Notes under the pieces: model-generated
Seen by the model: only the letters and a program-made list of their open reading frames with translations
Told to the model about the DNA's origin: nothing
The model's database searches: none
Translations under genes and position numbers: made by a program
Shown here: positions 1 to 64,000 of the stretch, in pieces
Position numbering within the stretch: position 1 is the first letter of the stretch
Layout of the letters: the number at the start of each line of letters is the position of its first letter
Assembly (NCBI GenBank): GCA_964621395.1
Contig: CAZULS010000002.1
Coordinates: 87,306 to 151,305, forward strand
DNA: 64,000 nucleotides
DNA from: an uncultured Candidatus Saccharibacteria bacterium
GTDB lineage: Bacteria; Patescibacteriota; Minisyncoccia; Phycocordibacterales; JACNGX01
Direction of reading: 5' to 3'

Positions 1-1362
1 CAGCGCGCTCTCGTGGAGAACGAATCGGCACGATCGTATCTGTATAAACGCGGCGTAAAGCCGGAGACACTGAAGGCATTTCGTATCGGCTTTGCTCCCG
101 ATTCGTGGGACGCTATTCTCACCCATCTTTCTTCTCTCGGATATACCGCCGAAGAGATTGAGGCAATTGGTCTTGTGAAGATATCCCAGAAGCCGGGGCA
201 TGCATCGCATTATGATCGTTTTCGGAGCAGAATTATGTTTCCGATTACCGATACGGCCGGCAGGGTGATTGGATTTTCCGGGCGTATCTTTGGTGAAGAT
301 AACGCTGAGGCGGCAAAGTATATCAATTCACCGGAAACCGATATCTACAAAAAGTCACACGTTCTTTTCGGATTCGATAAAGCACGCACCGCACTAAGAG
401 AGAAAAAGCGAATTGTCATAGTGGAAGGGCAGATGGATTTACTGTTGTGTCACCAGGCAGGATATGTCGAGACCGTTGCGCTTTCCGGGACGGCGCTCAC
501 TCCAGAGCAAGTGACAATGATGGAGCGACTCACGAAGGAGGTGATTTTTGCTTTTGATGGCGATAGTGCCGGTATTGCGGCAGCCGAGCGCTCCGCCCGC
601 ATCGGACTCTCCGCCGGGTTGGATGTGCGTATGGTGGAGCTTCCGGAAGGGAAAGATCCGGCTGATGTGATTGGGGAGAATGCCGAAGAATGGGAAAAGA
701 TTCTCTCGCAAGCACCGCATATTATCGACTTCTTCACCGCACGATGGAAAAAAGAGGGAAGTGATATGCGACAATCGGCGCTTTTGGTCTCCGAGCATGT
801 GGTACCGCTTATAGCGCTCATACCCAATGCCTTGGAGCAAGATCACTTTGTTCAATTGACTGCCGGGGCGCTTTCAACATCACCTGATGCGGTTCGTGCG
901 GAAGTAGAGAAACATGAGTCCACTCCCAGGAATCACGTGTCTACACAGCAAAAAGAGAAGGATGCGCGCGCCGGTGAGAGCAATGCAACAAAACGCGCGT
1001 TGCACGAAGAATATATGATTGGTATTCTCGAATGGCAAAAGAGCGCTGAAGAGCAAGGAATCGTGCCCGAAGAAGCGTTCACGCGCATGAATGAGATATT
1101 GGAAGGGGAGAGCGTGTCGTTTGATTCGTATGATGAGACCACGCGCACCCGGCTTGCCTTTGAAGCTGAAGAGCGCTGTGTGCAGGGAGACGTGTCACCG
1201 AAGGACGAATGGGAAGAGCAATTTATTCTCTGGAAGAGAGCGATTCTCTCCGAAAGAAAAGAGTCGGTGACCAAAGCGCTCGAAGAGGCACGCTTTAGCG
1301 GAGCCGACACTTCGGAGCTTATGAAAACATTTCAGGATATCATTCGCGCAGAGGAAACATAA
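1..1362 (+). CDS. dnaG: DNA primase DnaG, C-terminal portion (5' end lies upstream of window)
   Basis: Contains the TOPRIM motif IVIVEGQMDLL...FDGDSAGIAAAERS. The reading frame is open from nt 1 and stops at 1362. It sits directly upstream of rpoD, as in the canonical dnaG-rpoD pair. Confidence 0.85.
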   Translation, partial: QRALVENESARSYLYKRGVKPETLKAFRIGFAPDSWDAILTHLSSLGYTAEEIEAIGLVKISQKPGHASHYDRFRSRIMFPITDTAGRVIGFSGRIFGEDNAEAAKYINSPETDIYKKSHVLFGFDKARTALREKKRIVIVEGQMDLLLCHQAGYVETVALSGTALTPEQVTMMERLTKEVIFAFDGDSAGIAAAERSARIGLSAGLDVRMVELPEGKDPADVIGENAEEWEKILSQAPHIIDFFTARWKKEGSDMRQSALLVSEHVVPLIALIPNALEQDHFVQLTAGALSTSPDAVRAEVEKHESTPRNHVSTQQKEKDARAGESNATKRALHEEYMIGILEWQKSAEEQGIVPEEAFTRMNEILEGESVSFDSYDETTRTRLAFEAEERCVQGDVSPKDEWEEQFILWKRAILSERKESVTKALEEARFSGADTSELMKTFQDIIRAEET

Positions 1363-1363
1363 A

Positions 1364-1507
1364 TACGCGAATTACGAATATGATACGAATATACGAATTA
1401 CGAATACTCCGTCTGCTGTCATTCCGGACTTGATCCGGAATCTACAGGGTTATATAACCCACTCACTTCTGCCTGGATTCCTGGTCACCAGAGCCAGGAA
1501 TGACAAG
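1364..1507. repeat. Composite intergenic repeat: A-type TACGAA-rich arm followed by a B-type hairpin element (GTCATTCCGGACTTGATCCGGAATC ... CCAGGAATGACA)
   Basis: CGAATTACGAATATGATACGAATATACGAATTACGAATACT is followed by two perfect hairpins. The same families recur more than 15 times in the window. Confidence 0.6.
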
Positions 1508-1555
1508 ATATTTTTTAAGTTTATCGTTTATAGTTAATAGTTCATCGTTTCCCAT

Positions 1556-2974
1556 ATGTCCACATCCACATCAAAAAAGAAGACAGCGAAGAAACCCTCA
1601 GTGAAGAAGGCGGTAAAAAAGGCGCCGAAAAAAGCACCGGCAAAGCCTAAACAGAAGCAAGCTTCTGTCGGCCAGAGAAAAGCGACGAAAAAGACAACAA
1701 CAAAAAAGACGGCGAAAAAACCTACCGTAAAAAAGGTGGCGAAGCCTAAACGCCAGCAAGCTGGCGTCGGCCGCGGAAAAGCTCCTGCGAAAAAGGCGAC
1801 GGTCAAAAAAACTGCTTCAAAGAAGGTGACTAAGAAGCCGGTGAAAAAGACTGTAGCAAAAAAAGCACCGGCAAAGAAAGCAGCAAAAAAAGTGGTGCCG
1901 AAAAAGCTCACTCCCAAAGATAAAGCGATGTACGAACGTGCGGATGCTCTCCTTGCCAAAGGAAAAGAGCGCGGCTTTGTGACGTACAGCGAAATCCTCA
2001 AAGAGTATCCCGATATTGAGCGCAACATCATCTTTCTTGAGGAGCTGTATGATATGTTTGGAGAGGCGGGCGTGGATGTGCTTGAAGGAGGAAATCTTCT
2101 TGAAGATTTGGATGACTCGCTCGACGAGAAGAATATTCCGCACGATGCCTCATACGATTCCGTGCAGATGTATTTGCGCGAAATTGGTCAGTATCCGCTC
2201 ATCAATGCTGCCAAAGAGCGCGAATTGGCGCAGCGCATTGAGAAGGGCGATGAAGAAGCAAAAGGACTTCTTGTGCGTGCCAATCTCCGACTCGTGGTTT
2301 CCATTGCCAAAAAATATGTTGGCCGTAGTCCGGATTTGACACTCCTTGACCTCATTCAAGAGGGGAATATTGGTCTCTTCAAGGCGGTGGAAAAATTCGA
2401 TTGGTCCAAGGGTTTCAAATTTTCCACGTATGCGACCTGGTGGATTCGCCAGGCGGTGACTCGTGCGCTTGCGGATCAATCACGCACCATTCGTATTCCG
2501 GTGCACATGGTGGAGACGATTGCGAAGTATAAGCAGGTGGTGAAGCGCTTGACCCAGGACCTCGGACGTGAACCGATGCCGGAAGAGATTGCCACCGAGA
2601 TGAATATCGATGTGGAGAAGGTACATCAGATTCGCACCATCAATCAAGACACTGTCTCACTTGAAAAGCCGATTGGTGATGAAGAAGATTCGGTGCTTTC
2701 CGATTTTATCCCCGACGACAAAATGCTTTCCCCTGATGCCGAAACTGCACGCAATATTTTGCGCGAGCAGGTGATTGAAATTCTCAACGACCTCTCACCC
2801 AAAGAGCGCAAGATTTTGGAAATGCGCCACGGACTCTCCGATGGTGTCATGCATACGCTTGAAGAGGTGGGCCGTGAATTCGGCGTGACTCGTGAGCGTA
2901 TTCGCCAAATCGAAGCAAAAGCACATGAAAAGATTCGTCAGCATGAGAAGGCGGCGAAGTTGAAAAATTATTAA
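1556..2974 (+). CDS. rpoD: RNA polymerase sigma-70 factor RpoD with lysine/alanine-rich histone-H1-like N-terminal extension
   Basis: Region 2.x-4 motifs [40 protein letters not shown]. The N-terminal ~120 aa are AKKP/KKTAKK repeats. The ATG at 1556 is preceded by the GTTTATCGTTTATAGTTAATAGTTCATCGTTT motif. Confidence 0.9.
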
Positions 2975-3010
2975 GCGAACGATAAACTTTAAACGATAAA
3001 CGATAAAACA

Positions 3011-3069
3011 AAAAACACGAGTTTTTGCCCCGCGAAGCCTTGGCGGAGTGGGGTGAGCCCGTGTTTTTT
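3011..3069 (+). terminator. Intrinsic terminator downstream of rpoD (AAAACACG...CGTGTTTT stem enclosing a family-H hairpin)
   Basis: Inverted repeat AAAACACGAG ... CCCGTGTTTTTTGTG, with a T-run after the 3' arm. Confidence 0.5.
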
Positions 3070-3081
3070 GTGTATAGAAAT

Positions 3082-3120
3082 AAAAAGCGGCGAGATGTTT
3101 TTTAAGGACATCTCCCGCTT
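3082..3120 (-). terminator. Intrinsic terminator for minus-strand gene 3142..3549
   Basis: AAGCGGCGAGATG ... CATCTCCCGCTT hairpin. Read on the minus strand it is followed by a T-run, immediately 3' of the gene. Confidence 0.45.
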
Positions 3121-3141
3121 GAGAGGCTTGTGCCGAACTAA

Positions 3142-3549
3142 TTACCATGTGCAGACCGTAAGAATTTTATTGGGCCCGCATACGGCATTGTTTTGGACGA
3201 TAATTTTTTCTGCCGTAATTAGAACGAGGTCATCAGTCACAGGACTAAGACGGAGTCCTACCGTCTCTTCTTTACCGGAAAAGTAGATTTGCGTGTCAAG
3301 AGAGAAACGAGACTGCCATGTTTTTGTATATGTTATCCTGCAGATGTCTCCCGATTCTACAACTTCCCCGCGTAGCACATTTGCACCAGCTGAAGCTAGT
3401 ATGTTTCTAAGGAAGAAGGCGCTCATCGAGCCCCAGGTACGGTGCACCCTTATAGTAAGATGATTTTTGTCGTCCAGTGCGGCTTTCAATCTTGTGAGTA
3501 TGTCCGACGTGTTTAGATCCGTTACTTTTGTCCAAGTATTGTCTTCCAT
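3142..3549 (-). CDS. hypothetical protein (135 aa)
   Basis: Clean ORF with its own downstream terminator. I recognise no family. Confidence 0.45.
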   Translation of the reverse strand: MEDNTWTKVTDLNTSDILTRLKAALDDKNHLTIRVHRTWGSMSAFFLRNILASAGANVLRGEVVESGDICRITYTKTWQSRFSLDTQIYFSGKEETVGLRLSPVTDDLVLITAEKIIVQNNAVCGPNKILTVCTW

Positions 3550-3616
3550 TATTTTTTCTCCGGATGAGGTTCTTGTTGACCAAAATCAATATATATTATA
3601 GTATTGTCAATACCAT

Positions 3617-4924
3617 ATGCAGAAAGGCCTCACAAAACGTCTTGTGCGTGATATATCAAAGGGGAAAGGGGAGCCGGCGTGGATGCGGGAGTGCCGCTTC
3701 GCCGGTTTTTCCGCGTATCAGAAGATGGATATGCCGAAGTGGGGTCCGGATCTCTCAAAGCTCAATCTGAAAGACATTTCTTTCTATACGCCGGCGCCTG
3801 TTGGTGAAGCAGACACATGGGAGGGTGTGCCCGAGGATGTGCGTAAGCCGTTTGAGAAAGCGGGTGTGGCGAAAGAAAAAGACATGGGCGGAAGCGGTGC
3901 GCAATTTGATTCGGGTGTGGTGTATCATCACATTAAAGAAACGCTCACTCGCCAAGGGGTGATATTTATGAATATGGACAGTGCGCTTCGTGAGCATGAG
4001 ACACTGGTGCGGGAATATTTTGGCTCGGTGGTGCGTCCCGATGAGCATATCTTCACCGCCGCACACTATGCGGCAACGAGCGGCGGGACCTTTGTGTATG
4101 TGCCCAAGGGTGTGCGCGTGTCACTTCCTCTTCAGGCGTTTTTCTGGATGAATAGTGACGGGGGTGGACAATTTGAACACACGCTGATCGTTGCCGATGA
4201 GGGCTCGTCGGTCACCTATATCGAAGGATGCGGATCGCCGGCATATCGCAATGCCGCACTTCACGCAGGTGTGGTGGAAGTGATTGTGAAGAAGAATGCA
4301 TCGGTGGAATATATTAGCATTGAGAACTGGGCGAAAAATACCTACAATCTCAACACCAAACGTGCGCATGTGGAAGAAGGAGGATCGATAAAGTGGCTCG
4401 GAGGAAATATGGGCGCCGGTGTGACCATGCTGTATCCGACATCTGTTCTGAAAGGGAAAGGGGCACGGGCTCATCACGAGTCTGTGGCTGTGGCAGGGAG
4501 TGGCCAGGTGCAGGATACCGGTGGACGAGTGATTCATGCTGCGGCTGAGACATCCTCGACTTTGCATTCGCGAAGCGTGGTGCGCGAAGGGGGAGTATCG
4601 AATTTTCGCGGACATGTGGAAGTGAAAGAAGAGGCCTCAGGTGCACTTTCCTCTATGGTATGTGATTCGCTCATGCTCGATAATGATTCATCTTCGGCGT
4701 CGTATCCGGTCGTTGCTTCAAAGCGGAGTGATGTGGAGCTTTCGCATGAGGCACGGATTGGCTCGGTGGGGGAAGAAGAACTTTTCTACGCAGCAACGCG
4801 CGGTCTTTCAGAGAAGGAGGCCGTCCGGCTTATCGTGGGCGGATTTGTGCAGCCCGTCATCCGTGCCATTCCGATGGAATATGCACTTGAGTTTAATCGT
4901 CTGTTGGATGAGGAATTTAAGTGA
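3617..4924 (+). CDS. sufB: Fe-S cluster assembly protein SufB (SufB/SufD family)
   Basis: Motifs VTYIEGCGSPAY...NTKRAHVEEGGSIKWLGGNMG are typical of SufB/SufD beta-helix proteins. It is the first gene of a suf cluster. Confidence 0.8.
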   Translation: MQKGLTKRLVRDISKGKGEPAWMRECRFAGFSAYQKMDMPKWGPDLSKLNLKDISFYTPAPVGEADTWEGVPEDVRKPFEKAGVAKEKDMGGSGAQFDSGVVYHHIKETLTRQGVIFMNMDSALREHETLVREYFGSVVRPDEHIFTAAHYAATSGGTFVYVPKGVRVSLPLQAFFWMNSDGGGQFEHTLIVADEGSSVTYIEGCGSPAYRNAALHAGVVEVIVKKNASVEYISIENWAKNTYNLNTKRAHVEEGGSIKWLGGNMGAGVTMLYPTSVLKGKGARAHHESVAVAGSGQVQDTGGRVIHAAAETSSTLHSRSVVREGGVSNFRGHVEVKEEASGALSSMVCDSLMLDNDSSSASYPVVASKRSDVELSHEARIGSVGEEELFYAATRGLSEKEAVRLIVGGFVQPVIRAIPMEYALEFNRLLDEEFK

Positions 4925-4928
4925 CAAA

Positions 4929-5043
4929 TACTCTAGGTTAAACCTAGAAAACAAGTACCGATAGCAAAGAGAAAAACATTTTTCAACAGGACAATAGATT
5001 TTTGATATAAAATAACGATATTTTCTAGGTTTAACCTAGAGTA
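4929..5043. repeat. MITE-like element with perfect 23 bp terminal inverted repeats TACTCTAGGTTAAACCTAGAAAA / TTTTCTAGGTTTAACCTAGAGTA (family G)
   Basis: Perfect TIRs flank ~70 bp of AT-rich DNA between sufB and sufS. Confidence 0.6.
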
Positions 5044-5051
5044 AACACTGT

Positions 5052-6272
5052 ATGACACATATTGACACTAAAAAAATTAAATCCGATTTCCCTATCTTCG
5101 GAAACATGCCGGAAGGTTTTGCGTATCTCGACAATGCGGCAACAAGCCAAACCCCGCAGTGCGTGATTGATGCGCTTACGAAATACTACACTCATGAACG
5201 CGCCAATATTCATCGTGGCTCATACGCGCTTGCTGAAAAGGCGACGGCTCGATATGAAGAAGCACGTGAACGCATTGCTGATTTTATCGGTGCAGAGAAA
5301 GAGGAGATTGTGATAAGCGGCGGGGCAACACTTGCCTCTAATATGCTCATACTCATGCTTGAGGCCGCCCACACCTATCGCGCGGGAGAGGAGATTGTAA
5401 CGACTGTCTCCGAGCATCATTCATTGCTTGTGCCTCTCCAGGAGCTTGCTGAGCGCAAAGGCATGAACCTACGCTTCGCGCCTCTTTGTGAGGGTGGTAT
5501 GGTTGATGAAAAGGAAATGAAAAAGCTCATCACGCGGAAGACGCGCATCGTGGCTATGAGCATGGCAAGTAATGTGACAGGCGCGGTGATGCCATATGAG
5601 AGAGTGATGCATGCGGCAAAGGAGGCGGGTGCTATCGGTATCTTGGATGGCACGGCATATGTTGGTCATGCGCCGCTGTCTGTGGGTGAGATGTCGGCGG
5701 ATGCAATGTTTTTCTCAGGGCATAAGATGTGCGGGCCGATAGGTGTAGGGATTTTGTATATGAAAGATTCGCTGATGAGGAGATTGCGCCCGGTCTTTTT
5801 TGGCGGCGGTATCGTGGAAGAGGTTACAAAGAGTGGTGCACGATGCACTGATGCGCCGTATAAATTTGAAGCGGGAACTCAGCCGATTGCGGAAGTGATT
5901 GGATTGGGGGAAGCAGCTACGTATCTTTCCGGTATCGGGCTTGAATCTATTTCCGCGCATGTCCGTGAGCTTGTGGATTATGCACGTGCCGAGATTGGGA
6001 ATATTCAAGGCGTGAAGATCTACGCTGCACCGGCGGAAAAGAACATTGGTATTGTGTCGTTTACGGTTTCAAATATTCATCCGCATGACATTGCGCATAT
6101 TGCAGGAGAGGAGGGAGTGGCACTTCGTGCCGGGCATCACTGCGCGGAGCCATTGGTGCGAGAGCTTGGAGAGGTGGCGACTGCCCGCGCGAGTTTTTAT
6201 CTGTATAATACAAAGGAGGATGTCGATGCACTCGTGCGTGCAATTAAAAAAGCCCAGCACATATTCACATGA
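5052..6272 (+). CDS. sufS: cysteine desulfurase SufS (class V aminotransferase)
   Basis: PLP-lysine region SGHKMCGPIGVGILY and a C-terminal RAGHHCA motif. 406 aa. Confidence 0.85.
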   Translation: MTHIDTKKIKSDFPIFGNMPEGFAYLDNAATSQTPQCVIDALTKYYTHERANIHRGSYALAEKATARYEEARERIADFIGAEKEEIVISGGATLASNMLILMLEAAHTYRAGEEIVTTVSEHHSLLVPLQELAERKGMNLRFAPLCEGGMVDEKEMKKLITRKTRIVAMSMASNVTGAVMPYERVMHAAKEAGAIGILDGTAYVGHAPLSVGEMSADAMFFSGHKMCGPIGVGILYMKDSLMRRLRPVFFGGGIVEEVTKSGARCTDAPYKFEAGTQPIAEVIGLGEAATYLSGIGLESISAHVRELVDYARAEIGNIQGVKIYAAPAEKNIGIVSFTVSNIHPHDIAHIAGEEGVALRAGHHCAEPLVRELGEVATARASFYLYNTKEDVDALVRAIKKAQHIFT

Positions 6273-6274
6273 TT

Positions 6275-6362
6275 GGGTACGAAGTACGAATCAATACGAA
6301 CATACGAAGACAGGGCCTGGAAAAGTAATGTTCGTATGTTCGTACTCGTTCGTAGTTCGTAA
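6275..6362. repeat. A-family palindromic element GGGTACGAAGTACGAATCAATACGAACATACGAAG...TTCGTATGTTCGTACTCGTTCGTAGTTCGTAA
   Basis: Imperfect inverted repeat of TACGAA hexamer arrays. It starts 3 nt after the sufS stop and ends 5 nt before the sufU start. A near-identical copy lies at 6728..6816. Confidence 0.7.
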
Positions 6363-6366
6363 TCAT

Positions 6367-6726
6367 ATGTATAATTTATACCACGAAGAAATTATGGAAC
6401 ATGCGCGCAACCCTCTTCATAAAGGGGTGTGTGAGGACGCGACCCATACACATAAGGGTGTGAATGCAGGATGCGGTGACGAGATTTCTCTTTCTGTGAA
6501 AGTCTCTGACGGTATCATTGAAAGTATGTGCTTTGATGGAGAAGGATGTGCGCTTTCCGTGGCTGCGTGTGATATGCTTTCCGGTGTGGTGAAAGGCAAA
6601 AGGGTGGAGGATGTGCTTTGTATGTCGCCGAAGGACATCTATGATATGCTTGGTGTTTCGGTGACGCCATCGCGAACGAATTGCGCTCTCTTGGGTTTAA
6701 GAACACTGCATAAGATGCTAAGGTAG
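6367..6726 (+). CDS. sufU: Fe-S cluster scaffold SufU/IscU-like (NifU N-terminal domain)
   Basis: GCGDEISLSV...FDGEGCALSVAA cysteine motifs. The longer predicted ORF (6046..) merely translates the upstream A repeat. Confidence 0.8.
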   Translation: MYNLYHEEIMEHARNPLHKGVCEDATHTHKGVNAGCGDEISLSVKVSDGIIESMCFDGEGCALSVAACDMLSGVVKGKRVEDVLCMSPKDIYDMLGVSVTPSRTNCALLGLRTLHKMLR

Positions 6727-6727
6727 C

Positions 6728-6816
6728 GGGTACGAAGTACGAATCAATACGAACATACGAAGACAGGGTCTGGAAAAGTAATGTTCGTATGTTCGTACTC
6801 GTTCGTAGTTCGTAAC
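6728..6816. repeat. A-family palindromic element, second copy
   Basis: Differs from 6275..6362 by one substitution. It fills the sufU-sufC spacer. Confidence 0.7.
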
Positions 6817-6819
6817 TAT

Positions 6820-7563
6820 ATGATTTTTTCTACACACAATATTCATATCACGACAAAGGACGGTACTGAAGTGGTTTCGGGTGTGTCGCTTGAGCTTGAA
6901 AAAGGGAAGTGTGCGGTGCTCATGGGGAAAAACGGATCCGGTAAGAGCTCGTTTGTCCTTGGATGTATGGGTCATCCGCGATATGCCATTACGGAAGGGT
7001 CGGTGCAGGTGAGCGGTATGGAGATAACCACTCTCCCTACACACGAACGCGCACGAAACGGCATGTTTCTTTCTCCGCAAGCATCCCCGGCTATTTCGGG
7101 TGTTGCACTTGGGTCATTTATCCGGTCTGCCGATACCCATCTTCATCCGAAGCATGAGCATACACCACTTGCATTTCATACAGAGCTCACCAAGAAAGCG
7201 ACGGAGGCAGGTTTTGATGCCGAGCTCCTCTCTCGTGGTGTGAATACTGAGCTTTCAGGAGGACAGAAAAAACAAACCGAGATTATACAGCTTCTTGCAC
7301 TTGCACCGAAGGTTGCGCTTCTTGATGAGATTGATTCAGGTGTTGATATTGAAACACTCAATGCCGTATGCGAGAGTATTCGAAAGGCATGTGAAAAGGG
7401 CACGGCAGTTCTCGTGGTAACGCATAATCCGGAAGTGGTGAAGAAACTTTCTCCCAACCGTGTGTACGTTATGGATGGGGGGAGAATCGTTGCTTCAGGT
7501 GATGCTTCGCTTGCGGAGAAAGTGAAAGATGAAGGGTTTGGCGGAGTGGAGGGAGAGACATAA
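6820..7563 (+). CDS. sufC: Fe-S cluster assembly ATPase SufC
   Basis: Walker A GKNGSGKSS, ABC signature LSGGQKK and Walker B LLDEIDSG. The start is at the ATG that follows the repeat. Confidence 0.85.
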   Translation: MIFSTHNIHITTKDGTEVVSGVSLELEKGKCAVLMGKNGSGKSSFVLGCMGHPRYAITEGSVQVSGMEITTLPTHERARNGMFLSPQASPAISGVALGSFIRSADTHLHPKHEHTPLAFHTELTKKATEAGFDAELLSRGVNTELSGGQKKQTEIIQLLALAPKVALLDEIDSGVDIETLNAVCESIRKACEKGTAVLVVTHNPEVVKKLSPNRVYVMDGGRIVASGDASLAEKVKDEGFGGVEGET

Positions 7564-7570
7564 GGGTACG

Positions 7571-7729
7571 CCTAGCCCGTGCCGAGCCACGGTCGGCCTA
7601 GGGAACTACGAACGAGTACGAACATACGAAACGTACCTTTACTGTCATTCCTTGCTTGACCAGGAATCTACAGGGTTATATGACCCACTCACTTCTGCCT
7701 GGACGGGATGACAAAAGAGAGGGATGACA
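7571..7729. repeat. Composite repeat: family-I hairpin (GCCTAGCCCGTGCCGAGCCACGGTCGGCCTAGGG), A-left arm, B-type hairpins
   Basis: The family-I sequence recurs at 46259..46291. The B hairpins are GTCATTCCTTGCTTGACCAGGAATC and others. Confidence 0.6.
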
Positions 7730-7772
7730 ACACATAGTTTATCGTTAATCGTTTATAGTGTATCGTTTACAT

Positions 7773-8075
7773 ATGCCACACACAGAAGACATACGAGAAG
7801 CGCTTAAAGAGGTGAAAGATCCGGAGCTTGATATTGATATTGTCACGCTCGGGCTTATTCGTGAGATTGCCATCGATGAAGAAAAGGAAGGAGAGGTGCC
7901 GGGTGTGGAGATAACGATGACCCTTACCACACCGCTGTGTCCTTTTGCCGATTCACTCATTGAGGCAGTGGAAGACACGCTCACAAAGCTTGGATTTGAA
8001 AATACTCGAGTAGAGCTTTCTTTTGATCCTCCGTGGGAACCGCCGGCAGATATTCGCACTATGTTGGGGGTGTAG
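7773..8075 (+). CDS. sufT: Fe-S assembly SufT-like protein (DUF59/MIP18 family)
   Basis: LTTPLCPFADSL motif of DUF59. I chose the ATG at 7773, which follows the TATCGTTTAC motif. The ORF track starts at a GTG at 7758. Confidence 0.7.
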   Translation: MPHTEDIREALKEVKDPELDIDIVTLGLIREIAIDEEKEGEVPGVEITMTLTTPLCPFADSLIEAVEDTLTKLGFENTRVELSFDPPWEPPADIRTMLGV

Positions 8076-8178
8076 AAAAAAGTTTCGAGTTGCGAGTTAC
8101 AAGTTACGAGAAGGGTGCGCTTGCGCGCACCTGGCAAATCAACAAACGGGCGGCACCGAAGGTGCCGCCCGTTTGTTG

Positions 8179-9378
8179 TTATACCGTAAACTGTCCGTTT
8201 TGATAGATGATTTGTTTTATCCCATCTTTCAATGTGGCAGTGACAGTGCGGGGCGATGTGGCAATCAAGTCTACATGAATGGGGGAGTCGTTGAAGCCGA
8301 GAGCATCCCATTCTTCAGGGGTTTTGTCTTTGTCTCCGCTGTAACACATATGAAAGCTTTTTCCGATAGCAATATGAGTGTTTCCTTCTGGCCCACCAAC
8401 ATTTTCATCATATAATGTTTCTCCCATAAATGTTGTGATGTGTGAAAGACGACCGTCGGTCATGGAGAATTCTCCGACACGATTTCCTCCCTGCTGATCC
8501 AGAAGACTTTTCAGGAGCGCTTTACCTTCATCGGCATGATACTCAGTGACAATACCGTCCTCAAAAGTGAGTGATATTCCTTTCATGAGGTTTCCGTTAT
8601 GGTATATCGGCTCGGTAAACGTGATATGACCGTTTACCGTGCGGTAGTCAGGTGAAGTAAACACTTCAAAGCTTGGGATATTATGACCAGAGCCTCCTTT
8701 CCAGATACGCCCTTCGCCGAGTTCCATGGAAATATCCGTGCCAGGTGCCTCAATACGAATGGAGTGAATTGGAAGGCTATCCAGGACTTCTTTTACACGA
8801 CCTATTTCTCCATGTACTTCTTTCCATTTGGCAATCGGATCAGACTCATCAAGAAAACATGCTCGAATAATTTGCTCCCAATATTTTTCTTGTGAGAGTC
8901 CGACTTCACGCGCCATCGCTTCGGTACCATAGAGGGCGGCTGTCCATGTGTAGCCCCCTTGATCTTCCTTTTGTTTCTTCCAGTCAATGTATGGTTTCAT
9001 CGCTCTGCTCCTCCGCATGATTTTCTCCGGATCAGTACGCTCAAGCTCGTGTTTGTCGTCTGTAGAAATAATGCCGATTTGATGATCAAAAAGATTGGCT
9101 CGAGCACGATGATATTCTTCGGGGAAGAAATTAAGTTGCTCATCTGAAGTGTGTTCAAAGAAGCTCTTATCCAACCCTTCGGGAATATACTGCAAAACCA
9201 TGTGTCCGCCCGCTTTGAGAATCGCTTCCTGAATATGAACGAGAAGTGGCTTTGCTGATTCTTTTATAGCTACATTCACCACCTCTCCTTTCTGCACACC
9301 CTTACCATCATCCAGTGCGAAATTCACCAAGACATTGGCGTAGGCACGAAGGATATTGTCTGGAGGAGTATAGCTCAT
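8179..9378 (-). CDS. aminopeptidase, M29 (AmpS/PepS) family
   Basis: 399 aa with an N-terminal region typical of thermophilic-type M29 aminopeptidases. Confidence 0.75.
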   Translation of the reverse strand: MSYTPPDNILRAYANVLVNFALDDGKGVQKGEVVNVAIKESAKPLLVHIQEAILKAGGHMVLQYIPEGLDKSFFEHTSDEQLNFFPEEYHRARANLFDHQIGIISTDDKHELERTDPEKIMRRSRAMKPYIDWKKQKEDQGGYTWTAALYGTEAMAREVGLSQEKYWEQIIRACFLDESDPIAKWKEVHGEIGRVKEVLDSLPIHSIRIEAPGTDISMELGEGRIWKGGSGHNIPSFEVFTSPDYRTVNGHITFTEPIYHNGNLMKGISLTFEDGIVTEYHADEGKALLKSLLDQQGGNRVGEFSMTDGRLSHITTFMGETLYDENVGGPEGNTHIAIGKSFHMCYSGDKDKTPEEWDALGFNDSPIHVDLIATSPRTVTATLKDGIKQIIYQNGQFTV

Positions 9379-9397
9379 GGGAGTTGGGAGTTTTGGC

Positions 9398-10216
9398 TTA
9401 TTCTTCTTCGTTTACCTCTGCTTCGGGGAGATGTTCTATGAGGTACTCGTCGATGTATGCATTCACACTTTCATCGGTCGCGGTATTACTTGCGATGAGA
9501 TCGAGAAGTCCTTGGACGTCGTTTGCTGTTGCGCCACCCTTCACCGCTTCAACGGTGAGAGCAAGAAGGTCGGCCGGATACGCGCCCGGGACGGTGTAGT
9601 AAGTGTCGTCTTGGAGCAGGAATATACTGTATGGAGTACCGCTTATGCCAAAGGGTTCAGCGGTTGTCTCCTGTGTCTCTACCGCAGCGGCATGGCGACC
9701 ACTCTCAAGACATGTCGTGAATGCAACGCGATCTACGCCGAACCCTTCGGCAATACCGGGAAGTGAAGCAAGATCGGTATTGCTTGAATCGATGTCTCCA
9801 AAGAGCGTATCAATGAAGTTCCAGAAGGCAGTGTTTCCTGCGAGCTCAGCAACACACTCGGTGGCTTCGGCCTTTGCGCGCGCGTCTGGGTGGAGAGCAT
9901 CAAGAGGGAAATGACGGAAGACAAGCGCCACGTCTCCCTCATATGCTTCATAGAGCATGTGGGCGGTGGCGTGGAATCGCTTACAGAACGGACAGTCAAT
10001 GTCGGAGTACTCAATGATGGTAACAGTTGCCGTTTCCGGATCACCGAGCACATGATCGGTATCGGTGATTGAAACATCGTGATATTCAGGTGAAGGAAGA
10101 TTTGCCGTTTCGCCGCCGAGGAATAGTCCGCCGCCAATGAGAAGTCCGGCGATGACGATTGCTGCGGGGGTAATCCATGGATTGAGCTGCTTTTTTGTTT
10201 CTGGTGTATCAGACAT
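9398..10216 (-). CDS. DsbA-like thiol:disulfide oxidoreductase with N-terminal TM anchor
   Basis: CPFC active site in the motif YSDIDCPFCKRFH. Hydrophobic N-terminus. Confidence 0.75.
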   Translation of the reverse strand: MSDTPETKKQLNPWITPAAIVIAGLLIGGGLFLGGETANLPSPEYHDVSITDTDHVLGDPETATVTIIEYSDIDCPFCKRFHATAHMLYEAYEGDVALVFRHFPLDALHPDARAKAEATECVAELAGNTAFWNFIDTLFGDIDSSNTDLASLPGIAEGFGVDRVAFTTCLESGRHAAAVETQETTAEPFGISGTPYSIFLLQDDTYYTVPGAYPADLLALTVEAVKGGATANDVQGLLDLIASNTATDESVNAYIDEYLIEHLPEAEVNEEE

Positions 10217-10426
10217 GTGTGTGGGTGATTATGGATAAAACGAATTACAAATATAATACGAATATACGAATGGGTTTTATATTTGCTTCGGACTTACGAT
10301 TTTTGAGGTACCGTTATATTTTTTAGTGACATTTCTTAAAAGCGCATAACTTGAATACATGCATGTAATCAATAGAAGTACTATTGGGTATTCGTATATT
10401 CGCGTTATTCGCAATTCGTAATTACG

Positions 10427-11221
10427 TTACTTGATTTCGAAACGAATGGTCACATTGACATTTACTTCTTCAGAGCCGGGTTCAATTGTGGGAGCGCTTT
10501 TCCCGCCACCCATTCCAAAGCCAACAGCATCTTCTGCATAGGCATAATCAAAGCGCGGTTGGATACTGCTCTCATAGATGTCCAAAATGCGACCAACGGA
10601 GAAACCGCCCGCTTTTGCCACTGCTTCGGCCTTGGCACGCGCTTTGGCGATTGCCTCTGCTCGCGCTTCACTTTCCACCTCATCTGAATTATCGATTTCA
10701 AAAGAGAGTGATGAAACACTGTTGGCACCGGCGTCCACCACTCCTGAGAGGAGCGTGCCAATCACTTCAAAATCACGTGCCTTCACACTCACGCGTTGGT
10801 TGATGGTGTAGCCAACGATATCCGCCGGTGGGCACGGTTCAACAGACGACATACCATAATCGTATGAAGCACCGCAGTGGTAATATTGGTACCGTGGAGA
10901 AACAGTATACGAGGATGTGGTAATGTCTTCTTTTGCGACACCACCCTCTTTCAAGAATGCGATGATTGTATTCACCTTCCCGGTATTTTCTTCCTGGAGC
11001 GTGCCAAGATCGGTATCTCCCTCGGTCACAACGCCAACGGAAAATGTGGCGACATCCGGAATGCCATAGGAACTTCCTTCGCCACTGACACTAAAACTGC
11101 GATAGGAAGATGGTTCAATTGATTTGCCGTACGTTCCGGCAATCATGAGCCCGGCGATTGCAATGGCCACAAGAGCGATTGCGCCGGTTACGCCCAGGGT
11201 GTTTTTAATGGATGGATTCAT
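10427..11221 (-). CDS. SIMPL-domain (DUF541) secreted/periplasmic protein
   Basis: Signal/TM N-terminus and SIMPL-like core. The minus-strand start is preceded by the GTTTATCGTTAATAGTTAATCGTTTTT motif. Confidence 0.65.
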   Translation of the reverse strand: MNPSIKNTLGVTGAIALVAIAIAGLMIAGTYGKSIEPSSYRSFSVSGEGSSYGIPDVATFSVGVVTEGDTDLGTLQEENTGKVNTIIAFLKEGGVAKEDITTSSYTVSPRYQYYHCGASYDYGMSSVEPCPPADIVGYTINQRVSVKARDFEVIGTLLSGVVDAGANSVSSLSFEIDNSDEVESEARAEAIAKARAKAEAVAKAGGFSVGRILDIYESSIQPRFDYAYAEDAVGFGMGGGKSAPTIEPGSEEVNVNVTIRFEIK

Positions 11222-11450
11222 AATAAAAAACGATTAACTATTAACGATAAACGAGCCTAAACGAGCACCTTCTTTGGGCGAGCCCAAAGAAGGTGCTCGT
11301 CGGCCACGGTAAAAATGAAAATAAGGCAGTAAAAACCTTCACGCATTATACCGCGCTACGGACGTTGCGCAAAGTATTGCGAAATGGGGAGATATGTGGC
11401 AGTATTGTTTCAGTTTCGTTGGCTCCATTCACTCAAAATATATGGGTTAT

Positions 11451-11727
11451 GAATAAAAAAATTACACCAGCGACATTTTCTGTTGGCGCCCTTCTCTTTG
11501 CTGTTTGTGTTCCAGCAGGTGCGTTTTTGCTGAACGTACTGCTGGACTCCCAGGGAGTTCGAGTGCAAGTTGGTGAACCGTTTGATGTCCTTTTTGCGTA
11601 TTGCCTGGGCATATTTGCTCTTTTGATTTGGTACGTAAAAGTAGGGAGCACATCGCCAGGTATAGCTTTAACAATTTTCTTGTTATTTACAGTCACCGTG
11701 ATTATCGTGAGCATATTGCCTCTATAG
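11451..11727 (+). CDS. hypothetical small membrane protein
   Basis: Two predicted TM helices. The start is ambiguous. Confidence 0.3.
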
Positions 11728-11917
11728 CAGGATAGAGTATACACAGGAGCTAAACGCTCCTGTTTTTTTGTGCTTGTGCACGGTGCGGCGTTTTTCTTTA
11801 GAAAAACGCCGCACCATTATATTGCATATGCACAGAATATCCCTGTTCATTGTACGAAAATCGTTATATACTTATATACCAAGGACATCATCTTCGTTAA
11901 TCGTTTATCGTTTTTCC

Positions 11918-13474
11918 ATGAACATTCTCACATATATCAAATCTCATAAAGTGCTTGTCGGAATCATTCTCGTTGTCGTTATTGGCGCGGTATGGTTCTT
12001 CTTCGGCAGAGGAAGCAGTGCTATTGTGTATGAAACGGAAATTACCACGCTTCGTGATGTTATTGAAGAGGTGGATGTCACCGGTGTCATCACACCGGCG
12101 CATGATGTGTCGCTTGCATTTGAAACGGGCGGACGAGTCGCCGGCGCGAAAGTTGACGTGGGCGATACGGTATATACCGGACAAACGCTCGTGTATCTTT
12201 CCAATGCCGATTTGTATGCCGACCGAGCTGCGGCTATTGCGCGGCGTGATGCCTCAGCCGCCGACTTGGCAGAGCTTCTCTCCGGAACGCGCGAGGAGGA
12301 TTTGGCGGTATATGAAGCTAAGGTGGTCCAGGCAGAGCAGTCGCTTGAGGATGAAAAGACAGGTGTTGTCAATGCGATTCAAGACGCATTTACCCGCGCG
12401 GACAATGCGGTGCGCAACGACGTAGATCAATTATTCTCCAATCCCGACACGGTCAATCCGGCACTCAATATCCCTGTTGATTCTCCGACGCTTAAGGGGG
12501 ATGTTGAATGGCGGCGATTCCTGATCGGCGAAACGCTTGACACCTGGCAGTCTCTCCTTCTTGGAAACGAAGAGGCGATACTCGCTGCGCTTTCTGATGT
12601 GACGGATTATCTTGAAGACGTGCGCACATTCCTCCAAAAAGTGTCTCTCGCCGTGAACGAACTCCAAGCATCATCGTCCCTCACTCAGACAACCATCGAC
12701 GGATACAAGACCGACGTTGCCGCGGCGCGCACATCGGTAAACACCGCAATTGCGGGAGTGGCGAGTGCAAGAGAAGGGTATACAACAGCCGAGCAGACGC
12801 TTATTATCAGAGAGCGTGAGCGTGACGCGGCTCAAGCACCGGCAACGCCCGAGCAAATTGCAGCCGCACAGGCGGCACTCGCTGCTGCCGAAGCTGATGT
12901 GAACGGATACGATGCTCGTATCGGGAAAACGATTATTTCCGCTCCGGTATCCGGTACGGTGACGTTTCTGGAAGTAGACGCGGGCGAGATTGTCACAGCC
13001 GGCATGGAGGTTGTGCGTATTATTTCCACCGGATCCTATGAGATTGAGGCGTTTATCCCGGAAGCTGATATTACATCAGTGCGCACTGGCGATACAGCGC
13101 TCTTTACGCTTGATGCATACGACGATGATGTGGAGCTTGTTGCAACGGTTTCGATGATTGATCCAGCTGAGACGGTGATTGAAGGAGTCTCAACCTATAA
13201 GGTAATTATGCACTTTGATGACCCGGAAGATTTGGTGCGTTCGGGTATGACGGCGAATGTTACCATTTCAACAGACATGCGTGAGGGCGTGATTGCTGTC
13301 CCGAGTAGAGCTGTGGAAACGCGCGAAGGAGAAAGAACCATTCGTGTGCTCACGAGTGCCGAAGAGCCTGAAGTGCGCACGGTAACAACCGGTCTCCGCG
13401 GTTCCGACGGCTACATCGAAATCACAAGCGGTCTCTCAGAAGGCGAGGAAATTGTCGTCTTCGTACGAGAATAG
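11918..13474 (+). CDS. HlyD-family periplasmic adaptor (membrane fusion protein) of MacAB-like efflux system
   Basis: N-terminal TM helix, coiled-coil region and beta-barrel C-terminus. It lies immediately upstream of the ABC ATPase and FtsX permease genes. The ATG is preceded by TTAATCGTTTATCGTTTTTCC. Confidence 0.8.
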   Translation: MNILTYIKSHKVLVGIILVVVIGAVWFFFGRGSSAIVYETEITTLRDVIEEVDVTGVITPAHDVSLAFETGGRVAGAKVDVGDTVYTGQTLVYLSNADLYADRAAAIARRDASAADLAELLSGTREEDLAVYEAKVVQAEQSLEDEKTGVVNAIQDAFTRADNAVRNDVDQLFSNPDTVNPALNIPVDSPTLKGDVEWRRFLIGETLDTWQSLLLGNEEAILAALSDVTDYLEDVRTFLQKVSLAVNELQASSSLTQTTIDGYKTDVAAARTSVNTAIAGVASAREGYTTAEQTLIIRERERDAAQAPATPEQIAAAQAALAAAEADVNGYDARIGKTIISAPVSGTVTFLEVDAGEIVTAGMEVVRIISTGSYEIEAFIPEADITSVRTGDTALFTLDAYDDDVELVATVSMIDPAETVIEGVSTYKVIMHFDDPEDLVRSGMTANVTISTDMREGVIAVPSRAVETREGERTIRVLTSAEEPEVRTVTTGLRGSDGYIEITSGLSEGEEIVVFVRE

Positions 13475-13480
13475 TCCACA

Positions 13481-13720
13481 TTACGAATTGCGAATAACGC
13501 GAATATACGAATATTGCAGCTAGAAACTAAATATCTGTCATCCTGAACTTGATTCAGGATCCAGAAAAAGTGAAGATTCCGGATCAAGTCCGGAATGACA
13601 CTAAACAAGATTCTCATTTTATACGCTACGAAATATAATACGGTGTATAGAAATCGTAAGCCCGAAGCAGGCAGGTCACCCATTCGTATATTCGTATTAT
13701 AATTCGTAATTCGCATATTG
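13481..13720. repeat. Composite A/B element: A-type arms (ACGAATTGCGAATAACGCGAATATACGAAT ... ATTCGTATATTCGTATTATAATTCGTAATTCGC) enclosing B-type hairpins
   Basis: Inverted A-type arms flank GTCATCCTGAACTTGATTCAGGATC and GATTCCGGATCAAGTCCGGAATGACA. Confidence 0.6.
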
Positions 13721-13721
13721 T

Positions 13722-14426
13722 ATGTTATCTCTCCAAAACATCACAAAAACATATTATGGCGAAGGAGTGGAAACCCGTGTCTTGAAGGGTATTTCTTTCG
13801 ACGTGAAACGCGGCGAGTTTCTTTCCATTATGGGTCCTTCCGGATCGGGAAAATCAACATTGCTTCATACGTTGGGTTTTTTGGATCGGCCGACAAGCGG
13901 TACGTATATGTTTGACGGCAAAGAAATGGGGGAGTACACCGAAGAAGAATTGGCCCATGTGCGCAATAAGAAAATGGGATTTATTTTTCAGACATTCAAT
14001 CTTCTTCCGCGTACGTCCGTGCTCGATAATGTGAAGTTACCTCTTTTATATTCCGGCATGAAAGAATCGCTTTGGGAGGATATGGCGCGTGAGGCGGTGG
14101 ACGCCGTTGGTCTTTCGCACAGGGCGGAGTATGAACCGGCGCAACTCTCAGGAGGGGAAAGGCAGCGTGTGGCGATTGCGCGCGCTCTCGTGAACAAGCC
14201 CAATGTGATTTTCGCCGATGAGCCGACGGGAAACCTCGATTCAAAATCGGGTGGACAGGTGATGGAGCTTATCGATAAGCTACACAAGAATGGTCATACT
14301 GTGCTTCTCATTACCCACGAAACATACACTGCCGAATACGCACAGCGTATTATCCGACTCCGCGACGGCATGGTAGAAGACGATACGGCGGTAGGGAGCC
14401 GTCATAACGGATCATTTGTAAAATAG
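13722..14426 (+). CDS. ABC transporter ATP-binding protein (MacB/LolD type)
   Basis: Walker [18 protein letters not shown] signature, Walker [12 protein letters not shown]. Confidence 0.85.
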
Positions 14427-14427
14427 T

Positions 14428-15672
14428 ATGATTTTCTTCCGCACACTCAAAACTGCATGGGTCGCACTCTTCATCAATAAAGCGCGATCGCTTTTGACGA
14501 TTCTCGGCATTGTGATTGGTGTCATGGCGATTATTCTGATTGTCTCTATCGGAAAGGGCGCCGAAAATCTCATTTTGGGAGAAATTCAAGGTCTCGGTGC
14601 CGACATCATCAGCGTGAATCCCGGAAAAGAGCCGACGGGACCGTCGGATTCGATGAACGCTTACCTTTCCGATTCGCTCAAGGAGCGCGAGGTCAATGCC
14701 CTGCTCAAAGAGAGTAATGTGCCGGGTGTCGTTGAAATAGCACCCGCGGTCATGGTGTCGGAGTCCGTATCGTATCGCGGAGAAACGTATCGCCCGCAGA
14801 TTTGGGGATGGTCGGCGAAAATGATGGCGGAGATGTTTGATTTGCGTTTGGCATCCGGCATGCTCTTTGGCGAGAAAGAAAATCGGCAGAAAGAGAGTGT
14901 CGTTGTTATCGGACAGAAAGTCGCCGAAGAGCTTTTTGAGGGCGCCGATCCGATCGGCAAAGCGATACGCATTAAAAATCATAGTTTTCGGGTTATCGGT
15001 CTTTTTGAGAAGACCGGACAGGTGATGTTTACCAATGTCGATGAGGTGATACTCATGCCGCCAAATACGGCGCAGACGTACATTCTCGGCATCGACCATT
15101 ACCATGAACTCATGATTCGAATGGAGAACGCCGATATGGTGGATCAGGCGGTGCTTGATATTGAACGCACGCTCCGTGATTTGCACGACATTACAGACCC
15201 GGACAAAGACGATTTTTATGTGAATACGGCAAGTGAAATGATTAATATGGTGGGCACCATCCTCGGCGTGCTCACCGCCTTTCTTGCCTCCATGGTGGCG
15301 ATTTCACTTGTGGTGGGCGGTATCGGCGTGATGAATATCATGCTCGTGTCGGTTTCGGAGCGCACGAAAGAAATCGGTTTGCGCAAGGCGGTGGGTGCCA
15401 CCGAATCTGATATCCTGCGGCAATTTTTGGTGGAAGCCATTGTGCTCACCGGTGCCGGCGGTGTGATTGGTACAATCATTGGCTTTGCACTCTCGGCTAT
15501 TGCTGCTGTCATTCTTTCGCAGTCACTTGGTGTGGACTGGGAGATGACCTTCCCGATTTCAGCAGCCGCTCTCGGCATTGGTGTTTCGGCCGCCGTCGGT
15601 CTTATCTTCGGACTATACCCCGCGCGCAAAGGGGCAAAGAAGAGCCCGATTGAGGCACTAAGGTATGAATAG
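14428..15672 (+). CDS. ABC transporter permease, FtsX/MacB family
   Basis: N-terminal TM helix, large periplasmic domain and C-terminal 3-TM FtsX domain. The start is adjacent to the ATPase stop. Confidence 0.85.
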   Translation: MIFFRTLKTAWVALFINKARSLLTILGIVIGVMAIILIVSIGKGAENLILGEIQGLGADIISVNPGKEPTGPSDSMNAYLSDSLKEREVNALLKESNVPGVVEIAPAVMVSESVSYRGETYRPQIWGWSAKMMAEMFDLRLASGMLFGEKENRQKESVVVIGQKVAEELFEGADPIGKAIRIKNHSFRVIGLFEKTGQVMFTNVDEVILMPPNTAQTYILGIDHYHELMIRMENADMVDQAVLDIERTLRDLHDITDPDKDDFYVNTASEMINMVGTILGVLTAFLASMVAISLVVGGIGVMNIMLVSVSERTKEIGLRKAVGATESDILRQFLVEAIVLTGAGGVIGTIIGFALSAIAAVILSQSLGVDWEMTFPISAAALGIGVSAAVGLIFGLYPARKGAKKSPIEALRYE

Positions 15673-15723
15673 AAAACCGAGGTTAAACCTTGGTATACAT
15701 ACCAAGGTTTAACCTCGGTTTTC
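15672..15723. repeat. Perfect 25 bp inverted repeat GAAAACCGAGGTTAAACCTTGGTAT / ATACCAAGGTTTAACCTCGGTTTTC (family G-like)
   Basis: Directly after the permease stop. A related palindrome GCGCCAAGGTTAAGCTTTGGCA/TGCCAAAGCTTAACCTTGGCGC lies at 15814..15860. Confidence 0.6.
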
Positions 15724-15909
15724 TAAATCACAAATCCCAAGCATCAAATTCCAAATAATATCAAAATTCAAAATATGCAAACCCTACTACTTTCCACTGT
15801 CGAATGTCAAAAGCGCCAAGGTTAAGCTTTGGCAGAATTGCCAAAGCTTAACCTTGGCGCTTAGATTCCCGATCGAGTCGGGAATGACAAAATAGGATAC
15901 ACACAAAAA

Positions 15910-15946
15910 AACAGGCGCGGACATGAAATGTCCGCGCCTGTTTTTT
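15910..15946 (+). terminator. Intrinsic terminator (ACAGGCGCGGACAT-GAA-ATGTCCGCGCCTGT + T6)
   Basis: Perfect 14 bp stem followed by TTTTTT. Confidence 0.7.
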
Positions 15947-16024
15947 CCTCCTTGACATCATACTCAATATGTGTATTATGGAGGTAATCAAAGCAGTTCT
16001 TCCAATAATTTAGATTGAAGAAAA

Positions 16025-16558
16025 ATGACACAAAACTATGGTTTTCTTGGGTATAGGTATGTCCTTGGGCGTCTCGGACTCTTTGCTTGTTCGAGATTCA
16101 CTCTCTTCATGGTTTTGTTTACTTCCATTGGAGTGTTGGGTCTGGCGGCTGGTGGCTTGATCTGGATTATGTTTTTTCCGAAGGATGGATATTGGTATCT
16201 CGTAATGTTCCCTGTGGGTATAGTCCCCGCTAGTGTGTTTGGGATTATGTCAGTTATGGGAGCGAGGAAATATAGGAAATTGCTTCCAGAGTACTGGATA
16301 GACATGAGAAGAAAATATCTCAAAAAGTACCCAGAACTCGCTCAAATCCTTCATGACGGTGATTTGATTACCGATGCGGAGGTTGAGCGGCTGAAAAATC
16401 TCCGCGACAATTATATCCAGCTCAAATCACTTTTCGAGTGTAAGCTGGAAAAAGAAAAACAATTAGCGGAGCAAGCAAAAAAATTGAGGGAAGATATTGA
16501 GGAAACTAGCGCGAAACTTCGAAAGGAGGAAAAGGCGTTAAGGTTCCATAATGGGTAA
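16025..16558 (+). CDS. hypothetical membrane protein with C-terminal coiled coil
   Basis: 3 TM helices followed by a charged coiled-coil tail. Confidence 0.4.
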   Translation: MTQNYGFLGYRYVLGRLGLFACSRFTLFMVLFTSIGVLGLAAGGLIWIMFFPKDGYWYLVMFPVGIVPASVFGIMSVMGARKYRKLLPEYWIDMRRKYLKKYPELAQILHDGDLITDAEVERLKNLRDNYIQLKSLFECKLEKEKQLAEQAKKLREDIEETSAKLRKEEKALRFHNG

Positions 16559-16675
16559 AACCCGGACGGCACGTTGATTCGTGCCGTTTTTTTTGTGCAC
16601 AAAAGCGGGCGGCGACCGAAGGTCGCCGCCCGCTTCCCCCCTTTATCCAGTGACCAGCTACCAGACGACTAGCGA

Positions 16676-17203
16676 CTACCTCGGCATCACCCCAAGTGCA
16701 TCATTAAAGCGATTAATGTAATTGAAGAGTCCGATGGCGCCGGTAAGTTCCACAATCTGCGCATCGTCGTAGTGTTCTTTGAGTTCGGTATATACATCTT
16801 CCGACACGTTCACCGCGTCAAGCGTGACAGCTTCGGCATAGCGGACAGCTGCTTTTTCATCAGGCTTCATTTGCGAAATGTTGGTATCGACATACTGCAT
16901 GTCTTCTTCGGACACGCCGAGTTTTTGAAGCATGCTCTCGGATACGCCGACACAGTACTCGCATTTATTGAGTTTGGAGACCTTAAACGCAATTTTCCAT
17001 TTATTGTCTTGTTCCACGAGCCCTGGACCCATGGTCGTTTTGAAAAGCTCATAAAACGCCGCGAGCATTTCCGGACGATGCGCCATTACCTGCGCCCATT
17101 CCGGCACGCCTCCCTTGGTGTCGATAAACTCTTGAAACACCGGAGCGGCCGCTCCCTGCGCTTCATCTTCTGCCACGATGTGGACTTGTGTTGTTGTTGC
17201 CAT
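16676..17203 (-). CDS. carboxymuconolactone decarboxylase / AhpD-like family protein
   Basis: KCEYCVG motif of the AhpD-like fold. The start was chosen at MATTTQ, which follows the TTTATCGTTAATCGTTTATAGTTTAATCGTTT motif on the minus strand. Confidence 0.65.
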   Translation of the reverse strand: MATTTQVHIVAEDEAQGAAAPVFQEFIDTKGGVPEWAQVMAHRPEMLAAFYELFKTTMGPGLVEQDNKWKIAFKVSKLNKCEYCVGVSESMLQKLGVSEEDMQYVDTNISQMKPDEKAAVRYAEAVTLDAVNVSEDVYTELKEHYDDAQIVELTGAIGLFNYINRFNDALGVMPR

Positions 17204-17311
17204 ATTTGAAACGATTAAACTATAAACGATTAACGATAAACGGCCTGACGGCCTGAATAACCAAAATCCACTCCAGTATACCATAGGCATCTTATGGTCC
17301 ACACAAAGACA

Positions 17312-17380
17312 TGTCATCCCGCATCACCAAGCACCATTTTACTAAAGTAAAAAAGTGCTCGGCAAAGAGTGCGGGATGAC
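17312..17380. repeat. B-family hairpin element (GTCATCCCGCA...TGCGGGATGAC) with internal TTTTACTAAAGTAAAA palindrome
   Basis: A related inverted copy lies at 18200..18262. Confidence 0.6.
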
Positions 17381-17414
17381 GGTAAAGAGTGTATGCAGAA
17401 ACATTCACTCCGCT

Positions 17415-18101
17415 TTACTTTTTCACCTTTTGTTTTTTATCACTTTCTACCTTACCGTCGGAAAGAGTGATGATACGGTCGGCTTCGGGGACGAGATCGA
17501 GTTCATGGGTGACCATGAGAATGGTTTGTCCGGCATCGTGGAGTTCGCGAAATGCATCCATTACCGCAGCAGCTGTTTCGGAATCGAGATTGGCGGTGGG
17601 TTCATCGGCAAAAAGGATAGACGGATTATTGGAAATGGCACGGGCAATCGCCACACGCTGCTGCTGGCCTCCCGAAAGCTGAGAGGGAAGATTGTGTATT
17701 CTGTCGGAGAGATCCATGCGCTTGAGAGCTTTTTCGGCCACATTACGTGCATCAGAAAATGCGCGACCCTCCATAAGAAGTGGCACAATCACATTCTCAA
17801 GTGCGGTGAGCTCAGGGAGAAGTGCATAGCTTTGGAAGACATAGCCAAGGCGCGTAAGACGAAAGGCAGTGCGCTCTTTTTCACTCATGGCTTCGGTAGA
17901 AGTGCCGTCGATTTCTATTGAGCCAGATGTAGGTGTGTCGAGGAGTCCCATGTGATACAGAAGCGTGCTCTTTCCGGCGCCGGAACGACCGGTGATGATG
18001 GTGTATTCACCGCTTGCAATATCAAGGGAGACGTCGGCGAGTGCATGAACCGGCGTTGTGCCTGAGCTGAATGTCTTGCAAATATTTTTTACACTAATCA
18101 T
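17415..18101 (-). CDS. ABC transporter ATP-binding protein (LolD/FtsE-like)
   Basis: GRSGAGKST Walker A, LSGGQQQR signature, FADEPTANLD Walker B. Confidence 0.85.
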   Translation of the reverse strand: MISVKNICKTFSSGTTPVHALADVSLDIASGEYTIITGRSGAGKSTLLYHMGLLDTPTSGSIEIDGTSTEAMSEKERTAFRLTRLGYVFQSYALLPELTALENVIVPLLMEGRAFSDARNVAEKALKRMDLSDRIHNLPSQLSGGQQQRVAIARAISNNPSILFADEPTANLDSETAAAVMDAFRELHDAGQTILMVTHELDLVPEADRIITLSDGKVESDKKQKVKK

Positions 18102-18103
18102 AG

Positions 18104-18358
18104 GTTACGAATTACGAATAACATACAAATCTACGAATGGTACGAATACTACGAATATCTCTTTTGCTGCCGTGCCCGAGCGCGACTTGTCGCGCTTTGC
18201 TGTCATCCCGCACTCTTTGCCGAGCACTTTTTTACTTTAGTAAAATGGTGCTTGGTGATGCAGGATCTAAAGGGTTATTGTAATCTGCTTAATTGCTCTG
18301 GATTCCTGGTCAAGCCAGGAATGACAGCAGGGGAGAAACCAAAGTTAAACCTTGGTCT
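18104..18358. repeat. Composite A-left arm + B-family hairpins + CCAAAGTTAAACCTTGG palindrome
   Basis: GGTTACGAATTACGAATAACATACAAATCTACGAATGGTACGAATACTACGAAT followed by GTCATCCCGCAC...GCAGGATC and GGATTCCTGGTCAAGCCAGGAATGACA. Confidence 0.6.
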
Positions 18359-19626
18359 CATCGTCCTAGTATAGAATCCAGCACATTCTTCCCTACAATA
18401 ATTCGCGCGGGAATGTATCCGGCAATAATGGTCACCACAATGATGATGACAATGCGGATGAGCGTTACATCAATTGGCGCCACCAAGATGCCGTCGGAGA
18501 AAGGGAAGTCGATGGGGTTGGCGTCGATGTATGGTTTTAAGGATCCAAAGAGAATTGCCGAACCAATAACCGAGCCGGCAAAAGCATAAAAGAGCGATTG
18601 GAGGATGTAAGAAATGGTAATAGCCGACGGACACACGCCAATGCCTTGGAGAATGCCGATGTATTTGCGGCGGGTCACAGCGTTGATGAAGATGACGATG
18701 AAGACGGTAATGGATGCCACAGAGATACCAATTGCACCGATGACACTGCCGAGGATGTCAAACGTGGTGCCAATATCTTTGAAGAATTGTCCCTGGGATT
18801 CTTCCCATGTTTCAATCTTCGCGCATGAGCAGATATCGGTCTTTTCAAGCTCACTCTTTATGTACACCGCATCGGTACCGGGAGTGAGCACAGCGACGAT
18901 TTCATTGGCGTCTTTTCCGGGGCGGTTGAGGAGCTGGCGGAGGATGGTGTCGTTGATGTAGACGCGTTGAGAGACAGCGGCAACTTTACTCTTCAAGACA
19001 CCGCGAATGGTAAATTCTCGCAGTGTGCCGTTGACACGCAAACGGATGGTGTCGCCCACGTCTACAAGTGAGAGGGTGTCGGAGCCGGGGATATTGCGGA
19101 CATAATTTTCCAAGAGATTGGAGCCCACAATGATGCCGTTTGCATCACCCTTTTCAAGATATTCTCCGGCAATGATGAGATCTGCGAGGTGGGTGACAGA
19201 ATCTTCACTTGCCGGATCAATACCGGCAATACCGGCGCTGACGGATTCTGTCTTGTCGGACACATTGCTCTTGTTGCGATAATTCGCTTCCACACTGCCG
19301 CCGGCAAGCATGCGCGAGGTCACGGCCACAACCTCAGGAAACGACCTCAATGTTTTCTCAATATTTGCCGTGTCTTCGATGAAGTTTTTTGATTCAATAT
19401 TGGAGAGAATGATATCGCCGGAATATTGCGCGCGATAAGCGTTGGAAGAACCTTCCACCAAGCCGCTCAAAATGCCACTCACAAAGACGAGATTGAGAAA
19501 GGTGAGTGTCATGATGAAGACGATGAGAATTGTCGTCCAGATATTGGCGCGTTTGAGCGCGCGAAATGCGAGAAAATTTCCGACCCGAAAAGCATCAGGA
19601 CACCACGTGAAAGGGTTGAATGACAT
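18358..19626 (-). CDS. ABC transporter permease, FtsX/MacB/LolE family
   Basis: 4-TM FtsX architecture with a large extracytoplasmic loop. It lies upstream of the ATPase on the minus strand. Confidence 0.8.
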   Translation of the reverse strand: MSFNPFTWCPDAFRVGNFLAFRALKRANIWTTILIVFIMTLTFLNLVFVSGILSGLVEGSSNAYRAQYSGDIILSNIESKNFIEDTANIEKTLRSFPEVVAVTSRMLAGGSVEANYRNKSNVSDKTESVSAGIAGIDPASEDSVTHLADLIIAGEYLEKGDANGIIVGSNLLENYVRNIPGSDTLSLVDVGDTIRLRVNGTLREFTIRGVLKSKVAAVSQRVYINDTILRQLLNRPGKDANEIVAVLTPGTDAVYIKSELEKTDICSCAKIETWEESQGQFFKDIGTTFDILGSVIGAIGISVASITVFIVIFINAVTRRKYIGILQGIGVCPSAITISYILQSLFYAFAGSVIGSAILFGSLKPYIDANPIDFPFSDGILVAPIDVTLIRIVIIIVVTIIAGYIPARIIVGKNVLDSILGR

Positions 19627-19639
19627 AGGGGTATTGTAG

Positions 19640-19795
19640 CATACAATGAGAAGTTAGAAATTAGAAAATAGAAGTTAGAAAAGGTGCGCTACGCGCGCCT
19701 ACCTTGTCATTCCGCACTTGATGCGGAATCTTGCCGCGCGAAGCCTTGGCGGAGTGGGGACGCCGCGCCTACCTTGTCATTCCGGCCTCTTTATC
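19640..19795. repeat. Repeat cluster: TTAGAAGT/TTAGAAA array (family J), two B-type GTCATTCCGCACTTGATGCGGAATC copies, family-H motif GCGAAGCCTTGGCGGAGTGGGG
   Basis: Family H also occurs at 3035..3060 and, reverse-complemented, at 46524..46550. Confidence 0.55.
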
Positions 19796-19883
19796 CCGCT
19801 CAGTTTTCTTCTTTCTTGAAAACTGAGGCGTGGGCGAGCCGGAACCCAGCTTTTTTCTTTACAACAAAAAAAGACCTACTCAC

Positions 19884-21062
19884 TCAAAGAGCTTTCGGTC
19901 TGTAGGTGTATATAAGATATACACCAATAAAGAACACAATAATGCCCACACCGACAAAACAGGTCGTAAGTGAGAACGCGTCGATGGCGAATCCATACAC
20001 ACCGAGTGCAACCATTTGCATAAAGAATGCCACACTTGATTTCACCGAGTTGACAGTTGCCCTTGAGGAACTGTCAATTTCTCGGTTGAGTATTTCTCCC
20101 ATAAGAGGTGGTATAAACCCTCGCATGAGAGCAAAGCTGGCGATGAGGCCGACACTTCCCTGTGAAGGGAGGAGACCCATAAGTACAAATGGTACGGAGA
20201 GCATCATAACTGATACGACAACACTCACATACTCACGTGTACGGCCATGCACCACATGTGAAAAAGCGCTTCCGAGCCAGCTTATGATACCGGCACAGAA
20301 GAGGACAACACCGTAGAGCGAAAGATTAAGTCCAACTTCTTCAAAGTATGGATTATAAGAGAAAAACGATATTTTCCTAACGACAGCAGCAAGTCCGGAA
20401 AAGAAAATAATCCAGAGTACTTTCTTTTTCCGTAGTGCAATGCGCGCCCCCAGCGCAATACCTCTTAGCTCAGAGGTCACAGACGTTTTCTTCTGCATCG
20501 GCGGTTCAATGAATGCAAACGCTGCTCCAATAGAAACGAGCAGAAAGGGAAGCCCTGCAATCATAGGGAGCCGGAGCGAGATTGCCGCAAGAAAACCCGT
20601 GGCAAGCGCACCGAATGTCTCAAGTGCAATCATGCCTCCATTTCCTTGTCCGAGAATTTTATGAAATTCTCTTTCTCGTCCTTCATACGCAAGTGAATCT
20701 CGTAGGAGTGCAATGTCCGCTCCTGAAATACAGGTCATGCCAATCATGACGAAAATGTTTCCAGACCACATTGCCGTTACTCCTTCCCCGAATGCAAAGA
20801 TGCTCATACCAATCAAGTCAAGAAAGACACCAATAATAATCATTCGTTTTCTTCCGATCATATCAGCAATTGCCCCTGTGGGTATTTCGACCAAGAATGT
20901 GAGGACAAGCACTATTGCTTCCATGAAGTAAATGTCGGAAAGCGACATGTGTCCTATTTCTTGTATGTACAAGATAAGTATAGGTGCCCAAAAAGGAGCG
21001 GTGCCACATGTCTTGAATATACGAAACGCACGTATATTCCGCTGGATGTGAGAGTGTTTCAT
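19884..21062 (-). CDS. MFS transporter
   Basis: 12 predicted TM helices and the MFS motif GRKRMIIIG. The start is taken at MKHSHIQ. Confidence 0.75.
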   Translation of the reverse strand: MKHSHIQRNIRAFRIFKTCGTAPFWAPILILYIQEIGHMSLSDIYFMEAIVLVLTFLVEIPTGAIADMIGRKRMIIIGVFLDLIGMSIFAFGEGVTAMWSGNIFVMIGMTCISGADIALLRDSLAYEGREREFHKILGQGNGGMIALETFGALATGFLAAISLRLPMIAGLPFLLVSIGAAFAFIEPPMQKKTSVTSELRGIALGARIALRKKKVLWIIFFSGLAAVVRKISFFSYNPYFEEVGLNLSLYGVVLFCAGIISWLGSAFSHVVHGRTREYVSVVVSVMMLSVPFVLMGLLPSQGSVGLIASFALMRGFIPPLMGEILNREIDSSSRATVNSVKSSVAFFMQMVALGVYGFAIDAFSLTTCFVGVGIIVFFIGVYLIYTYRPKAL

Positions 21063-21397
21063 GAGAGGTGTATTTAATTGTGAAGGAGCGAAAAGAGTTA
21101 CAACCAAACAAAAACTTCGGCTTTTGTCCGGCCGAAGTCTTTCTAGGGGGTATACATAGGGAGAGTATTACCTACACAAATATCGGCTGAACAAAAGAGG
21201 GAAAGAGGTCATGCGAGAAAAAGGCACGACCTGAATTGCCTGCTTTGTGTTTGTATAAAGCCAATTGTGTATGTGATGTACCATATAGTTATGTATAGCA
21301 GAATGTGTCATCTTTGTCAACCCCTCCCGTAATTTCTTCCACACGAGTGATATGAAGAGAAAAAACAAATCCTGCGTAATGTGATACACTACAATAT

Positions 21398-21637
21398 ATG
21401 ACAGCACTTTCGCGAACAATTCTCCCCATGCCCAAAGATGTGAAAGATGCGCTTGTTGAGCGCGGTGTGTGGAGCGACTACATGGCACGGCCGGCGTATC
21501 AGCGCAACGATTACATTGGCTGGATTGACCGAGCCAAACGAATAGAGACACGGCAGAAGCGCATCGCCCAGATGACCGATGAACTCACAAAAGGAGGAGT
21601 GTATATGGGAATGGAGCACGCTCCGTCGAAAAAATAA
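21398..21637 (+). CDS. YdeI/OmpD-associated (OmdA-like) family small protein
   Basis: RPAYQRNDYIGWIDRAKRIETRQKRI resembles PF13376. 79 aa. Confidence 0.45.
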   Translation: MTALSRTILPMPKDVKDALVERGVWSDYMARPAYQRNDYIGWIDRAKRIETRQKRIAQMTDELTKGGVYMGMEHAPSKK

Positions 21638-21680
21638 AACCCGCCTTATCCGGCGGGTGGAGATGTTTCTCGTATCTGAG

Positions 21681-22343
21681 TCAGGGGAAAAAATGGAAAC
21701 GGACTTTATGCATCTTCTCCAATGCATCAGCAAGAATAAGACTTTCCTCGGCATTGATGAGAATTTTCTGAATGAACTCACCTTCTCCTAATCTCATTCT
21801 CATGTCGAGGTGAAAGTAGCTATCATCCTCGAGTGTAGCACTTAGACAAGAAAGATCTTTATCCCAAGCTGGAATACGTTTCGATCCTGAGTCTCCGTTG
21901 AAGAGATAGAATTTTATTTTGGTGTTAACTCGCCCCTCTTCTAGTTTTAAATATAACTCAAAACCGGTGATGTATACCTGCGAAGAGGGTGGTGTGAGTT
22001 TACCGTGTATCCTCAACTCTTTTCCTTCACGAATGAATTTTTTCCGATAGAGAACGACTGTCCGGTCTTCTTCGTCTCTGAGTATCTTGGATTGTTCGCT
22101 CTCCGGGAGAGCAAGGAACTTTTTTGCGTCTTCAATAACGGGTTTCTCCTCGAGCCCCTGATTTCTTCCTGGGAGGATATCCATAGGATTAGTTTTTGGC
22201 ATGACTTTTTTCTGTTTAAAGGGTTGGGATAAAGTGCAACTGCATGTAGGGTAATGCATATATGAGATAAGGTCAAGTTTGGCTATTGCCATTTTTTGCT
22301 CTTTTGGTATGATAATGAGCGCCCCTGACAGGACAAAGCACAA
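21681..22343 (-). CDS. hypothetical protein
   Basis: 220 aa ORF with no recognisable family. The true start may be the internal MPKTNP at 22253. Confidence 0.45.
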   Translation of the reverse strand: MCFVLSGALIIIPKEQKMAIAKLDLISYMHYPTCSCTLSQPFKQKKVMPKTNPMDILPGRNQGLEEKPVIEDAKKFLALPESEQSKILRDEEDRTVVLYRKKFIREGKELRIHGKLTPPSSQVYITGFELYLKLEEGRVNTKIKFYLFNGDSGSKRIPAWDKDLSCLSATLEDDSYFHLDMRMRLGEGEFIQKILINAEESLILADALEKMHKVRFHFFP

Positions 22344-22358
22344 AACGACAAAAGAATA

Positions 22359-22431
22359 TTCCGCGGTAGCTCAGTTGGTAGAGCGGTCGGCTGTTAACCG
22401 ATTGGTCGCAGGTTCGAGCCCTGCCCGCGGA
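22359..22431 (+). tRNA. tRNA-Asn (anticodon GTT)
   Basis: Cloverleaf: acceptor TCCGCGG/CCGCGGA, D-arm TAGCTCAGTTGGTAGAGC, anticodon loop CTGTTAA, T-arm GCAGGTTCGAGCCCTGC, discriminator G. CCA is not encoded. Confidence 0.85.
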
Positions 22432-22445
22432 GCATAATATAGTTT

Positions 22446-22475
22446 GACCCCGAGGCATGTCCTCGGGGTCTTACT
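22446..22475 (+). terminator. Hairpin GACCCCGAGG-CATGTC-CCTCGGGGTC after tRNA-Asn; it is also the centre of a ~95 nt palindrome
   Basis: Perfect 10 bp stem. The flanks TAATATAGT / ACTATATTA and the tRNA 3' end / inverted copy extend the palindrome. Confidence 0.55.
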
Positions 22476-22632
22476 ATATTACTCCGCGGCAGGGCTCGAA
22501 CGGCGGAGCAGCGGGTCCCCGCTTGCGGGGCTGCGAGCCGCGTCCAGGAGTACTTTGCGGATTGCGAATATCTGGAGCAATACGCTTAGTAACTCCGGGA
22601 CAGTCCTGCCCGCCCTTTGGGGCGTTTTTCAT
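22476..22632 (+). other. tRNA-associated conserved GC-rich element, copy 1
   Basis: Inverted copy of the tRNA-Asn T-loop-to-acceptor region (CTCCGCGGCAGGGCTCGAAC) fused to the core GGCGGAGCAGCGGGTCCCCGCTTGCGGGGCTGCGAGCCGCGTCCAGG. It ends at the terminator CGCCC-TTTG-GGGCG-TTTTT. About 60 nt are shared with 33040..33104 (minus strand). Confidence 0.4.
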
Positions 22633-22840
22633 ATGCTCCGCGGGAGCAAGCCAACTGCTTAGCTTGCGTCAGGGCTCGAAAGCCGCAGCCATGTTGGAGC
22701 GCTTGCGCGACGACGGCGAGGCCGGGTCGGAAGCACTTAGCAGAATACGAGCTTTAGCGAAGTGTTATGCTTAGTGACTTGTGACCGAGCACTTAGTATG
22801 GTCCCGGGTGAGGCATGTCCTCGGGGTTTTACAGATCGTA

Positions 22841-22869
22841 TTGACAAACAGCAAGCTGTCGATTAGAAT
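22841..22869 (+). promoter_or_regulatory. Candidate sigma-70 promoter TTGACA-N17-TAGAAT
   Basis: Consensus -35 and near-consensus -10. A ~170 nt transcript would end at the terminator CCGCC-TCAC-GGCGG-T7 near 23020..23048, and contains no ORF. Confidence 0.4.
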
Positions 22870-23104
22870 AGACACAGACATAAGGACCTTGTCTCATCAG
22901 CATCAAGTCCGAGCCTCTTGGCTCATTACCAAGCGGCTGAGAGGCCTAAAAAAATACGATGCCGTTGGCAGGGCCCTGCCGATGTTGATGGACTTGGTCC
23001 TTTTTTGTATAAAGCAAAACCGCCTCACGGCGGTCTTTTTTTGTGCCAGCCACTCACTTTTCACTGCTTAATACCTCAATAGGCTTATACAAAATGATAG
23101 GAAG

Positions 23105-23293
23105 TCAGATTAAGAAACTTGCCAGACCAATGGTGAAGAGGGAAGGAATAATGGGAAAAGGAAATATGTCTCCATAGAAACCAAACCACTCAAGCCAAAC
23201 CATAATAATAACCGACAGCGCACAAAGAAGCATGCACACGAAGAATGTTTTTAGAGAGGCATGTTCAATGGTGTGAATTGTTTGCTTGTTCAT
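23105..23293 (-). CDS. hypothetical small membrane protein (62 aa)
   Basis: Two hydrophobic helices. Weak call. Confidence 0.3.
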   Translation of the reverse strand: MNKQTIHTIEHASLKTFFVCMLLCALSVIIMVWLEWFGFYGDIFPFPIIPSLFTIGLASFLI

Positions 23294-23369
23294 GCGCGTA
23301 TAGTGTAGCGCAATCTACTTTTAAAGATTAATAACAGACAAGATAATTAAAATCAGGTATAGTTTCTGT

Positions 23370-23894
23370 ATGATGTTAGACGTCTCCAATCCATCTTTTG
23401 TAATCTCCCAAGCATCGATGTTCATTGCGACTGCTTTAGTATTTATATCGTATCAGTTTAGAGAAGGGAAAATATTTAGGTGGTTGTTTGTCGTTGCAGG
23501 AGCTCTTTCTGCTCTACATTTTATTTTGTTGGGGGCTATAACGGCGTCAATCATTGTTGCCATTAATAGTTTACGATGGTTAGTAAGTATTTTCTCCAAA
23601 GAACGAGCTTTTCTTTATTCTTTCGTGGTCTTAATGATTGGAATATTATTTTTTACATACGAAAACATTTTTTCATTTCTTCCAGCAATGGCGGGGGTCA
23701 TTGCAACATTTGCCATCTTTCATAAAGATGAATTGCAGACGAGAATAATACTTTTGATTGTAGGTTTAATGTGGCTGAGTTATAACTTCATTATTTTTAG
23801 TCCAGTGGGAATAATCTCAGAAATTTTATTTTTCTCATCGGGTATTATTGGTTATGTAAGATTAAGGGCATCACAGCGTGAAGAAACACGGTGA
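23370..23894 (+). CDS. hypothetical 5-TM membrane protein (YgjV-like?)
   Basis: 174 aa, multiple TM helices, ending 3 nt into the fba ORF. Confidence 0.45.
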
Positions 23895-23953
23895 AATACC
23901 CCCCCCAACTCATCCCTCCGTGGCATATCCCAGGGGTATGGTATACTTTCTTT

Positions 23954-24841
23954 ATGAACACAGAACAACTTTCAAGAATGAGACACGATAAGGGCTTTAT
24001 TGCGGCTCTTGATCAGAGCGGGGGATCGACTCCGCGGGCGCTTCTTTCATATGGCATCGGCGAGGATGCGTATGCCAATGAGGAAGAAATGTTTGCTCTT
24101 GTGCACGAGATGCGCACGCGCATTGCGACATCGCCTGCTTTTAGCGGAGAAAAAATACTCGGCGCAATTCTTTTTAAGCACACCATGGAGCATCAGATAG
24201 AGGGGAAAGATACGGCTGATTATCTTTGGGAAGAAAAAGGCATTGTTCCTTTTTTGAAGGTGGACAATGGTCTTCTAGAAGAGACAAACGGTGTGCAGCT
24301 AATGAAGCCGATGCCGGATCTCGATGAGCTTCTTCTCCGCGCGCGTGAAAAACACATATGGGGTACGAAAATGCGTTCGCTCATCAACGACTTACATGAG
24401 AAAGGGATACGGGAGGTTGTGGCACAGCAATTTGAAGTGGCGAAGCATATTATTGCACAAGGCTTTGTCCCTATTATCGAGCCGGAAGTGAGTATTGTTG
24501 CTCCGGAGAAGGCAGAGATTGAAGAGATGTTGGCGCAGGAAATACAATCACATCTCGACACGCTTTCAGACGATCAGCTTGTTATGCTTAAGCTCACACT
24601 TCCCGAAAAGAGCAATCTCTATGAAGCGTTTACAGAGCATCCGAATGTGGTGCGCGTTGTTGCACTTTCGGGCGGATACAGCAGGGAAGAGGCGAACAAT
24701 CGATTGAGCAAGAATTACAATGTCATCGCCAGTTTCTCCCGCGCACTCACGGAAGGGCTCTCTGTAGAGCAAAGTGATGAGGAGTTTAATACATCATTTG
24801 CTCAAGTCATTGAGAGTATTTATCAAGCGTCGATTACATAG
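23954..24841 (+). CDS. fba: fructose-bisphosphate aldolase class I
   Basis: [16 protein letters not shown] and active-site region resemble the bacterial class I FBA (Fda/FbaB type). The start is at MNTEQL. Confidence 0.8.
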
Positions 24842-24871
24842 AGTTTGTTATTCGTTTATTTTTTTCATATG

Positions 24872-25348
24872 AATACATCAATACAAGAACTCCCCGAGAT
24901 GCGCGTTGCTTTTATTCACAATGTAGGTCCGTATGCGGGAGACAAAGAGCTTTTTAGTCGATTGTTTACTCAGCTTGGTAACTGGATGGGGGAGCGAAAC
25001 GCTTTCACTCCCGAGACTGTCTTTCTCTCTGCGTATTATGATGATCCGTCTACCACGCCGCCGGAAGAGCATCGTCTTGATGTGTGTGCCATCGTGCCTG
25101 AGGGAATGGAAGGAAGCGGTGATGTGAAGATTCAAACACTTCCCGGAGGGAAATATATGGTGGGATCTTTCACCGCCAAAGGTCCGGAGGATTATCAAAA
25201 AGCATGGAATGATATTTGGGAAGAAGGGCTTCCGAAACATAATCAAACACCTGATTTCGAACGACCGTTTTACGAAATCTACCGCAGCGATCCAAAGAGC
25301 GACCCGGAAGGAAAACACGAAGTAGAAATATGTGTTGCGGTGAAGTAA
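24872..25348 (+). CDS. GyrI-like small-molecule-binding domain protein
   Basis: The length (158 aa) and ELPEMRVAFIHNVGPY...GGKYMVGSFTAKGPEDYQKAW fit the AraC effector-binding / GyrI-like fold. Confidence 0.65.
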   Translation, partial: NTSIQELPEMRVAFIHNVGPYAGDKELFSRLFTQLGNWMGERNAFTPETVFLSAYYDDPSTTPPEEHRLDVCAIVPEGMEGSGDVKIQTLPGGKYMVGSFTAKGPEDYQKAWNDIWEEGLPKHNQTPDFERPFYEIYRSDPKSDPEGKHEVEICVAVK

Positions 25349-25559
25349 GTACTTCTCTCGTTTGCTGTATGTAGGAGTATCTAATACCACTTACGTATGC
25401 AAATTAAAATGACCACCTGAAAGTATAGTGGTTATTTTAATTCTATATTTCGATATAGACTCAGTATATGTAAGCGGTGTTGGATGCTCTGTATCTTTAG
25501 GATATATCGGTATATAATATTCTTGTTTTATTATTTCATTTTTTAGTCTCTTCACATAT

Positions 25560-27008
25560 ATGCTGAAAAAGACACGTATTATTGGGACCATTGGTCCGGC
25601 TTCGGAATCTCCTGCTGTGCTTACCAAGCTTATGAAGGCGGGCATGAATGTTGCGCGGTTGAATTTCTCACATGGTGATCACTCGTGGCACAAAGCGACA
25701 TATACGACCATTCGGAAAACGGCGGAGAAGTGCGGATGCACTGTGGCGATTATGCAGGATCTCATGGGTCCGAAGATTCGCATCGGAGATTTTGCGACAG
25801 AGTTTGTAACACTCAAGAAGGGCATGACGTTTACTCTGCGCACGAAAAAAGGGAAGGGGGATGAAAGTGGCGCGTATATTACGTATGAGGATTTGTATAA
25901 GGATGTGGAGAAGGGCGACACAGTACTTCTTGATGATGGGAAGGTGGCACTCATAGTTAGTGCAATAAATGGAAGTGATGTGGTGTGTAAGGTGAAAATC
26001 GGCGGGCGTATTCGCGGACGACGCACGGTGAATGTGCCGGGGGCGTATCTTTCGCTCTCTTCACTTACAAAGAAAGATAAAGAGGACTTGGTCTTGGGCG
26101 TGAAGCTTGGCGTGGATGTGGTGGCGCTTTCTTTTGTGCGTACGGCGGACGATGTGCGTGAACTCAAAAAGCTTCTGAAAAAGCATGGTTCGCAAGCGAA
26201 GATTGTTGCGAAAATTGAAACACCTGAAGCAGTGGAACATATCGTCGATATCGCTCATGAAGCGGATGCGGTAATGGTGGCGCGAGGGGATTTGGCGGTG
26301 GAGGTGCCGCGCGAGGACGTGCCGCTCATTCAAAAAGACATTGTTCGAATTTGTAATGCTTTGGGAAAGCCGGTATTTGTGGCAACACAGATGCTTGAGA
26401 CGATGATTACGGAAGCGAATCCGACGCGTGCGGAAGTGAGCGACATTGCCCATGCGATTCTCGAAGGTGCTGATGGGGTAATGCTTTCGGCAGAGACATC
26501 TGTGGGTGCCTATCCGGTGGAGGCGGTAAACGTGATGAGCCGTGTGGCGCAAAAAGTGGAAGGAAGGAGTGAGAATCGTGATATTACCCGTATGCCGCAT
26601 GTATGCAACGGACGAGAAGGGTGTGATCGAACAATCGTGGATGCGGTGAGTGAAAGTGCTGTACGTATGGCACGCACAGTGAACGCAAAGGCGATTATTG
26701 CGCTGACGGATTCGGGATTTACCGCACGTATGATTGCACGCTTTCGTCCGTCGCAAGAGATTTTTGCCGCGACACCAAATGAAATGACACTGCGACAGAT
26801 GGAACTTTCCTTTGGGTGCCATGCGCGGCGCATCGGTTCGTTTACGTATGTGGGGCAAGTACGCTCGGCGATGGAGGATATTGTGGTGAAAGAAAAAATT
26901 GCCAAAAAGGGCGATACGATTATCATTGCCGCGGGTATTCCGTTTGGAAAGGTGGGCGGTACCAATATGGTACTTGTGCACGTGGTGGGAGATGGCGCGG
27001 GGGAGTAG
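25560..27008 (+). CDS. pyk: pyruvate kinase
   Basis: TKIIGTIGPAS...NFSHGD...MVARGDLAVE...ATQMLE motifs. 482 aa. Confidence 0.9.
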   Translation: MLKKTRIIGTIGPASESPAVLTKLMKAGMNVARLNFSHGDHSWHKATYTTIRKTAEKCGCTVAIMQDLMGPKIRIGDFATEFVTLKKGMTFTLRTKKGKGDESGAYITYEDLYKDVEKGDTVLLDDGKVALIVSAINGSDVVCKVKIGGRIRGRRTVNVPGAYLSLSSLTKKDKEDLVLGVKLGVDVVALSFVRTADDVRELKKLLKKHGSQAKIVAKIETPEAVEHIVDIAHEADAVMVARGDLAVEVPREDVPLIQKDIVRICNALGKPVFVATQMLETMITEANPTRAEVSDIAHAILEGADGVMLSAETSVGAYPVEAVNVMSRVAQKVEGRSENRDITRMPHVCNGREGCDRTIVDAVSESAVRMARTVNAKAIIALTDSGFTARMIARFRPSQEIFAATPNEMTLRQMELSFGCHARRIGSFTYVGQVRSAMEDIVVKEKIAKKGDTIIIAAGIPFGKVGGTNMVLVHVVGDGAGE

Positions 27009-27068
27009 ACGAACAGCCCTAAAGCACAACAAGTTGTGCTCGGGCACGTAAACGATGAACTGTAAAAT

Positions 27069-27106
27069 AAAAAATCGGCGCGAGCTGCGCTCGCGCCGAT
27101 TTTTTA
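27069..27106 (+). terminator. Intrinsic terminator after pyk
   Basis: AAAAATCGGCGCGAGC-TGC-GCTCGCGCCGATTTTTT. Confidence 0.7.
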
Positions 27107-27122
27107 CTCCCCATTCTCTTTA

Positions 27123-27304
27123 CTGTCATCCCGCACTTGATGCGGGATCCAAGCAGACATAATTATGTAGGTAAAACTCTGGATTCCAGGGTCTTGTCAG
27201 GAATGACACATCCTAGGGTTATTCGAAAACCAAGATTGAGTTTTGGTATGAATACCAAAGCTCAACCTTGGTTTTAAGATCCCGCATCAAGTGCGGGATG
27301 ACAG
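27123..27304. repeat. Large B-family element with terminal inverted repeats CTGTCATCCCGCACTTGATGCGGGATC ... GATCCCGCATCAAGTGCGGGATGACAG and internal AAAACCAAG...CCTTGGTTTT palindrome
   Basis: 27 bp TIRs flank ~130 bp. A MITE-like organisation. Confidence 0.65.
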
Positions 27305-27435
27305 GTAATGTTGATAGTGACAAGAAAAAGCACGGCGACCGAAGAACGCTGTGCTTTTTAAATGACGCTTGCAAATAGTTAATAGATGATATAGAGTGTA
27401 TTTCTTAAAGTACTTTCAATCTAAACAAAAACGTT

Positions 27436-27636
27436 ATGCAAACAACAAAGCATGTTGGATGTATTAGTTCTGACGAAGATAAGAAAAAGAAAACAGGTAA
27501 ACTGATACCGGTTCCTTGCACCATTTGTGGGGAGGTTGTCCTGAAAGACGAAGGAGAATACGAGGCAAATAAGCAAAAAGGGATTAATCCTCTCTGTAAA
27601 GAATGTGGGCTGGATCTCTTCTTTGGAGGTAAGTAA
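27436..27636 (+). CDS. hypothetical small zinc-ribbon protein
   Basis: CTIC...CKEC cysteine pairs. 66 aa, with its own bidirectional terminator downstream. Confidence 0.4.
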   Translation: MQTTKHVGCISSDEDKKKKTGKLIPVPCTICGEVVLKDEGEYEANKQKGINPLCKECGLDLFFGGK

Positions 27637-27673
27637 GGAAAAGCGCTCTGTGAATGAGCGCTTTTTAGATTGA

Positions 27674-27706
27674 AAAAAGACCGCGAGCGTGAGCTCGCGG
27701 TCTTTA
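27674..27706. terminator. Bidirectional intrinsic terminator (AAAAAAGACCGCGAGC-GTG-AGCTCGCGGTCTTT)
   Basis: A-run before and T-run after a perfect 13 bp stem. It lies between the convergent zinc-ribbon ORF and hisS. Confidence 0.65.
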
Positions 27707-27740
27707 TCGTTTAGCGTTTATAGTTCATCGTTCACTCACG

Positions 27741-29054
27741 TTACTTCATCCCTTTCAAATATTTCGGAAGGTTTTCGAGGGAAACTGTCTCTTGCGAGCG
27801 ATTGTCCATATTGCGGACGATAACGGTGCCGTCCATGGCTTCCTTTTGTCCGAAGATAATCGCATAGGGAGCTCCAAGCCGCTCGGCGGTGCCGAGCTGT
27901 GCACCGAGTGAGTCTTTGGAAAGTGACTGCATGATAGGGATGTTTGCCTTGCGGAGCATCTTAATGACCGACAAGCTCTTGAGCTTTGCTTCAAAGCCAA
28001 GCTGAATGAAATACACTTTCGGTTTTTTCATGATACGCGGCTTGGGAGTTTTAACGCCTTCGGTATTTAAAATGCGGTCGATACCGATTGCCGCGCCAAC
28101 GGATGGAACCGGTTTTTTGGAGCCGAGAATTTTTGCGAGTCCGTCGTAGCGTCCGCCACCGGCAACTGCTTGTGGCGCGGGCGCGCTCTCGTCTTCTTCA
28201 TCACTCGGCGGGGTTGCCTTAATCTCAAAGACGGTGTGCGAATAGTAGTCCAGGCCGCGCACCAATGTATGGTCGATACGATACACGATATCGGCAGAAT
28301 CAAGATATTCCAGTACTTCCTTGAAATGTTTTTTGGCTGCTGCGGAGAGGTGATTGAGTGATTCAGGCGCAGCTGCTTTAATCGGCTGGCACCGTTCGTC
28401 TTTACAATCGAGCACACGGAGCGGATTTGTCTTCAGACGTTGCTTGCATGTCGGGCAAATAGTGTCGGCATGTTTCTTATAGTAATTTGTGAGTGCGCGA
28501 AGATACGCCGCGCGAGACTCAGGATCACCGATGCTGTTGATCTCAACACACACATCGGAGAGCCCGATTTCTTCGAGTGCATCGACAATGGTGCGGATGA
28601 CGATTACGTCAGCGATACTTTTGGGCGTGCCGATAATTTCAAAACCGAATTGACGGAATTCACGCAGGCGCCCTTTCTGCGGATTTTCATGACGGAAGAA
28701 TGCACCGTAATTATAGAGCATGACGGGCTGGGGGAGTGATTGCATGCCGTGTTCAATGTAGGCGCGCATGATAGCGGCAGTTGCTTCAGGACGCATGACA
28801 AGGCGATCACCGCCTTTGGTCTTGAGATTGTACATCTCTTTTTCGGCGATGTCGGTATGCTCACCCACACCACGCAAAAAGACATCTTCAGATTCGAGGA
28901 TGGGTGTTTGAATCGGTTGGAAGCCGTAGTAGACGGCGACTTCTTGAATCTTTTCAAAGAGTCCTTGGTATGCGTAAAAATCCTCACCAATAATATCGCG
29001 AGTACCTTTCGGCGACTGGAGATTTTTTGAAGATTTTTTTTGTGAAGGGGACAT
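27741..29054 (-). CDS. hisS: histidyl-tRNA synthetase
   Basis: Class II aaRS motifs and the HisRS-specific N-terminal region GTRDIIGEDF. 437 aa. Confidence 0.9.
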   Translation of the reverse strand: MSPSQKKSSKNLQSPKGTRDIIGEDFYAYQGLFEKIQEVAVYYGFQPIQTPILESEDVFLRGVGEHTDIAEKEMYNLKTKGGDRLVMRPEATAAIMRAYIEHGMQSLPQPVMLYNYGAFFRHENPQKGRLREFRQFGFEIIGTPKSIADVIVIRTIVDALEEIGLSDVCVEINSIGDPESRAAYLRALTNYYKKHADTICPTCKQRLKTNPLRVLDCKDERCQPIKAAAPESLNHLSAAAKKHFKEVLEYLDSADIVYRIDHTLVRGLDYYSHTVFEIKATPPSDEEDESAPAPQAVAGGGRYDGLAKILGSKKPVPSVGAAIGIDRILNTEGVKTPKPRIMKKPKVYFIQLGFEAKLKSLSVIKMLRKANIPIMQSLSKDSLGAQLGTAERLGAPYAIIFGQKEAMDGTVIVRNMDNRSQETVSLENLPKYLKGMK

Positions 29055-29070
29055 GAAGAGAAAATTAATT

Positions 29071-29257
29071 AGAGCCTGTTCGTAATCTCATGTCGTGCGT
29101 AATGCATCATATACCGAGCGAAAATCGTGAAAAGTGTTGATGGAGTACTGTCGTACTTCGAGACACTTTAAGCGATTTACAGCCGGTATATGGCGCATTA
29201 AGCCGACAAGGACATGTTCTTCTTCGTTCAATTCCGTTGAGATTATGAACAGGCTCT
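29071..29257. mobile_element. MITE family D copy 1 (~187 bp, 20 bp perfect TIRs AGAGCCTGTTCGTAATCTCA / TGAGATTATGAACAGGCTCT)
   Basis: The internal sequence carries a second inverted repeat TATACCGAGCGAAAATCG / CGATTTACAGCCGGTATA. Tandem copy at 29325..29512, third copy at 58698..58884, degenerate inverted copy at ~49497..49725. Confidence 0.7.
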
Positions 29258-29324
29258 TAGATGACACACTCAGTATATATGAGAATACCGATTGACTGAA
29301 AGTTTTTTTTGTTCTCTGACTTTA

Positions 29325-29512
29325 AGAGCCTGTTCACAATCTCATGTCGTGCGTGACACACTCATATACCGAGCGAAAATCGTGAAAAGTGTCGAAGGAG
29401 TACTGTCGTACTTCGAGACGCTTTGAGCGATTTGCAGCCGGTATATGAGTGTGTCAGCCGGCAAGGATATATCTTTCTTTCTCCTATTCCGTTGAGATTG
29501 TGAACAGGCTCT
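29325..29512. mobile_element. MITE family D copy 2
   Basis: ~85-90% identical to copy 1, with the same TIRs AGAGCCTGTTCACAATCTCA / TGAGATTGTGAACAGGCTCT. Confidence 0.7.
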
Positions 29513-29570
29513 AAGAGGAGAAAAAAGTGAGCGCGGCGGGGCAAAGCCCCGCCGCGCTAAGTGGTAAAAT

Positions 29571-30233
29571 TTATTTTTCAGCTCCATAGTGATACTCACC
29601 CGGCAGTATTTCAAATGTATCGAGAGGAAGGAGACGAGCGAATGCTTTTCCGGAAATAAAACTTTTTGGTAGCGGTCCCCATATCCGCGAGTCGGAACTT
29701 GAATACCGATTGTCACCCATGACAAAGTATTCATCCACACCAAGTGTGGCAGACATGTTTTCATATTTCGGATAGATAATGTAGGTTTCGGTAAGCTTAA
29801 ACGATTCAGTACTCTGTTTGGGTGTGATTGATACAGAGCCCGCGGAGATGGTGACTGTTTCTCCAGGGAGCCCGATGATACGCTTGATGAAGAAAAAGTG
29901 CGGGTCATTGGGAAAACGGAAAATAACCACATCGCCGCGCTTTGGGTCGCCTAGGTGATAGGAGAGCCTGTCGACAATGAGGTAATCGTTGGTGGCAAAT
30001 GTCGGGTCCATAGATGCACCGGAGACGATAAACGGACTCACAATAAACATGCGCACCGGTACGACAATAGCCACGATAATAATGAGTGACGTGAAAAATT
30101 CGCGCATACCTCTCTTCTTGGTTTGTGTTTTACTCTCTTGTGATGAGTTTTCGGTGTATTTGGTAACGGATTCCTGCGTATCAGGCTCGAGAGACGGAGG
30201 TGTTGATTGGCTTTTATGGGGGGGAGTATTCAT
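29571..30233 (-). CDS. lepB: signal peptidase I
   Basis: SGASMDPT catalytic Ser box, GDNR...SDSR box and an N-terminal TM anchor. Confidence 0.85.
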   Translation of the reverse strand: MNTPPHKSQSTPPSLEPDTQESVTKYTENSSQESKTQTKKRGMREFFTSLIIIVAIVVPVRMFIVSPFIVSGASMDPTFATNDYLIVDRLSYHLGDPKRGDVVIFRFPNDPHFFFIKRIIGLPGETVTISAGSVSITPKQSTESFKLTETYIIYPKYENMSATLGVDEYFVMGDNRYSSSDSRIWGPLPKSFISGKAFARLLPLDTFEILPGEYHYGAEK

Positions 30234-30381
30234 GAGAAACCAAATGAAAAATAAAAAGAAATATGATGTGTGGTTATGATAGCATAGAAAACTATAAACG
30301 ATAAACGATAAAAAATAAAAGCAAAAAGAAAAGTCGCCGTATTATTCGGCGGGTTTGTTTTTGTCTGGTATACTTGTATGT

Positions 30382-30993
30382 ATGAAAAACACTGATGTTG
30401 TCATTGTGGGTCTCGGGAACCCGGGAAAACAATATGAAAAGACGCCGCACAATGCCGGCTTTTTGGTACTTGATGCATTGCTTGGTAAGAAGGGAGAGGG
30501 TGGGTGGAAGAAAGAAAAAATGTGTGAAGGACTCATTGCGAATGTGAGTTTGAATTGTGGTGCTACCGCTTTGCTTCTGAAGCCGGAGACATTCATGAAT
30601 GAATCGGGGAGAAGCGCGAAGAAAGTTGTTGAGAATGTAGCTGACGCAGAAAACTCTCTCATCGTGGTGTATGATGACATCGATATGCCGATTGGTTCGG
30701 TGAAGATTGTGTTTGACCGCGGGAGCGGTGGACATAAAGGGGTACAGTCGATTATCGACACACTCGGCACAACACGCTTTGTTCGCGTGCGCGTGGGTGT
30801 TGCCCCCGTGGGGCTCTTTGGTGACATGAAGAAGCCAAAAGGGAGAGAGGCGGTGTCGCGCTATGTGCTTTCGCCGCTCTCGCGCCGCCGCACTCACCTC
30901 CTTGAGGCAGCGACAGACGTCGCCATTTCGGCTATTGAGAAAATTGTCTGTGAGGGGAGAGAGGCGGCGATGAATGAGGTGAACAAACGCTAA
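30382..30993 (+). CDS. pth: peptidyl-tRNA hydrolase
   Basis: VIVGLGNPGKQYEKTPHNAGF N-terminal motif. The start is at MKNTDVV. Confidence 0.85.
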   Translation: MKNTDVVIVGLGNPGKQYEKTPHNAGFLVLDALLGKKGEGGWKKEKMCEGLIANVSLNCGATALLLKPETFMNESGRSAKKVVENVADAENSLIVVYDDIDMPIGSVKIVFDRGSGGHKGVQSIIDTLGTTRFVRVRVGVAPVGLFGDMKKPKGREAVSRYVLSPLSRRRTHLLEAATDVAISAIEKIVCEGREAAMNEVNKR

Positions 30994-31057
30994 ACGATGA
31001 ACGATAAACTATAAACGCCGCGCGAGCCTTTGGCTCACGCGGAACCCAAAGCAAAAT

Positions 31058-31163
31058 TGTCATCCCGCACTTGATCCTACATTGCAAGCAATCGGATACA
31101 ATGCGGGATCTCGAGAGAGTTGTTTCATAACGTTTAGATCCCGCATCAAGTGCGGGATGACAG
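31058..31163. repeat. B-family MITE-like element (TIRs TTGTCATCCCGCACTTGAT ... GATCCCGCATCAAGTGCGGGATGACAG)
   Basis: Immediately upstream of the PBP2 start. The GTG that begins the predicted ORF at 31150 lies inside the right TIR. Confidence 0.65.
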
Positions 31164-31173
31164 AAAACACACC

Positions 31174-32895
31174 ATGACCGACATATCCACATCACGTATT
31201 CAGCTCATATTTATTCTTTTCTGCGCATTGGCGCTTGTTTTTGTTGCGCGGCTTTTTCATGTGCAGATTATTCACGGTGCTGATTTCAGAAAAGAAGGAG
31301 AGGGGCAATATGTGCAAACGGTGTCAGATCGTTTCGACAGAGGAACAATTTATTTCACCCCAAAGGATGAGGACGAACCACCTTTCCCCGCCGCGACACT
31401 CAACTATGGCTATCGCGTGATTATGGATCCTTCGAAGGTGGAGTATCCGGGAGAATCATGTGAAGCACTCGAGAATATTATCCTCGAGCTTTCCTATGAA
31501 ACATGTGTCGCACACACACAAAAACACAACGATCAATATGAGCTCTTGGCAGAGGGATTGAATCAGAGGGATGCTGATTTGATTCATGATATAGACGATA
31601 AAGGTATCGGTGCATATCGGTATAGTTGGCGTTTTTATCCGGGCGGATCGTTGGCGTCGCATGTACTTGGTTTTGTTGGCTACAGTGGTGACACTCTTGG
31701 TGGTCGCTATGGTCTCGAGCGGCAGTATGATGCGGCTCTCAGGCGAACGAGCGAGAGCGTGCAGGTGAATTTCTTTGCCGAACTGTTTTCAAATATCGCC
31801 GACAGTATTCTGTATGCCGACAAGGAACGCGAAGGAGATATTGTCACATTCATAGAACCAACGGTGCAGGGGTTTGTTGAAGATGTTTTGGACGATGTGG
31901 GTGATGCTTGGAAATCCGAAAGCGGCGGTGCTATTGTTGTTGATCCCAATACCGGAAGTATCCATGCTATGGCGGCATTTCCTACGTTTGATCCCAATGC
32001 CTATGGAGAAGAGGATACGGTGTCGGTGTTTGCGAACCCTCTTGTAGAACGTGTGTATGAAATGGGCTCTATTGTGAAGCCGCTCACGGTGGCGGCAGGA
32101 CTCGATGCGGAAGCAATAACCGCAGAGAGCACGTATGATGACACGGGGAGTATCACACTCGACGGCTATACCATCGGCAATTACGACGGCAAAGCGCGCG
32201 GAGTGGTGGATATGCAAGAGGTGTTGAGTCGTTCGCTCAATCTCGGTGTTGCACATATTGTGAGTGAAATGGGGAATGATGTCTTTGCCGAGTATATGCG
32301 TGCATTCGGTATCGACGAAGAAACCGGTATCGATTTGCCCGGAGAAGTACATGGCTTGGCGGATAATCTCGATAGCAGTCGTGATATTGAATTTGCCACT
32401 GCTTCTTTCGGGCAGGGGATTGCCATGACGCCAATTGAAGCAACAATGGCACTCTCAGCTCTCGCAAACGGTGGCGTGCTTCACGCTCCGCTTGTTGTCG
32501 ATAGGATTATGTATCCTGGCCGTCCGGATAAACATATGTATCCTGATGATGGGCGGCAGGTGATCTCGGAAGCAGCTTCGGAAGAGATTACGCGAATGTT
32601 GGTGCGTGTTGTCGATGAAGCGCTTGCCGACGGTACGGTTGCATTACCGCATCACTCAATTGCCGCTAAAACCGGTACAGCACAGATTCCTGATCCGGAG
32701 AATGGCGGGTATTATGAGGACAGGTATCTCCACTCCTTTTTCGGATACTTCCCGGCATATGACCCGCAATTTTTGGTCTTCCTCTATCATGTGTATCCCA
32801 AAGATGTGGATTATGCATCACAAACACTCACGGATCCATTCATGGACATCGTGAAGTTCCTGATTACGTATTACGATATCGCACCGGATCGGTAA
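31174..32895 (+). CDS. penicillin-binding protein 2 / FtsI-type peptidoglycan D,D-transpeptidase
   Basis: N-terminal TM helix, dimerisation domain and transpeptidase motifs (SIVKP region, SxN, KTG in KTGTAQ). Confidence 0.85.
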   Translation: MTDISTSRIQLIFILFCALALVFVARLFHVQIIHGADFRKEGEGQYVQTVSDRFDRGTIYFTPKDEDEPPFPAATLNYGYRVIMDPSKVEYPGESCEALENIILELSYETCVAHTQKHNDQYELLAEGLNQRDADLIHDIDDKGIGAYRYSWRFYPGGSLASHVLGFVGYSGDTLGGRYGLERQYDAALRRTSESVQVNFFAELFSNIADSILYADKEREGDIVTFIEPTVQGFVEDVLDDVGDAWKSESGGAIVVDPNTGSIHAMAAFPTFDPNAYGEEDTVSVFANPLVERVYEMGSIVKPLTVAAGLDAEAITAESTYDDTGSITLDGYTIGNYDGKARGVVDMQEVLSRSLNLGVAHIVSEMGNDVFAEYMRAFGIDEETGIDLPGEVHGLADNLDSSRDIEFATASFGQGIAMTPIEATMALSALANGGVLHAPLVVDRIMYPGRPDKHMYPDDGRQVISEAASEEITRMLVRVVDEALADGTVALPHHSIAAKTGTAQIPDPENGGYYEDRYLHSFFGYFPAYDPQFLVFLYHVYPKDVDYASQTLTDPFMDIVKFLITYYDIAPDR

Positions 32896-32923
32896 GTTAG
32901 AAGTTAGAGACTAGAAGTTAGAA

Positions 32924-32976
32924 AAAAGGAAACAACAAGCGGCGCTCCTTTCAGGAGCGCCGCTTGTTGTTTTGTG
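32924..32976. terminator. Bidirectional intrinsic terminator (18 bp perfect stem AACAACAAGCGGCGCTCC-TTTC-GGAGCGCCGCTTGTTGTT)
   Basis: A-run upstream and T-run downstream. Shared by PBP2 (+) and the minus-strand tRNA-Glu-associated element. Confidence 0.7.
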
Positions 32977-32991
32977 ACGGGAATCGTCCCG

Positions 32992-33110
32992 CAGTCACTA
33001 AGTAAAATGCTCCGGGCACTCGCATTTTACAAAGTGCTGCTGGACGCGGCTCGCAGCCCCGCAAGAGCGGGGACCCGCTGCTCCGCCGTTCGACTCCCCG
33101 TAGGGCCTAC
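32992..33110 (-). other. tRNA-associated conserved GC-rich element, copy 2 (minus strand, downstream of tRNA-Glu)
   Basis: The minus strand reads GTAGGCCCTACGGGGAGTCGAACGGCGGAGCAGCGGGTCCCCGCTCTTGCGGGGCTGCGAGCCGCGTCCAG. This is an inverted copy of the tRNA-Glu 3' end plus the same core as 22501..22550. Confidence 0.4.
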
Positions 33111-33155
33111 AAAACGCAACGACACCGAAGGCATGCTTCGGTGTCGGCGTTATTG

Positions 33156-33227
33156 TGACCCTACGGGGAATCGAACCCCGGTTTTATCCGTGAGAGGGAT
33201 ACGTCCTAGCCGCTAGACGATAGGGCC
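33156..33227 (-). tRNA. tRNA-Glu (anticodon CTC)
   Basis: Minus strand GGCCCTATCGTCTAGCGGCTAGGACGTATCCCTCTCACGGATAAAACCGGGGTTCGATTCCCCGTAGGGTCA. 3-bp D stem typical of tRNA-Glu, anticodon loop CTCTCAC, T-loop TTCGATT. Confidence 0.8.
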
Positions 33228-33407
33228 ATATTACATTGTTGTTACAGAGCCGCTAGCCCCGATATTGCCCAAATCTTTGATTTGGCTGCAATATCGTGGG
33301 TCCTCGGTGGTGCGACCAAGCTATGCTTGGGCACCACCGGGAACGATAGGGACATATTGCAACGTGTGGATTATTGTAATACAAAAAAAGAAAAAGGGCA
33401 ATAGAAG

Positions 33408-33440
33408 AAGCCCCGACAAGTCGGGGCTTCAACTTTTTTT
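33408..33440. terminator. Hairpin GAAGCCCCGAC-AAG-TCGGGGCTTC with flanking T/A runs (bidirectional)
   Basis: Downstream of the minus-strand exonuclease gene. Confidence 0.55.
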
Positions 33441-33557
33441 GATGTACATACACATAGTTTTTTGTGAGAAAATTAATTAATTTTTATGAGAGAGCAAAAA
33501 TACCGCGTGAGCGGCACTTTTTAATCTCCTAACATTTAACCTCCTGATTTCCTAATA

Positions 33558-34142
33558 TCAAAACGGCAACGTGTAATTCATCGCATTGCGCTCGTTTTCT
33601 CCGCGGCTCTCCCAATCGGATGTGTCGAGAGGGAATTCCTTTGTGGTGCCGAGCTCGGTGTATTTGAGTGATTTGTTCTCAAGTGCGTATTCATACACCT
33701 CTTTGGTGATACGTACATCTTCTTCGCAGTACTGCCTGATTTTTTCAATTTCACCGTCTTTCCACCACTGAATCGCTTCAAGGCCATGACCGATTTTGTT
33801 TTTTCCGAGTGTGCCTTCGGCAATAGCATCAAGACGAATGCGTTTACCAAGCGATTCTTTTATCTCCACAAGAAGATCAAGTGACGGGATAGCCGTAAGA
33901 TCACCCGGATAATATTTATTGAGAAGGGGAATATCGAAGTGGTCGGAGTTGTATCCAATAAGAAGTGATGTCTCTTCAAGTGTTTTCCAGAGCTTAGGGA
34001 GTTCGTCTTCAGTGTAGCTCGTGTATGCATCGGTGTCGTAATCGTAGATGACGAGGAGAGAGATGGAGAGTGCCGCCGGGTCATTTGAGCCAACGCTTTG
34101 AAACGTGTTTTGTGTCTCAATGTCGAAAACAATTTTTTTCAT
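33558..34142 (-). CDS. RNase H-like 3'-5' exonuclease (PolB-exonuclease-like DEDD family)
   Basis: MKKIVFDIETQN Exo I motif, then YNSDHFDIPLL and the YCEEDVRIT Exo III-like motif. The longer ORF N-terminus only translates the A repeat. Confidence 0.6.
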   Translation of the reverse strand: MKKIVFDIETQNTFQSVGSNDPAALSISLLVIYDYDTDAYTSYTEDELPKLWKTLEETSLLIGYNSDHFDIPLLNKYYPGDLTAIPSLDLLVEIKESLGKRIRLDAIAEGTLGKNKIGHGLEAIQWWKDGEIEKIRQYCEEDVRITKEVYEYALENKSLKYTELGTTKEFPLDTSDWESRGENERNAMNYTLPF

Positions 34143-34161
34143 TGCATTATGATACCATATC

Positions 34162-34272
34162 GGGTACAAAGTACGAATATATACGAACATACGAAGATAG
34201 GGTTGTTTCGGAAAATGAATTGCAGGGTATACATTGTGTTCGTATGTTCGTACTCGTTCGTAGTTCGTAACC
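34162..34272. repeat. A-family element (GGGTACAAAGTACGAATATATACGAACATACGAAG ... TTCGTATGTTCGTACTCGTTCGTAGTTCGTAACC)
   Basis: Same architecture as 6275..6362, with a longer central spacer. Nearly identical to 36041..36152. Confidence 0.65.
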
Positions 34273-34291
34273 TGTGATATACTAATACCTA

Positions 34292-35287
34292 ATGACACTA
34301 CTCATCGCTGCAATCATTTTTATTGTCTCGCTCGCCGTTTTGGTCAAAGGGTCCGACTGGCTTCTTTCCGGCGCCGAAAAGGTCGGCCTCTCGCTCGGCC
34401 TCTCGCCATTTGTTATCGGTGTGATTTTGGTTGGCGTGGGTACTTCTTTTCCTGAACTTATGTCGGGCTTGGCGGGTGTGTTCTCGGGTATTCCGGAAAT
34501 CGTGGTGGCAAATGCCACAGGGTCAAATATTGCCAATATTCTTCTCGTTGTGGGAACGATTACGGTTATTGCACGGCACATTGAAATCGTTCGCGATCTC
34601 ATAGCTCTCGAATTGCCGCTCCTTGCTCTCTCCACGTTTCTCTTTCTCGGTAGTGTGTACGACGGAGAAATAACACTCGTTGAAGCTATTATCCTGTGTG
34701 TAGCATATGGCGTGTATATGGTGTACTCGCTTTCTTCCGGAGAAGCCGGGGCGAGTATTGCGGCTGTGGAGAAGACAGCCGAGCTCAAAGAGAAAGTGGA
34801 AGAGAAGGAAACCGGATTTTCACAGTTTATGAACGGTCTCTATTCACTGAAGGACTACGGTCTGTTGCTTCTTGGTGCAGTTGCTGTGTATTTCGGCGCA
34901 TCGTATTTAGTTGATTCTGTTATTGCGCTTTCTGCCATACTCAATATCGCGCCGGGTATTATTTCCATGTCGGCGATTGCACTCGGCACATCACTTCCGG
35001 AACTCATTGTCTCAGCACGTGCGATTACCCTCGGAAAGACAGAAGTTGCAATCGGCGGTATTCTCGGTTCCAATGCATTCAACGCGCTTATGGTGGTGGG
35101 TATCCCGGGACTTTTTACAGCACTTCCCGTGGGTGAACAAACGCTCATTGTCGGTGTCCCTGCTATGGCATTAGTAACGCTCATCTTTATTATCTCCACA
35201 GTCTCAAGGAGACTCTATCACTGGGAAGGTATGATGTTTCTTCTTGCGTATGTCTTTTTCGTACTGAAACTTTTTGCAGTGATTTAA
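34292..35287 (+). CDS. Ca2+/Na+ antiporter, CaCA family (YrbG-like)
   Basis: Two alpha-repeats GTSFPELMSG and GTSLPELIVS. About 10 TM helices. Confidence 0.8.
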   Translation: MTLLIAAIIFIVSLAVLVKGSDWLLSGAEKVGLSLGLSPFVIGVILVGVGTSFPELMSGLAGVFSGIPEIVVANATGSNIANILLVVGTITVIARHIEIVRDLIALELPLLALSTFLFLGSVYDGEITLVEAIILCVAYGVYMVYSLSSGEAGASIAAVEKTAELKEKVEEKETGFSQFMNGLYSLKDYGLLLLGAVAVYFGASYLVDSVIALSAILNIAPGIISMSAIALGTSLPELIVSARAITLGKTEVAIGGILGSNAFNALMVVGIPGLFTALPVGEQTLIVGVPAMALVTLIFIISTVSRRLYHWEGMMFLLAYVFFVLKLFAVI

Positions 35288-35352
35288 AATTTTCGCTAGG
35301 ACGGACCTGGCTACTTAAGCTCTGGTCCGTCCTAGCGAAATGAAACGTGTAT

Positions 35353-36033
35353 ATGTCGATAGTGCTGATTGATAAACCGGAAGGCATCTCTTCTTTTGAT
35401 TGTATTCGGATACTGCAACGCCGAATAAAAGAAGAAGGAAAGGGAAAAGTAAAAATAGGACATGCAGGCACATTGGATCCAGCGGCGAGTGGCTTGCTTA
35501 TCATTGCCACGGGAAGCGACACAAAAAAGCTTACCGACTTTTTGAAATTGCCAAAAGAGTATGTTGCCGATGTACTCCTTGGTGTTGCGACGGATTCCGG
35601 CGATTCTGAAGGAAAGGAGATTGCACGTGTGGCACCGGAAGAATGCGGCGTGTCGGAAGAAGAGGCGAAAGAGGCTCTCCTAGGAATGGTGGGCACATTG
35701 ACGCTTCCGGTGTCGAAATATTCGGCGATAAAACAGGGCGGGGAAGCGCTGTATAAAAAGGCGCGTCGTGGTGAGGAGGTGGAGGCACCATTGCGGGAGA
35801 TGGTCGTGCATGAAACGGAACTCCTCGGTCTTTCAGAGCGAGAAGATGGATATAAAGTGGCACGTGCGCATTTCGATGTGGAAAGCGGCGTATATATTCG
35901 CTCGCTTGGTGAAGAATTGGGAAAGTGTTTGGGGTGCCCCGCGTCGCTTGTGTCACTCAGACGAACACGAATTGGTGATATGAGCGTGGAGGATGCGGAA
36001 GGCCCGGATGAAATTGATATCTCGGATATATGA
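35353..36033 (+). CDS. truB: tRNA pseudouridine(55) synthase TruB
   Basis: LIDKPEGISSFD...GHAGTLDPAASGLL catalytic Asp motif. The ORF track starts two codons earlier at a GTG. Confidence 0.85.
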   Translation: MSIVLIDKPEGISSFDCIRILQRRIKEEGKGKVKIGHAGTLDPAASGLLIIATGSDTKKLTDFLKLPKEYVADVLLGVATDSGDSEGKEIARVAPEECGVSEEEAKEALLGMVGTLTLPVSKYSAIKQGGEALYKKARRGEEVEAPLREMVVHETELLGLSEREDGYKVARAHFDVESGVYIRSLGEELGKCLGCPASLVSLRRTRIGDMSVEDAEGPDEIDISDI

Positions 36034-36040
36034 TATACTG

Positions 36041-36152
36041 GGGGTACGAAGTACGAACGTGTACGAACATACGAAGATTGAGTTGTTTCGGAAAATGAAT
36101 TGCAGGGTATACATTGTGTTCGTATGTTCGTATTTATTCGTAGTTCGTAATA
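36041..36152. repeat. A-family element, near-duplicate of 34162..34272
   Basis: GGGGGTACGAAGTACGAACGTGTACGAACATACGAAG...TTCGTATGTTCGTATTTATTCGTAGTTCGTAATAACC. Confidence 0.65.
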
Positions 36153-36155
36153 ACC

Positions 36156-36431
36156 ATGGACTCTATTGAACAACAACTTGAGACATTGCGTCAAGAGATA
36201 CGAAAAGGATTTTCAGGTATTGATCGCCGACTTTCGGCACTTGAAAAGGAAGAAGAGAATGATGTTATGAATATGACGGAAAAATTTCGTCGTGAGCTCT
36301 ACACATTCACCCAGGAGCTGAAACAACATTTTGAATATTTCTATGATCGGCTCGAAGACAGGGTGGAGGAAGTAAATCGCGACACCGACCGCATCGAACG
36401 TGCGGTGGATCGGATTGAGGATAAGCAATAA
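36156..36431 (+). CDS. hypothetical coiled-coil protein (91 aa)
   Basis: Highly charged heptad-like sequence with no recognisable family. Confidence 0.4.
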   Translation: MDSIEQQLETLRQEIRKGFSGIDRRLSALEKEEENDVMNMTEKFRRELYTFTQELKQHFEYFYDRLEDRVEEVNRDTDRIERAVDRIEDKQ

Positions 36432-36440
36432 GTACAAAGT

Positions 36441-37520
36441 ATGATGAAGCTTTCATATACAACATGTAGTGAAGATAAGACAATTCCTATTTATTCTGGA
36501 ACTAACGTATTAGGAAATCTAAAAAATCACCTTTCCAACACCGATTTCGATAAACTGGTTATTATCACAGATTCTAATGTTAATGATTTATGGGGAGAAG
36601 CACTGCTTGATGAGTTAGGAGGAATCGAAAAGGAAATGTTTGTTATCCAACCAGGGGAGCTGGCAAAAAGCCTCAATCAATATCAAAGTCTTTGTAATGA
36701 AATACTAAATAAAGAGATTACGAAAAAGACAGTCATTATTGCTTTTGGAGGTGGTGTTGTAGGAAATATCGCTGGTTTTGTTGCGGGAACGTTATTTCGA
36801 GGGATTAAATTTGTCCACATCCCCACGACTATCATGGCTCAGGCTGATAGTACTACTGGCGGTAAGCAGGCAATTAATACGGCTCATGGTAAAAACACTA
36901 TCGGCATGTTTTATGAGCCCGAGTTTATATTGATTGACTTTAATTTTTTAAAAACATTACCAGAGAGAGAAGTGAGAAGTGGTATTGCAGAATGTATTAA
37001 ACATGCGTTATGCCAAGATAAGAGATTATTGGATGAGCTCGAAAAAGGGATGGAGGGAATTTCTTTTCAGGACACAATTCAAAAGACGATATATTTGAAA
37101 TTGAAGACAATCAAAAAAGATCGGAAAGAAATAAATGAAGGCAAGATTCTCGTCTACGGACATACTATCGGACATGCAATCGAAATACTTTCTCACGGTA
37201 CGTTAAATCATGGTGAGGCTGTAAGTATCGGGATGTGTTGCGCCGCAACATTATCTAACGGGCTGGGGATACTCTCTTCTGAGAATAAGGAAAAACATTA
37301 TCGTGTTCTCAGAAAATGGAATTTGCCAACCAAAATTCCGCAGAATATAAAAGTAGAAGAAATCATCGATCGACTTCACTATGATAAGAAAATCAAAGAT
37401 AGTGATATTGAAATGATAGTATTGCGAGATATTGAAAAAGTATATAAAGTACGTGGAAGAGTGGGCTTGTCTATTGATGAAGAAACTCTCAAAAAATCAC
37501 TGGAACTTTGTTATAAATAA
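36441..37520 (+). CDS. 3-dehydroquinate synthase family protein (sugar phosphate cyclase superfamily)
   Basis: GGGVVGNIAGFVA NAD-binding motif and metal-binding His region HTIGHAIE. The gene is distinctly AT-rich (~35% GC) compared with its neighbours. Confidence 0.7.
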   Translation: MMKLSYTTCSEDKTIPIYSGTNVLGNLKNHLSNTDFDKLVIITDSNVNDLWGEALLDELGGIEKEMFVIQPGELAKSLNQYQSLCNEILNKEITKKTVIIAFGGGVVGNIAGFVAGTLFRGIKFVHIPTTIMAQADSTTGGKQAINTAHGKNTIGMFYEPEFILIDFNFLKTLPEREVRSGIAECIKHALCQDKRLLDELEKGMEGISFQDTIQKTIYLKLKTIKKDRKEINEGKILVYGHTIGHAIEILSHGTLNHGEAVSIGMCCAATLSNGLGILSSENKEKHYRVLRKWNLPTKIPQNIKVEEIIDRLHYDKKIKDSDIEMIVLRDIEKVYKVRGRVGLSIDEETLKKSLELCYK

Positions 37521-37562
37521 CATAAACATAGAAAAGCGCGGTGCCAAAGGCACCGCGCTTTT

Positions 37563-38180
37563 TTACTCCACAAAGGGGACAAACATGTATCCGGGATGTT
37601 CGTGCCGTTCTACTTCGCCGTTCTCATGCTTTATGAGAAGGACGATTGTGTCTTTCACAGGCGCGACGATATGTCCGCCCGGAGCGAGCTGCTCTATCCA
37701 GAAAGCAGGGATGTCTTCCGGGAGTTCAGCCGCGCAGATAATCCTCTGAAATGGTGCCTCCTCAGGTAAACCTTCTTGAGCGCTTTTTTCATGAATAGTC
37801 ACTCTTCCGTCGCTTAAAAAACCGTAGGATTCAATCGCTTTCTTTGACATGTTCGCAAGCTCGGAAACGATTTCCATACCGTGCACATGTCCCTTTTCAC
37901 CGACGATATGTCCGAGGAGTGCACTTTGCCATCCCGATCCAGAGCCGACATCAAGAACAGTGTCGCCCAGCTGCGCCTTGAGAAGCTCAAGCATAAAGAC
38001 GACGGTTTCCGGCTGGGAAATGGTTTGTCCGTAGCCGATTGAAAGAGGGTAGTTTTGGTATGCTTCAAGGCGTTTTTCTTTCGGTACGAATCGTGCACGG
38101 TCAATTGCACGTAAAGCACCCTCAATACGCGGATCGGTGAGAATATTTCGTTCTTTGAGTTGGAGAAGGAGGTGTTCCAT
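37563..38180 (-). CDS. pcm: protein-L-isoaspartate O-methyltransferase
   Basis: GYGQTISQP and VLDVGSGSGWQSALL SAM-binding motifs. Confidence 0.85.
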   Translation of the reverse strand: MEHLLLQLKERNILTDPRIEGALRAIDRARFVPKEKRLEAYQNYPLSIGYGQTISQPETVVFMLELLKAQLGDTVLDVGSGSGWQSALLGHIVGEKGHVHGMEIVSELANMSKKAIESYGFLSDGRVTIHEKSAQEGLPEEAPFQRIICAAELPEDIPAFWIEQLAPGGHIVAPVKDTIVLLIKHENGEVERHEHPGYMFVPFVE

Positions 38181-38184
38181 ATAA

Positions 38185-38300
38185 GCGAATTACGAATCTG
38201 TACGAATATACGAATTACGAATACTTCATTTGTTGTCATTCCGGCCTCTGAGCCGGAATCCAGAGAGTTGTTTCATTACTCACTTCTGCCTGGACCGAGC
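38185..38300. repeat. A-left arm + B-family hairpins
   Basis: GCGAATTACGAATCTGTACGAATATACGAATTACGAATACT followed by GTCATTCCGGCCTCTGAGCCGGAATC. Confidence 0.55.
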
Positions 38301-38433
38301 ACCACACTTTTGACTTCGTAAAGGACATATTTCTCCCAGTGAAATATCTTACTGACAAGGATATTCATTCTCAGACACATATGTGTGGTGCTCGGTGACG
38401 TGGAAATTTTGGTACTAAGTATTATTTGAGATT

Positions 38434-38715
38434 TTACTTCTCTTCCTCATCCTTTCCCCAGCGCCAGCGTGGAGGTTCGCCCTTCCACCAGGTAATTGAG
38501 ATAAGGAGTATGGCGAGTCCGATGGCAGTGCGTACATATGCCATAACATCTTCTTCAGTGTCGAAAGAAAAGAGAAATGAAGCACCGATGAGACATGTGA
38601 TAAATACTCCATAGACAACCCATCCTTGCCAGGTAAGTGGCAAGTCCCAACCCAATCCGTATCGTTTTGCACGGAACCAGTATACAGGTTCTTTTGAAGA
38701 TTTTTGGATATCCAT
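38434..38715 (-). CDS. hypothetical small membrane protein
   Basis: Two TM helices. The start is taken at MDIQKS. Confidence 0.4.
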   Translation of the reverse strand: MDIQKSSKEPVYWFRAKRYGLGWDLPLTWQGWVVYGVFITCLIGASFLFSFDTEEDVMAYVRTAIGLAILLISITWWKGEPPRWRWGKDEEEK

Positions 38716-38797
38716 AGGAGTGATGAAATAACAAATCACAAAAAACAAATCTCAAATAATACTCAATATCAAAATTCAACACTCAAACCCTTCTTAC

Positions 38798-38926
38798 TGT
38801 CATCCCCCACTCCGTGCCGAGCACTTTTTTCGCTTTGGCGAAAATGGTGCTTGGTGATGCGGGATCTAAGTAGAAGTAAGTGGTTGTTTTGATTTTTAGA
38901 TTCCCGTTCAAGCCGGGAATGACAGC
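38798..38926. repeat. B-family element (GTCATCCCCCACTCCGTGCCGAGCAC...GGTGCTTGGTGATGCGGGATC and GATTCCCGTTCAAGCCGGGAATGACAG)
   Basis: Shares its internal sequence with the 17312 and 18200 copies. Confidence 0.55.
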
Positions 38927-38988
38927 TGATGGATTGATTATTGGGTCATTGGATTTTATTTGTGATTTGGTGCTTGCGATTTGGGATT

Positions 38989-39441
38989 TTAACTGAAGGA
39001 TTCCTCAACCGCCTTTTTCACATCGTTACCGTCCGCGCGGCCCTTGAGATCTTTCATCATCATACCCATCAGCTTGTTGGCCTCGGAGCTGTCGGAAATG
39101 CCAAGCTCTGCTTTTTTCGCTTTCACTGCCGCCACAATCTCTTCCATACTCAATTGCTCGGGGAGATACTCTTGCAAAATCGCCAATTCGCGCTCTTCGC
39201 TTTCGGCAAGCTCCGGGCGACCGCCGTTTCGGAATTGTTCGGCTGCATCTTTGCGTTGCTTTGCCAGGCGGGTCACAACCGCGAGCGCCATTTCGTCGTC
39301 TACTGTGTCGGAAGGCTTTTTCTTCCGGGCAACAAGCTCATTGGTAAACGCTGATGTAATAGAGCGAAGCGTTGTGAGCCGTTCGCTGTCCTTAGCGCGC
39401 ATGGCCGTTTTGATGTCTTCTTTGATGGTGTCGTATAGCAT
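38989..39441 (-). CDS. GatB/YqeY domain protein
   Basis: 150 aa with the YqeY-like helical sequence (LVARKKKPSDTVDDEMALAVVTRLAKQRKDAAEQF). Confidence 0.7.
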   Translation of the reverse strand: MLYDTIKEDIKTAMRAKDSERLTTLRSITSAFTNELVARKKKPSDTVDDEMALAVVTRLAKQRKDAAEQFRNGGRPELAESEERELAILQEYLPEQLSMEEIVAAVKAKKAELGISDSSEANKLMGMMMKDLKGRADGNDVKKAVEESFS

Positions 39442-39576
39442 AGGATAGGAGGGCCTAAATCATCGCAAGCGACGATCGACCACGTTAGGAGATTAAATAT
39501 TAAACATTAAGAATTATGAATTCAGTATAGCAGGGTTTGGGGGAAATAACATGTCTTTAGGGGTCTGGGGAAGGGC

Positions 39577-39604
39577 TTGACAAAATATTTCATATGTGTA
39601 TAAT
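39577..39604 (+). promoter_or_regulatory. Consensus sigma-70 promoter TTGACA-N16-TATAAT
   Basis: Both hexamers match the consensus exactly. It is separated from the next CDS (40028) by ~420 nt that contain an intrinsic terminator. Confidence 0.6.
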
Positions 39605-39610
39605 AGACCA

Positions 39611-39972
39611 CAGAAATGAAATTCGTGAGTAAAAGGATATGTGCGGGTGTTATGATTACTTGCTGATATTACGATTTGATATTGCAGTAGTACGATTATC
39701 CGTTGCGTGCCAGGACCGGCAGTCTTCCGGACTTTTCCTCCTCGTACACGGGAAAGACATGTTCTTTTACTCACCCAGTTTTTGTTGTAGTACCTTTTAC
39801 TCTCACCAATGACGCCAACGGTCAGGTGATACAGAGAACAGTTGGGCTCATGCGCTGTACGTTTCGCGGTACGCATGAGTATAACAGCGATAGGCTGTGC
39901 TTGGATAAGCGACCCCTAAGCACAAGCCGAAAAGAGCGGTCGCCCCCGGGTTTTCCACCCGGGGTTCTTTTT
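39611..39972 (+). ncRNA. Candidate ~360 nt non-coding RNA (unknown class) bounded by a consensus promoter and an intrinsic terminator
   Basis: No credible ORF: the longest ATG-initiated ORF is 16 codons, and the 110/120 aa ORFs in the track run through the terminator or lie antisense. It ends at CCCCGGGT-TTTCC-ACCCGGGG-TTCTTTTTT. It contains long internal hairpins, e.g. CTCATGCGCTGTACG...CGGTACGCATGAG. Confidence 0.4.
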
Positions 39973-40027
39973 TATTGGTGTGTAAATACTTGCCCAAGTA
40001 TCGTATATTGCATATACTGCATAGCGT

Positions 40028-40564
40028 ATGGCTGATGAATTGATTGATATATACGACGAGCACAATGAGCCGACAGGGGTGCAAGAGATGAAAAGCGTCG
40101 CGCACCGTGATGGTTTGTGGCATCGAGCGGCTCATGTGTGGATGTACACTAAGAAAGGAGAAATACTCCTTCAGTTGCGTTCCATGGATAAAGAACTGCA
40201 CCCTGGGAAGTGGGATATTTCTGTGGGGGGGCATATCGGTGCTGGAGAAGATGTTGACAAGGCGGCACTGCGAGAAATAAAAGAAGAGATTGGCATGGAG
40301 GTAAGCATGGAGCAGCTTTCCTACTGGAAGACAGTGAAGAAATCTTCGAAACATACGTATCACAATAATGAATTTGATTACGTCTATTTTTTTCTCTTAA
40401 GAGAAGATCAGGAGTTTAATTTCAATGATGGAGAAGTAACCGATGTACGGTTAATACACGTTGACAAACTGGAAGAAGAAATAAAAAGCGACAATGAAGA
40501 CTATGTTCCTCATGGACAATACTGGTTTGACGTCATTGAAGAAGTACGAAAAAGAATTTCTTAA
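40028..40564 (+). CDS. NUDIX hydrolase
   Basis: Nudix box GGHIGAGEDVDKAALREIKEEIG. Confidence 0.8.
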   Translation: MADELIDIYDEHNEPTGVQEMKSVAHRDGLWHRAAHVWMYTKKGEILLQLRSMDKELHPGKWDISVGGHIGAGEDVDKAALREIKEEIGMEVSMEQLSYWKTVKKSSKHTYHNNEFDYVYFFLLREDQEFNFNDGEVTDVRLIHVDKLEEEIKSDNEDYVPHGQYWFDVIEEVRKRIS

Positions 40565-40598
40565 TTTCCTAATTTTTAATCTCCTATTCTCCTAATGT

Positions 40599-42425
40599 AT
40601 GTTATCCAACGACATTCGCACAACATTCCTCAATTTTTTTGAAAAGCGCGGGCACGCTATTGTGCCTTCGGCATCTGTCGTACCGGAGAATGACCCGTCG
40701 GTGCTTTTTACCACTGCCGGCATGCAGCCCTTAGTGCCGTATCTTCTCGGGGAGAGGCATCCGAGCGGTACGCGCATTGCCAATGTGCAGAAGTGTGTCC
40801 GCACGGGGGATATTGAAGAGGTGGGAGATAAAACACACGATACCTTCTTTGAGATGCTGGGGAATTGGTCGCTTGGCGATTATTTTAAGGATGATGCGAT
40901 TACCTGGAGCTACGAACTCCTCACGAGCACGGAGGAAGGGTTTGGTTTGGATCCGGAGCGTTTGTATATTACCGTCTTTGCGGGGAACTCTGACGCGCCA
41001 CGTGATGAGGAGGCGGCAGCGGTGTGGAAAAAGCTCGGTGTGCCCGAACACCGCATCTATTATTTGGAAGACAATTGGTGGAGCCCGGGAGAGAGCGGTC
41101 CGTGTGGTCCGGATTCGGAAATGTTTTATGATATTACCCCCGAAGGATTGGGTGATTTGAGCCACGAAGAATTCTTGGCGGCTGATGATGCACAGAAGGT
41201 GGTGGAGATTTGGAATGACGTCTTCATGGAATATGAGAAGAAAGACGAGAAGGTGATTGGGAAACTCTCGCAGAACAATGTCGATACCGGTGCCGGTCTT
41301 GAACGCTTGGCAATGGTACTGCAGGGGACAGACAATATCTTTGATACGGATCTTTTTGCGCCGATTGCCGCATCGATCCGTGAGAAAGCGGAGAAAGAGG
41401 ATGAGCGCGCGATGCGTATTGTGGCCGATCATATCCGCACGGCTGTCTTTTTGATTGAAGCGGGGGTGCGCCCGGGCAATACCGATCAGGGATATATTTT
41501 GCGCCGATTGCTTCGCAGGGCAGTGCGCTATGGAGATGTACTTGGTTTGGAACACGGCGCGCTTGTTGATATTGCCGGCGCTGCTCTCGGCTTGTATATG
41601 GATGTGTATCCGGAGCTTGCCAAGGCACGTGAGGTGATTGCAGAAGAGATAGGAAAGGAGGAGGAGAAGTTTAGAGCAACGCTCGCGCAGGGAATGAAAG
41701 AGTTTGAGAAACGATCAGTGAATGTTATTGTCGGAACACTTGCATTGGATAATGAGGAAAACAAAAAAAATAAGACTGAAAGTGTAAACTATCTCGCAGG
41801 GAAACAAGTGTTTGATTTGTATCAAACATACGGCTTCCCCATTGAACTTACACGAGAAATTGCCCATGAAAGAGGTTTGGAGATTGATGAGGATGGGTTT
41901 CGTGCAGAAATGAAAAAACATCAAGAAAAATCACGCACCGCGGCGGAAGGGAAGTTTAAGGGTGGATTGGGGGGCGACAACGAAAAGACGCGCGCGCTTC
42001 ACACGGCGACACACCTTCTTTTGGCCGCTCTGCGCAAAGAACTCGGCGAAGACGTGCATCAAGCTGGCTCCAATATCACCGAGGAGCGGCTGCGCTTTGA
42101 TTTTACCTATCCGGAAAAGGTGGAACGCGATGTGCTTGATCGTGTTGAGGCTTTTGTGAATGATGTGATTTCGCGGGATGTGGAAGTGTGCGTGGAAGAA
42201 ATGCCAAAAGAGGAAGCGAAAAAAGGCGGTGTGGAGGGAAGTTTCTGGGAGAAATATCCCGACACGGTGAAGGTCTATAGCATTGCACAGGATGGTGCTG
42301 TGTATTCTCGCGAATTGTGTGGCGGTCCGCATGTGGAGCGCACGGGTGGCATGGGCACATTCAGAATCAAAAAAGAAGAATCCTCATCTGCCGGTGTGCG
42401 CCGTATTAAGGCGGAGCTTGAATAG
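40599..42425 (+). CDS. alaS: alanyl-tRNA synthetase, truncated form lacking C-terminal C-Ala domain
   Basis: Catalytic core FTTAGMQP...GNWSLGDYFK and editing-domain HxxxH / CGGPHV motifs. Only 608 aa. Confidence 0.85.
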   Translation: MLSNDIRTTFLNFFEKRGHAIVPSASVVPENDPSVLFTTAGMQPLVPYLLGERHPSGTRIANVQKCVRTGDIEEVGDKTHDTFFEMLGNWSLGDYFKDDAITWSYELLTSTEEGFGLDPERLYITVFAGNSDAPRDEEAAAVWKKLGVPEHRIYYLEDNWWSPGESGPCGPDSEMFYDITPEGLGDLSHEEFLAADDAQKVVEIWNDVFMEYEKKDEKVIGKLSQNNVDTGAGLERLAMVLQGTDNIFDTDLFAPIAASIREKAEKEDERAMRIVADHIRTAVFLIEAGVRPGNTDQGYILRRLLRRAVRYGDVLGLEHGALVDIAGAALGLYMDVYPELAKAREVIAEEIGKEEEKFRATLAQGMKEFEKRSVNVIVGTLALDNEENKKNKTESVNYLAGKQVFDLYQTYGFPIELTREIAHERGLEIDEDGFRAEMKKHQEKSRTAAEGKFKGGLGGDNEKTRALHTATHLLLAALRKELGEDVHQAGSNITEERLRFDFTYPEKVERDVLDRVEAFVNDVISRDVEVCVEEMPKEEAKKGGVEGSFWEKYPDTVKVYSIAQDGAVYSRELCGGPHVERTGGMGTFRIKKEESSSAGVRRIKAELE

Positions 42426-42426
42426 T

Positions 42427-42696
42427 ATGATGACAACAAAGGAAAAAATTATAGAGGCGATAGGGTATCTCGCCGCAATACTGGGTACATTTTTAATGCT
42501 TCCTCAGGTAATTAAGTCTGTACAGACAGAAAGTGTTGGAGATGTATCGTTTGTCATGTTGTGGGTGTATGCCATCCAGTGTCTTCTCTGGCTTGTGTAC
42601 GGTATTGGCATAAAGAAAGTGCCTCTTGTGTTGTGTAATGGCATTGCCCTTATCATTGGTATTGTGCAACTCTACCTTAAATTTACGTTTGGGTAG
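42427..42696 (+). CDS. SemiSWEET / PQ-loop sugar transporter (3-TM)
   Basis: 89 aa with 3 TM helices and the PQ motif in FLMLPQVIKS. The ATG lies 1 nt after the alaS stop. Confidence 0.6.
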   Translation: MMTTKEKIIEAIGYLAAILGTFLMLPQVIKSVQTESVGDVSFVMLWVYAIQCLLWLVYGIGIKKVPLVLCNGIALIIGIVQLYLKFTFG

Positions 42697-42700
42697 GATT

Positions 42701-43348
42701 ATGCAAGCAATTATTTTTGACATGGACGGGCTGATGTTTGACACGGAGACCATGTACTCACGCGTCTTTGAAGAAATAGCCCGAGAGAAGGGGAAACAAT
42801 TAACATTGGATTTGAAAACGAAGTGCATGGGGAAGCGTGCCCTTGAGGGGGCAAAAATAATTAGTGAAGAATGGGAGGGTTGTATAACACCTGAGGAGTT
42901 ACTTGCTCAGCAAGATGCATTGCTTGTGTATCTCTATGAAACTGAGGCGGAAAAACTTCCCGGTCTTGATGAACTTCTTTCATTCCTCAAGGATAACAAT
43001 ATTCGAATGTGTATCGGTACATCATCGCGCATGTTTCTCGTCGATATTCTTCTCGATCGATTCAATCTTCGCGATAGTTTCGAGTTTGTTGTGTCGGGGG
43101 ATATGGTGGAGAAAGGGAAGCCAGCGCCGGATATTTATACACTATGTCTTGAAAAACTCAGTCTTTCGGGAGAAGAATGTCTGGTCTTGGAAGATTCACA
43201 CAACGGTATGGTGGCAGGGAAAGCCGCCGGATGCATGGTATGTGCGGTCCCTTCGGAGTACACAAAGCACCAGGATTTTTCAGGAGCTGACTTAATTGTG
43301 GATTCGCTGGGTGACATACGATTACAGAACTTTATTTTGGGACGATAA
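42701..43348 (+). CDS. HAD-superfamily hydrolase (beta-phosphoglucomutase-like)
   Basis: DMDGLMFDTE motif I, the motif GKPAPD and motif III in LVLEDSHNG. Confidence 0.8.
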   Translation: MQAIIFDMDGLMFDTETMYSRVFEEIAREKGKQLTLDLKTKCMGKRALEGAKIISEEWEGCITPEELLAQQDALLVYLYETEAEKLPGLDELLSFLKDNNIRMCIGTSSRMFLVDILLDRFNLRDSFEFVVSGDMVEKGKPAPDIYTLCLEKLSLSGEECLVLEDSHNGMVAGKAAGCMVCAVPSEYTKHQDFSGADLIVDSLGDIRLQNFILGR

Positions 43349-43510
43349 AGAAAGTTGAGCCGCGCGCCTGAAGAGCGCGCGGCTTTGTGTTTCTTGTTTG
43401 ACCTTTGTTATTTTTGTACATATTTCGTTTTCCATATTCCATCTATATACGGTATACTAATAACATCCTAGCTTAATTCGGTGATTCGTAATTCTTAATT
43501 CTCTTACATC

Positions 43511-44725
43511 ATGCCGCTTTTCTCTCGTCACTCACAAAAGGATGTTGAACTTGTGCTTGTATATGATATCGGCAGTGCTTCGGTGGGCGGTGCGCTTGTT
43601 CTTTTTGCTCCCGAAAAAAAGCCGAAGATTGTGTACAGCGTGAGACATGATATGGTATTTCAAAAAAATCTCAACGCGGCACGCATGGAGCAATCGATGT
43701 ATAAAGCCGTTGTATCTGTTTCAGAAGATTTGGTAGTGAGCGGCATTCCACATTTGCGTTTTACCACATTCGGTGCATTACGTCCGAAGAAAGCTTTCTG
43801 CTCTCTTGCGTCTCCGTGGATTGCGTCGCAGACCAGGAGTATTCACGTGGCATTTGATCGACCGCGGAAAATTCGTCAAGGAGACATTGTGAATCGTGTT
43901 GTACAAGAACGAAAGGCCTTTCTTGAAAGTGAGGATGTGAAAGAGCTTATCGGAAAAGACGAGCACATGATTATTGAGGAGAAGGTTATGCGAGTGCTTT
44001 TAAACGGATATGAAACCTCCCGACTTGAGAGCACTGATATTCGTACCATGGATATAAGTGCGGTGTTCTCCGTGGCGCCTCTTGGAGTTGTGCAGAATAT
44101 TTCCGATGACATACAAAAATCATTTGCTTCCTGTGAGGTATCGTTCCATTCGTTTTCCACTGTCCTTTTCAATGCCTTGCGCGACGTGACCGAAGAGAAA
44201 GAACGCGACTTTATCATGATTGATATTTCGGGCGAGGTCAGCGATGTCTCAGTGGTCAATGACATGAATCTTGTTGAGACGGTAACATTCCCCGTGGGAA
44301 AAAAGACGATTATTCGCCACATTGCTGAATCGGCGGGTATTGGCACGGAAGAGGCGTTGTCGTACATGCATCTTTCCCGTGAAGGGGAGATGACCGGCCA
44401 TACAAAAGAGAAGATAACAAAGGCGATTCAGAGTGCTCGTGATATGTGGTATCGCTCGTATGAACACGCTCTCACCGACCTTGCTGACACACACATGCTT
44501 TCTCATACGATGTACTTCACGTGTGATTCCGACGTAAAAGCATGGTTCCATGATGTGATTGATGATGCGGAAATGATTCGCTTTGGTGCTGAGCGCGATG
44601 AGAGTATCGTGCACGGTGTTGACCCGCTGTATTTGAGGGGGCGATGTGATATGGGGAGAGACATTGAGCCGGACGTGTTTCTTATGACCGGTGCGATTTG
44701 TGCACAGAAGGTTCTCATGCCGTAA
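43511..44725 (+). CDS. actin-like ATPase fold protein (FtsA/PilM-like), hypothetical
   Basis: Phosphate-1-like LVYDIGSASVGG and phosphate-2-like IMIDISGEVSDVSVV motifs of the ASKHA superfamily. Confidence 0.5.
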   Translation: MPLFSRHSQKDVELVLVYDIGSASVGGALVLFAPEKKPKIVYSVRHDMVFQKNLNAARMEQSMYKAVVSVSEDLVVSGIPHLRFTTFGALRPKKAFCSLASPWIASQTRSIHVAFDRPRKIRQGDIVNRVVQERKAFLESEDVKELIGKDEHMIIEEKVMRVLLNGYETSRLESTDIRTMDISAVFSVAPLGVVQNISDDIQKSFASCEVSFHSFSTVLFNALRDVTEEKERDFIMIDISGEVSDVSVVNDMNLVETVTFPVGKKTIIRHIAESAGIGTEEALSYMHLSREGEMTGHTKEKITKAIQSARDMWYRSYEHALTDLADTHMLSHTMYFTCDSDVKAWFHDVIDDAEMIRFGAERDESIVHGVDPLYLRGRCDMGRDIEPDVFLMTGAICAQKVLMP

Positions 44726-44777
44726 GTACCGACGTGATATACTAAAAGAGAACCTTTCTCATATCCCATACATACAT

Positions 44778-46238
44778 ATGCAGCGACACACATTCCATGA
44801 TATTCGTCCGAGGAGAGGGCAGACACAAAAGCCCAAGACCAAGGCGCCGATACAAAAAAGAAGGAGTGCGCCCCTCTCTCGTGCAAAAAAAGAAACTCCC
44901 ACAGCCCCCGTGCCTGCCGAGAGCGATTTCTTTTCATATGTAAAAGGTGAGAGAAAAAAATCTGAGACGAAGAAAAAAACACCACCCCTTGCACCGGTGC
45001 CCCCGCGCAAGCCCCTTTTTGATTCCAAGGAATTTACTCCTGTCGGTGCCGGGGGGCGCAAGGGGGGAGGTGCTCTTTGGTGGATAGGGACCGGTGTTGT
45101 CGTTGTTGTGGCGATTGTGCTTCTGGACATGTTTGCCGGTGCGACGGTGACCATCACTCCGCGACAAGAAACCGTATTCATTGACAACACATTTGCCGCT
45201 GCCGAGAAAATTGAGGAGGGAAGCGCGCAGCCGATTATTCCGTACCAAACGGCTGTGCTTTCAGTGGAAAAAGAACAGAACGTGCCTGCGGCGGGGGAAG
45301 AAGAAGTGGCGTATCGAGCAAGCGGACGCATCGTTGTGTACAATGCATATTCAGGAGCCGACCAAAGACTTGTGAAGCGCACGCGATTTGAAGACGGTGA
45401 GGGACGTATATATCGTATTGATGAATCAATTGTGGTGCCGGGGATGACAGAAATCGACGGAGAAGAGATTCCGGGATCAATCGAAGTGACGGTCTATGCC
45501 GACGAGCCGGGAGAAGAATACAATATCGGACTGTCTGATTTTACCGTTCCGGGTTTTAAAGATTCAGGATTGACAGAGCAGTATGAGAGTTTTTACGGAC
45601 GAAGTAAAACTCCCATGGAGGGAGGTTTTATCGGGACAATTAAAGTGCCGGAAGAAAAGGATCTTGCCTCGGCTCGGGCTGTGCTCGAATCAGATATTAC
45701 CCAAGCGCTTCAAGAGCAGCTTGAAACAGATGTGCCGGAAGGCTACGGAATTGTAGAGGGGAGTGAGCATATTCGTTTTGAGCATAGTGATCCGGTAGAG
45801 GTGAACGACAAAGAGGTTCGCCTTACGAGCAAGGGCTTTTTGCAAGTTGCCATTGTTGATGAGCGTGCACTCGCACAATTTATTGCACAGCAAAATGTGC
45901 TTGAATACACGGGGGAGGATGTCTTTCTCTTGAATGGCGAGGATGTATCGGTATCGAGTGAGCGCAGTGTGGTCTCTTTGGCGGAGAGTGAAGAAGAGCA
46001 ATTTACCATCACCCTTTCGGGATCGGCGCATGTGGTGTGGGATATTGATGCCTATGCCGTTCGCAACGACCTTCTCGGGCTTGAGCGAAGTATGTTTGAT
46101 ACGGAAATGACTGCGTATCTCGATATTACCGATGCGACGGCATCAATCCGCCCATTTTGGAAGAGCGCTTTCCCTGAAGAGCCGGAAGATATTCGCATTG
46201 TGCAGATGATCGGCGGGGAGAAGGTGGAAGATGAGTGA
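44778..46238 (+). CDS. hypothetical single-pass membrane protein with Pro/Lys-rich cytoplasmic N-terminus and large extracytoplasmic domain
   Basis: K/R/P-rich N-terminal 100 aa, one TM helix (WWIGTGVVVVVAIVLL) and ~380 aa of acidic extracytoplasmic sequence. Its 5' end overlaps the upstream actin-like gene, so the two are probably co-transcribed. Confidence 0.5.
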   Translation: MQRHTFHDIRPRRGQTQKPKTKAPIQKRRSAPLSRAKKETPTAPVPAESDFFSYVKGERKKSETKKKTPPLAPVPPRKPLFDSKEFTPVGAGGRKGGGALWWIGTGVVVVVAIVLLDMFAGATVTITPRQETVFIDNTFAAAEKIEEGSAQPIIPYQTAVLSVEKEQNVPAAGEEEVAYRASGRIVVYNAYSGADQRLVKRTRFEDGEGRIYRIDESIVVPGMTEIDGEEIPGSIEVTVYADEPGEEYNIGLSDFTVPGFKDSGLTEQYESFYGRSKTPMEGGFIGTIKVPEEKDLASARAVLESDITQALQEQLETDVPEGYGIVEGSEHIRFEHSDPVEVNDKEVRLTSKGFLQVAIVDERALAQFIAQQNVLEYTGEDVFLLNGEDVSVSSERSVVSLAESEEEQFTITLSGSAHVVWDIDAYAVRNDLLGLERSMFDTEMTAYLDITDATASIRPFWKSAFPEEPEDIRIVQMIGGEKVEDE

Positions 46239-46302
46239 ATTAAGAATTACGAATTATGCCTAGCCTGTGCCGAGCCACGGTCGGCCTAGGGAATAAAGAA
46301 TG

Positions 46303-46331
46303 AAAAGAGGCGCTCGCGCGCCTCTTTTTTT
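46303..46331 (+). terminator. Intrinsic terminator AAAGAGGCGCTCGCGCGCCTCTTTTTTT
   Basis: GC-rich perfect stem followed by T7. Confidence 0.7.
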
Positions 46332-46635
46332 GCAAAAACAAACAGCACGAAATGTGCTGGGAAAAATAACGTGTGAGACTGTTCAAGTAACAGGTAAGCA
46401 GGATGGCCCCTATTCCATCTCGCATGTCTTGCGGGCGCAAGACATCCTGTAATCCTGTAACAGCCTCACACAGAAAGAACTATCTCCGTCTACCTACTGC
46501 GAGTCTACACCAGGTTAATATTTTGTCAACCCCACTTCGCCAAGGCTTCGCGGGGTAAAAAAGGAGGGTAGTGAAAAAGAAAAAACGCATGTCCGTTGGG
46601 GTGGTTGGATCATGCGTTTTGCGTTTTTAGGAGGT

Positions 46636-47112
46636 TTAAGACCTCACGTGATATTTTTTGTTCAGGAACTCAAAGATGTCACCCTCTTTTTCTTCAAGCG
46701 TGCTTGGGTAGATCTCTGTGTTGTCAGGAGGATCAAGCCCCGGAGAGCGCTTTTTTCCTTTCATGCCGAAGATAGTAATTGTGTCTGAAATGTACATGTC
46801 GAGAGATTTGCGCCCTTTCTTTTCTCCGATAGAAACAAGGATTAAGTTAGAGGACCCCGGTCCGCTAGCCTCAAAGGAGAATGCAATGGGGATGTTATTG
46901 GTATCTGCCCATGATTGGAGATTACCAATAAACTTTCCGAAATAACGAAATGCATCGACGCATTTTTCGAGGTCTTCGGCGAGTTCTTCAAATGCATCTT
47001 CCAGAATTTCCCTCTCTGCCTTTTTATATTTTTCATATTCTTCTTTTAGCGCATCTTGCGCAGTGGAGAGGATAAAACCATCAACCTCTTTCAATGTTTT
47101 TTCTGTACCCAT
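46636..47112 (-). CDS. hypothetical protein (158 aa)
   Basis: Acidic helical N-terminal half with no recognisable family. A bidirectional terminator lies at ~46578..46625. Confidence 0.45.
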   Translation of the reverse strand: MGTEKTLKEVDGFILSTAQDALKEEYEKYKKAEREILEDAFEELAEDLEKCVDAFRYFGKFIGNLQSWADTNNIPIAFSFEASGPGSSNLILVSIGEKKGRKSLDMYISDTITIFGMKGKKRSPGLDPPDNTEIYPSTLEEKEGDIFEFLNKKYHVRS

Positions 47113-47278
47113 GGTATCATCTTTATTTTTGTTTAACCCAAAACACTATGTTTCGAGCAAAATACTGCTGATTACATATTATGGAATATATTGTTTTTGT
47201 CAAGCCCGCTTCGCTAAAGCTCTGCAGGGAGGGATGCGGACTATGATTCTTGTTTCGTAATTCTTCATTCTTGATTCT

Positions 47279-47354
47279 GAAAGAAATAATGCAAGCGCAG
47301 ATGTGATTTTTGCAATGTTGCAAAAATCACATCTGCGCTTGCATTATTTCTTTC
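47279..47354. promoter_or_regulatory. Perfect 37 bp inverted repeat (76 bp palindrome) GAAAGAAATAATGCAAGCGCAGATGTGATTTTTGCAA / TTGCAAAAATCACATCTGCGCTTGCATTATTTCTTTC, overlapping the infA promoter
   Basis: The right arm contains the -35 TTGCAT (47339..47344), followed by N16 and TATGAT (47361..47366), with the infA ATG at 47381. It lies in the divergent region between the 47112 and 47381 gene starts. Confidence 0.55.
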
Positions 47355-47380
47355 ATGTGCTATGATATGCGCCAATCGTA

Positions 47381-47599
47381 ATGGCACACGACGTTTCAGA
47401 ACAGAATACCGTGCAGGGCACCGTTTTGGAGTCGCTTCCGAATACGGAGTTTCGCGTCACGCTTGATTCGGGCGAGGAGACAATCGCCTTTTTGTCAGGA
47501 AAGATGCGGCTTCACCGTATCAAGGTGCTTGTGGGGGATCGAGTTGCTATGGTGGTTGATCCCTACGGTGGTAAAGCGCGTATCATGCGCCGTCTCTAA
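47381..47599 (+). CDS. infA: translation initiation factor IF-1
   Basis: S1-like OB fold, sequence [14 protein letters not shown]...GKMR...[10 protein letters not shown]. Confidence 0.9.
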
Positions 47600-47600
47600 T

Positions 47601-47714
47601 ATGAAAGTTAAAGCATCAGTCAAAAAAATCTGTTCGAAGTGTAAGACCGTCCGAAGAAAGGGACGTGTGTGGGTGGTGTGTGAAAATACTCGCCACAAAC
47701 AGCGCCAAGGCTAA
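47601..47714 (+). CDS. rpmJ: 50S ribosomal protein L36
   Basis: [37 protein letters not shown]. Zinc-ribbon CxxC...CxxxxH. Confidence 0.85.
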
Positions 47715-47785
47715 ATATTTTTTTAATTTCCTCATTCTTAATCTCCCATTCTATTTTCTAACTCCTAATTTCTAACTTCTAAACT

Positions 47786-48163
47786 ATGCGAATCGCAGGT
47801 ATTACCATTCCAGAAGACAAGCGTATCGAAATCGGACTCACCGCTGTATATGGTGTCGGTCGTTCTCTTGCGCACGATATTCTCGACGAAGCAAAAGTTG
47901 AGTATGGTGCAAAGCCGAAAGATCTTTCCGAAGCACAGCAGTCAGCTATTCGCGATATTGTGACGGCACTAACCATCGAAGGTGATCTCAAGCGGGAAAC
48001 GGCGTCGAATGTAAAGCGCTTGAAGGATATCCAGTGTTATCGCGGTTCACGCCACGGACAGGGTTTACCGACTCGCGGTCAGCGCACAAAGACGAATGCC
48101 CGCACACGTAAAGGTCCGCGCAAGACGATGGGTTCCGGTAAGAAAAAGGTTGAGAAGAAGTAA
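47786..48163 (+). CDS. rpsM: 30S ribosomal protein S13
   Basis: MRIAGITIPEDKRIEIGLTAVYGVGR. Preceded by the TTCTAACTCCTAATTTCTAACTTCTAAACT (family J) array. Confidence 0.9.
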   Translation: MRIAGITIPEDKRIEIGLTAVYGVGRSLAHDILDEAKVEYGAKPKDLSEAQQSAIRDIVTALTIEGDLKRETASNVKRLKDIQCYRGSRHGQGLPTRGQRTKTNARTRKGPRKTMGSGKKKVEKK

Positions 48164-48190
48164 TATTCATGCTAGCATATTGGCTTGTAT

Positions 48191-48392
48191 AGTAAGAATC
48201 TTTCTTAGTAAAAATGGCTTGTTATCGCGCCCGACATGTGAGCGAGACGACGATGCGGAGTGTAAGGTATATAGACATATGACGCACGCGAGCATCAAGT
48301 CGCAGCCACATGTCGGGCGCGAGAACTGCCAAGCAACAGCTTTTGCGTTTATTATTTTTTATTTTGCGGTTTTTACTAAGATAGATTCTTGA
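48191..48392. repeat. Family E ~200 nt long-hairpin element, copy 1 (outer arms AGTAAGAATCTTTCTTAGTAAAA / TTTTACTAAGATAGATTCTTGA; inner perfect stem GCGCCCGACATGTG / CACATGTCGGGCGC)
   Basis: It occupies almost the whole rpsM-rpsK spacer. The core AATGGCTTGTTNTCGCGCCC is shared with copy 2. Confidence 0.6.
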
Positions 48393-48396
48393 TCCT

Positions 48397-48831
48397 ATGG
48401 GAAAAAAACGTGTCGCACAAAAGAAGGGAGGTACTGTTGACGCTGGGCTCCGCGCCCGCGCTCTTTCACGTGCGCCAAAGAAAAAGGTTGCCTCCGGTAT
48501 TCTCTGTGTGGAAGCAACATACAACAACACTCGCTTGACCCTCACTGATAAGGCGGGAAAAGTCTTGGCATGGAGCTCTTCCGGTGCCCTTGGATTCAAT
48601 GGTGCCAAAAAGGGAACACCGTTTGCCGCGGCAAAGATTGGTGAAGTGATCGCCGAGAAAGCGCTTATGATGGGTATGAAGGATGTATCGGTTGTGGTGA
48701 AAGGTGTTGGCATGGGACGTGAATCAGGCATTCGAGCATTTGCCGGAAAAGGTATCGACATCACAGCAATTTCCGATCGCACACCGGTACCGCATAATGG
48801 CCCGACACCGCGTAAGCCTCGTCGTGTATAA
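48397..48831 (+). CDS. rpsK: 30S ribosomal protein S11
   Basis: GILCVEATYNNTRLTLTD...GFNGAKKGTPFAA. Confidence 0.9.
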   Translation: MGKKRVAQKKGGTVDAGLRARALSRAPKKKVASGILCVEATYNNTRLTLTDKAGKVLAWSSSGALGFNGAKKGTPFAAAKIGEVIAEKALMMGMKDVSVVVKGVGMGRESGIRAFAGKGIDITAISDRTPVPHNGPTPRKPRRV

Positions 48832-48854
48832 TCCAGTATTTCAATTTCAGTATT

Positions 48855-49487
48855 ATGATGACCAATAGCAAATGTAAAATCTGTCGCCGTGCCGGTGAGA
48901 AGCTCTTCCTGAAAGGGGAGAAGTGTTTGACTGCAAAATGTACGCTTGTGAAAAAGCCGTATACTCCCGGACTGGCACAATCACAGCGTAAGCACCGCTC
49001 GATGGTGACTGAATTCGGTCGCCAGCTTAAAGATAAGCAGAAGGTGCGCAATATGTATGGCATGCGCGAGCGTCAGTTTGTGAATTATGTGCGCGAAGCA
49101 ATGAAGAAAGCGGGTAGTCCTGCAGAGAATCTTTTCGTGCTCCTTGAATCACGCGTGGACAATGTGGTCTTCCGCAGTGGCTTTGCCAATTCACGCTCAC
49201 TTGCTCGTCAGATGGTATCGCACGGACACATTACCGTAAATGGTCGCAAGATTGATATTCCATCATACACAATGAAGAAAGGGGATGTTATCGGTGTGCG
49301 CGAAGGAAGTATGAAGAGCCCGCTCTTTACCGATCTCGGGAAGAAGCTTGAGAAGCATTCTGCGCCGGTATGGGTGAAGCTTGACCCGAAGAAGGTACAC
49401 GCTGAGGTGATTGGCGCTCCGAAACTTGAAGAAGCGACGGATGCGGGTATTGATTTGCCGACAGTGATCGGGTTCTACAGTCGATAA
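48855..49487 (+). CDS. rpsD: 30S ribosomal protein S4
   Basis: N-terminal zinc-finger-like region CKICRRAGEKLFLKGEKC and an S4 domain. Confidence 0.9.
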   Translation: MMTNSKCKICRRAGEKLFLKGEKCLTAKCTLVKKPYTPGLAQSQRKHRSMVTEFGRQLKDKQKVRNMYGMRERQFVNYVREAMKKAGSPAENLFVLLESRVDNVVFRSGFANSRSLARQMVSHGHITVNGRKIDIPSYTMKKGDVIGVREGSMKSPLFTDLGKKLEKHSAPVWVKLDPKKVHAEVIGAPKLEEATDAGIDLPTVIGFYSR

Positions 49488-49496
49488 GCTATCCAC

Positions 49497-49725
49497 AGAG
49501 CCTGAAAAAGTGTTGCCTTTTCGAGAGTTTTGTGTTACACTTAGAATCTAATCAAGATTTCAACGCAAGAGGATAAAAATCCATGTTGCTTGCCGGCTGA
49601 AATGCCCATATCCCGGCTGCAAATCGTTCAAAGCGTCTCGAAGTACGACAGTACTCCTTCAACACTTTTCACGATTTTCGCTCGAGATATGAGCATTTCA
49701 CGCTCGACATGAAATCTTGCTCAGA
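49497..49725. mobile_element. Degenerate, inverted copy of MITE family D
   Basis: CCGGCTGCAAATCGTTCAAAGCGTCTCGAAGTACGACAGTACTCCTTCAACACTTTTCACGATTTTCGCTCG is the reverse complement of the family-D core. The termini are eroded. Confidence 0.5.
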
Positions 49726-49771
49726 TCCTTGTGTACGCGAAACGTAATCGCTGTTTTTCGTTTTATTCAAA

Positions 49772-49964
49772 GAACCGGTCTCACTGAAAATGGCTTGTTC
49801 TCGCGCCCACACTGCGAGCGAACCGACGTCGCGGAGACCATAACGTACTGTTTGTACGTTATGGTTGAGCGACAAGGTGCAGCCGCAGTGTGGGCGCGAG
49901 AACGGCGCATGCGCAGCTCCGGAATAAAATCTTCTTGTTTGAAGGTTTTCAGTGAGATTGGTTC
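49772..49964. repeat. Family E long-hairpin element, copy 2 (outer arms GAACCGGTCTCACTGAAAA / TTTTCAGTGAGATTGGTTC; inner stem CTCGCGCCCACACTGCG / CGCAGTGTGGGCGCGAG)
   Basis: The arms differ from copy 1 but remain perfectly self-complementary, i.e. compensatory change. It lies in the rpsD-rpoA spacer. Confidence 0.6.
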
Positions 49965-50044
49965 TATAAGTCGTTCAACCGACCGACACACATTTCTGTG
50001 TCGGTCGCGGTGGCGTATTTTATTATATTTTAAGCCCCATTTTT

Positions 50045-51013
50045 ATGCTAGATCACAGCGTCGTCCTCCCTTCCTCCCCACGTGTCGTATCCGAAGATGC
50101 GACAAAAGGCATCTATGAGATTGATGGTCTCTACACCGGATACGGACACACTCTCGGAAATTCGCTTCGTCGAATTATTCTTTCTTCGCTTCCCGGTTTT
50201 GCTATTACGTCGGTGAAAATCGCCGGTGTTCCGCATGAATTTTCCACCATTGATGGCGTCAAAGAAGACGTGATTGCATTGTTGCTCAATCTCAAAAAAG
50301 TACGATTGGCATTTGATGGAAGTGAATCACAGACATTTACCTGCACCCTGAAGGGTCCGAAGCCGGTAACAGCCGGCGATTTGAGCGTGCCGTCTCAGGT
50401 GCGTGTACTCAATCCCGAGCAGCACATTGCCGAGCTGACCGCTAAGGGTTCGTCTCTTGAAATTGAAATCACCGTGGAGAAAGGGCTCGGCTATGTTGCC
50501 AAAGAAGTGCATGCCGGCGGGAAGAACGATGTGGGTGTGATTGCGCTTGATGCAACGTTCACTCCGATTCGCCGTGCCAACTACGAAGTGGAAAACATGC
50601 GTGTTGGTGATCGTACCGATTACAATCGTTTGCGCATGGTGATTGAAACAGACGGCACACTCACACCGCGCGAAGCACTCGAGCGTTCCATTGTGGTGAT
50701 GATTGAGCAATTGAAAGCGATTGTTGGCTTCCAGGAAGAGGAACCGGAGGAAGAAGTTGCTGATGCACCGGAAGAGGGAGCTGAGGAAGAAAAAGGCGAG
50801 ACCGATGCAGATGCTTTGAAAACGCGCATCGAGTCTCTCGAAGAGCTTTCCAGCCGTACATCCAATGCGCTGCTGGAGGCAAGTATTCGCACCGTGGGCG
50901 GACTTGTGCGCAAGAGTGAAGAAGACCTTCTTGCTCTTGAGGGCGTGGGAGATAAGAGTGTGCAGGAAATTCGTCGCGCACTCGCAAACTTCGGCTTGAC
51001 TCTGAAGCAATAA
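50045..51013 (+). CDS. rpoA: DNA-directed RNA polymerase subunit alpha
   Basis: N-terminal dimerisation domain, acidic linker and C-terminal helix-hairpin-helix (LEELSSRTSNALLEASIRTVGGL). Confidence 0.9.
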   Translation: MLDHSVVLPSSPRVVSEDATKGIYEIDGLYTGYGHTLGNSLRRIILSSLPGFAITSVKIAGVPHEFSTIDGVKEDVIALLLNLKKVRLAFDGSESQTFTCTLKGPKPVTAGDLSVPSQVRVLNPEQHIAELTAKGSSLEIEITVEKGLGYVAKEVHAGGKNDVGVIALDATFTPIRRANYEVENMRVGDRTDYNRLRMVIETDGTLTPREALERSIVVMIEQLKAIVGFQEEEPEEEVADAPEEGAEEEKGETDADALKTRIESLEELSSRTSNALLEASIRTVGGLVRKSEEDLLALEGVGDKSVQEIRRALANFGLTLKQ

Positions 51014-51023
51014 TCCGTATACT

Positions 51024-51218
51024 GGAACCCACCTCATATTAAAACGCCAGAGAAAGGACTCACGCACTTCGTGCAACGGCTTGACAGTTCTCGCACCACA
51101 TATTCGGCTGCACCTTGTCTCTCAACCGCACCGCACGAGTAGTGCGGCACGGTCTCCGAGACATCTACGCTGCGAATATGTGACACGAGAACAAGTCATT
51201 TAATATGAGGCGGGTTCC
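51024..51218. repeat. Family F ~195 nt long-hairpin element, copy 1 (outer arms GGAACCCACCTCATATTAAA / TTTAATATGAGGCGGGTTCC)
   Basis: It fills the rpoA-rplQ spacer. Internal CACATATTCGGCTGCA...CCGCACGAGTAGTGCGG...GAATATGTG. The homolog is at 57418..57600. Confidence 0.6.
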
Positions 51219-51236
51219 GGAGCCTATTCCTAATGT

Positions 51237-51587
51237 ATGAAACATCACAGCAAACATCGAACACTTGGACGCGATAATGATCAGCGTAAAGCACTTTTGA
51301 AAGGCTTGGCTGTGTCTCTTGTGCGTGATGAAAAGATTATGACTACGGAAGCAAAGGCAAAGGAGCTCCGTCCGTTTATCGAAAAGCTCATTACACGTGC
51401 ATCAAAGGGAGATGTGGCTGCACGTCGTTTGCTCGTGTCACGCGTTGGCTCTGAGATTACTGCAGAGAAGCTCATGAAGGAGATTGCTCCGCGCTACGAA
51501 AACCGCGCCGGTGGATACACCCGTATTACCAAGATTGCTCCACGCAGCGGTGACGCAAGTCCGATGGCTGTTATTGAATTTGTATAA
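51237..51587 (+). CDS. rplQ: 50S ribosomal protein L17
   Basis: [24 protein letters not shown]. Confidence 0.9.
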
Positions 51588-51589
51588 TT

Positions 51590-51934
51590 ATGGAATACAC
51601 ACTTGATGCACAAGAAAAGAGCGTAGGACGTGTTGCAACCGAAGCGGCTATGGCGCTTATGGGAAAGAACACGTCGAGTTATAAGCCGAATGTTGCTCCG
51701 GATGTATCTGTGCGTATCGTGAATGCCTCAAAGGCGAATATCTCCGAGAAGAAGAAGGGAGAGAAGACATACGAGCGCTATTCCGGATATCCGGGAGGTC
51801 TCAAGTCTGCCACAATGGGAGAGGTGATTGAGAAGAAAGGATACGGAGAAATCTTCCGCATGGCGGTAAAAGGCATGCTTCCGAAGAATAAGCTCCAGGC
51901 GGTGATGATGAAGAATCTCACGGTTGAAGAGTAG
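51590..51934 (+). CDS. rplM: 50S ribosomal protein L13
   Basis: GRVATEAAMALMGK...YERYSGYPGGLK...AVKGMLPKN. Confidence 0.85.
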   Translation: MEYTLDAQEKSVGRVATEAAMALMGKNTSSYKPNVAPDVSVRIVNASKANISEKKKGEKTYERYSGYPGGLKSATMGEVIEKKGYGEIFRMAVKGMLPKNKLQAVMMKNLTVEE

Positions 51935-51939
51935 TCAAC

Positions 51940-51975
51940 GGGTACGAAGTACGAACCAATACGAACATACGAATA
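51940..51975. repeat. A-family left half-element GGGTACGAAGTACGAACCAATACGAACATACGAATAC (solo)
   Basis: Immediately after the rplM stop. There is no matching right arm. Confidence 0.55.
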
Positions 51976-52074
51976 CAGTGTTTAAGAAGTATTCACGTGT
52001 ATCGTTTTTCATACCACAGACGACAGCAATAGTTTCAGTTTAACGTCTATAGTTTATCGTTTTTATTTACTTTC

Positions 52075-52485
52075 ATGTCAGCAACTACAAGCAAAAATAC
52101 CTATATCGAAGCAGTGGGACGTCGAAAAACGGCAGTGGCACGCGTGCGTATCACTGAAAGTGCAAAGCCGTCGTTTACGGTCAACGGTCGTGAGCTCGCT
52201 GAATATTTCCCAACAGACGCTTTGAAGAAGATTGCTCAAGAGGCGATTGCAACATCCGGTCTTGCAACCAAGTTTGCCGTATCGGCGAAGGTGGTGGGAA
52301 GCGGCATTCACGCCCAGGCTGAGGCGGTGCGCCATGGACTCTCTCGTGCGCTTGTGAAGGTGGATGCTGAAACTCGTAAAGAGCTCAAACCGGCAGGATT
52401 TCTCAAGCGTGACCCGCGAAGTGTGGAACGAAAGAAATTCGGTCTCAAGAAAGCCCGCCGCGCATCACAGTGGTCTAAACGCTAA
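52075..52485 (+). CDS. rpsI: 30S ribosomal protein S9
   Basis: C-terminal GLKKARRASQWSKR. Preceded by the AGTTTATCGTTTTTATTTACTTTC motif. Confidence 0.9.
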   Translation: MSATTSKNTYIEAVGRRKTAVARVRITESAKPSFTVNGRELAEYFPTDALKKIAQEAIATSGLATKFAVSAKVVGSGIHAQAEAVRHGLSRALVKVDAETRKELKPAGFLKRDPRSVERKKFGLKKARRASQWSKR

Positions 52486-52592
52486 GCAAAGCTTAGCGTC
52501 GACCGAACATCCGGAGGATGTTTTAGGTCTAAACGCTAATATACATACTCAAACCAAAACCGCTCGCAGGGGCGGTTTTGCTGTATACAAAA

Positions 52593-52630
52593 ACGGGCGA
52601 AACAGCAGAGCTGTTTCGCCCGTTTTGGCA
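52593..52630 (+). terminator. Intrinsic terminator AACGGGCGAAACAGC-AGA-GCTGTTTCGCCCGTTTTGG
   Basis: 15 bp perfect stem followed by a T-run. It closes the r-protein operon. Confidence 0.7.
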
Positions 52631-52734
52631 CACACCCAGCTCCCCAAAAGCACCAACGTTGGGACAACGTTGTCCCAACGTTACCTATTTCTGATGAGGT
52701 TTTTGATGGGCAGGATGTGATATACTTTCAGTAT

Positions 52735-52893
52735 ATGAAACATGTGCGAAAAATTATAAAGAATGGGGCCGGCTCATACTATGTAAATGTGCCCAAGAAA
52801 GTGGTGAAGGAGCTTCGCTTGAAGGAGCGACAAAAGGTGACGGTGCGCGCTTCCGGCGCAAAAATTGTAATTGAGGACTGGAAAGAGAAGTAA
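52735..52893 (+). CDS. AbrB/MazE/SpoVT-family small DNA-binding protein (52 aa; below the ORF-track length cutoff)
   Basis: MKHVRKIIKNGAGSYYVNVPKKVVKELRLKERQKVTVRASGAKIVIEDWKEK is a swapped-hairpin AbrB-like motif. It has its own upstream TATACT box and downstream terminator. Confidence 0.55.
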   Translation: MKHVRKIIKNGAGSYYVNVPKKVVKELRLKERQKVTVRASGAKIVIEDWKEK

Positions 52894-52895
52894 AG

Positions 52896-52935
52896 AAAGC
52901 AGTGCGGGCATTTCATGCCCGCACTGCTTTTGTGT
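52896..52935 (+). terminator. Intrinsic terminator AGCAGTGCGGGCAT-TTC-ATGCCCGCACTGCTTTTGTG
   Basis: 14 bp perfect stem followed by a T-run. Confidence 0.7.
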
Positions 52936-53141
52936 GATAAAATATAGTCGATGGATATTGAGGATTTCAATACTTGCACCAATATATAATTTTAGATATA
53001 GTAATAATACCATCCACAACCAACCTTACCAAATGCATAAAATATATCCTGCCATTCAATATAACAAAAGCACCAATTATTCTATATGAGCAGTTTAAAA
53101 GACAGTTTAGTGAGGTTAGTTAGGATTGGTATAATATGGTT

Positions 53142-53327
53142 ATGAAGAACACACGCACCAAAACTAATTCAGGTCAATTCACCGCTAAGCGCTTTGACAC
53201 AAAGATGTCGACTATCGAAAAGACGTATAATGTTGATCTCGGCGTTCGTGGTGATATGAAGTTAGGGAATTATCTTAAGGAAAAAGGATATCCCTCCCTT
53301 TCAAAGATGTTAAAAGATGCATCGTGA
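53142..53327 (+). CDS. hypothetical small protein (61-63 aa), first gene of an AT-rich two-gene module
   Basis: TATAAT at 53130..53135 puts the transcription start at or next to the ATG, i.e. a leaderless mRNA. Basic, and the C-terminus may be helix-turn-helix-like. Its last 11 nt overlap the start of the next gene. Confidence 0.4.
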   Translation: MKNTRTKTNSGQFTAKRFDTKMSTIEKTYNVDLGVRGDMKLGNYLKEKGYPSLSKMLKDAS

Positions 53328-53886
53328 TTTGAATATGGCTGGATCAAATTTTCCTTTTATTCCAAAGAGTGTCTTACGGAAGAATCTCGATGAATCGTTT
53401 GAACATATACTGACACTACTCCCGTTTACCGAGTCAAAGAGCTATAATGAGGCTGCAAAGAGCGCTTTTCGTAAGACGATTATTATTTACACCGCATCGA
53501 TTGTCGAAGCGCTTGTTTTTTATGTGATTGATACAGAATTCTCTGACGATGACGTTAGAGAGTATTACAGTACATGGGAGTTAAAAGATAAGAAGATGCT
53601 CCATGTTCTCGACAGTGAACGTAAGATTGTTGCTGGAACATACTGTAGAGTTTTGGCAAAGTCCGGGAAAGGTAAGATGAATCTTGGACAGATTATTCGA
53701 TTTTTGAAGGACAAGGAAATTCTCGACGAGGATTTATATAAGAAAGTCGATCAGATTCGTGTTTTCCGTAATGAACAGCATATTGGAACACACAGCAATG
53801 TTCCGATATATGGAAAGAAAAAGTTAGAAAAAGCTTTCTCAATTGCAAAAGATGTGAAAGAGTTCGTGAGAGAAAGATATGAGTAA
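53317..53886 (+). CDS. hypothetical all-alpha protein, possibly HEPN-like (Rx6H motif RVFRNEQH)
   Basis: 189 aa, AT-rich, translationally coupled to the upstream small ORF (ATGCATCGTGA overlap). I recognise no family. The HEPN assignment is speculative. Confidence 0.4.
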   Translation: MHRDLNMAGSNFPFIPKSVLRKNLDESFEHILTLLPFTESKSYNEAAKSAFRKTIIIYTASIVEALVFYVIDTEFSDDDVREYYSTWELKDKKMLHVLDSERKIVAGTYCRVLAKSGKGKMNLGQIIRFLKDKEILDEDLYKKVDQIRVFRNEQHIGTHSNVPIYGKKKLEKAFSIAKDVKEFVRERYE

Positions 53887-53965
53887 CATATTTTTGTCTC
53901 CCCGGAAAATAACATTCCAGATCAAAAATTGACAAAGAAGATTTTTGGGTTACAATGGTTTCGCT

Positions 53966-54586
53966 ATGGATACTCATGATAACATCAACGACGATATGAA
54001 TGACGAGGTGGACGTTTCTTCTGTACCTGAAGAGAGTGCGGATGACGTTGTGTTTGAGGAAGAGGGCCTAAACGCCGACGAGTCGGCATCGGCCGAGCTT
54101 CGCAATGACCCCGCGGCGATGAAGCGTTTGCGTGAGAAGCTGAAGGTGGCGGTGAAGGAGAAGCAGGAATATCTCGATGGCTGGCAACGCGCGAAGGCTG
54201 ATTTGGTGAATGTGAAACGTGAACATGAGGATACTCGTGTGCGCATGATGCATATGGGAAAGAGCGCGATGATTGAGGATCTTCTCTCTGTGGCAGACAG
54301 CTTTGATATGGCATTTGGGAATGAGGAAGCTTGGGAGAAGGTGGACAGAGGGTGGCGTACCGGTGTGGAATATATTTACGCGCAGTTTAAGCGCGTGCTC
54401 GATGACCACGGTATTGAAATCATTGATCCAGAGGGTGAGGATTTCGATCCGGAAAAGCATGAAGCGGTGGAGATGGTATCGGTTGAAGAAGAGAGCGAAA
54501 AAGGAAAAGTCCAAAACGTGCTTTCTAAGGGATATTTCTTTGATGGTAAAGTCCTTCGCGCTGCGCGCGTGAAGGTGGGGGAGTGA
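53966..54586 (+). CDS. grpE: nucleotide exchange factor GrpE
   Basis: Acidic N-terminus, coiled coil and C-terminal beta domain (FDPEKHEAVEMV...GKVLRAARVKV). The ORF track begins 7 codons earlier at a TTG. Confidence 0.85.
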   Translation: MDTHDNINDDMNDEVDVSSVPEESADDVVFEEEGLNADESASAELRNDPAAMKRLREKLKVAVKEKQEYLDGWQRAKADLVNVKREHEDTRVRMMHMGKSAMIEDLLSVADSFDMAFGNEEAWEKVDRGWRTGVEYIYAQFKRVLDDHGIEIIDPEGEDFDPEKHEAVEMVSVEEESEKGKVQNVLSKGYFFDGKVLRAARVKVGE

Positions 54587-54827
54587 TGAGGGGTCGTCTG
54601 CCCGCGCGTGCACTGCGTATTCCATGCGCAGTGCACGCGCGGGCAAGTGATTGGATTTGAAACGAGACTTGCCAAGACCCAGCCCCACACCAATGATTTT
54701 GAGAGCTTATATTCTTGCCAGTACCGTTATGTTGCTGAGGAGAATGTTCTCTTTATGAAATCAAAAGTGTGGGGCTGGGTGACAACTTCTTTTTATCGTT
54801 AACAGTTAATCGTTTATTGTTACACTT

Positions 54828-56756
54828 ATGTCTAAAATTCTAGGAATCGATTTAGGAACAACAAACTCTGCCATGGCTATCGTGGAGGGTGGTGAGCCGC
54901 GCATTATTGAAAATGCCGAAGGTGCACGCACGACACCGTCTATTATCGCAAAAGCGAAAAACAACGAACGCACAGCGGGTATGGCGGCAAAGCGTCAGGC
55001 GGTAACCAATCCGGAAAATACTCTCTTTGGTATCAAGCGTTTGATTGGACACCGCTATGATGATGCGGCCGTGCAGAAAGATAAAGAGATTGTTCCATTT
55101 GCTATCGAAAAATCAGATGGCGAAGGTGTGCAGGTAAAAATGGGTGAGGACACGTATCGTCCGGAAGAAATTTCGGCTATGGTTCTCGGTAAGCTAAAGA
55201 GCGATGCCGAAGCAAAGCTCGGTGAGACGATTACTGAGGCGGTGATTACCGTGCCGGCATACTTCAACGATGCGCAGCGTAAGGCTACCAAAGACGCCGG
55301 AGCGATTGCCGGTTTCGATGTAAAGCGCATCATCAATGAACCGACAGCGGCAGCGCTTGCGTATGGTTTCAATAAGAAGAAAGACGAGCAGATTGCCGTA
55401 TACGACTTTGGTGGCGGTACATTCGACATCTCCATTCTTGAGGTTGGCGATGATGTGATTGAAGTAAAATCAACAGACGGCGACGCGCACATGGGCGGTG
55501 AGGATATCGATCAGAAAATCGTGAATTGGCTCGGTGAAGAGTTTAAAAAAGATCAGGGAGTGGATATTCTCAAAGACGTGCTTGCTTTGCAGCGTTTGAA
55601 AGAGGCGGCGGAGAAAGCAAAGCACGAACTCTCCACCACAATGGAAACAGAAGTGAATATTCCGTTTATTACCTCTGATGCATCGGGGCCGAAGCATTTG
55701 CTTCTCAAAATGAGTCGCGCGAAGCTCGAAGAGCTCGCTGCAGAATATATTGATCGCTCGATTGAGATTACGAAGCGTGCTGTGGAAGCATCCGGCTTTT
55801 CCGTGAGCGATATCGATGAAGTGATCTTGGTGGGTGGACAAACACGCATGCCGGCAATCACGAATGCCGTGAAAGAGCTTTTCGGTAAGGAGCCGAATAA
55901 ATCAATCAATCCGGATGAAGTGGTGGCGCTTGGTGCCGCTATTCAGGCGGGGATCTTGCAGGGTGATGTGAAGGATGTGCTTCTTCTTGATGTGACGCCG
56001 CTTTCCTTTGGTATTGAAACCATGGGAGGAATTGCGACAAAGCTTATTGAGAAGAACACCACCATTCCGGCGAATAAGTCGCAGGTCTTTTCGACGGCTG
56101 CTGACAATCAGCCGTCGGTTGAGATTCATGTGGTGCAAGGGGAGCGTCCGATGTCTGCTGACAACCGTTCACTTGGCCGCTTTGTGCTCGACGGTATTCC
56201 GCCGGCGCCGAGAGGTGTGCCGCAGATTGAGGTGTCGTTTGATATCGATGCCAATGGAATTTTGAATGTGAAGGCGGTGGATAAGGCAACGAACAAAGAG
56301 CAGTCGATTCACATTGAGGCGACATCAGGCATCTCTGATGAGGATATTGAAAAGATGAAGGCTGATGCTGAGAAACACGCCGATGAAGACAAGAAGCGCA
56401 GAGAAGCGGTGGAGACGAAGAACACCGCCGAGCAACTTGCCTACGGTGCCGAGAAGGCGCTCAAGGACAATGCTGATAAGATTACGGATGAGATTAAAAC
56501 AAATGTGGAAGAGAAGGTAAAAGCACTTCGCGAAAAGCTCGCGGGGGACGACACGGAGGCAATCACGAAAGCATCCGAAGAACTCTCAACGGCAATGCAA
56601 ACGATTGGCGAGCATATCGCCAAAGAGGGGCAGAATGCGCAAGCTGAAGGGACTCCCGGTGCGGAAGGAGCGAACGAGACTCCCAATGAGGATGATGTCC
56701 GCGATGCGGAATTTGAGGAGAAGAAAGAAGAAGGAGAAGAAGGAAAAGACAAATAA
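54828..56756 (+). CDS. dnaK: molecular chaperone DnaK (Hsp70)
   Basis: [16 protein letters not shown] and [11 protein letters not shown] motifs. 642 aa. Preceded by the TTTATCGTTAACAGTTAATCGTTTATTGTTACACTT motif. Confidence 0.95.
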
Positions 56757-56813
56757 CAAATTCCAAATCACACATAATATCAAAATTTCAAAAATAAAAT
56801 AAAAAAGAAAAAA

Positions 56814-56851
56814 CAAAAAAGCGCGCGACCCTTCGGGTCGCGCGCTTTTTT
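56814..56851 (+). terminator. Intrinsic terminator AAAAAAGCGCGCGACCC-TTC-GGGTCGCGCGCTTTTTT
   Basis: Perfect GC-rich stem followed by T6. Confidence 0.75.
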
Positions 56852-56868
56852 ACATATTCATCTCAAGG

Positions 56869-57093
56869 TGTCATCCCGCACTTGATGCGGGATCTCGAGA
56901 GAGTTGTTTCTTGACGTTTAGATCCAGCCCCACTTTCACTGATTAGTTTATATGGCTATTTTAAGATAGACGAAGTTTCTAACTTGCTTTAAAGAATAAT
57001 TTAATCAGTGAAAGTGGGGCTGGATGACAGCAAAAGAGAATAGCGAAGCAAAAGTCCTATTCGTATGTCCGTACATCTTCGTACTTCGTACCC
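56869..57093. repeat. B-family element (GTGTCATCCCGCACTTGATGCGGGATC ... CAGTGAAAGTGGGGCTGGATGACAGC) followed by A-family right half TTCGTATGTCCGTACATCTTCGTACTTCGTACCC
   Basis: The same B + A-right arrangement precedes trpS (62141..62277) and aspS (63488..63602). Confidence 0.6.
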
Positions 57094-57155
57094 CTTTTTG
57101 TATTTCAGGAAAAATATGATATGCTCATGCCAGAATTTTTTGTAACTTTAGCTTT

Positions 57156-57578
57156 GTGTCCATGCATATTGATTATGTTACGGTGCTGTTCTATTGCTTC
57201 CTCTGGCCCCTCCTCATCGGAGAGCTTTTTCTTTTTACCAGAAAAGATGAGGCTGTGATATGGCGACTTCGTATCGCTCTCGCAATTGTACTCCTCGTAG
57301 GAGTAGTCATGTATTCCTATTTCATGACGCCACCGGATGAGCTGCCGGCTCGTTTTCTTGTATCGCTCTTGGTCTTCACTAAGGGCGTTTTTTTGTGTAT
57401 ACTATGTAGAGCCTCTTTCATATTAAACCGCCAAAATGGTATTTTCACACTTTCGTATGAATGCTTGGCAATTCTCGCACACCATATTCGGCTGCATCTT
57501 GTTGCTCAACAGCACCGCACGAAAGTGCGGCGCAGTCTCCGCAACATCGGTTCGCACGAATATGCTGCACGAGCATAA
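57156..57578 (+). CDS. hypothetical membrane protein (questionable; C-terminal third is translated through family-F repeat)
   Basis: The N-terminal 100 aa are hydrophobic. The last ~50 codons coincide with repeat F copy 2. Confidence 0.3.
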
Positions 57579-57600
57579 GCCATTTAATCTGAAAGAGACT
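57418..57600. repeat. Family F long-hairpin element, copy 2
   Basis: TCATATTAAACCGCC...TTCTCGCACACCATATTCGGCTGCATC...CACCGCACGAAAGTGCGGCG...CGAATATGCTGCACGAGCATAAGCCATTTAATCTG is homologous to 51024..51218. The inner hairpin loop is GAAA here versus GAGTA there. Confidence 0.6.
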
Positions 57601-57606
57601 CTATCT

Positions 57607-58677
57607 ATGAGCAAAGACTATTACGGTATTTTGGGTGTCGAAAAGAATGCATCCAAAGACGATATCAAGAAGGCGTTTCGCAAGCTCGCGCATAAATATC
57701 ATCCCGATAAGAAGGAAGGGGATGAGTCGAAATTCAAAGAAGTGAATGAGGCCTATCAAATTCTCTCCGACGAAAAGAAGCGCGCGGAGTATGATACCTA
57801 TGGGCAAACATTCGGTGGTGCCGGCGGTGGATACGGTGATTTCGGCGGCTTTGGTGGATTTGGCGGTGCACAAGGTGCCGGCGTGGAGTTTGATGTCGGC
57901 GATATCTTCAATCAATTTTTTGGCGGTCAGGGTGGCGGCATGGGACGTGAGCGTCGAGGTCGCGACATGTCGATTGATATTGAGGTGTCGTTTAAAGATG
58001 CTGTCTTTGGAACAAAACGCTCAATCCTTCTCACCAAGATGGGCGTGTGTGATGATTGCGGGGGCACGGGTGCTAAGAAAGGTTCGGGAATGAAAACATG
58101 TGAAGCATGTAATGGCCAAGGGAAAGTGCATGAGGCACGGAAGTCTCCCTTTGGAACATTTTCGGTGACACGTGTGTGTGAGGCATGCGGCGGTACGGGA
58201 GAAGTGCCCAAGGAGGTGTGTGCGACATGTAAAGGGCAAGGCGTACTCCATAAGCGTGAAGAGGTGAACATTCGTATTCCGGCAGGAATCGGAAGCGGTG
58301 AAATGATTCGCATCACCGGTGGCGGCGAGGCGATTCCAAAAGGCACGGCAGGTGATTTGTATATCAAGGTGCATGTGACACCTGATGAGCAATTTTCACG
58401 CGAGGGCAATAACATCATCATGAAGCTGCCGATTAAGCTCTCCGAAGCGCTCTTGGGAGCAACGCGCGGTATTGATACACTCGACGGCTCGATCGATCTT
58501 TCGATTCCTCCGGGAGCGCATCACGGTGAGAAATTGCGTGTGCGTGGCAAAGGTGTGCCGACGGGCGACGGAGAGCGGAGGGGTGATTTGCTCGTTCTTC
58601 TTTCCATTGAAATGCCGAAGAAATTATCACGCACGGCAAAAAAGCTTGTTGAAGAATTGCAGCAAGAAGGTATTTAA
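57607..58677 (+). CDS. dnaJ: molecular chaperone DnaJ
   Basis: J domain with HPD (YHPDKK), G/F-rich linker, and four CxxCxGxG zinc-finger repeats. Confidence 0.9.
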
Positions 58678-58697
58678 TCGATCAATTTTTCTTTCTT

Positions 58698-58884
58698 AGA
58701 GTCTGTTCACAATCTCATGTCGTGCGTGATATGCCCATATGCCGAGCGAAAATCGTGAAAAACGGTGATGGAGTACTCTCGTACTTTGAGACGTTTTGAG
58801 CGATTTGCAGCCGGTATATGGGCATATCAGCCGACAAGGACAATTTTTATTCATTCAATTCCGTTGAGATTATGAACAGGCTCT
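58698..58884. mobile_element. MITE family D copy 3 (TIRs AGAGTCTGTTCACAATCTCA / TGAGATTATGAACAGGCTCT)
   Basis: ~85% identical to 29071..29257. Its right TIR supplies the in-frame ATG at 58872 upstream of the acyltransferase gene. Confidence 0.7.
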
Positions 58885-58889
58885 TACAT

Positions 58890-60488
58890 ATGAAACAGCG
58901 TCTCAAAGACGTGTGGTGGACCGTTATTCCATGGATACTCCAAACAATCGTGTGGATTCCCGCGCAGATTATTCTGCACTTCTTCCTTCGCCTTCGTGTA
59001 GAAGGATATAAACGGATCAAGCACATTCGCGGACCGGTTATTTTCGTATCCAATCATACAAGCTACTGGGATCCGATTATGATTCCGGCGGCGTTGCCAC
59101 TCTTTTCTCGATTTTTCCCAATGATGTATGTGGCACGTGAGCGCAATTATTACAGACGTGCCAAACACTTTATCGGTGCGACATCGTTTAAGGTATGGGG
59201 GGCGCATCCGGCACACGGCGGACTGTGTGATTATGCTCGCTCACTCGATGACCATGAACGGTTTCTAAACCAAGGAAGAAGTGTGTGCATGTTTCCTGAA
59301 GGGACGCTACCGGAAGAGGAAGACAGCATCCAACCTTTCAAAGGAGGCATTGGCTATTTGGTATGTCATACAAAAGCAACGATTATTCCTGTCTCCATTA
59401 CAGGGATGTTTTCTGTAACAGCAAAAGATTTCTTCAGCAGGAAACGTCGTGCCACACTCACATTCGGCGAGCCGCTTACCAACAACCCGCTCTGCGTCGT
59501 TGCCAAGGGGGAAACACCCGATGTGGAGTGTTACAAAAAAACCGCCGAAAAGATTAGAGAAGAATTAAGCGTTCTTTTTTCAATTGGTTACAATACGATG
59601 CACGATTATCTTCCCGAACAAGAATATCATCATGCTTTCGCTAGACCATTTCGCGCTATTGGTCGTTTTATACTCAATCATTTACATCTTGTTCCGGGTA
59701 TGAATAATATAGCGCGAAAGACAAACAGAGGCGCGCGAGAAGTACTGGAGAACAAAACAACGCACCAGGCCCTGGAAGTGCTGTATCGGAAAGGGGACAC
59801 AGGGAAAAAAGAAACATTTCTGGGAAACATATTTCGTTCACTATGGTTTTTTACCGACAATGCGAAAGGAGTCAGAAACCGTCTTAGAATTGTAAAAAAT
59901 GGAATTGTGAGAGAGCTCGTAAACATTCATAGCGATGAATGTCACAATAATACTGTGCACATGCTCAGTATTGCGTCTGGATCGGCGCGCGCGGTGCTGG
60001 AAGCGATACAGCGAGCAAGAGAAATGAATGTCGAAAAGGACATTCATGTAACCTTTTTAGATAAAAGTCCTCAGGCAATTTCATACAGTCGCACATTGGC
60101 ACAATCGGTATGTGATGAAGATGTTCTCAAAAAAACACACATGCAATGGGTGACTGACACTGCAAGCAATTTTACAAAGTACGCAGATGAGGGGTCTTTA
60201 GATATTATTGAAATGGTCGGCCTGCTTGACTACTTCGATGACGAAAAAGCGCAACGTCTTTTTGAAAAAGCGTACCGCTACTTACGTTCAGGAGGCGTGT
60301 TCATTACTGCCAATATTGACTATAATAAAGAGTATGCATTCGTGAACAACTTTGTCGATTGGCGTATGATATATCGTTCATCGCACGAGTTAGCAGCGTT
60401 AGCGCGTCGTGCTGGCTTTAATGCACAGTACATGCGCGTATATACAGAACCTCTCGGAGTTCACAATGTGCTCATCGTGAGGAAATAA
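58890..60488 (+). CDS. fusion protein: N-terminal 1-acyl-sn-glycerol-3-phosphate acyltransferase-like (PlsC/LPLAT) domain + C-terminal class I SAM-dependent methyltransferase-like domain
   Basis: HxxxxD box NHTSYWD and the FPEGT box in the first ~200 aa. The C-terminal ~200 aa have Rossmann-like methyltransferase motifs (SIASGSARAVLE, FLDKSPQAI, DIIEMVGLLDY, LRSGGVFITAN). Confidence 0.55.
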   Translation: MKQRLKDVWWTVIPWILQTIVWIPAQIILHFFLRLRVEGYKRIKHIRGPVIFVSNHTSYWDPIMIPAALPLFSRFFPMMYVARERNYYRRAKHFIGATSFKVWGAHPAHGGLCDYARSLDDHERFLNQGRSVCMFPEGTLPEEEDSIQPFKGGIGYLVCHTKATIIPVSITGMFSVTAKDFFSRKRRATLTFGEPLTNNPLCVVAKGETPDVECYKKTAEKIREELSVLFSIGYNTMHDYLPEQEYHHAFARPFRAIGRFILNHLHLVPGMNNIARKTNRGAREVLENKTTHQALEVLYRKGDTGKKETFLGNIFRSLWFFTDNAKGVRNRLRIVKNGIVRELVNIHSDECHNNTVHMLSIASGSARAVLEAIQRAREMNVEKDIHVTFLDKSPQAISYSRTLAQSVCDEDVLKKTHMQWVTDTASNFTKYADEGSLDIIEMVGLLDYFDDEKAQRLFEKAYRYLRSGGVFITANIDYNKEYAFVNNFVDWRMIYRSSHELAALARRAGFNAQYMRVYTEPLGVHNVLIVRK

Positions 60489-60503
60489 GCCGAAAGTTTT
60501 AAT

Positions 60504-62129
60504 ATGTTAGACTATCAAGTTATTTCATTATTTGCTGTAGCGATTATCAGCGCCTTGTTTAGTTATGTCATTTCAGGGAAAAGAGGAGAAAAAAGTAAAC
60601 GAACGGAGACCACTCTTTTCTCGCTCATAGCTATTTTCATCGGTCTGTGGGCACTCAATATATCGTTCTTTATACAGCAACAATATGGTGACTTTACGTT
60701 TCTCTTTGTGAACGCATATTATGTGTCAGCGGCGTTTATTCCTCTCCTCTTTTTCTATTTTGCCGTTTCATATGTCAACGATAAACATATAAAGCTCGTC
60801 CATAATGTTATTTGCGCCCTCCCACTCCTTTTTCTTATTGGTGCATTGTTGGTTGATCCCTATTTCCTTATTACGTCGATTACTCCTCAAAACAGTGGTG
60901 TCACATTTAATATTCCCGTATACATTGCATATTCGGCTTATTTTTTTGTTTTTATTGTTTGGACATACAGTTTACTTGTCTACGCATTTGTAAAGGAGAA
61001 AAATACCATACAGCGCGTACAATTGAAACTGATTATCATAGGAACCCTTGTTTCGTTTTTATTGGGGCTATTTTTTAATCTCATTCTTCCGTGGTTTAAC
61101 ATTTATGAACACATATGGCTTGGACCAGTCTTTTCTTTAATCTTCGTGTTTTCAATGGGGTATGCAATTATCCGTCACAACCTTTTCAACATAAAAGTCG
61201 TCACGACAAAAATATTGGTATTCGGCCTACTTTTTTTCATTTTTGTTCGATTTCTCATTGCGGAAAATCTTGAGAATAAAATAACAGAAAGTGTACTCTT
61301 TCTTGTCACAACAATTGCCGGATTGTTTATTATACGAAATGTGATGCAGGAAATTCAGGTGCGTGAAGAGGCAGAGAAACTTGCTGAGCAGCTTCGAAAG
61401 GCGAACGCGCGGTTACGAGAGCTAGATCGGCAAAAGTCGGAGTTTGTTTCTATTGCTTCGCATCAATTGCGGACACCGCTCACTGCCATTAAAGGTTATT
61501 CATCCATGCTTTTGGATGGTTCGTTTGGAAAAATGTGTAAGGGAAGTGTCGAGCCGGTGGAGAAAATTTATCGTTCGTCGCAGCGGCTTGTGGGTGTCGT
61601 GGAAGATTTTCTCAATGTGACTCGCATTGAGCAAGGGAGGATGAGTTATGATTTCCGACCGGTCGATATGCACCATATCTGTGAGAATGTTGTGGAAGAA
61701 CTTTCGTTTGGGGCAAAAGACAAAGGATTGGATTTGATATTCAAATGCGGAAAGCCCGGGGCAATCGTGTCGGCTGACCAAGGGAAAATTCGTCAGGTTG
61801 CGCTCAATCTCGTGGACAATGCGGTGAAATACACCGAGAAAGGGGAGGTAGAGGTGTGTTTGAGAGATGACGATCCGAAACACGTTGTCTTTGAAGTGGT
61901 TGACACCGGTATCGGTATCCCCGAAGAATTTAAAAAGCGCATGTTTGAAAAATTTAGTCGTGCCGATAATAGCGGTGCGTATCACGCCAACGGCTCCGGT
62001 ATCGGTTTGTATATTGTAAAAGAAATTGTTGAAGCACATAAAGGGACAGTCAGCGTTGATTCAAAAGAAGGGAAGGGTGCGACATTTACCGTCACATTGC
62101 CGCGTGTGAAGGAGGAGACGAAAGGGTAA
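60504..62129 (+). CDS. sensor histidine kinase with multi-TM N-terminal sensor domain
   Basis: ~7 TM helices, coiled-coil linker, HisKA H-box SIASHQLRTPL and HATPase_c N/G1/G2 boxes (DNAVKYT, DTGIGI, GSGIGL). No response regulator is adjacent. Confidence 0.8.
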   Translation: MLDYQVISLFAVAIISALFSYVISGKRGEKSKRTETTLFSLIAIFIGLWALNISFFIQQQYGDFTFLFVNAYYVSAAFIPLLFFYFAVSYVNDKHIKLVHNVICALPLLFLIGALLVDPYFLITSITPQNSGVTFNIPVYIAYSAYFFVFIVWTYSLLVYAFVKEKNTIQRVQLKLIIIGTLVSFLLGLFFNLILPWFNIYEHIWLGPVFSLIFVFSMGYAIIRHNLFNIKVVTTKILVFGLLFFIFVRFLIAENLENKITESVLFLVTTIAGLFIIRNVMQEIQVREEAEKLAEQLRKANARLRELDRQKSEFVSIASHQLRTPLTAIKGYSSMLLDGSFGKMCKGSVEPVEKIYRSSQRLVGVVEDFLNVTRIEQGRMSYDFRPVDMHHICENVVEELSFGAKDKGLDLIFKCGKPGAIVSADQGKIRQVALNLVDNAVKYTEKGEVEVCLRDDDPKHVVFEVVDTGIGIPEEFKKRMFEKFSRADNSGAYHANGSGIGLYIVKEIVEAHKGTVSVDSKEGKGATFTVTLPRVKEETKG

Positions 62130-62140
62130 ACAGAGCTCTT

Positions 62141-62277
62141 TTGTCATCCCGCACTTGATGCGGGGTCTAAGCGTTACGAAACAACTCTTTCGAGATCCCG
62201 CATCAAGTGCGGGATGACAGGAAAAGAGAGTATTAAGAGCCTGTTCGTATGTTCGTACTGTTTTGTACTTCGTACCC
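62141..62277. repeat. B-family MITE-like element (75 bp, TIRs TGTCATCCCGCACTTGATGCGGGGTCT / AGATCCCGCATCAAGTGCGGGATGACA) + AGAGCCTGTTCG + A-family right half
   Basis: The TTG that starts the predicted trpS ORF lies inside the A repeat. The real start is 62314. Confidence 0.65.
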
Positions 62278-62313
62278 CTCCCGAAAATTGTGTTTTGTGA
62301 TATAGTGGTGTCT

Positions 62314-63306
62314 ATGCATACTCAAAAAGAACAACCTATCGCATTGACTGGTGTGAAGCCAACCGGTCAACATCATGTGGGGAATTATTTTGGTGCCATG
62401 AAGCCGTTTGTTGATTTCCAGCTCAAAGGGGAGTATCAGACCTTTGTCTTTGTGGCGGATCTTCACGCACTTAATCTCATTACCGACGCGAAGCAAATGA
62501 GCGAGTATGCTCTCGGTATCGCCATGGATTATCTGGCTATCGGAGTGGACCCGAAAAAGACGGTGATGTACCGGCAATCGGATATTCCGGAAATTACCGA
62601 GCTCTCGTGGATTTTTAATACACTGACCTCAATGCCGTATCTCATGCGCGCGCATGCCTTTAAAGATGCCGAGGCGAAGAAAAGTGAGGTGAGTGCGGGG
62701 ACGTTTTGTTATCCTGTCTTAATGGCGGCTGATATTTTAATTCAGGATGCGAGTGTGGTGCCGGTGGGCAAAGATCAGAATCAGCACTTGGAAATTGCTC
62801 GCGATGTGGCGGCGAAATTTAATCACACGTATGGTGTTGAGATGTTTAAAGCACCTAAGACGGTGACGATTGAATCAGTGGCAACGGTGCCGGGTGTTGA
62901 TGGCCGGAAGATGAGCAAGAGCTACAACAACACCATTCCGCTCTTTGCAGACGATGAAACTTTGCGTAAGGCGGTTATGAGTATCGTGACAGATTCCAAA
63001 TCTCCCGAGGAGCCGAAGGATCCTGGGGAAGATAATATCTTCGCACTTCACAAACTCTTTAGCGCAAATGATATTGAAGAGATTGCACGACGATATCGTG
63101 AAGGGGAGATAGGGTATAAAGAATCCAAAGACATGCTCTATGAAAACATTCGTGCATTCATTACGCCGTTGCGAGAGAAGCGCGAGGCAATCGCTGCTGA
63201 TCCCGCTGCGGTAAAGAGAATACTCGATGAGGGCGGGGAAGTGGCGCGAGCTCGTGCGGCACGAAAGCTTGAAGAAGTGCGTGCGGCTGTTGGGCTCGAC
63301 TACTGA
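62314..63306 (+). CDS. trpS: tryptophanyl-tRNA synthetase
   Basis: Class I HIGH-like motif in TGQHHVGNYFGA and KMSKS in GRKMSKSYNN. 330 aa. Confidence 0.9.
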   Translation: MHTQKEQPIALTGVKPTGQHHVGNYFGAMKPFVDFQLKGEYQTFVFVADLHALNLITDAKQMSEYALGIAMDYLAIGVDPKKTVMYRQSDIPEITELSWIFNTLTSMPYLMRAHAFKDAEAKKSEVSAGTFCYPVLMAADILIQDASVVPVGKDQNQHLEIARDVAAKFNHTYGVEMFKAPKTVTIESVATVPGVDGRKMSKSYNNTIPLFADDETLRKAVMSIVTDSKSPEEPKDPGEDNIFALHKLFSANDIEEIARRYREGEIGYKESKDMLYENIRAFITPLREKREAIAADPAAVKRILDEGGEVARARAARKLEEVRAAVGLDY

Positions 63307-63309
63307 AAA

Positions 63310-63602
63310 GTTACGAACTACGAATAATGCGAATATACGAATATAGTTTATATCAAGCAATACACGTGTTATCCTGGACTCTTGCCGAGCTCGACTTTCA
63401 CTGAATAAGCAAAAATATCAAAAACGATAGAAGAAAGAATAAAAAGTGTGTCACCAGAAATGCTTGTTGGTGAAAGTGAGGCTCTGGTGATTCAGGATCT
63501 CAAAAAGTGAAGATTCCGCATCAAGTGCGGAATGACAGTAAAGGTGGGTAATGGTATAGAAGATGTCTTCGTATGTTCGTATAACTTCGTACTTCGTACC
63601 CG
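63310..63602. repeat. Composite A-left arm (GTTACGAACTACGAATAATGCGAATATACGAATATAG), truncated B hairpins, A-right arm (TTCGTATGTTCGTATAACTTCGTACTTCGTACCC)
   Basis: It fills the trpS-aspS spacer. Confidence 0.6.
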
Positions 63603-63662
63603 AAGAGAGTTATTGAGCTGCATACATAGTAATATTATTGTTTCGACATCATTTAATTTCCT

Positions 63663-64000
63663 ATGCGTACTCTAATTAAAGACCTTCATAATCATATTGG
63701 CGAAGAAGTATCCATTTCCGGATGGGTGCATGTGCGTCGCGATCACGGCAAGCTGATTTTTATCGATCTTCGTGATGCAAGCGGTATTGTGCAAATGGTG
63801 GCACTTCCCAATCATGAAGAAGCGCAGAAAGAAGCGAGCGCTGTTCGTTCCGAATGGGTTGTGGAAGTGAAGGGAATCGTGAACGCTCGCCCTGAGAAAA
63901 TGGTAAATACAGACGAGTCTAATGGCGATATTGAAATTGAAATAACAGCGCTCAGCGTGCTTAATGAATCGGAAACACCGCCCTTTGAAGTAACAGAAGA
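63663..64000 (+). CDS. aspS: aspartyl-tRNA synthetase (Asp/Asn-tRNA synthetase family), N-terminal part; continues beyond window
   Basis: N-terminal OB-fold anticodon-binding domain VSISGWVHVRRDHGKLIFIDLRDASGIVQMV. The reading frame is open to the end of the window. Confidence 0.8.
   Translation, partial: MRTLIKDLHNHIGEEVSISGWVHVRRDHGKLIFIDLRDASGIVQMVALPNHEEAQKEASAVRSEWVVEVKGIVNARPEKMVNTDESNGDIEIEITALSVLNESETPPFEVTE

What the first reader, a model, noticed from the sequence alone, without database searches (positions are those of the whole stretch)
22446..22835. Conserved GC-rich element fused to an inverted copy of the neighbouring tRNA's own 3' end, downstream of tRNA-Asn
tRNA-Asn is followed on the same strand by three things: (1) a perfect 10 bp hairpin (GACCCCGAGG/CCTCGGGGTC); (2) an inverted copy of the tRNA's T-loop-to-acceptor segment (CTCCGCGGCAGGGCTCGAAC) with flanks ACTATATTA / TAATATAGT, making a ~95 nt palindrome centred on the hairpin; (3) a GC-rich core GGCGGAGCAGCGGGTCCCCGCTTGCGGGGCTGCGAGCCGCGTCCAGG that ends at an intrinsic terminator near 22605..22632. 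The same core is found downstream of tRNA-Glu at 32992..33110, where the inverted copy matches tRNA-Glu (GTTCGACTCCCCGTAGGGCC) rather than tRNA-Asn. So the antisense-to-tRNA segment is locus-specific while the core is shared. A second, more degenerate unit follows at 22633..22835: it has CTCCGCGGG, CAGGGCTCGAA and a CTTAGTGACT-like tail, and ends at a second copy of the CATGTCCTCGGGG hairpin. The whole region is much more GC-rich than its surroundings, and the 105 aa ORF drawn across it is almost certainly not coding. Possible explanations are an unannotated small RNA family that pairs with the 3' half of its neighbouring tRNA, a scar left by integrative elements that target tRNA genes (though the duplication is inverted, not direct as in att sites), or a snap-back / hairpin-primed duplication.
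Basis: seen in the sequence. Interest (0 to 1): 0.78.

Follow-up and report, generated by a model that had tools for sequence, protein, structure and literature searches.

The report
tRNA-linked antisense-plus-scaffold RNA module
Most tRNA genes in this group of ultra-small (Parcubacteria) bacteria are followed by an undescribed structured element: a conserved RNA scaffold joined to a backwards copy of that tRNA's own 3' end, so each tRNA appears to have its own matching partner RNA.

Summary
Both tRNA genes here (Asn, Glu) are followed on their own strand by the same composite unit. It consists of a ~20-bp trailer hairpin, an inverted copy (S') of the tRNA from T54 to the discriminator plus trailer, and a ~100-nt GC-rich three-way-junction core. 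A short sense copy (D) of the T-loop/T-stem closes the core, and a terminator follows. A second, diverged unit follows tRNA-Asn.

The core matches no Rfam family, phage or plasmid. It recurs in Parcubacteria/Paceibacterota genomes and metagenomes, always joined to the antisense T-loop (..TCGAA|core) of a different tRNA. Of 22 tRNA genes in the fetched loci, 17 carry such a unit.

Covariation is strong (26 of 35 pairs). Folding and G·U wobbles favour the tRNA strand. The tRNA-Glu unit persists at the orthologous locus in relatives whose neighbouring protein is only ~60% identical.

Best reading: a new tRNA-trailer RNA module, made by read-through, whose antisense arm can clamp the tRNA's 3' half. 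It probably arose by fold-back copying at the universal TCGA of the T-loop. Its function is not shown. A selfish palindromic repeat remains a serious rival.

The parts
22360..22432 (+). tRNA-Asn (GTT). Positions 54-73 (22413-22432) are the segment 'T' that is copied in the unit.
   Evidence: ARAGORN and Rfam tRNA at 70.6 bits.
22433..22481 (+). Trailer hairpin: trailer, hairpin H (stem 22446-22455 / 22461-22470, loop CATGT) and inverted trailer. 19 predicted pairs, starting right after the discriminator.
   Evidence: Sequence, inverted repeat I16, fold. H is homologous to the Glu hairpin with compensatory changes.
22482..22501 (+). S' (Asn): inverted copy of tRNA-Asn positions 73 to 53/54, ending ..TCGAAC.
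   Evidence: 38 matches, 2 mismatches and 3 gaps over the whole arm.
22502..22601 (+). Core 1 (type A): three-way-junction scaffold. It has P1 GGC/GCC, hairpin 1 (GGAGCAGCGGGUCCCCGC..GCGGGGCUGCGA) and hairpin 2 (..CACUUUG..CUUAGUAAC..GGGAC).
   Evidence: Covariance-model hit 22485-22613, E=1.7e-26 (this copy was in the training alignment).
22602..22613 (+). D1: sense copy of T-loop end, T-stem 3' strand and start of acceptor (AGTCCTGCCCGC). It pairs with 22488-22496 as the closing stem P0.
   Evidence: Folds; three-way alignment.
22607..22629 (+). Intrinsic-terminator-like hairpin plus TTTTT at the end of unit 1; it works only on the + strand.
22636..22681 (+). S' of unit 2: CTCCGCGGG (22636-22644), an inserted hairpin (22645-22669, loop region ..CTGC..) at the acceptor/T-stem junction, then CAGGGCTCGAAA (22670-22681).
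   Evidence: The same insert with a 9-bp stem and CUGC loop occurs in L092, L095, L098 and L114.
22682..22786 (+). Core 2 (type B), a diverged homologue of core 1. It shares P1, the GCAG../..CGAG loop and CACUUAG..CUUAGUGAC.
   Evidence: Covariance-model hit 22665-22799, E=4e-24 (in the training alignment). Homologous to unit 2 of L098.
22787..22830 (+). Remnant D2 (GAGCAC), a copy of the trailer (TTAGTATGGT) and a second copy of hairpin H followed by TTTT.
   Evidence: Direct repeat D6, 96% identity; pattern hit at 22808-22824.
33157..33227 (-). tRNA-Glu (CTC).
33110..33156 (-). Trailer hairpin of the Glu unit (H stem-loop 33120-33146, loop CATGC); 20 predicted pairs.
33088..33109 (-). S' (Glu): inverted copy of tRNA-Glu positions 73 to 53. 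It contains an extra A (33108) between anti-73 and anti-72, and two changes that give G·U pairs with the tRNA.
   Evidence: (I6).
32986..33087 (-). Core (type A) of the Glu unit. The first ~46 nt are near-identical to core 1; hairpin 2 differs by compensatory changes.
   Evidence: (I1, I4). Covariance-model hit 32973-33104, E=1.8e-27 (in the training alignment).
32974..32985 (-). D (Glu): CGATTCCC-GT-CAC, a sense copy of T-loop/T-stem with most of the acceptor deleted. It forms P0 with S'.
32930..32972 (-). 20-bp terminator closing the Glu unit, shared with the convergent penicillin-binding-protein gene.

Best explanation
This is a lineage-specific (Parcubacteria/Paceibacterota) family of composite modules built into the 3' trailer of most tRNA genes.

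Each unit has five parts:
1. A ~20-bp hairpin that starts right after the discriminator base.
2. S', an antisense copy of the tRNA gene from T54 to the discriminator plus trailer.
3. A conserved ~100-nt three-way-junction scaffold (the core).
4. D, a sense copy of the T-loop/T-stem 3' strand, which closes the scaffold by pairing 8-9 bp with S' (stem P0).
5. A terminator.

Most likely it is made as RNA on the tRNA strand, when RNA polymerase reads through the trailer hairpin. S' then has two mutually exclusive partners. One is the tRNA's own 3' half, giving a 40-45-bp duplex that abolishes the cloverleaf and would be an RNase III-type substrate. The other is D, which sequesters part of S' and completes the core. 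The module therefore works as a cis-acting clamp or switch on the fate of read-through pre-tRNA. The conserved core probably serves as a platform for a protein or a tertiary fold that sets the balance.

The boundaries lie at the palindromic TCGA of the universal T-loop: S' always ends ..TCGA|A and D always begins (C)GA... Together with the T/D direct repeat, this indicates that units arise at the DNA level. The likely route is fold-back copying at the trailer hairpin plus template switching or recombination through T-loop microhomology.

Shown: the anatomy, its recurrence, covariation, strand bias, orthologous conservation and the alternative pairings. Inferred: transcription by read-through, the clamp/switch function, RNase III involvement and the copy mechanism.
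For: Recurrence and specificity
- All 16 metagenome loci and the 2 real genome hits (a Candidatus Paceibacterota MAG and a Parcubacteria-group MAG) show the same order wherever upstream sequence is present: tRNA, hairpin, antisense 3' end, core. The pattern-found loci in the window and fetched contigs follow seven different tRNAs: Arg, Met, Ser, Gly, His, Asn, Glu.
- 17 of 22 tRNA genes in the window and fetched Parcubacteria loci carry a unit. Among the 14 found without using the core pattern, 9 do.
- The covariance model finds units only on the tRNA strand at these sites, including copies not used to build it: L114 at E=2.5e-17 and L098 3402 at E=7e-17.

Structure
- 26 of 35 pairs show double changes and 92.3% of cells are paired, against 72.8% in shuffles (0/500) and 32-41% in slid controls.
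- P1 (GNC/GN'C) shows all four Watson-Crick combinations.

Strand
- The tRNA strand folds better in 18 of 20 units, by a mean of 7 kcal/mol.
- Mismatches between the tRNA and S' are G·U-compatible on the tRNA strand 11 times and on the other strand 2 times (p=0.011).
- The terminators after unit 1 and unit 2 work only on the + strand.
- There is no room for a separate promoter.

Conservation
- The tRNA-Glu unit is present at the syntenic PK-HisRS-SPase-Pth-PBP locus in relatives with 59-60% PBP identity. The trailer and hairpin are homologous and show compensatory changes, and S' tracks a change at tRNA position 59.

Clamp
- The minimum-free-energy fold of full read-through transcripts pairs S' with the tRNA 3' half. 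The core and P0 form in the isolated unit.
- The trailer hairpin has 18-22 bp in 14 of 16 loci.

Origin
- The ..TCGA|A..core..|CGA.. junctions hold in every unit.
- D matches the tRNA rather than S', and usually has its own trailer.
- The hairpin is duplicated at the far end of the Asn array.
Against: - There is no expression data, so read-through of a hairpin followed by a U-tract is assumed. In several loci that hairpin looks like an efficient bidirectional terminator (for example L096, L095).
- P0 (8-9 bp) cannot compete thermodynamically with the 40-45-bp tRNA:S' duplex. A switch would therefore have to be kinetic or protein-dependent.
- Core types A, B and C differ considerably, which argues against a single small-molecule aptamer.
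- Several palindromes are perfect over 37-38 nt. Nearly identical cores sit at different loci (L091 versus L095). Units form arrays, contain nested insertions and decay (L011 3970-4091; L110 second unit). All of this is as expected for a repeat maintained or spread at the DNA level.
- G·U counts are small. Helix P0 'covaries' by construction, because it is an inverted repeat of locus-specific sequence.
- No partner protein was identified.
Confidence: 0.5

Rival explanations
1. A selfish, non-autonomous palindromic repeat (MITE/REPIN-like) with no host function. It colonises tRNA genes through the universal T-loop sequence. Its hairpins are conserved because they promote its own copying as single-stranded DNA (fold-back and template switching, or an unidentified HUH or other enzyme acting in trans).
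For: - Multi-copy, with assembly breaks exactly at the core (L087, L091, L094-L096, L099, L001).
- About 99% identical cores at two different loci (L091 versus L095).
- Tandem arrays (window Asn, L098 His, L097, L095 Gly).
- Perfect 37-38-nt palindromes.
- Decaying copies, and D copies with deletions.
- Other MITE-like inserts nested inside units.
- Fixed junction at TCGA.
- The same core subtype sits next to unrelated tRNA ends in different genomes (window Asn versus L016).
Against: - The Glu unit, including the trailer and hairpin that the tRNA does not constrain, is conserved at the orthologous locus across ~60% protein identity.
- Strand-specific folding advantage and G·U bias.
- Conserved unpaired motifs and modular peripheral domains, as in functional RNAs.
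- No transposase, reverse transcriptase or integrase in 64 kb of housekeeping genes.
- The inverted arms are locus-specific, unlike MITE terminal repeats.
Confidence: 0.27
2. A trans-acting guide RNA. The hairpin and core are constant handles around a 31-37-nt programmable segment (S' plus trailer'). A dedicated, unidentified protein uses this segment to recognise the cognate pre-tRNA or the tRNA gene, for modification, processing, repair or transcription control.
For: - Scaffold-plus-variable-segment layout.
- The variable segment measures 31-37 nt in the ten units I measured from the sequences.
- The hairpin and the core are both conserved between the Asn and Glu loci while the segment between them differs.
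- In the window units and L016, the anti-acceptor 7-8 nt of S' has no partner in D and would be single-stranded.
- A recurrent extra A lies between anti-73 and anti-72 in independent loci.
Against: - No effector gene is nearby.
- No match to HEARO/omega-RNA, tracrRNA or any other Rfam family.
- The segment matches only the immediately adjacent gene, and extends into its trailer rather than the mature CCA end.
- Much of it is sequestered in P0 or, in read-through RNA, by the tRNA itself.
Confidence: 0.1
3. A tRNA-like decoy. S' and D form an acceptor/T-stem minihelix identical to that of the neighbouring tRNA, with the T-loop replaced by the core and, in many units, a 9-bp CUGC hairpin where the D and anticodon arms would emerge. 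RNase P, RNase Z or the CCA enzyme could process this mimic, or it could be used as a punctuation signal or a decoy.
For: - Read on the tRNA strand, S' equals acceptor-5' plus T-stem-5'.
- The CUGC hairpin sits at or within one nucleotide of the acceptor/T-stem junction in L092, L095, L098 and L114 (and a GUAU-loop hairpin at the same place in L088), and its stems covary.
- D is a perfect 3' end, including CCA, in L098 His, and is perfect in L011 Tyr, L095 Gly and L114 Glu.
- The extra unpaired A would sit at position -1.
Against: - D lacks the acceptor strand in the window's Asn and Glu units and in L016, and has 3-6-nt insertions in L089, L090 and L094, so no acceptor stem can form there.
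- There is no T-loop.
- ARAGORN and the Rfam tRNA/tmRNA models do not recognise the units.
Confidence: 0.08
4. Scars of integrative elements (att sites) that targeted the tRNA 3' end, or a protein-coding ORF.
For: T and D form a direct repeat of tRNA positions ~54-76, the classic identity block of tRNA-targeting integrases. An ORF of 105 aa spans the region.
Against: - The insert is only ~200 nt, with no integrase.
- It contains an inverted att copy and a conserved structured core shared between different tRNAs.
- It is conserved at orthologous loci.
- The ORF has no Pfam hit, is not on record as a gene, and the conservation pattern is that of base pairs.
Confidence: 0.03

Closest known systems
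Palindromic repeats co-transcribed with neighbouring genes (Neisseria Correia elements, REP/BIME/REPIN, ERIC; named from my own knowledge, except the REP review PMC3733652 and the small-repeats review PMC3184786 seen as titles and abstracts)
   Same: Small, multi-copy, intergenic and hairpin-forming. They occur in alternating orientations or arrays, can act as terminators or RNase III sites, and cause assembly breaks.
   Different: Their inverted repeats have the same sequence in every copy. Here the arms are copied from the adjacent tRNA and differ at every locus, while only the centre (the core) is shared. The units are tied to tRNA 3' ends, always on the tRNA strand, and are conserved at orthologous loci.
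tRNA 3' external transcribed spacer (3'ETS) small RNAs such as 3'ETS-leuZ of E. coli (from my own knowledge)
   Same: A functional RNA derived from the trailer of a tRNA transcript.
   Different: 3'ETS RNAs are short, unstructured sponges for other small RNAs at single loci. They are neither antisense to their own tRNA nor a repeated family with a conserved scaffold.
Retroviral / LTR-retrotransposon primer-binding site (from my own knowledge)
   Same: A stretch complementary to the 3' end of a specific tRNA, reaching back to the T-loop.
   Different: A primer-binding site pairs with the mature CCA end over 18 nt and sits in an element that encodes a reverse transcriptase. Here the complementarity follows the gene's trailer, including CCA only where it is encoded. 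It reaches T54, lies next to the tRNA gene itself, and no reverse transcriptase is present.
tRNA-targeting integrative elements (attL/attR direct repeats of the tRNA 3' end) (from my own knowledge; compare PMC8138268, seen as title and abstract)
   Same: A direct repeat of the tRNA segment from T-loop to 3' end flanks the inserted DNA, and the tRNA gene stays intact.
   Different: The insert is ~200 nt with no recombinase, carries a third copy in inverted orientation, and has a conserved structured core.
Guide RNAs with constant scaffold and variable guide (CRISPR crRNA, omega RNA of IscB/TnpB, homing guides of CRISPR-associated transposons that match tRNA genes) (from my own knowledge)
   Same: A constant structured scaffold joined to a ~20-35-nt segment complementary to a tRNA gene.
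   Different: No effector or transposon genes are nearby and no Rfam family matches. There is one unit per tRNA, placed beside its own target, and the 'guide' is largely base-paired within the unit.
Inverted triplications made by template switching at short inverted repeats (ODIRA; PMC11790251, seen as title and abstract)
   Same: The direct-inverted-direct arrangement of a segment, with junctions at hairpin-forming or palindromic sites.
   Different: ODIRA amplifies large chromosomal segments in yeast and carries no shared foreign core at the junction. It offers only an analogy for the origin of these units.

Membership tests
Any Rfam 15 RNA family (tmRNA, RNase P, 6S, SRP, Y RNA, HEARO, ribozymes, riboswitches) | Covariance-model score at or near the family's gathering threshold | tested here: not met
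   Only the two tRNAs pass in the whole window. With E<=10 on 22300-23100, only sub-threshold noise appears, with the best at 25.8 bits against a gathering score of 100.
MITE | Terminal inverted repeats with the same sequence in all copies | tested here: not met
   The inverted arms (S'/D) are copies of the local tRNA and differ between loci. Only TCGA../..CGA is common.
MITE | Short target-site duplication and a cognate transposase in the genome | tested here: inconclusive
   CGA is present on both sides, but it is part of a palindromic context. No transposase is found in the 64-kb window. The rest of the genome was not available.
IS200/IS605-derived PATE / omega-RNA element | Insertion 3' of a fixed short motif without duplicating the target, subterminal hairpins, and TnpA/TnpB | tested here: not met
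   A fixed 5' motif (TCGAA) is present in all copies. However, the target (tRNA positions 54-76) is duplicated both directly and in inverted orientation. No Y1 transposase or TnpB is present in the window, and the Rfam IS605-related motifs do not match.
REP/REPIN | 20-40-nt palindromic units of constant sequence, in doublets | tested here: not met
   The unit is ~250 nt with a 100-nt asymmetric three-way-junction centre.
Integrative-element att scar at a tRNA gene | Direct repeat of the tRNA 3' segment flanking the element | tested here: met
   T and D are direct copies of positions ~56-73/76. D is perfect in L011, L095, L098 and L114.
Integrative-element att scar at a tRNA gene | Tyrosine or serine recombinase, or its remnants, between the repeats | tested here: not met
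   Only ~200 nt of non-coding sequence lies between the repeats, and the window encodes no recombinase.
Retroelement primer-binding site | Complementarity to the mature tRNA 3' end including the added CCA | tested here: not met
   In CCA-less genes (Asn, Glu, Met, Gly) S' continues into the genomic trailer and not into TGG. Anti-CCA appears only where CCA is encoded (L087, L098).
Intrinsic terminator (for hairpin H) | GC-rich stem followed by a U-run | tested here: inconclusive
   The scan detects the Glu hairpin on both strands. The first Asn hairpin is not called because its tail is UCUUACUAUAUUA. Many other loci have A-tract, hairpin, U-tract. The stems of 18-22 bp are unusually long.
Structured non-coding RNA (generic) | Compensatory base changes that support a common fold beyond controls | tested here: met
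   26 of 35 pairs have double changes, 0 of 500 shuffles reach this, and slid controls give 32-41% paired against 92%. The caveat is that helix P0 is an inverted repeat by construction.
Structured non-coding RNA (generic) | A discrete transcript | not testable with these tools
   No transcriptome data were available. The strand was inferred from folding asymmetry, G·U bias and terminator orientation.
Riboswitch-type switch | A closing stem that shares a strand with an alternative structure | tested here: met
   S' pairs with D in the isolated unit and with the tRNA 3' half in the full transcript.
Riboswitch-type switch | An invariant ligand-binding core shared by all members | tested here: inconclusive
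   Types A and B share the motifs GGAG/CGA and CACUUAG/CUUAGUGAC. Type C cores differ.

The most novel reading that the evidence does not exclude
In these reduced bacteria, most tRNA genes encode their own sequence-matched RNA partner. This partner is a conserved scaffold carrying a 31-37-nt segment complementary to that tRNA's 3' half and trailer. An RNA-programmed mechanism uses it to control or process that specific tRNA. The mechanism could be a cis clamp or riboswitch-like decision between maturation and RNase III destruction. Alternatively it could be a dedicated ribonucleoprotein that recognises the pre-tRNA or the tRNA gene through this guide. Either would be a previously unknown layer of tRNA-specific, RNA-guided control in Bacteria.
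Probability: 0.25. Interest if true: 0.9.

Novelty: categorically new. Interest (0 to 1): 0.8.

Why it matters
Candidate-phyla-radiation bacteria have very small genomes, yet they spend 200-450 nt after most tRNA genes on this module. They keep it in place across deep divergence.

If it is an RNA device, it shows a new way of coupling a structured scaffold to a locus-specific antisense arm in order to act on individual tRNAs. It would also add a new large RNA class to a poorly understood part of the tree of life.

If it is selfish DNA, it is a new kind of repeat. It uses the one sequence shared by all tRNA genes, the T-loop, as its handle, and builds its arms from the target itself. That bears on how palindromes form and persist in bacteria.

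In practical terms, these units break metagenome assemblies at tRNA genes. They also create spurious ORFs, such as the 105-aa one here.

Tried and rejected
Known RNA families
- Rfam at gathering threshold over the whole window, and at E<=10 over 22300-23100, returned only the tRNAs and noise.

Wider sequence searches
- The exact 20-mer against species-representative genomes gave 18 hits. 16 were chance matches in GC-rich genomes, mostly Actinobacteria, and only two Parcubacteria MAGs were real.
- A looser pattern against viral contigs gave 65 hits, all chance matches, mostly in GC-rich contigs. A strict 18-mer gave none.
- blastn of the whole region against the phage and plasmid collections gave no match.

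Coding and mobile-element tests
- The 105-aa ORF has no Pfam hit and no record as a gene.
- A search for an element-encoded enzyme found none. 40 ORFs across the window were scanned; those with Pfam hits are housekeeping or ordinary cellular genes (DnaG, RpoD, Suf, HisRS, AlaRS, PBP, RpoA, DnaK and others), 8 had no hit, and none is a transposase, reverse transcriptase or integrase.

Synteny
- Synteny through the YgjV gene failed. Only three homologues exist, and the closest (87% identity) has a different gene in place of the tRNA-Asn region. The upstream 220-aa protein has no homologues.

Ideas rejected after reading the sequences
- A tRNA on the opposite strand interrupted by an intron: there is no 5' half.
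- Group II intron domain V, hammerhead, K-turn / box C/D: the motifs do not fit.
- Integron attC: the AAC/GTT boxes are in the wrong topology.
- IS91 (GTTC target) and IS605: the target is duplicated.
- A CRISPR-associated transposon homing guide: there are no transposon genes.

Literature
- Six full-text searches, including sequence strings, and one paper check found no description of this element.
Full report
**1. What is in the window**

ARAGORN and Rfam find two tRNA genes: tRNA-Asn(GTT) at 22360-22433(+) and tRNA-Glu(CTC) at 33155-33227(-).

Reading downstream of tRNA-Asn on its own strand, the parts are:
- An 11-13-nt trailer.
- A perfect 10-bp hairpin H (22446-22470, loop CATGT).
- The trailer again, in inverted orientation.
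- CTCCGCGGCAGGGCTCGAAC (22482-22501), the reverse complement of tRNA positions 73 to 53 with one base missing. I call this S'.
- From 22502, a GC-rich stretch I call the core.
- AGTCCTGCCCGC (22602-22613), a sense copy of the end of the T-loop, the T-stem 3' strand and the start of the acceptor strand. I call this D.
- A terminator-like hairpin with TTTTT (22607-22629).

The same order follows tRNA-Glu on the minus strand. There, S' (33088-33109) is the inverse of tRNA-Glu rather than tRNA-Asn.

The 21-mer that starts the core occurs exactly at these two places, with none expected by chance. GC is 0.57-0.61 here against roughly 0.36-0.45 in the flanking 200-nt windows.

**2. The fold of the unit**

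On its own, S'-core-D folds into a three-way junction:
- The closing stem P0 (8-9 bp) forms between the T-loop/T-stem part of S' and D.
- Hairpin 1 consists of P1 (GNC/GN'C), an internal loop GGAG/CGA, and P2.
- Hairpin 2 carries the conserved CACUUAG/CUUAGUGAC segment and a variable tip.

Between the Asn and Glu copies the first ~46 nt are almost identical. Hairpin 2 differs by paired changes.

The stretch 22633-22835 is a second unit of a diverged type (B). Its S' is interrupted by a 25-nt hairpin, and it ends in a 96%-identical second copy of H followed by TTTT.

**3. It is a family, and it belongs to Parcubacteria**

The exact 20-mer search of one genome per species returned 16 chance hits in GC-rich genomes and two real ones. 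The real ones are a Candidatus Paceibacterota MAG (L011) and a Parcubacteria-group MAG (L016). A two-part pattern that imposed no flank on the core returned 16 metagenome loci with GC of 0.39-0.51, and all of them are true members.

Wherever the upstream sequence is present, the order is the same: tRNA 3' end, trailer, hairpin, inverted trailer, inverted tRNA 3' end ending in ..TCGAA, then the core. The pattern-found units in the window and these loci follow Arg, Met, Ser, Gly, His, Asn and Glu.

When I examined every tRNA in the fetched loci, further units appeared after Tyr, Asp (twice), Val, Pro, Gly and Leu. These have other core types (A', B, C) but the same architecture. Adding the two orthologous Glu loci found by synteny, 17 of 22 tRNA genes carry a unit. 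Among the 14 that were not found through the core pattern, 9 do.

A covariance model built from 12 units finds three copies in the window and none elsewhere in it. It recovers copies that were not used to build it, such as L114 at E=2.5e-17. It finds nothing in the three non-Parcubacteria control loci included in the search, nor in several other fetched loci that lack units.

There is no match in Rfam, viral contigs, phage or plasmid records, or the literature I could search.

The window's genes are core housekeeping genes of a bacterial chromosome. No transposase, reverse transcriptase or integrase is present. Homologues of the penicillin-binding protein (PBP) are named Candidatus Yonathbacteria, Kaiserbacteria, Paceibacterota and Patescibacteria.

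**4. Evidence that the structure is selected, and on which strand**

On a 12-sequence alignment, 26 of 35 predicted pairs show changes on both sides. 92.3% of cells are paired, against 72.8% in shuffles (0 of 500 reach the observed value) and 32-41% when partners are slid. P1 shows GGC/GCC, GCC/GGC, GUC/GAC and GAC/GUC. Helix P0 should be discounted here, because it is an inverted repeat of locus-specific sequence.

The tRNA strand folds more stably than its complement in 18 of 20 units, by a mean of 7 kcal/mol. Where the tRNA and S' are not perfectly complementary, the mismatch is a G·U on the tRNA strand 11 times and on the other strand twice (p=0.011). The terminators after unit 1 and unit 2 of the Asn array function only on the + strand.

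There is no space for a promoter between the hairpin and S', or between D and the next terminator. The most economical reading is that the unit is transcribed with the tRNA by read-through of the hairpin. This is an inference, because no transcript data exist.

**5. Conservation at an orthologous locus**

The gene order PK, HisRS, signal peptidase, Pth, PBP is kept in relatives. The evidence from three sets of relatives is as follows:
- L114/L115 (PBP 60% identical): tRNA-Glu lies downstream of PBP with a unit whose core is clearly homologous (GGCGGAGC..GCGAGCCGCGCCCAGCGGUACUU..UUAGUAACCGCGGGG). P2 is rebuilt by compensatory changes, and D is perfect.
- L112 (Candidatus Yonathbacteria, 59%): the trailer and hairpin are homologous to the window's. 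These parts are not constrained by tRNA function. They show three compensatory changes in the stem and the same extra A, and S' follows the tRNA's change at position 59.
- L107, L108 and L110 (75-89%): all end inside units. L111 ends 49 nt after the PBP stop, before any unit sequence.

Sequence with no function should be randomised at this distance, so the unit has been maintained.

**6. Regularities that constrain the mechanism**

(a) Junctions. S' always ends ..TCGA|A(N) and D always begins (C)GA... The core therefore sits at the palindromic TCGA of the T-loop, the only sequence shared by all tRNAs.

(b) T and D are direct repeats. D resembles the tRNA rather than S', and usually has its own trailer. 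In the window's Asn array and in L016, the trailer and hairpin are duplicated after the last D.

(c) Trailer hairpin length. From the discriminator to the anti-discriminator it has 18-22 bp in 14 of 16 loci.

(d) Two forms of S'.
- Units without an inserted hairpin carry an extra A between anti-73 and anti-72, and an extra TT next to the hairpin, in independent loci.
- Units with a 9-bp CUGC hairpin have it at or within one nucleotide of the acceptor/T-stem junction, with covarying stems. Their palindromes are perfect or nearly so (three of five are perfect) over 35-38 nt.

(e) State of D. In the window's two type A units and in L016, D lacks the acceptor strand. The 7-8-nt anti-acceptor part of S' therefore has no partner inside the unit, yet it remains complementary to the tRNA.

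(f) Read-through fold. The minimum-free-energy fold of the whole read-through transcript pairs S' and the inverted trailer with the tRNA's 3' half over 40-45 bp. This destroys the cloverleaf, while hairpins 1 and 2 still form.

**7. Most likely explanation**

I read the unit as an RNA module in the tRNA's 3' trailer. Its antisense arm S' has two competing partners: the tRNA 3' half, which is long and thermodynamically dominant, and D, which is short and closes the conserved core. That is the logic of a switch or clamp. It could decide whether a read-through precursor matures or becomes a long duplex of the kind RNase III cuts. The uniform ~20-bp trailer hairpin is also of RNase III substrate size.

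The steps from 'two alternative pairings exist' to 'they are used as a switch' and 'RNase III acts' are inferred.

The origin is best explained at the DNA level, in three steps:
1. Fold-back of a nascent strand at the trailer hairpin copies the trailer and the tRNA 3' end backwards as far as the T-loop.
2. The universal TCGAA allows a switch into an existing unit, which copies the core.
3. The CGA on the other side allows the return, which gives D.

This accounts for the boundaries, the direct-inverted-direct arrangement, the duplicated hairpin in the Asn array, and the fact that S' is always local while the core is shared. It does not by itself explain why the hairpins of the Asn and Glu units in this genome are homologous.

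**8. Rivals**

A purely selfish palindromic repeat is the main alternative. It is supported by near-identical cores at different loci, arrays, decaying copies, perfect palindromes and assembly breaks. Against it stand the orthologous conservation, the strand bias, the conserved unpaired motifs and the absence of any enzyme nearby.

A trans-acting guide RNA for an unknown protein, and a tRNA-minihelix mimic processed by RNase P or RNase Z, each explain some details: the constant handles around a 31-37-nt variable segment, the extra A, and the CUGC hairpin at the position where the tRNA body would emerge. Each also fails on others: no effector gene is found, D is often incomplete, and there is no T-loop.

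Integrative-element scars and a protein-coding ORF can be set aside.

**9. Novelty and verdict**

Nothing I could test or find describes a conserved scaffold fused to an inverted copy of the adjacent tRNA's 3' end, repeated at most tRNA genes of a lineage. The nearest analogues share single features only: co-transcribed palindromic repeats, 3'ETS small RNAs, retroviral primer-binding sites, att repeats, guide RNAs and inverted triplications.

I rate it categorically new in architecture. The feature itself is well established, while its function remains open.

Noticed in passing
window 22841-23046 (+): A near-consensus sigma-70 promoter (TTGACA-17-TAGAAT, 11 of 12) lies directly after the Asn array. 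It is followed by a 175-nt strongly structured stretch (z=-6.3) that ends in a U-run and a second terminator (23019-23044). It has no Rfam match and is absent from the closest relative (L106). It looks like an independent small RNA or leader.
   Followed up: partly
window 33228-33375 (-); L114 6333-6500: The 5' leader of tRNA-Glu contains partial direct copies of the tRNA's first ~20 nt. They are split by two hairpins, one of which is an inverted duplication (z=-6.0). In L114 the upstream region plus the first ~24 nt of tRNA-Glu is tandemly repeated three times. Local duplication and inversion therefore also affect the 5' side of tRNA genes in these genomes.
   Followed up: partly
window 22645-22669; L092 ~1890-1915; L095 ~1050-1075 and ~4245-4270; L098 ~1345-1370; L114 ~6170-6195: A 24-25-nt hairpin module (A, 9-bp stem, CUGC loop, 9-bp stem, GU) with covarying stems is inserted at or within one nucleotide of the acceptor/T-stem junction of S' in many units. 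It is present in the L114 Glu unit but absent from the orthologous window and L112 units.
   Followed up: partly
window 27119-27152, 27278-27304, 31058-31075, 31133-31167: Another small palindromic repeat family (GATCCCGCATCAAGTGCGGGATGACAG) occurs in intergenic regions flanking the pyruvate kinase/HisRS and Pth/PBP genes.
   Followed up: no
window 29107-29264 and 29362-29519: A 158-nt direct repeat (85% identity) with internal inverted repeats, upstream of the signal-peptidase gene.
   Followed up: no
L114 ~5815-6050; L110 ~4390-4480; L107 ~3980-4100: A separate MITE-like element with terminal inverted repeats (CCCAGCTCCACTTTCATG / CATGAAAGTGGAGCTGGG, or CCCAGCTCCAAGCTT) is inserted inside or next to degenerate second units downstream of tRNA-Glu.
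   Followed up: no
L109 4317-5093: One contig encoding the same PBP protein as L110 and L111 has an rve-family integrase (an insertion sequence) directly downstream of PBP, where L110 has the tRNA-Glu units. This is a strain-level rearrangement at the locus.
   Followed up: no
L092 ~940-1005 and ~1060-1160, compared with L089: Two extra inserts of 65 nt and ~95 nt lie in an otherwise ~95% identical tRNA-Met unit. One sits exactly at the S'/core junction (..TCG^AA..). The other sits between P1 and hairpin 2 and carries a GCAAGAC...GGACAG domain that is also present in the L091 and L095 units. This is an optional extra domain of the core.
   Followed up: partly
window 23050-23330 (-): This stretch is nearly identical between the window and the 87%-related L106. 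It probably encodes a small membrane protein on the minus strand, upstream of the YgjV gene.
   Followed up: no

What the first reader, a model, noticed from the sequence alone, without database searches (positions are those of the whole stretch)
32992..33155. Second copy of the tRNA-associated element, downstream of tRNA-Glu (minus strand), again carrying an inverted copy of that tRNA's 3' end
On the minus strand, tRNA-Glu(CTC) is followed by the hairpin AACGCCGACACCGAAG-CATGC-CTTCGGTGTCGTT plus a T-run. Next comes an inverted copy of the tRNA-Glu T-loop/acceptor region (GTAGGCCCTACGGGGAGTCGAAC, matching GTTCGATTCCCCGTAGGGTC). Then comes the shared core GGCGGAGCAGCGGGTCCCCGCTCTTGCGGGGCTGCGAGCCGCGTCCAG, then a variable hairpin (AAAATGCGAGTGCCCGGAGCATTTT) and an ACTTAGTGACTGCGGGAC tail, ending at the strong bidirectional terminator it shares with PBP2. 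The arrangement is the same as at the tRNA-Asn locus, only with a different tRNA. That argues for a real mechanism or function rather than coincidence.
Basis: seen in the sequence. Interest (0 to 1): 0.72.

Follow-up and report, generated by a model that had tools for sequence, protein, structure and literature searches.

The report
Structured repeat that copies neighbouring tRNA
Just downstream of two tRNA genes in this candidate-phyla-radiation bacterium lies a conserved ~135-base, three-armed folded element whose closing arms are an inverted and a direct copy of the neighbouring tRNA's 3' end. It belongs to an undescribed modular repeat family shared with related genomes and most likely marks small insertions into tRNA genes, although a role as RNA in tRNA maturation is not excluded.

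Summary
tRNA-Glu(CTC) (33155-33227, minus) is followed by hairpin H, an inverted copy (a') of the tRNA's T-loop-to-acceptor 3' segment, a core shared with the tRNA-Asn locus, and a terminator. Covariation supports this fold: 21 of 32 pairs change on both sides, against 8.6 in shuffles.

The element has no Rfam, phage, plasmid or protein match. The same architecture occurs in at least eight other Patescibacteria assemblies, next to tRNA-Glu, tRNA-Asn and tRNA-Ala, and the arms always match the local tRNA.

The family behaves like a mosaic, mobile repeat:
- Hairpin A is near-identical within a genome but diverged between genomes.
- A 97%-related strain lacks the core and carries a glyoxalase gene instead.
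- Alternative modules (C, X, D) are shuffled between copies.
- One relative has copies between unrelated ORFan genes downstream of tRNA-Asn.

Best reading (about 0.35): a small non-autonomous insertion into the tRNA T-loop-to-3'-end segment, with a foldable att-like structure, co-transcribed with the tRNA. An RNA-level role is nearly as likely (about 0.3). The family is new; its function is unproven.

The parts
33155..33227 (-). tRNA-Glu(CTC). Its last ~20 nt (T-loop G57 to discriminator and CAA, called 'a0') are the sequence copied by the element.
   Evidence: ARAGORN; Rfam tRNA 59.9 bits
33113..33151 (-). Hairpin H (AACGCCGACACCGAAG-CATGC-CTTCGGTGTCGTTGCGTT). It is the centre of the ~90-nt palindrome and is terminator-like on both strands, with weak T-runs.
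   Evidence: sequence; terminator scan (33146-33120 on both strands)
33088..33110 (-). a': inverted copy of tRNA-Glu positions ~53-73 plus trailer (GTAGGCCCTACGGGGAGTCGAAC). It matches 17/20 ungapped and 22/26 gapped, with one extra A opposite the discriminator.
33046..33087 (-). Hairpin A of the core (GGCGGAGCA...GCGAGCCGC). The base and internal loop are conserved and the distal stem is variable. It is 40/42 identical to the Asn copy.
32986..33045 (-). Hairpin B of the core (GTCCAG CAGCAC TTTG [GTAAAATGC-loop-GCATTTTAC] TTAGTGAC TG CGGGAC). It is a long stem with conserved U.U-type internal loops and a purine-rich terminal loop.
   Evidence: helix 4: 10 of 15 pairs change on both sides
32974..32985 (-). 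a: direct, truncated copy of the tRNA-Glu 3' segment (GATTCCC-GTCAC; 6 nt of the acceptor are deleted). It pairs with a' to close the three-way junction. It is full length in relative L049.
32930..32972 (.). 20-bp bidirectional intrinsic terminator shared with convergent PBP2 (31150-32895 +). On the tRNA strand it is followed by CCTTTTTTCT.
22360..22433 (+). tRNA-Asn(GTT), host of the sister copy. A promoter-like site lies at 22286-22313.
22434..22481 (+). Hairpin H of the Asn locus, with no T-run. It is 48/48 identical to the Yonathbacteria locus L055.
22480..22614 (+). Sister element: a' (22480-22501), hairpin A (22502-22541), hairpin B (22542-22601), a (22602-22614).
   Evidence: 121.8 bits
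22607..22629 (+). Intrinsic terminator (CGCCC-TTT-GGGGCG TTTTT) overlapping the end of a.
22634..22794 (+). Degenerate tandem copy (subtype 1b). a' is split by hairpin C (loop AACTGCT), hairpin A is of a variant type, hairpin B is present, and a is reduced to CGAGC.
   Evidence: (93.9 bits)
22810..22832 (+). Remnant of an H(Asn)-type hairpin (GAGGCATGTCCTCGGGG) followed by TTTT.

Best explanation
The element is one unit of an undescribed family of modular structured repeats of Patescibacteria.

Proposed origin. Each unit sits at DNA level as a small, non-autonomous insertion into the T-loop-to-3'-end segment of a tRNA gene. The layout is then:
1. The tRNA ends in segment a0.
2. The inserted DNA follows: trailer, hairpin H, an inverted copy a' of a0, and a conserved two-hairpin core A+B.
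3. After that comes the displaced old tRNA end a, with the old terminator.

How the parts would work. a0 and a are the duplicated attachment core expected for elements that recombine in the tRNA T-loop. a' lets a single strand fold into a duplex copy of that core. It can pair with a, closing a three-way junction, or with a0, extending hairpin H. This is how integron attC or CTX-phage attP sites are presented. The conserved loops of A and B would be the part recognised by a recombinase or accessory factor encoded elsewhere.

What is shown:
- the architecture
- the three-way junction with covariation
- arms that match the local tRNA
- a terminator after a
- presence/absence and cargo polymorphism
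- module shuffling
- intragenomic homogenisation
- arrays alternating with unrelated genes

What is inferred: that insertion occurs by site-specific recombination, that a folded single strand is the substrate, and that a trans-acting enzyme exists. Because the unit lies between the tRNA promoter and a terminator, it is also transcribed as a tRNA trailer.
For: 1. Direct repeat a0/a. It starts in the T-loop (C56/G57) and runs to the discriminator or the CAA that follows. It is followed by a proper intrinsic terminator at both window loci and in L055.

2. Cargo polymorphism. L049 has 97% PBP2 identity to the window. It keeps a (full length) plus the last 9 nt of the core (CCGCGGGAC), but carries a glyoxalase gene instead of H-a'-A-B between a0 and a.

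3. Accretion pattern in L057. tRNA-Asn there has a new 3' end with CCA, its own terminator and module X. The displaced a-H-a' follows.

4. Array in L055. Downstream of tRNA-Asn come element 1, a HAD gene, and then three further units that are 81-100% identical over shared 57-94-nt stretches. These alternate with three mutually unrelated ORFan genes. The most distal full copy of a is followed by a canonical terminator.

5. Concerted evolution. Hairpin A is 40/42 (window Glu vs Asn) and 57/58 (L055 Glu vs Asn) identical within genomes, but 32/58 between orthologous loci.

6. Structure. 92.4% of cells form standard pairs, against 77.4% in shuffles and 33-43% in slid controls. 21 of 32 pairs have double changes, against 8.6 +/- 2.1 (0 of 500 shuffles reach this).

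7. Arm specificity. Arms match the cognate tRNA best (22-25 of 26, against 14-21 of 25-29 for non-cognate tRNAs, the highest being cross-genome tRNA-Asn; the same tRNA type in the other genome gives 20-23 of 26), and they track T-stem substitutions between orthologous tRNA-Asn genes.

8. Conserved asymmetry. There is an extra A opposite the discriminator in the Glu and Ala copies and a 1-nt deletion in both Asn copies.

9. Surrounding regions are variable and rich in accessory or mobile genes.
Against: - No integrase, Y1/HUH transposase or other recombinase lies beside any copy. None was linked to the family.
- No empty site (tRNA directly joined to the flank of a) was recovered.
- Retargeting from one tRNA to another would require the arms to be rewritten, and I can only offer gene conversion or palindrome-templated repair for that.
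- H(Asn) is 48/48 identical, and core blocks are conserved, between genomes whose proteins are only 44-79% identical. This looks like purifying selection on a host function as much as like mobility.
- The tRNA strand folds better than the opposite strand in 8 of 8 copies, and promoter and terminator bracket tRNA plus element. Both fit an RNA role equally well.
- The sample is small (about 10 loci, some near-identical).
Confidence: 0.35

Rival explanations
1. RNA-level element of the tRNA precursor. tRNA, H and the three-way junction are one transcript.

Variant (a): a' toggles between two partners. It either closes the junction with a or invades the tRNA's own 3' half (a0). The state of the conserved junction (protein or ligand bound) would then gate folding and maturation of the tRNA.

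Variant (b): the closing helix has the same 3' strand as the tRNA acceptor/T stack, up to the discriminator. It would recruit RNase P, RNase Z or the CCA enzyme to release a stable ~135-nt RNA, with H as an RNase III-type processing hairpin.
For: - A promoter-like site lies upstream of tRNA-Asn, H(Asn) has no T-run, and a terminator follows a directly. At the Glu locus the element lies between a weak terminator (H) and a strong one, with no room for a promoter on the opposite strand.
- The tRNA strand gives lower energy in 8 of 8 copies. The consensus energy is -42.9 against -34.3 kcal/mol.
- Conserved unpaired blocks, purine-rich loops and variable distal stems with covariation are typical of structured RNAs.
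- In six loci the predicted minimum-energy fold of tRNA plus element sequesters 21-23 nt of the tRNA 3' end in a'. It is 7-22 kcal/mol more stable than the tRNA and element folded separately.
- The element is retained at orthologous tRNA-Asn and tRNA-Glu loci across roughly genus-level divergence.
Against: - A 97% relative lacks it.
- The copy a is truncated at the window Glu locus and in L002, which weakens the junction-closing state.
- Copies occur without any adjacent tRNA and after protein genes.
- Within-genome homogenisation of hairpin A and the mosaic exchange of modules A, X, C and D are not expected for a dedicated regulator.
- G.U versus A.C counts in stems are 6 against 6, so there is no decisive strand signal.
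- There are no expression data.
Confidence: 0.3
2. REP/BIME- or MITE-like selfish mosaic repeat. It would spread through single-stranded DNA hairpins (RAYT or IS200/IS605-type enzyme) into or next to terminator hairpins. The tRNA-like arms would arise because the founder copy formed at a tRNA terminator, and they are kept matched to neighbouring sequence by quasi-palindrome (template-switch) correction.
For: - Units sit immediately after intrinsic terminators of tRNA genes and protein genes.
- The mosaic of interchangeable palindromic modules resembles BIMEs.
- There are several near-identical copies within 3.5 kb in L055.
- The window is rich in other hairpin repeat families.
- Assemblies break inside the core.
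Against: - There are only three copies in 64 kb, all at tRNA genes.
- Terminal arms differ from copy to copy and match the local tRNA. No known REP or MITE family does this.
- No RAYT/TnpA was seen.
- A core of ~110 nt with a conserved three-way junction is far more elaborate than REP units.
Confidence: 0.15
3. Non-functional by-product: scars of illegitimate recombination, fold-back replication and partial duplication around highly transcribed tRNA genes.
For: - Partial tRNA copies also occur upstream, as tandem units of leader plus the first 17-23 nt of the tRNA.
- Degenerate and truncated copies exist.
Against: - Sequence blocks and structure are conserved with compensatory changes across genomes whose proteins share 44-79% identity.
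- The same core sits next to three different tRNAs.
Confidence: 0.07
4. Guide RNA of an RNA-guided system (TnpB/IscB omega-RNA-like or similar). The core would be the scaffold, and the flanking tRNA-matching segment would be a guide aimed at the tRNA gene.
For: A structured scaffold of ~110 nt is directly abutted by a 17-23-nt segment identical or complementary to a genomic target.
Against: - No TnpB, IscB or Cas gene lies next to any copy.
- There is no match to the Rfam omega-RNA/HEARO/IS605-orfB families, even at E<=10.
- tRNA-matching segments lie on both sides and pair with each other.
- No constant motif precedes the putative target.
Confidence: 0.03

Closest known systems
Attachment-site duplications of integrative elements that target the T-loop-to-3'-end of tRNA genes (tyrosine-integrase islands and prophages; own knowledge, e.g. 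Williams 2002, Nucleic Acids Res)
   Same: - There is a direct repeat of the tRNA segment from the T-loop to the 3' end.
- The proximal copy completes the tRNA and the distal copy keeps the old downstream context.
- Cargo varies between strains.
- Units accrete in tandem at one tRNA.
   Different: - The unit is only ~190-250 bp and has no integrase.
- It carries an additional inverted copy of the att core and a conserved three-way-junction core.
- The same core is found at three different tRNAs.
Folded single-strand recombination sites: integron attC and CTX-phage attP (own knowledge)
   Same: - It is an imperfect palindrome with conserved extra-helical bases.
- The sequence of the arms is free while the structure is kept.
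- It sits at the 3' side of single, unrelated ORFs in an array (L055).
- The end of the palindrome coincides with G|TTCGA, reminiscent of the attC R' box G|TTRRRY.
   Different: - There is no IntI, attI or Pc.
- The T-loop sequence GTTCGAR does not fit GTTRRRY.
- Here the terminal structure is conserved and the arms are variable, the opposite of attC.
- The array is anchored at a tRNA gene.
REP/BIME (REPIN) mosaic extragenic palindromes and bacterial MITEs (PMC3733652, PMC3184786 listed; own knowledge)
   Same: - It is a short, structured, intergenic mosaic of palindromic modules.
- It is located at the 3' ends of transcription units.
- It causes assembly breaks.
   Different: - Copy number is low.
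- Arms are specific to the neighbouring tRNA rather than constant TIRs.
- The core is a large conserved branched structure.
- No RAYT or transposase partner was found.
tRNA-linked repeats of E. coli tyrT (rtT RNA, Rfam RF00391; own knowledge)
   Same: It is a repeat unit downstream of a tRNA gene that contains a copy of the tRNA 3' end and is co-transcribed with the tRNA.
   Different: - rtT units are direct repeats only, are unrelated in sequence and structure, and are confined to enterobacteria.
- There is no Rfam hit here.
tRNA-like processing signals (mascRNA/MALAT1, mitochondrial tRNA punctuation; own knowledge)
   Same: A helix that mimics the acceptor/T-stem stack, with the tRNA's own 3' strand and discriminator, could recruit RNase P or RNase Z to cut out a neighbouring RNA.
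   Different: - There is no T-loop or D-arm in the mimic.
- The 5' strand is a perfect complement of the 3' strand rather than a copy of the tRNA 5' strand. For example, G3.U70 of tRNA-Ala becomes A-U.
- Processing is untested.

Membership tests
Any Rfam 15 RNA family | Covariance-model match at or near the gathering score | tested here: not met
   Only the tRNA model hits in the window and in 9 related loci. In the scan of 32700-33500 at E<=10, only weak hits (15-30 bits, well below gathering) to unrelated enterobacterial sRNA and microRNA models overlap the element, and these lie on the terminator hairpin.
tRNA-targeting integrative element (tyrosine integrase) | Direct repeat of the tRNA 3' segment flanking the inserted DNA | tested here: met
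   a0/a repeats are present at window Glu, window Asn, L003, L055, L057, L071 and L049.
tRNA-targeting integrative element (tyrosine integrase) | Integrase gene inside the element, or demonstrably acting on it | tested here: not met
   Pfam scans of neighbouring ORFs found no Phage_integrase or recombinase. Whole genomes could not be searched.
tRNA-targeting integrative element (tyrosine integrase) | Occupied versus empty alleles with junctions at the att core | tested here: inconclusive
   L049 has different cargo between the same a0 and a. No truly empty site was recovered.
Integron attC / cassette array | R'' RYYYAAC and R' GTTRRRY boxes at the base of the palindrome | tested here: not met
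   The boxes here are YTCGAAC / GTTCGAR (the T-loop). Position 4 is C, not R.
Integron attC / cassette array | intI gene, attI and Pc at the head of the array | tested here: not met
   The head of the array is a tRNA gene. No intI is present in the loci held.
Integron attC / cassette array | Palindromic sites alternating with single promoterless ORFs | tested here: inconclusive
   L055 has three units alternating with three unrelated ORFan genes plus a HAD gene. Only one such array was seen.
REP/BIME or MITE | Constant terminal inverted repeats or REP unit shared by all copies, at high copy number | tested here: not met
   Arms differ per tRNA. There are 3 copies in 64 kb.
REP/BIME or MITE | Cognate RAYT/transposase | not tested
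   Only 64 kb of this genome and flanks of <=20 kb of relatives were available.
TnpB/IscB omega-RNA | Adjacent tnpB/iscB gene or transposon end, and a match to known omega-RNA models | tested here: not met
Structured non-coding RNA (generic) | Conserved secondary structure with compensatory changes beyond shuffled and slid controls | tested here: met
   92.4% paired, 21 of 32 pairs with double changes, 0 of 500 shuffles as high. Slid controls give 33-43% paired.
Structured non-coding RNA (generic) | Transcription of a defined strand | not testable with these tools
   There is only indirect support: promoter and terminator placement and lower folding energy of the tRNA strand.

The most novel reading that the evidence does not exclude
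Patescibacteria may possess a tRNA-anchored cassette system. Small DNA units, some carrying only a structured core and some a single gene, would be inserted one after another into the T-loop of tRNA-Asn, tRNA-Glu or tRNA-Ala genes. Insertion would use a folded single-stranded attachment site that is a copy of the target tRNA's own T-stem/acceptor helix. This would be an analogue of integron attC recombination that uses tRNA mimicry instead of R-boxes. The conserved A/B three-way junction would be the recognition module for a still unidentified recombinase.
Probability: 0.15. Interest if true: 0.85.

Novelty: new variant of a known kind. Interest (0 to 1): 0.62.

Why it matters
Candidate-phyla-radiation bacteria have tiny genomes, and little is known about how they acquire genes or control RNA maturation.

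This repeat family has a conserved branched core and arms that are rewritten to match whichever tRNA it sits beside. It would be one of two things:
- a new route of gene-cassette insertion at tRNA genes in these organisms, or
- a new kind of cis element that couples a structured RNA to the folding and processing of its host tRNA.

Either way it gives a concrete, searchable motif (model R1) for annotating the variable regions of Patescibacteria genomes. It also explains recurrent assembly breaks next to tRNA genes.

Tried and rejected
1. Rfam, at gathering scores and at E<=10: only tRNA.

2. Metagenome scan with a gapped core pattern: 44 loci, nearly all chance hits in GC-rich ORFs. Only L017 was real, and it is the same contig as L002.

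3. Viral-contig scan: 10 chance hits in coding DNA.

4. Phage and plasmid BLAST: no match.

5. Six-frame translation of the element as a chimeric protein query, intended to catch spurious ORFs and test coding: no hit at E<=1. I reject protein coding.

6. tmRNA, permuted tmRNA and reverse-strand tRNA-like gene. ARAGORN finds none. The T-stem 5' strand is not adjacent to the T-loop, and there is no D or anticodon arm.

7. Primer-binding site for a tRNA-primed retroelement. a' continues into the genomic trailer instead of CCA and carries an extra base at the discriminator.

8. Kink-turn and group II domain V readings of hairpin A: they do not fit by inspection.

9. Strand assignment from G.U versus A.C counts: 6 against 6, uninformative.

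10. Search for an empty site through close relatives of PBP2 and YgjV. This found only alternative cargo (glyoxalase in L049, a different upstream gene in L076) and contigs broken inside the repeat.

11. Recurrent neighbouring protein family: none.

Full report
**Observation**

ARAGORN and Rfam find two tRNA genes in the window: tRNA-Asn(GTT) at 22360-22433 (+) and tRNA-Glu(CTC) at 33155-33227 (-).
- hairpin H, 33151-33113
- inverted copy a' of the tRNA's T-loop/T-stem/acceptor 3' strand, 33110-33088
- the shared core
- the 20-bp bidirectional terminator shared with the convergent PBP2 gene, 32972-32930

The inverted copy is not chance. With up to 3 mismatches, the 20-nt tRNA 3' probe hits only the tRNA itself and a', against 0.00 expected. 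The 21-nt core seed occurs exactly twice in the window, against 0.00 expected.

1. The complementarity runs on through the tRNA trailer into H. T-loop, trailer, H, trailer' and a' therefore form one imperfect palindrome of about 90 nt.
2. Directly after the core (...CTGCGGGAC) there is a direct copy, a, of the tRNA segment that starts in the T-loop. It is GATTCCC-GTCAC at the Glu locus (6 nt deleted) and AGTCCTGCCCGCC at the Asn locus.
3. A third, degenerate copy follows the Asn copy.

The unit is thus a' - hairpin A - hairpin B - a.

**Structure**

Each copy folds into a three-way junction. a':a is the closing helix, hairpin A is GGCGGAGCA...GCGAGCCGC, and hairpin B runs from GTCCAG to GGGAC. 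An alignment of ten copies from six assemblies gives this same consensus.
- 92.4% of cells form standard pairs, against 77.4% in column shuffles and 33-43% when partners are slid.
- 21 of 32 pairs show changes on both sides, against 8.6 +/- 2.1 in shuffles (0 of 500 reach the observed value).

The conserved nucleotides lie in the junction, the internal loops and the terminal loop of B. They are TCGAAC, GGAGCA/GCGAG, CTTWG/CTTAG and GAR..YGGA. The distal stems vary freely.

**Distribution and identity**

Nothing in Rfam 15 matches. Nothing matches in the phage and plasmid collections or in viral contigs. Six-frame translations have no protein relatives.

PBP2 places the window in Patescibacteria. 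The best named relative is Candidatus Yonathbacteria at 59% identity.

The genome-collection scan and the contigs fetched through PBP2 homologues show the same architecture in other assemblies:
- L003, next to tRNA-Ala
- L001
- L002
- L055 (Yonathbacteria), next to both tRNA-Glu and tRNA-Asn
- L057 and L071, next to tRNA-Glu
- L072
- fragments in L050 and L053

Model R1 scores them at 60-136 bits and finds only the three copies in the window.

Other tRNAs lack the element: tRNA-Tyr in L002, tRNA-Pro in L073 and tRNA-Glu in L059.

**The arms follow the tRNA**

After reverse-complementing, a' matches its own tRNA at 22-25 of 26 positions. Non-cognate tRNAs give 14-21 of 25-29, and the same tRNA type in the other genome gives 20-23 of 26.

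Between the orthologous tRNA-Asn loci of the window and L055, the T-stem changed (GCAGG/CCTGC to GTAGG/CCTAC). Both a' and a changed with it.

Small asymmetries are conserved. There is an extra A opposite the discriminator in the Glu and Ala copies, and a 1-nt deletion in both Asn copies.

**Transcription context**

At the Asn locus a promoter-like site (22286-22313) precedes the tRNA. H has no T-run, and an intrinsic terminator overlaps the end of a.

At the Glu locus the element lies between H (weak T-runs) and the strong terminator. On the opposite strand only 4 nt separate the PBP2 terminator from the element, which leaves no room for a promoter.

The tRNA strand folds better than its complement in 8 of 8 copies, and the consensus energy is -42.9 against -34.3 kcal/mol. 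G.U versus A.C counts are 6 against 6 and do not decide the strand.

If tRNA and element are one RNA, the predicted minimum-energy fold pairs 21-23 nt of the tRNA 3' end with a'. That fold is 7-22 kcal/mol more stable than the tRNA plus a separately folded element, in all six loci tested.

**Behaviour as a repeat**

1. Hairpin A is 40/42 and 57/58 identical between the Glu and Asn copies of one genome, but only 32/58 between orthologous copies of two genomes. Hairpin B groups partly by tRNA type.

2. H(Asn) is 48/48 identical between the window and L055, although their proteins are only 44-79% identical.

3. L049 has 97% PBP2 identity to the window. It keeps the full a and the last 9 nt of the core, but has a glyoxalase gene in place of H-a'-A-B. 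L076, from the same sample, differs from the window upstream of YgjV.

4. Modules are exchanged between copies:
- hairpin C, with the conserved loop ACTGCT, splits a' in several copies
- module X replaces A+B in L002, L057, L055 and L073
- module D follows a in L057, L071 and L053

5. In L057 the tRNA-Asn has a different 3' end (with CCA), its own terminator and module X. The displaced a-H-a' follows.

6. In L055, downstream of tRNA-Asn and element 1, there is a HAD gene. Then come three further units, 81-100% identical over shared 57-94-nt stretches, alternating with three mutually unrelated genes that have no Pfam family. The most distal full a is followed by a canonical terminator.

7. No recombinase or transposase is consistently adjacent.

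**Interpretation**

Several features are what integration into the T-loop-to-3'-end segment of a tRNA gene produces:
- a direct repeat that begins in the T-loop and is followed by a bona fide terminator
- cargo that differs between near-identical strains
- tandem accretion
- within-genome homogenisation

I take that as the best single explanation (about 0.35).

The inverted copy a' and the conserved branched core are not explained by classical integrase sites. They make sense if one strand folds so that a' pairs with a (or a0) into a duplex copy of the target, as in integron attC or CTX-phage attP. This step is inference, and no enzyme was identified.

The rival that the unit works as RNA within the tRNA precursor is nearly as likely (about 0.3). 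In that reading it is either a switch between a':a and a':a0, or a tRNA-like helix that recruits RNase P or RNase Z. It is favoured by the transcription-unit layout, the strand asymmetry and the deep conservation. The polymorphism, the truncated a copies, the tRNA-less copies and the module shuffling count against it.

The other readings rank lower: a REP/BIME-like selfish repeat (0.15), a functionless recombination scar (0.07) and a guide RNA (0.03).

**Comparison with known systems and verdict**

The element shares single features with each of the following:
- tRNA att duplications
- attC sites
- REP/BIME mosaics
- the E. coli tyrT/rtT repeats
- tRNA-like processing signals

It fails at least one defining feature of each family that could be tested: no integrase, no R-boxes, no constant TIRs, no Rfam match, no nuclease gene.

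It is a real, conserved, previously undescribed family. I file it as a new variant of the tRNA-linked or structured-repeat kind. There is a minority chance that it represents a new cassette-insertion or tRNA-gating mechanism.

The limits are a small and partly redundant sample, no expression data, no whole genomes, and no empty site.

Noticed in passing
window ~33343-33357 (-); L055 4025-4355; L057 upstream of 12332 and 5061; L073 upstream of 7183: Partial direct copies of the tRNA 5' end, together with its leader, lie upstream of the same tRNA genes. The window has one copy (ATATGTCCCTATCGT, against ATATGGCCCTATCGT at the tRNA start). Relatives have 2-5 tandem units of 75-95 nt, each holding the leader plus the first 17-23 nt of tRNA-Asn or tRNA-Glu.
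   Followed up: partly
window, e.g. 13565-13605, 27124-27154, 31127-31167, 56869-56899, 62184-62224; L055 ~11750-11780: A hairpin repeat TGTCATYCCGnnCTTGAnnCGGRATC occurs at least 15 times in both orientations. The same hairpin is present in the Yonathbacteria locus. It is a separate REP-like family.
   Followed up: no
window 6274-6369, 6727-6822, 34161-34274, 36041-36154, 51939-51981, 57056-57095, 62240-62279, 63564-63603: Palindromic arrays rich in 'TACGAA' (GGGTACGAAGTACGAA...TTCGTATGTTCGTAC) are repeated across the window. Related 'GAACATACC' hairpins flank element fragments in L050 and L053.
   Followed up: no
window 29107-29264, 29362-29519, 49543-49725, 58702-58892: There are repeats of 158-183 nt at 66-87% identity in direct and inverted orientation, some overlapping predicted ORFs (D1, I1-I3).
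   Followed up: no
window 22841-23045 (+): A near-consensus promoter (TTGACA-17-TAGAAT, 11 of 12) is followed by a structured stretch of ~170 nt that ends in a terminator-like site at 23019-23034. The only ORF has no Pfam match. This may be a small RNA. Relative L076 has a different protein gene at the corresponding place.
   Followed up: partly
L002 882-1631; L052 4317-5093; L003 4965-6572; L057 1-1453: Mobile or accessory genes lie close to the elements in relatives: an IS4/IS5-type DDE transposase, an rve transposase directly after PBP2, a DNA methylase, and a TaqI-like restriction-modification pair. This fits tRNA-flanking variable regions.
   Followed up: partly
L060 14400-14521 (-): In a more distant relative the tRNA-Glu terminator stem extends 11 nt into the acceptor 3' strand (CGTAGGGTCAC...GTGACCCTACG), and no core follows. 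A minimal a0-H-a' palindrome can therefore exist on its own.
   Followed up: no
L074/L075 position 1; L050, L053, L055, L057 contig ends: Several public contigs start or end inside the core of the element. The repeat therefore breaks short-read assemblies next to tRNA genes.
   Followed up: no

What the first reader, a model, noticed from the sequence alone, without database searches (positions are those of the whole stretch)
39577..39972. Orphan consensus promoter, ~360 nt transcript without an ORF, intrinsic terminator: candidate novel structured ncRNA or long cis-regulatory leader of the NUDIX gene
A textbook sigma-70 promoter (TTGACA-N16-TATAAT, both hexamers matching the consensus exactly) is followed by ~360 nt. 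The longest ATG-initiated ORF in that stretch is 16 codons. The stretch ends in a clean rho-independent terminator (CCCCGGGT-TTTCC-ACCCGGGG + TTCTTTTTT) about 55 nt upstream of the NUDIX hydrolase start. The interior has extended hairpins (e.g. CTCATGCGCTGTACGTTTCGCGGTACGCATGAG) and C/G-rich stems. I see none of the signature motifs of the known housekeeping RNAs: no tmRNA tRNA-like domain, no RNase P CR-I/CR-V, and not the SRP domain IV motifs. It could be a new sRNA, or a riboswitch/attenuator leader that controls the NUDIX gene, with the terminator as the OFF state.
Basis: seen in the sequence. Interest (0 to 1): 0.72.

Follow-up and report, generated by a model that had tools for sequence, protein, structure and literature searches.

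The report
New modular structured RNA gene
This stretch is a real, separately transcribed, non-coding structured RNA gene that matches no known RNA family, is confined to a narrow group of tiny "candidate phyla radiation" bacteria, is built from interchangeable folded modules, and is not a control leader for the neighbouring NUDIX gene.

Summary
The promoter (TTGACA-16-TATAAT, 39577-39604), the terminator (39944-39973) and the internal hairpin are all present. The promoter is the only 12/12 match in 64 kb. The claim "no ORF over 16 codons" is wrong: there is a 57-codon ATG ORF. No reading frame is conserved in relatives, so the region is non-coding.

I recovered eight versions of this locus from related Parcubacteria-like metagenome contigs. 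All keep the same promoter and a GC-rich terminator, and the seven close relatives also keep an 18-nt linker (CCAGUUUYUUGUAGUACC). The folded domains on either side of the linker are swapped as modules between close relatives.

Where domains are shared, their helices show compensatory changes: 11 of 53 pairs in the 5' domain and 4 of 42 in the 3' domain. Rfam 15 gives no match even at E<=10.

A second conserved promoter (P2) follows the terminator. It drives NUDIX, or alaS directly, or another gene, depending on the lineage. The RNA is therefore not a NUDIX leader.

Best reading: a lineage-specific, highly expressed, independent structured ncRNA. It probably acts in trans as a protein-binding scaffold or RNP. 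Its function is unknown.

The parts
39577..39604 (+). P1 promoter: -35 TTGACA (39577-39582), 16-nt spacer, -10 TATAAT (39599-39604)
   Evidence: the only exact match in the window, with 0.02 expected. TTGACAA and the -10 are invariant or nearly so in 8 homologous loci.
39610..39624 (+). Predicted 5' leader. The transcription start is inferred at about 39610-39612. The conserved initial motif is CAGA(A/U)U.
   Evidence: The start is inferred from its distance to the -10. CAGA is conserved after the -10 in 7 of 8 loci. The 5' end has not been mapped.
39625..39774 (+). 5' domain, 'type A'. A long closing stem (GUGAGUAAAAGGAUAUGU / ACAUG..UUCUUUUACUCAC) leads to a three-way junction with two arms. 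The unpaired GGAAAG in the junction is conserved.
   Evidence: Alignment A2 of window, L087, L098 and L101 gives 53 pairs, 96.7% of cells paired, and 11 pairs with changes on both sides. Slid controls give 0-3, and 0 of 500 shuffles reach the observed values. G-U pairs kept in all four sequences fit the + strand only.
39775..39799 (+). Conserved linker CCAGUUUUUGUUGUAGUACCUUUUA. The family core is CCAGUUUYUUGUAGUACC.
   Evidence: It is present after the closing stem in the seven close relatives, whatever modules flank it; L100 has only ACCCCUUUAUACC there. Predicted unpaired probability is 0.27-0.89, against 0.33-0.38 for the whole RNAs.
39800..39943 (+). The domain is optional in the family.
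   Evidence: It is shared by window, L090, L101 and (partly) L098. It is absent from L087, L092 and L100, and is different in L082. Alignment A3 gives 42 pairs, 98.4% paired, and 4 pairs with compensatory changes. The first 52 nt are identical in window and L090.
39944..39973 (+). Intrinsic terminator: 8-bp stem with 7 G-C pairs, 5-nt loop, then UUCUUUUUU
   Evidence: All full-length homologs end in a GC-rich hairpin plus U tract, but with four unrelated stem sequences.
39986..40020 (+). P2, the boundary element, which is not part of the RNA. It comprises the palindrome ATACTTGCCCAAGTAT over a -35-like TTGCCC (39990-39995), a -10-like TATACT (40013-40018), and the invariant 16-mer ATATTGCATATACTGC (40005-40020).
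   Evidence: It precedes NUDIX, alaS or other genes in different lineages.

Best explanation
Positions about 39610-39973 (+) encode an independently transcribed structured non-coding RNA of about 360 nt. It runs from a consensus sigma-70 promoter to an intrinsic terminator. It belongs to a previously undescribed RNA family confined to a narrow clade of Parcubacteria/Minisyncoccia-like (CPR) bacteria.

The family has a constant frame: the promoter, a short 5' leader (CAGAU/A), a closing helix, the single-stranded linker CCAGUUUYUUGUAGUACC (seven of the eight versions; L100 has a shorter tail) and a terminator. Multi-helix modules are inserted or exchanged within this frame. The 5' domain comes in types A, B and C. 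The 3' domain is optional.

Shown here:
- The unit is conserved with its transcription signals.
- Its helices are under selection for pairing.
- It is non-coding.
- It is uncoupled from any particular downstream gene.

Inferred: it is an abundant, stable, trans-acting RNA. The conserved unpaired elements (the linker, the junction GGAAAG, and the loops of 3'-domain hairpin H1) are its functional contact sites. These most likely serve a protein partner (RNP or scaffold, or sequestration) rather than mRNA base pairing. The swapped helical modules would then serve as scaffold or stabilising elements.
For: Transcription signals:
- The promoter is the only 12/12 match in 64 kb.
- Its core is invariant in 8 loci, although the surrounding spacer diverges.
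- Terminator hairpins are always present but have unrelated sequences, which indicates selection for function and not for sequence.

Structure:
- Fold z-scores are -4.2 for the window and -5.9 for L082.
- The 5' domain has 11 of 53 pairs with double compensatory changes and 96.7% of cells paired. Slid controls give 0-3.
- Some changes are found within lineages that lack any downstream ORF in the unit. Examples are the L087 A-U to G-C change at columns 98/128 and the L098 G-C to A-U change at columns 27/87.
- The 3' domain has 4 of 42 compensatory pairs and 98.4% paired.
- G-U pairs fixed in all sequences fit only the + strand.

Non-coding:
- ORFs are broken and change frame between homologs. 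Similarity is equal in all six frames.

Independence from neighbours:
- The RNA+P2 unit precedes NUDIX-alaS (window, L082), alaS directly (L087, L092, L101), or another ORF (L090).
- The closing helix differs in sequence between types: GUGAG/CUCAC, GAGG/CCUC, GGAGAC/GUCUCC and GGGGAA/UUCCCC. In all but L100 it is followed by the same linker.

Large, multi-junction conserved folds are typical of protein-binding or RNP RNAs and not of seed-type sRNAs. This last point rests on established knowledge and is used as inference.
Against: - No expression data exist, and the 5' and 3' ends are predicted only.
- There are only 8 distinct sequences, with 3-4 per module, so covariation statistics are limited. 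They could not be tested with R-scape.
- No partner protein or target was identified.
- The linker is only moderately accessible in silico: 0.27 in L087 and 0.39 in L092.
- Wholesale replacement of the 5' domain between close relatives is hard to reconcile with a single specific protein partner.
- In L101 the RNA runs without a terminator into a Shine-Dalgarno sequence and a 103-codon ORF. At least there it could serve as a 5' UTR.
Confidence: 0.7

Rival explanations
1. The RNA is a cis-acting leader (attenuator, riboswitch or T-box-like) that controls read-through into the downstream alaS operon. NUDIX would be a recent insertion into that operon.
For: - The RNA has the same orientation as alaS and lies upstream of it in 5 of 6 lineages where the downstream gene is visible.
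- The type-A domain is a three-way junction with conserved junction nucleotides, which is aptamer-like.
- In L101 the transcript continues into an ORF.
- alaS is T-box regulated in Firmicutes (established knowledge).
Against: - The conserved promoter-like element P2 lies between the terminator and the gene in every lineage.
- Four unrelated terminators are combined with different upstream modules, so no conserved antiterminator exists.
- The whole 5' 'sensor' domain is replaced between close relatives.
- There is no T-box or riboswitch hit at E<=10.
- The apparent alternative partner for the closing stem (CUUUUACUCUCAC, 39794-39806) is not compensated in L101. It belongs to hairpin H1 of the 3' domain, which also occurs without a type-A stem in L090.
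Confidence: 0.12
2. The region is a hairpin-rich, rapidly turning-over spacer made of remnants of mobile or repeat elements, sitting behind a constitutive promoter. It has no RNA-level function of its own.
For: - These genomes are full of intergenic palindromic repeats.
- The body is unalignable between window and L082 although the flanking genes are 83-93% identical.
- Modules come and go.
Against: - Helices are kept through compensatory changes.
- None of the modules is repeated elsewhere in the window or in 1 Mb of related loci.
- The 3' domain is 100% identical over 52 nt between lineages whose yqeY genes are 85% identical.
- The promoter, linker and terminator function are conserved.
Confidence: 0.1
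3. The RNA is a highly diverged housekeeping RNA (RNase P RNA, 6S, SRP or tmRNA) that Rfam models miss. This is reported for RNase P RNA in CPR genomes.
For: - The window copy (about 360 nt) has the size of RNase P RNA or tmRNA.
- It has a stable-RNA-type promoter.
- 10 of 35 circular CPR genomes needed sub-threshold searches to find RNase P RNA (PMC8172020).
- GGGAAAGAC and ACAGAGAACAGUUGGGCU weakly resemble CR-I and CR-V.
Against: - None of these families hits even at about 11 bits / E<=10 on either strand, in the window or in 7 homologs.
- ARAGORN finds no tmRNA.
- The CR-V-like segment lies in the optional 3' domain, which is absent from L087, L092 and L100.
- Family members of 168-250 nt are too small for RNase P RNA.
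- The two segments cannot form P4.
- The fold has no 6S-type central bubble.
Confidence: 0.03
4. The unit is a small-protein gene, for example the 57-codon ATG ORF at 39639-39812.
For: ORFs of 57, 110 and 120 codons exist in the window.
Against: - The 57-codon ORF is cut to 17 codons in L087 and 10 codons in L098.
- Stop-to-stop frames break and shift between homologs, and similarity is frame-independent.
- There is no Pfam match.
Confidence: 0.02

Closest known systems
Large structured bacterial ncRNAs of unknown or RNP function found by comparative genomics (raiA motif RNA, OLE, ROOL, GOLLD; Breaker-lab classes)
   Same: - It is an independent transcription unit.
- It is several hundred nucleotides long.
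- It has multi-junction folds supported by covariation.
- It has no ORF.
- It has a lineage-restricted distribution.
- Its biochemical role is unknown.
   Different: - It shows no sequence or structure match to any of them in Rfam 15.
- It is much narrower phylogenetically: one clade with YqeY at 65% identity or more.
- Whole domains are exchanged between near relatives, which is not described for those classes as far as I know (my own knowledge).
6S RNA / Ms1-type abundant regulatory RNAs
   Same: - It has a strong housekeeping-type promoter.
- It is expected to be an abundant, stable, highly base-paired RNA.
- Its primary sequence is poorly conserved.
   Different: - It has no closing stem, central bubble and terminal stem architecture. 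The fold is a three-way junction followed by a linker and further hairpins.
- There is no RF00013 hit.
T-box leader of alaS (Firmicutes)
   Same: - It lies upstream of alaS in the same orientation.
- It is 170-420 nt long and structured.
- It ends in an intrinsic terminator.
   Different: - It has no T-box sequence (its GUAGUACC differs from the T-box GGUGGUACC), no specifier loop and no antiterminator.
- A promoter lies between the terminator and the gene.
- Its domains are swapped.
- There is no RF00230 hit.
TIGR arrays / stem-loop guide arrays of CPR bacteria and phages (PMC12045711)
   Same: - It is found in parasitic CPR bacteria.
- It is a series of variable hairpins between conserved short motifs.
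- It has a modular character.
   Different: - It has no tandem repeat units.
- No Nop-domain Tas protein is found among the neighbouring genes that were scanned, and the window holds no ORF longer than 642 aa.
- No arrays are found.
- The helices here are conserved by covariation and are not spacer-like.

Membership tests
Generic bacterial sRNA/ncRNA gene (independent transcription unit) | Own promoter and own intrinsic terminator, both conserved in orthologous loci | tested here: met
   promoter core invariant in 8 loci, and every full-length homolog ends in a GC hairpin plus U tract.
Generic bacterial sRNA/ncRNA gene (independent transcription unit) | No conserved reading frame | tested here: met
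   frames break and shift; the 57-codon ORF is truncated in L087 and L098.
Generic bacterial sRNA/ncRNA gene (independent transcription unit) | Secondary structure maintained by compensatory substitutions | tested here: met
   11 of 53 pairs, against 0-3 in slid controls; 4 of 42 pairs. Only 3-4 sequences per module.
Generic bacterial sRNA/ncRNA gene (independent transcription unit) | Detected as a discrete transcript | not testable with these tools
   No RNA-seq data are accessible.
Any Rfam 15 family | Covariance-model match at or near the gathering score | tested here: not met
   The only hits are terminator-hairpin look-alikes: anti-hemB at 22.7 bits against a gathering score of 49.5, and Spot 42 at 16 against 80.
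Bacterial RNase P RNA | CR-I and CR-V forming P4, presence in every member, and size of about 270 nt or more | tested here: not met
   There is no RF00010/RF00011 hit down to about 11 bits. The CR-V-like segment lies in the optional 3' domain. Members of 168-250 nt exist.
tmRNA | tRNA-like domain and tag reading frame | tested here: not met
   ARAGORN finds none, and Rfam gives no hit.
6S RNA | Long hairpin with a large central bubble flanked by closing and terminal stems | tested here: not met
   The consensus fold is a three-way junction with no 5'-side bubble. There is no RF00013 hit.
T-box riboswitch | Stem I specifier, the T-box sequence in an antiterminator that competes with the terminator, and the gene directly downstream | tested here: not met
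   There is no Rfam hit. Terminators are swapped independently of upstream modules. P2 lies between the terminator and the gene.
Riboswitch/attenuator in general | Conserved mutually exclusive terminator and antiterminator pairing | tested here: not met
   The candidate alternative pairing, 39626-39637 with 39794-39806, is not compensated in L101. That segment is part of hairpin H1, which also occurs in L090 without the type-A stem.
TIGR-Tas / CRISPR-type guide arrays | Tandem repeat-spacer units and an adjacent effector (Tas Nop-domain or Cas) | tested here: not met
   There are no tandem units in the RNA and no arrays in the window. No ORF exceeds 642 aa. The neighbouring genes that matched Pfam are housekeeping genes, while two adjacent large ORFs matched nothing.

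The most novel reading that the evidence does not exclude
The locus is a rapidly diversifying modular RNA. A fixed frame (promoter, closing helix, linker, terminator) carries structured cassettes that are exchanged by recombination between closely related CPR strains. The 5' and 3' modules assort independently, and the RNA type conflicts with the yqeY phylogeny. Such diversifying turnover of an abundant RNA would point to a conflict-related or partner-specific role. Examples are a decoy, an immunity or guide-like RNA, or host-episymbiont recognition. It would not point to housekeeping regulation.
Probability: 0.12. Interest if true: 0.8.

Novelty: new member of a known kind. Interest (0 to 1): 0.55.

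Why it matters
CPR/Patescibacteria have tiny genomes with few recognisable regulators. I found no report of a lineage-specific structured RNA in them (three text searches).

A conserved, probably very abundant RNA of 170-420 nt with covarying multi-helix domains is a concrete candidate for a new RNP or regulatory RNA in these uncultured organisms. Its module swapping between near relatives is an unusual evolutionary pattern for a structured RNA.

The analysis also corrects a tempting mis-annotation. The RNA is not a NUDIX riboswitch, and NUDIX has its own portable promoter/operator (P2).

Tried and rejected
- **Rfam.** I searched at gathering score and at E<=10 on the window, on the RNA alone and on 8 homolog loci. 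Nothing appeared but terminator look-alikes.
- **ARAGORN.** No tmRNA.
- **Synteny with alaS in reference genomes.** I took 80 alaS loci from GTDB species representatives (best 63% identity). nhmmer, blastn and covariance model R1 found no homolog.
- **NUDIX-based synteny.** This gave only one sister species (L082/L083). Its body is unalignable with the window. At first this looked like hypervariability. yqeY-based retrieval later showed it is module replacement.
- **Metagenome scan with the P2 16-mer.** This gave one useful locus (L101) and one unrelated locus (L102).
- **Phage and viral collections.** The phage collection gave no match. Viral-contig hits to the linker 17-mer stay confined to 18-20 nt and occur at about the chance rate (my estimate), so they are not homologs.
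- **Contig breaks next to yqeY.** I suspected population hypervariability. They are explained instead by two multi-copy repeat elements.
- **Alternative pairing of the closing stem** with CUUUUACUCUCAC. Rejected, because it is not compensated in L101 and is part of H1.
- **Pairing of the 5' leader with the linker.** It is present in the window MFE fold but is not maintained in types B and C (read directly).
- **Linker complementarity to 63 translation-start regions in the window.** The best duplex is -15.2 kcal/mol, weaker than the best of shuffled linkers (-18.4 +/- 2.2).
- **Resemblance of the linker to type II-C CRISPR repeats**, and of GUGAGU...UUGUAG to intron boundaries. Rejected: no cas genes, no arrays and no intron models hit, and types B and C lack GUGAG.
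- **Minus-strand GAGGAAAAGUCC as RNase P CR-I.** Rejected: it lies on the wrong strand for the promoter, terminator and G-U pairs, and there is no model hit.
- **Pfam on the inserted ORF of L101 and on the ORFs after P2 in L090 and L100.** Nothing was found.

Full report
**1. What is in the window**

The + strand carries TTGACA-N16-TATAAT at 39577-39604. This is the only exact consensus promoter in the 64-kb window, where 0.02 are expected by chance.

About 340 nt downstream lies an 8-bp, GC-rich hairpin followed by UUCUUUUUU at 39944-39973. It ends 55 nt before the ATG of a NUDIX gene (40028-40564, PF00293). That gene is followed after 34 nt by a short-form alaS (40599-42425). A yqeY gene (38989-39441) runs divergently upstream.

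The interval folds far better than shuffled sequence on the + strand (-127 kcal/mol, z = -4.2). The - strand is less extreme (z = -2.4).

The interval holds an ATG ORF of 57 codons (39639-39812), a TTG ORF of 110 codons, and a 120-codon ORF on the other strand. None has a Pfam match.

**2. Known families**

Rfam 15 finds only two tRNAs in the whole window at gathering score. At E<=10 the interval gives only generic "hairpin + terminator" look-alikes: anti-hemB at 22.7 bits against a gathering score of 49.5, Spot 42 and ylbH. This holds on 701 nt and on the 371-nt RNA alone, where the threshold reaches about 11 bits.

No RNase P, 6S, SRP, tmRNA, T-box, riboswitch or intron model appears. ARAGORN finds no tmRNA. 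The same holds for eight homologous loci.

This negative result matters because CPR RNase P RNAs are known to score below Rfam thresholds (PMC8172020). That rival is dealt with structurally in section 7.

**3. The organism and its relatives**

The alaS product is at most 63% identical to anything in 185,579 species-representative genomes. The best hits are Minisyncoccia, Paceibacterota and other Patescibacteria. None of those 80 loci contains anything similar to the interval.

The NUDIX protein has only one close relative (98%) among 15 billion proteins. Its contigs (L082 from a TARA scaffold, and L083) keep yqeY, NUDIX and alaS.

Alignment of the intergenic regions gave the first surprise. 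The promoter and the 70 nt before NUDIX are nearly identical, but the 290-360 nt between them cannot be aligned. The best local score is 21, against 18.5 +/- 2.2 for shuffles. The flanking genes are 83-93% identical. The L082 body is nevertheless just as strongly folded (z = -5.9).

**4. More homologs resolve the puzzle**

YqeY has a graded series of relatives at 92-65% identity. Their contigs are L087-L100. One metagenome hit to the downstream element added L101. Together these gave eight distinct versions of the locus.

All eight have the same promoter. TTGACAA and the -10 are invariant or nearly so.

After a short leader with a conserved CAGA(A/U)U comes a closing helix that encloses a multi-hairpin 5' domain. 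This domain occurs in at least three unrelated forms:
- Type A: window, L087, L098, L101.
- Type B: L082, L092.
- Type C: L090, which shares its inner part with type B.

Next comes a linker that is conserved in every close relative (all but L100), CCAGUUUYUUGUAGUACC. After it comes one of the following:
- a 3' domain of about 145 nt and three hairpins (window, L090, L098, L101);
- a short CCUCC/GGAGG hairpin module (L087, L092);
- something else (L082).

The unit ends in a GC-rich terminator, which occurs in four unrelated sequences. A reduced version of about 170 nt, with a shorter tail in place of the linker, exists at 65% YqeY identity (L100). At 60% identity the RNA is gone, and yqeY abuts an RNase T gene. 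Covariance model R1, built from type A, finds only the four type-A members in 1.06 Mb of related loci.

**5. It is a structured, non-coding RNA**

In the type-A domain (alignment A2, four sequences), RNAalifold predicts 53 pairs forming a long closing stem and a three-way junction.
- 96.7% of cells are standard pairs.
- 11 pairs show changes on both sides that keep pairing.
- Sliding the 3' partners by 1-3 columns gives 0-3 such pairs and 32-60% pairing.
- None of 500 column shuffles reaches the observed values.

Several compensations distinguish lineages that all lack any ORF in the unit. L087 has A-U to G-C in arm 2, and L098 has G-C to A-U in arm 1. The structure is therefore maintained where the RNA can only act as RNA. 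G-U pairs fixed in all four sequences are compatible only with the + strand.

Its first 52 nt are identical between window and L090.

Between types, the closing helix changes sequence (GUGAG/CUCAC, GAGG/CCUC, GGAGAC/GUCUCC, GGGGAA/UUCCCC), and except in L100 it is followed by the same linker.

Reading frames are not conserved. The 57-codon ORF stops after 17 codons in L087 and after 10 in L098. Stop-free stretches break and change frame between homologs, and translated similarity is the same in all six frames.

**6. It is not a leader of NUDIX**

Immediately after the terminator comes a second element, P2 (39986-40020). It consists of:
- a perfect palindrome, ATACTTGCCCAAGTAT, over a -35-like TTGCCC;
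- 17 nt of spacer;
- a -10-like TATACT, embedded in an invariant 16-mer, ATATTGCATATACTGC.

P2 is better conserved than the proteins around it. It precedes NUDIX in window and L082. In L087, L092 and L101 there is no NUDIX gene and P2 directly precedes alaS. In L090 it precedes a small membrane ORF.

Conversely, the 59%-identical NUDIX gene of L084 has the same P2 but has two tRNA genes upstream, not the RNA.

The four terminator types are combined freely with different upstream modules. The T2 terminator, for example, follows either the short module or the 3' domain. No conserved antiterminator can therefore exist.

The one tempting alternative pairing is the closing-stem 5' strand with CUUUUACUCUCAC at 39794-39806. 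It is not compensated in L101. That segment is the 5' strand of hairpin H1, which also occurs in L090 without a type-A stem.

The only hint of cis function is L101. There, a Shine-Dalgarno sequence and a 103-codon ORF of unknown family are inserted between the 3' domain and the terminator.

**7. Rivals from known RNA classes**

*RNase P RNA.* The weak CR-I-like and CR-V-like strings cannot form P4. The CR-V-like one lies in the optional 3' domain. Family members of 168-250 nt are too small. No model hit appears down to about 11 bits.

*6S RNA.* The fold has no central bubble.

*T-box.* There is no T-box sequence, no specifier and no antiterminator.

*TIGR or CRISPR-type guide arrays*, which occur in CPR bacteria (PMC12045711). 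The RNA has no tandem units. The window has no arrays and no ORF above 642 aa. The nearby genes that matched Pfam are housekeeping genes: PCMT, DHQ synthase, a Na/Ca exchanger, PBP, ribosomal proteins and RpoA. Two neighbouring proteins are of unknown family.

**8. Evolutionary pattern**

Module types do not follow the yqeY tree. L098 carries a type-A RNA, but its yqeY is closest to that of type-B L092 (85% against 76% to the window). L090 and L092 have 89%-identical yqeY genes but different 3' parts. The short 3' module is shared by a type-A and a type-B RNA.

This implies recombination within the unit, with the conserved promoter, linker and P2 as the likely homology arms. That step is inference.

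The many contig ends next to yqeY first suggested population hypervariability. They are explained instead by two multi-copy repeat elements.

**9. How it most likely works**

Shown: an independent, conserved, structured, non-coding transcription unit.

Inferred: the consensus promoter and strong terminator predict an abundant, stable RNA. The size and the multi-junction architecture, with conserved unpaired nucleotides (linker, junction GGAAAG, H1 loop and flanks), fit a protein-binding or RNP-type RNA better than a seed-type sRNA.

A search for linker complementarity at 63 start regions in the window found nothing better than shuffled linkers. The linker is only moderately accessible in silico. 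The partner and the process are unknown.

I put 0.7 on "independent trans-acting structured ncRNA of a new family". Within that, I put roughly 0.3 on the RNP/scaffold mechanism specifically.

**10. Verdict**

The "novel structured ncRNA" reading is supported, and the "NUDIX leader" reading is not.

The element is a new family within a known kind, bacterial structured ncRNA genes. It is notable for its occurrence in CPR bacteria and for its cassette-like module exchange.

Interest is moderate to high for RNA biologists and CPR specialists. It is limited by the narrow distribution, the small number of sequences and the absence of functional clues.

Noticed in passing
window 39986-40020; also L082, L084, L087, L090, L092, L101, L102: P2 is a perfect palindrome (ATACTTGCCCAAGTAT) over a -35-like hexamer, plus an invariant 16-mer ATATTGCATATACTGC that contains TATACT. 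It precedes different genes in different lineages: NUDIX, alaS, a small membrane ORF, and an unrelated gene in L102. It looks like a portable promoter with an operator. It recalls AlaRS autoregulation at a palindrome in E. coli (my own knowledge).
   Followed up: partly
window 6275-6369, 6728-6822, 34162-34270, 36042-36150; partial copies near 7603, 38187, 51946, 57056, 62240, 63564: An intergenic element of about 110 nt with terminal inverted repeats (GGGTACGAAGTACGAA...TTCGTAGTTCGTAAC) occurs in multiple copies. The same element sits right after the yqeY stop codon in L082 and L093-L097, and coincides with contig ends there. It is MITE- or REP-like.
   Followed up: partly
window, at least 15 sites, e.g. 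1417-1447, 13536-13605, 27124-27154, 31127-31167, 38889-38929, 62142-62224: A short REP-like palindromic hairpin, TGTCATYCCGSACTTGATSCGGRATCT, is scattered through intergenic regions on both strands (families D2/D6/D9).
   Followed up: no
window 19774-19844; L091, L093-L098 between yqeY and P1: A second repeat element (CCCGCTCA-hairpin-GGGCGAGCGGGAAT, 110-170 nt) is inserted between yqeY and the RNA promoter in some relatives. One copy lies elsewhere in the window.
   Followed up: partly
window 29069-29264, 29323-29519, 58696-58892: There are three copies (66-89% identical) of a sequence of about 190 nt. Two are in tandem near the histidyl-tRNA-synthetase-like and signal-peptidase-like genes, and one overlaps the start of the ORF at 58818 (D1/D20). 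It may be another non-coding element or a duplicated gene start.
   Followed up: no
L084 3380-3815: Upstream of the NUDIX ortholog lie two tRNA-like genes on the opposite strand, separated by about 280 nt of hairpins. The tRNA 3' end TGGGCGGCACAGGAATCG is duplicated at 3580 and 3741. This is a possible integration scar.
   Followed up: no
L101 9150-9480 (minus strand of the locus): A 103-codon ORF with a good Shine-Dalgarno sequence is inserted between the RNA's 3' domain and a terminator, upstream of P2-alaS. It has no Pfam family. The space between the RNA and alaS seems to be an insertion hot spot: NUDIX, this ORF, and a membrane ORF in L090.
   Followed up: partly
window 43511-46238: Two adjacent large ORFs of 404 and 515 aa, downstream of the alaS/HAD genes, have no Pfam match. 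ORFs of similar size (420 and 484 aa), also without a Pfam match, occupy the same position in L082.
   Followed up: no
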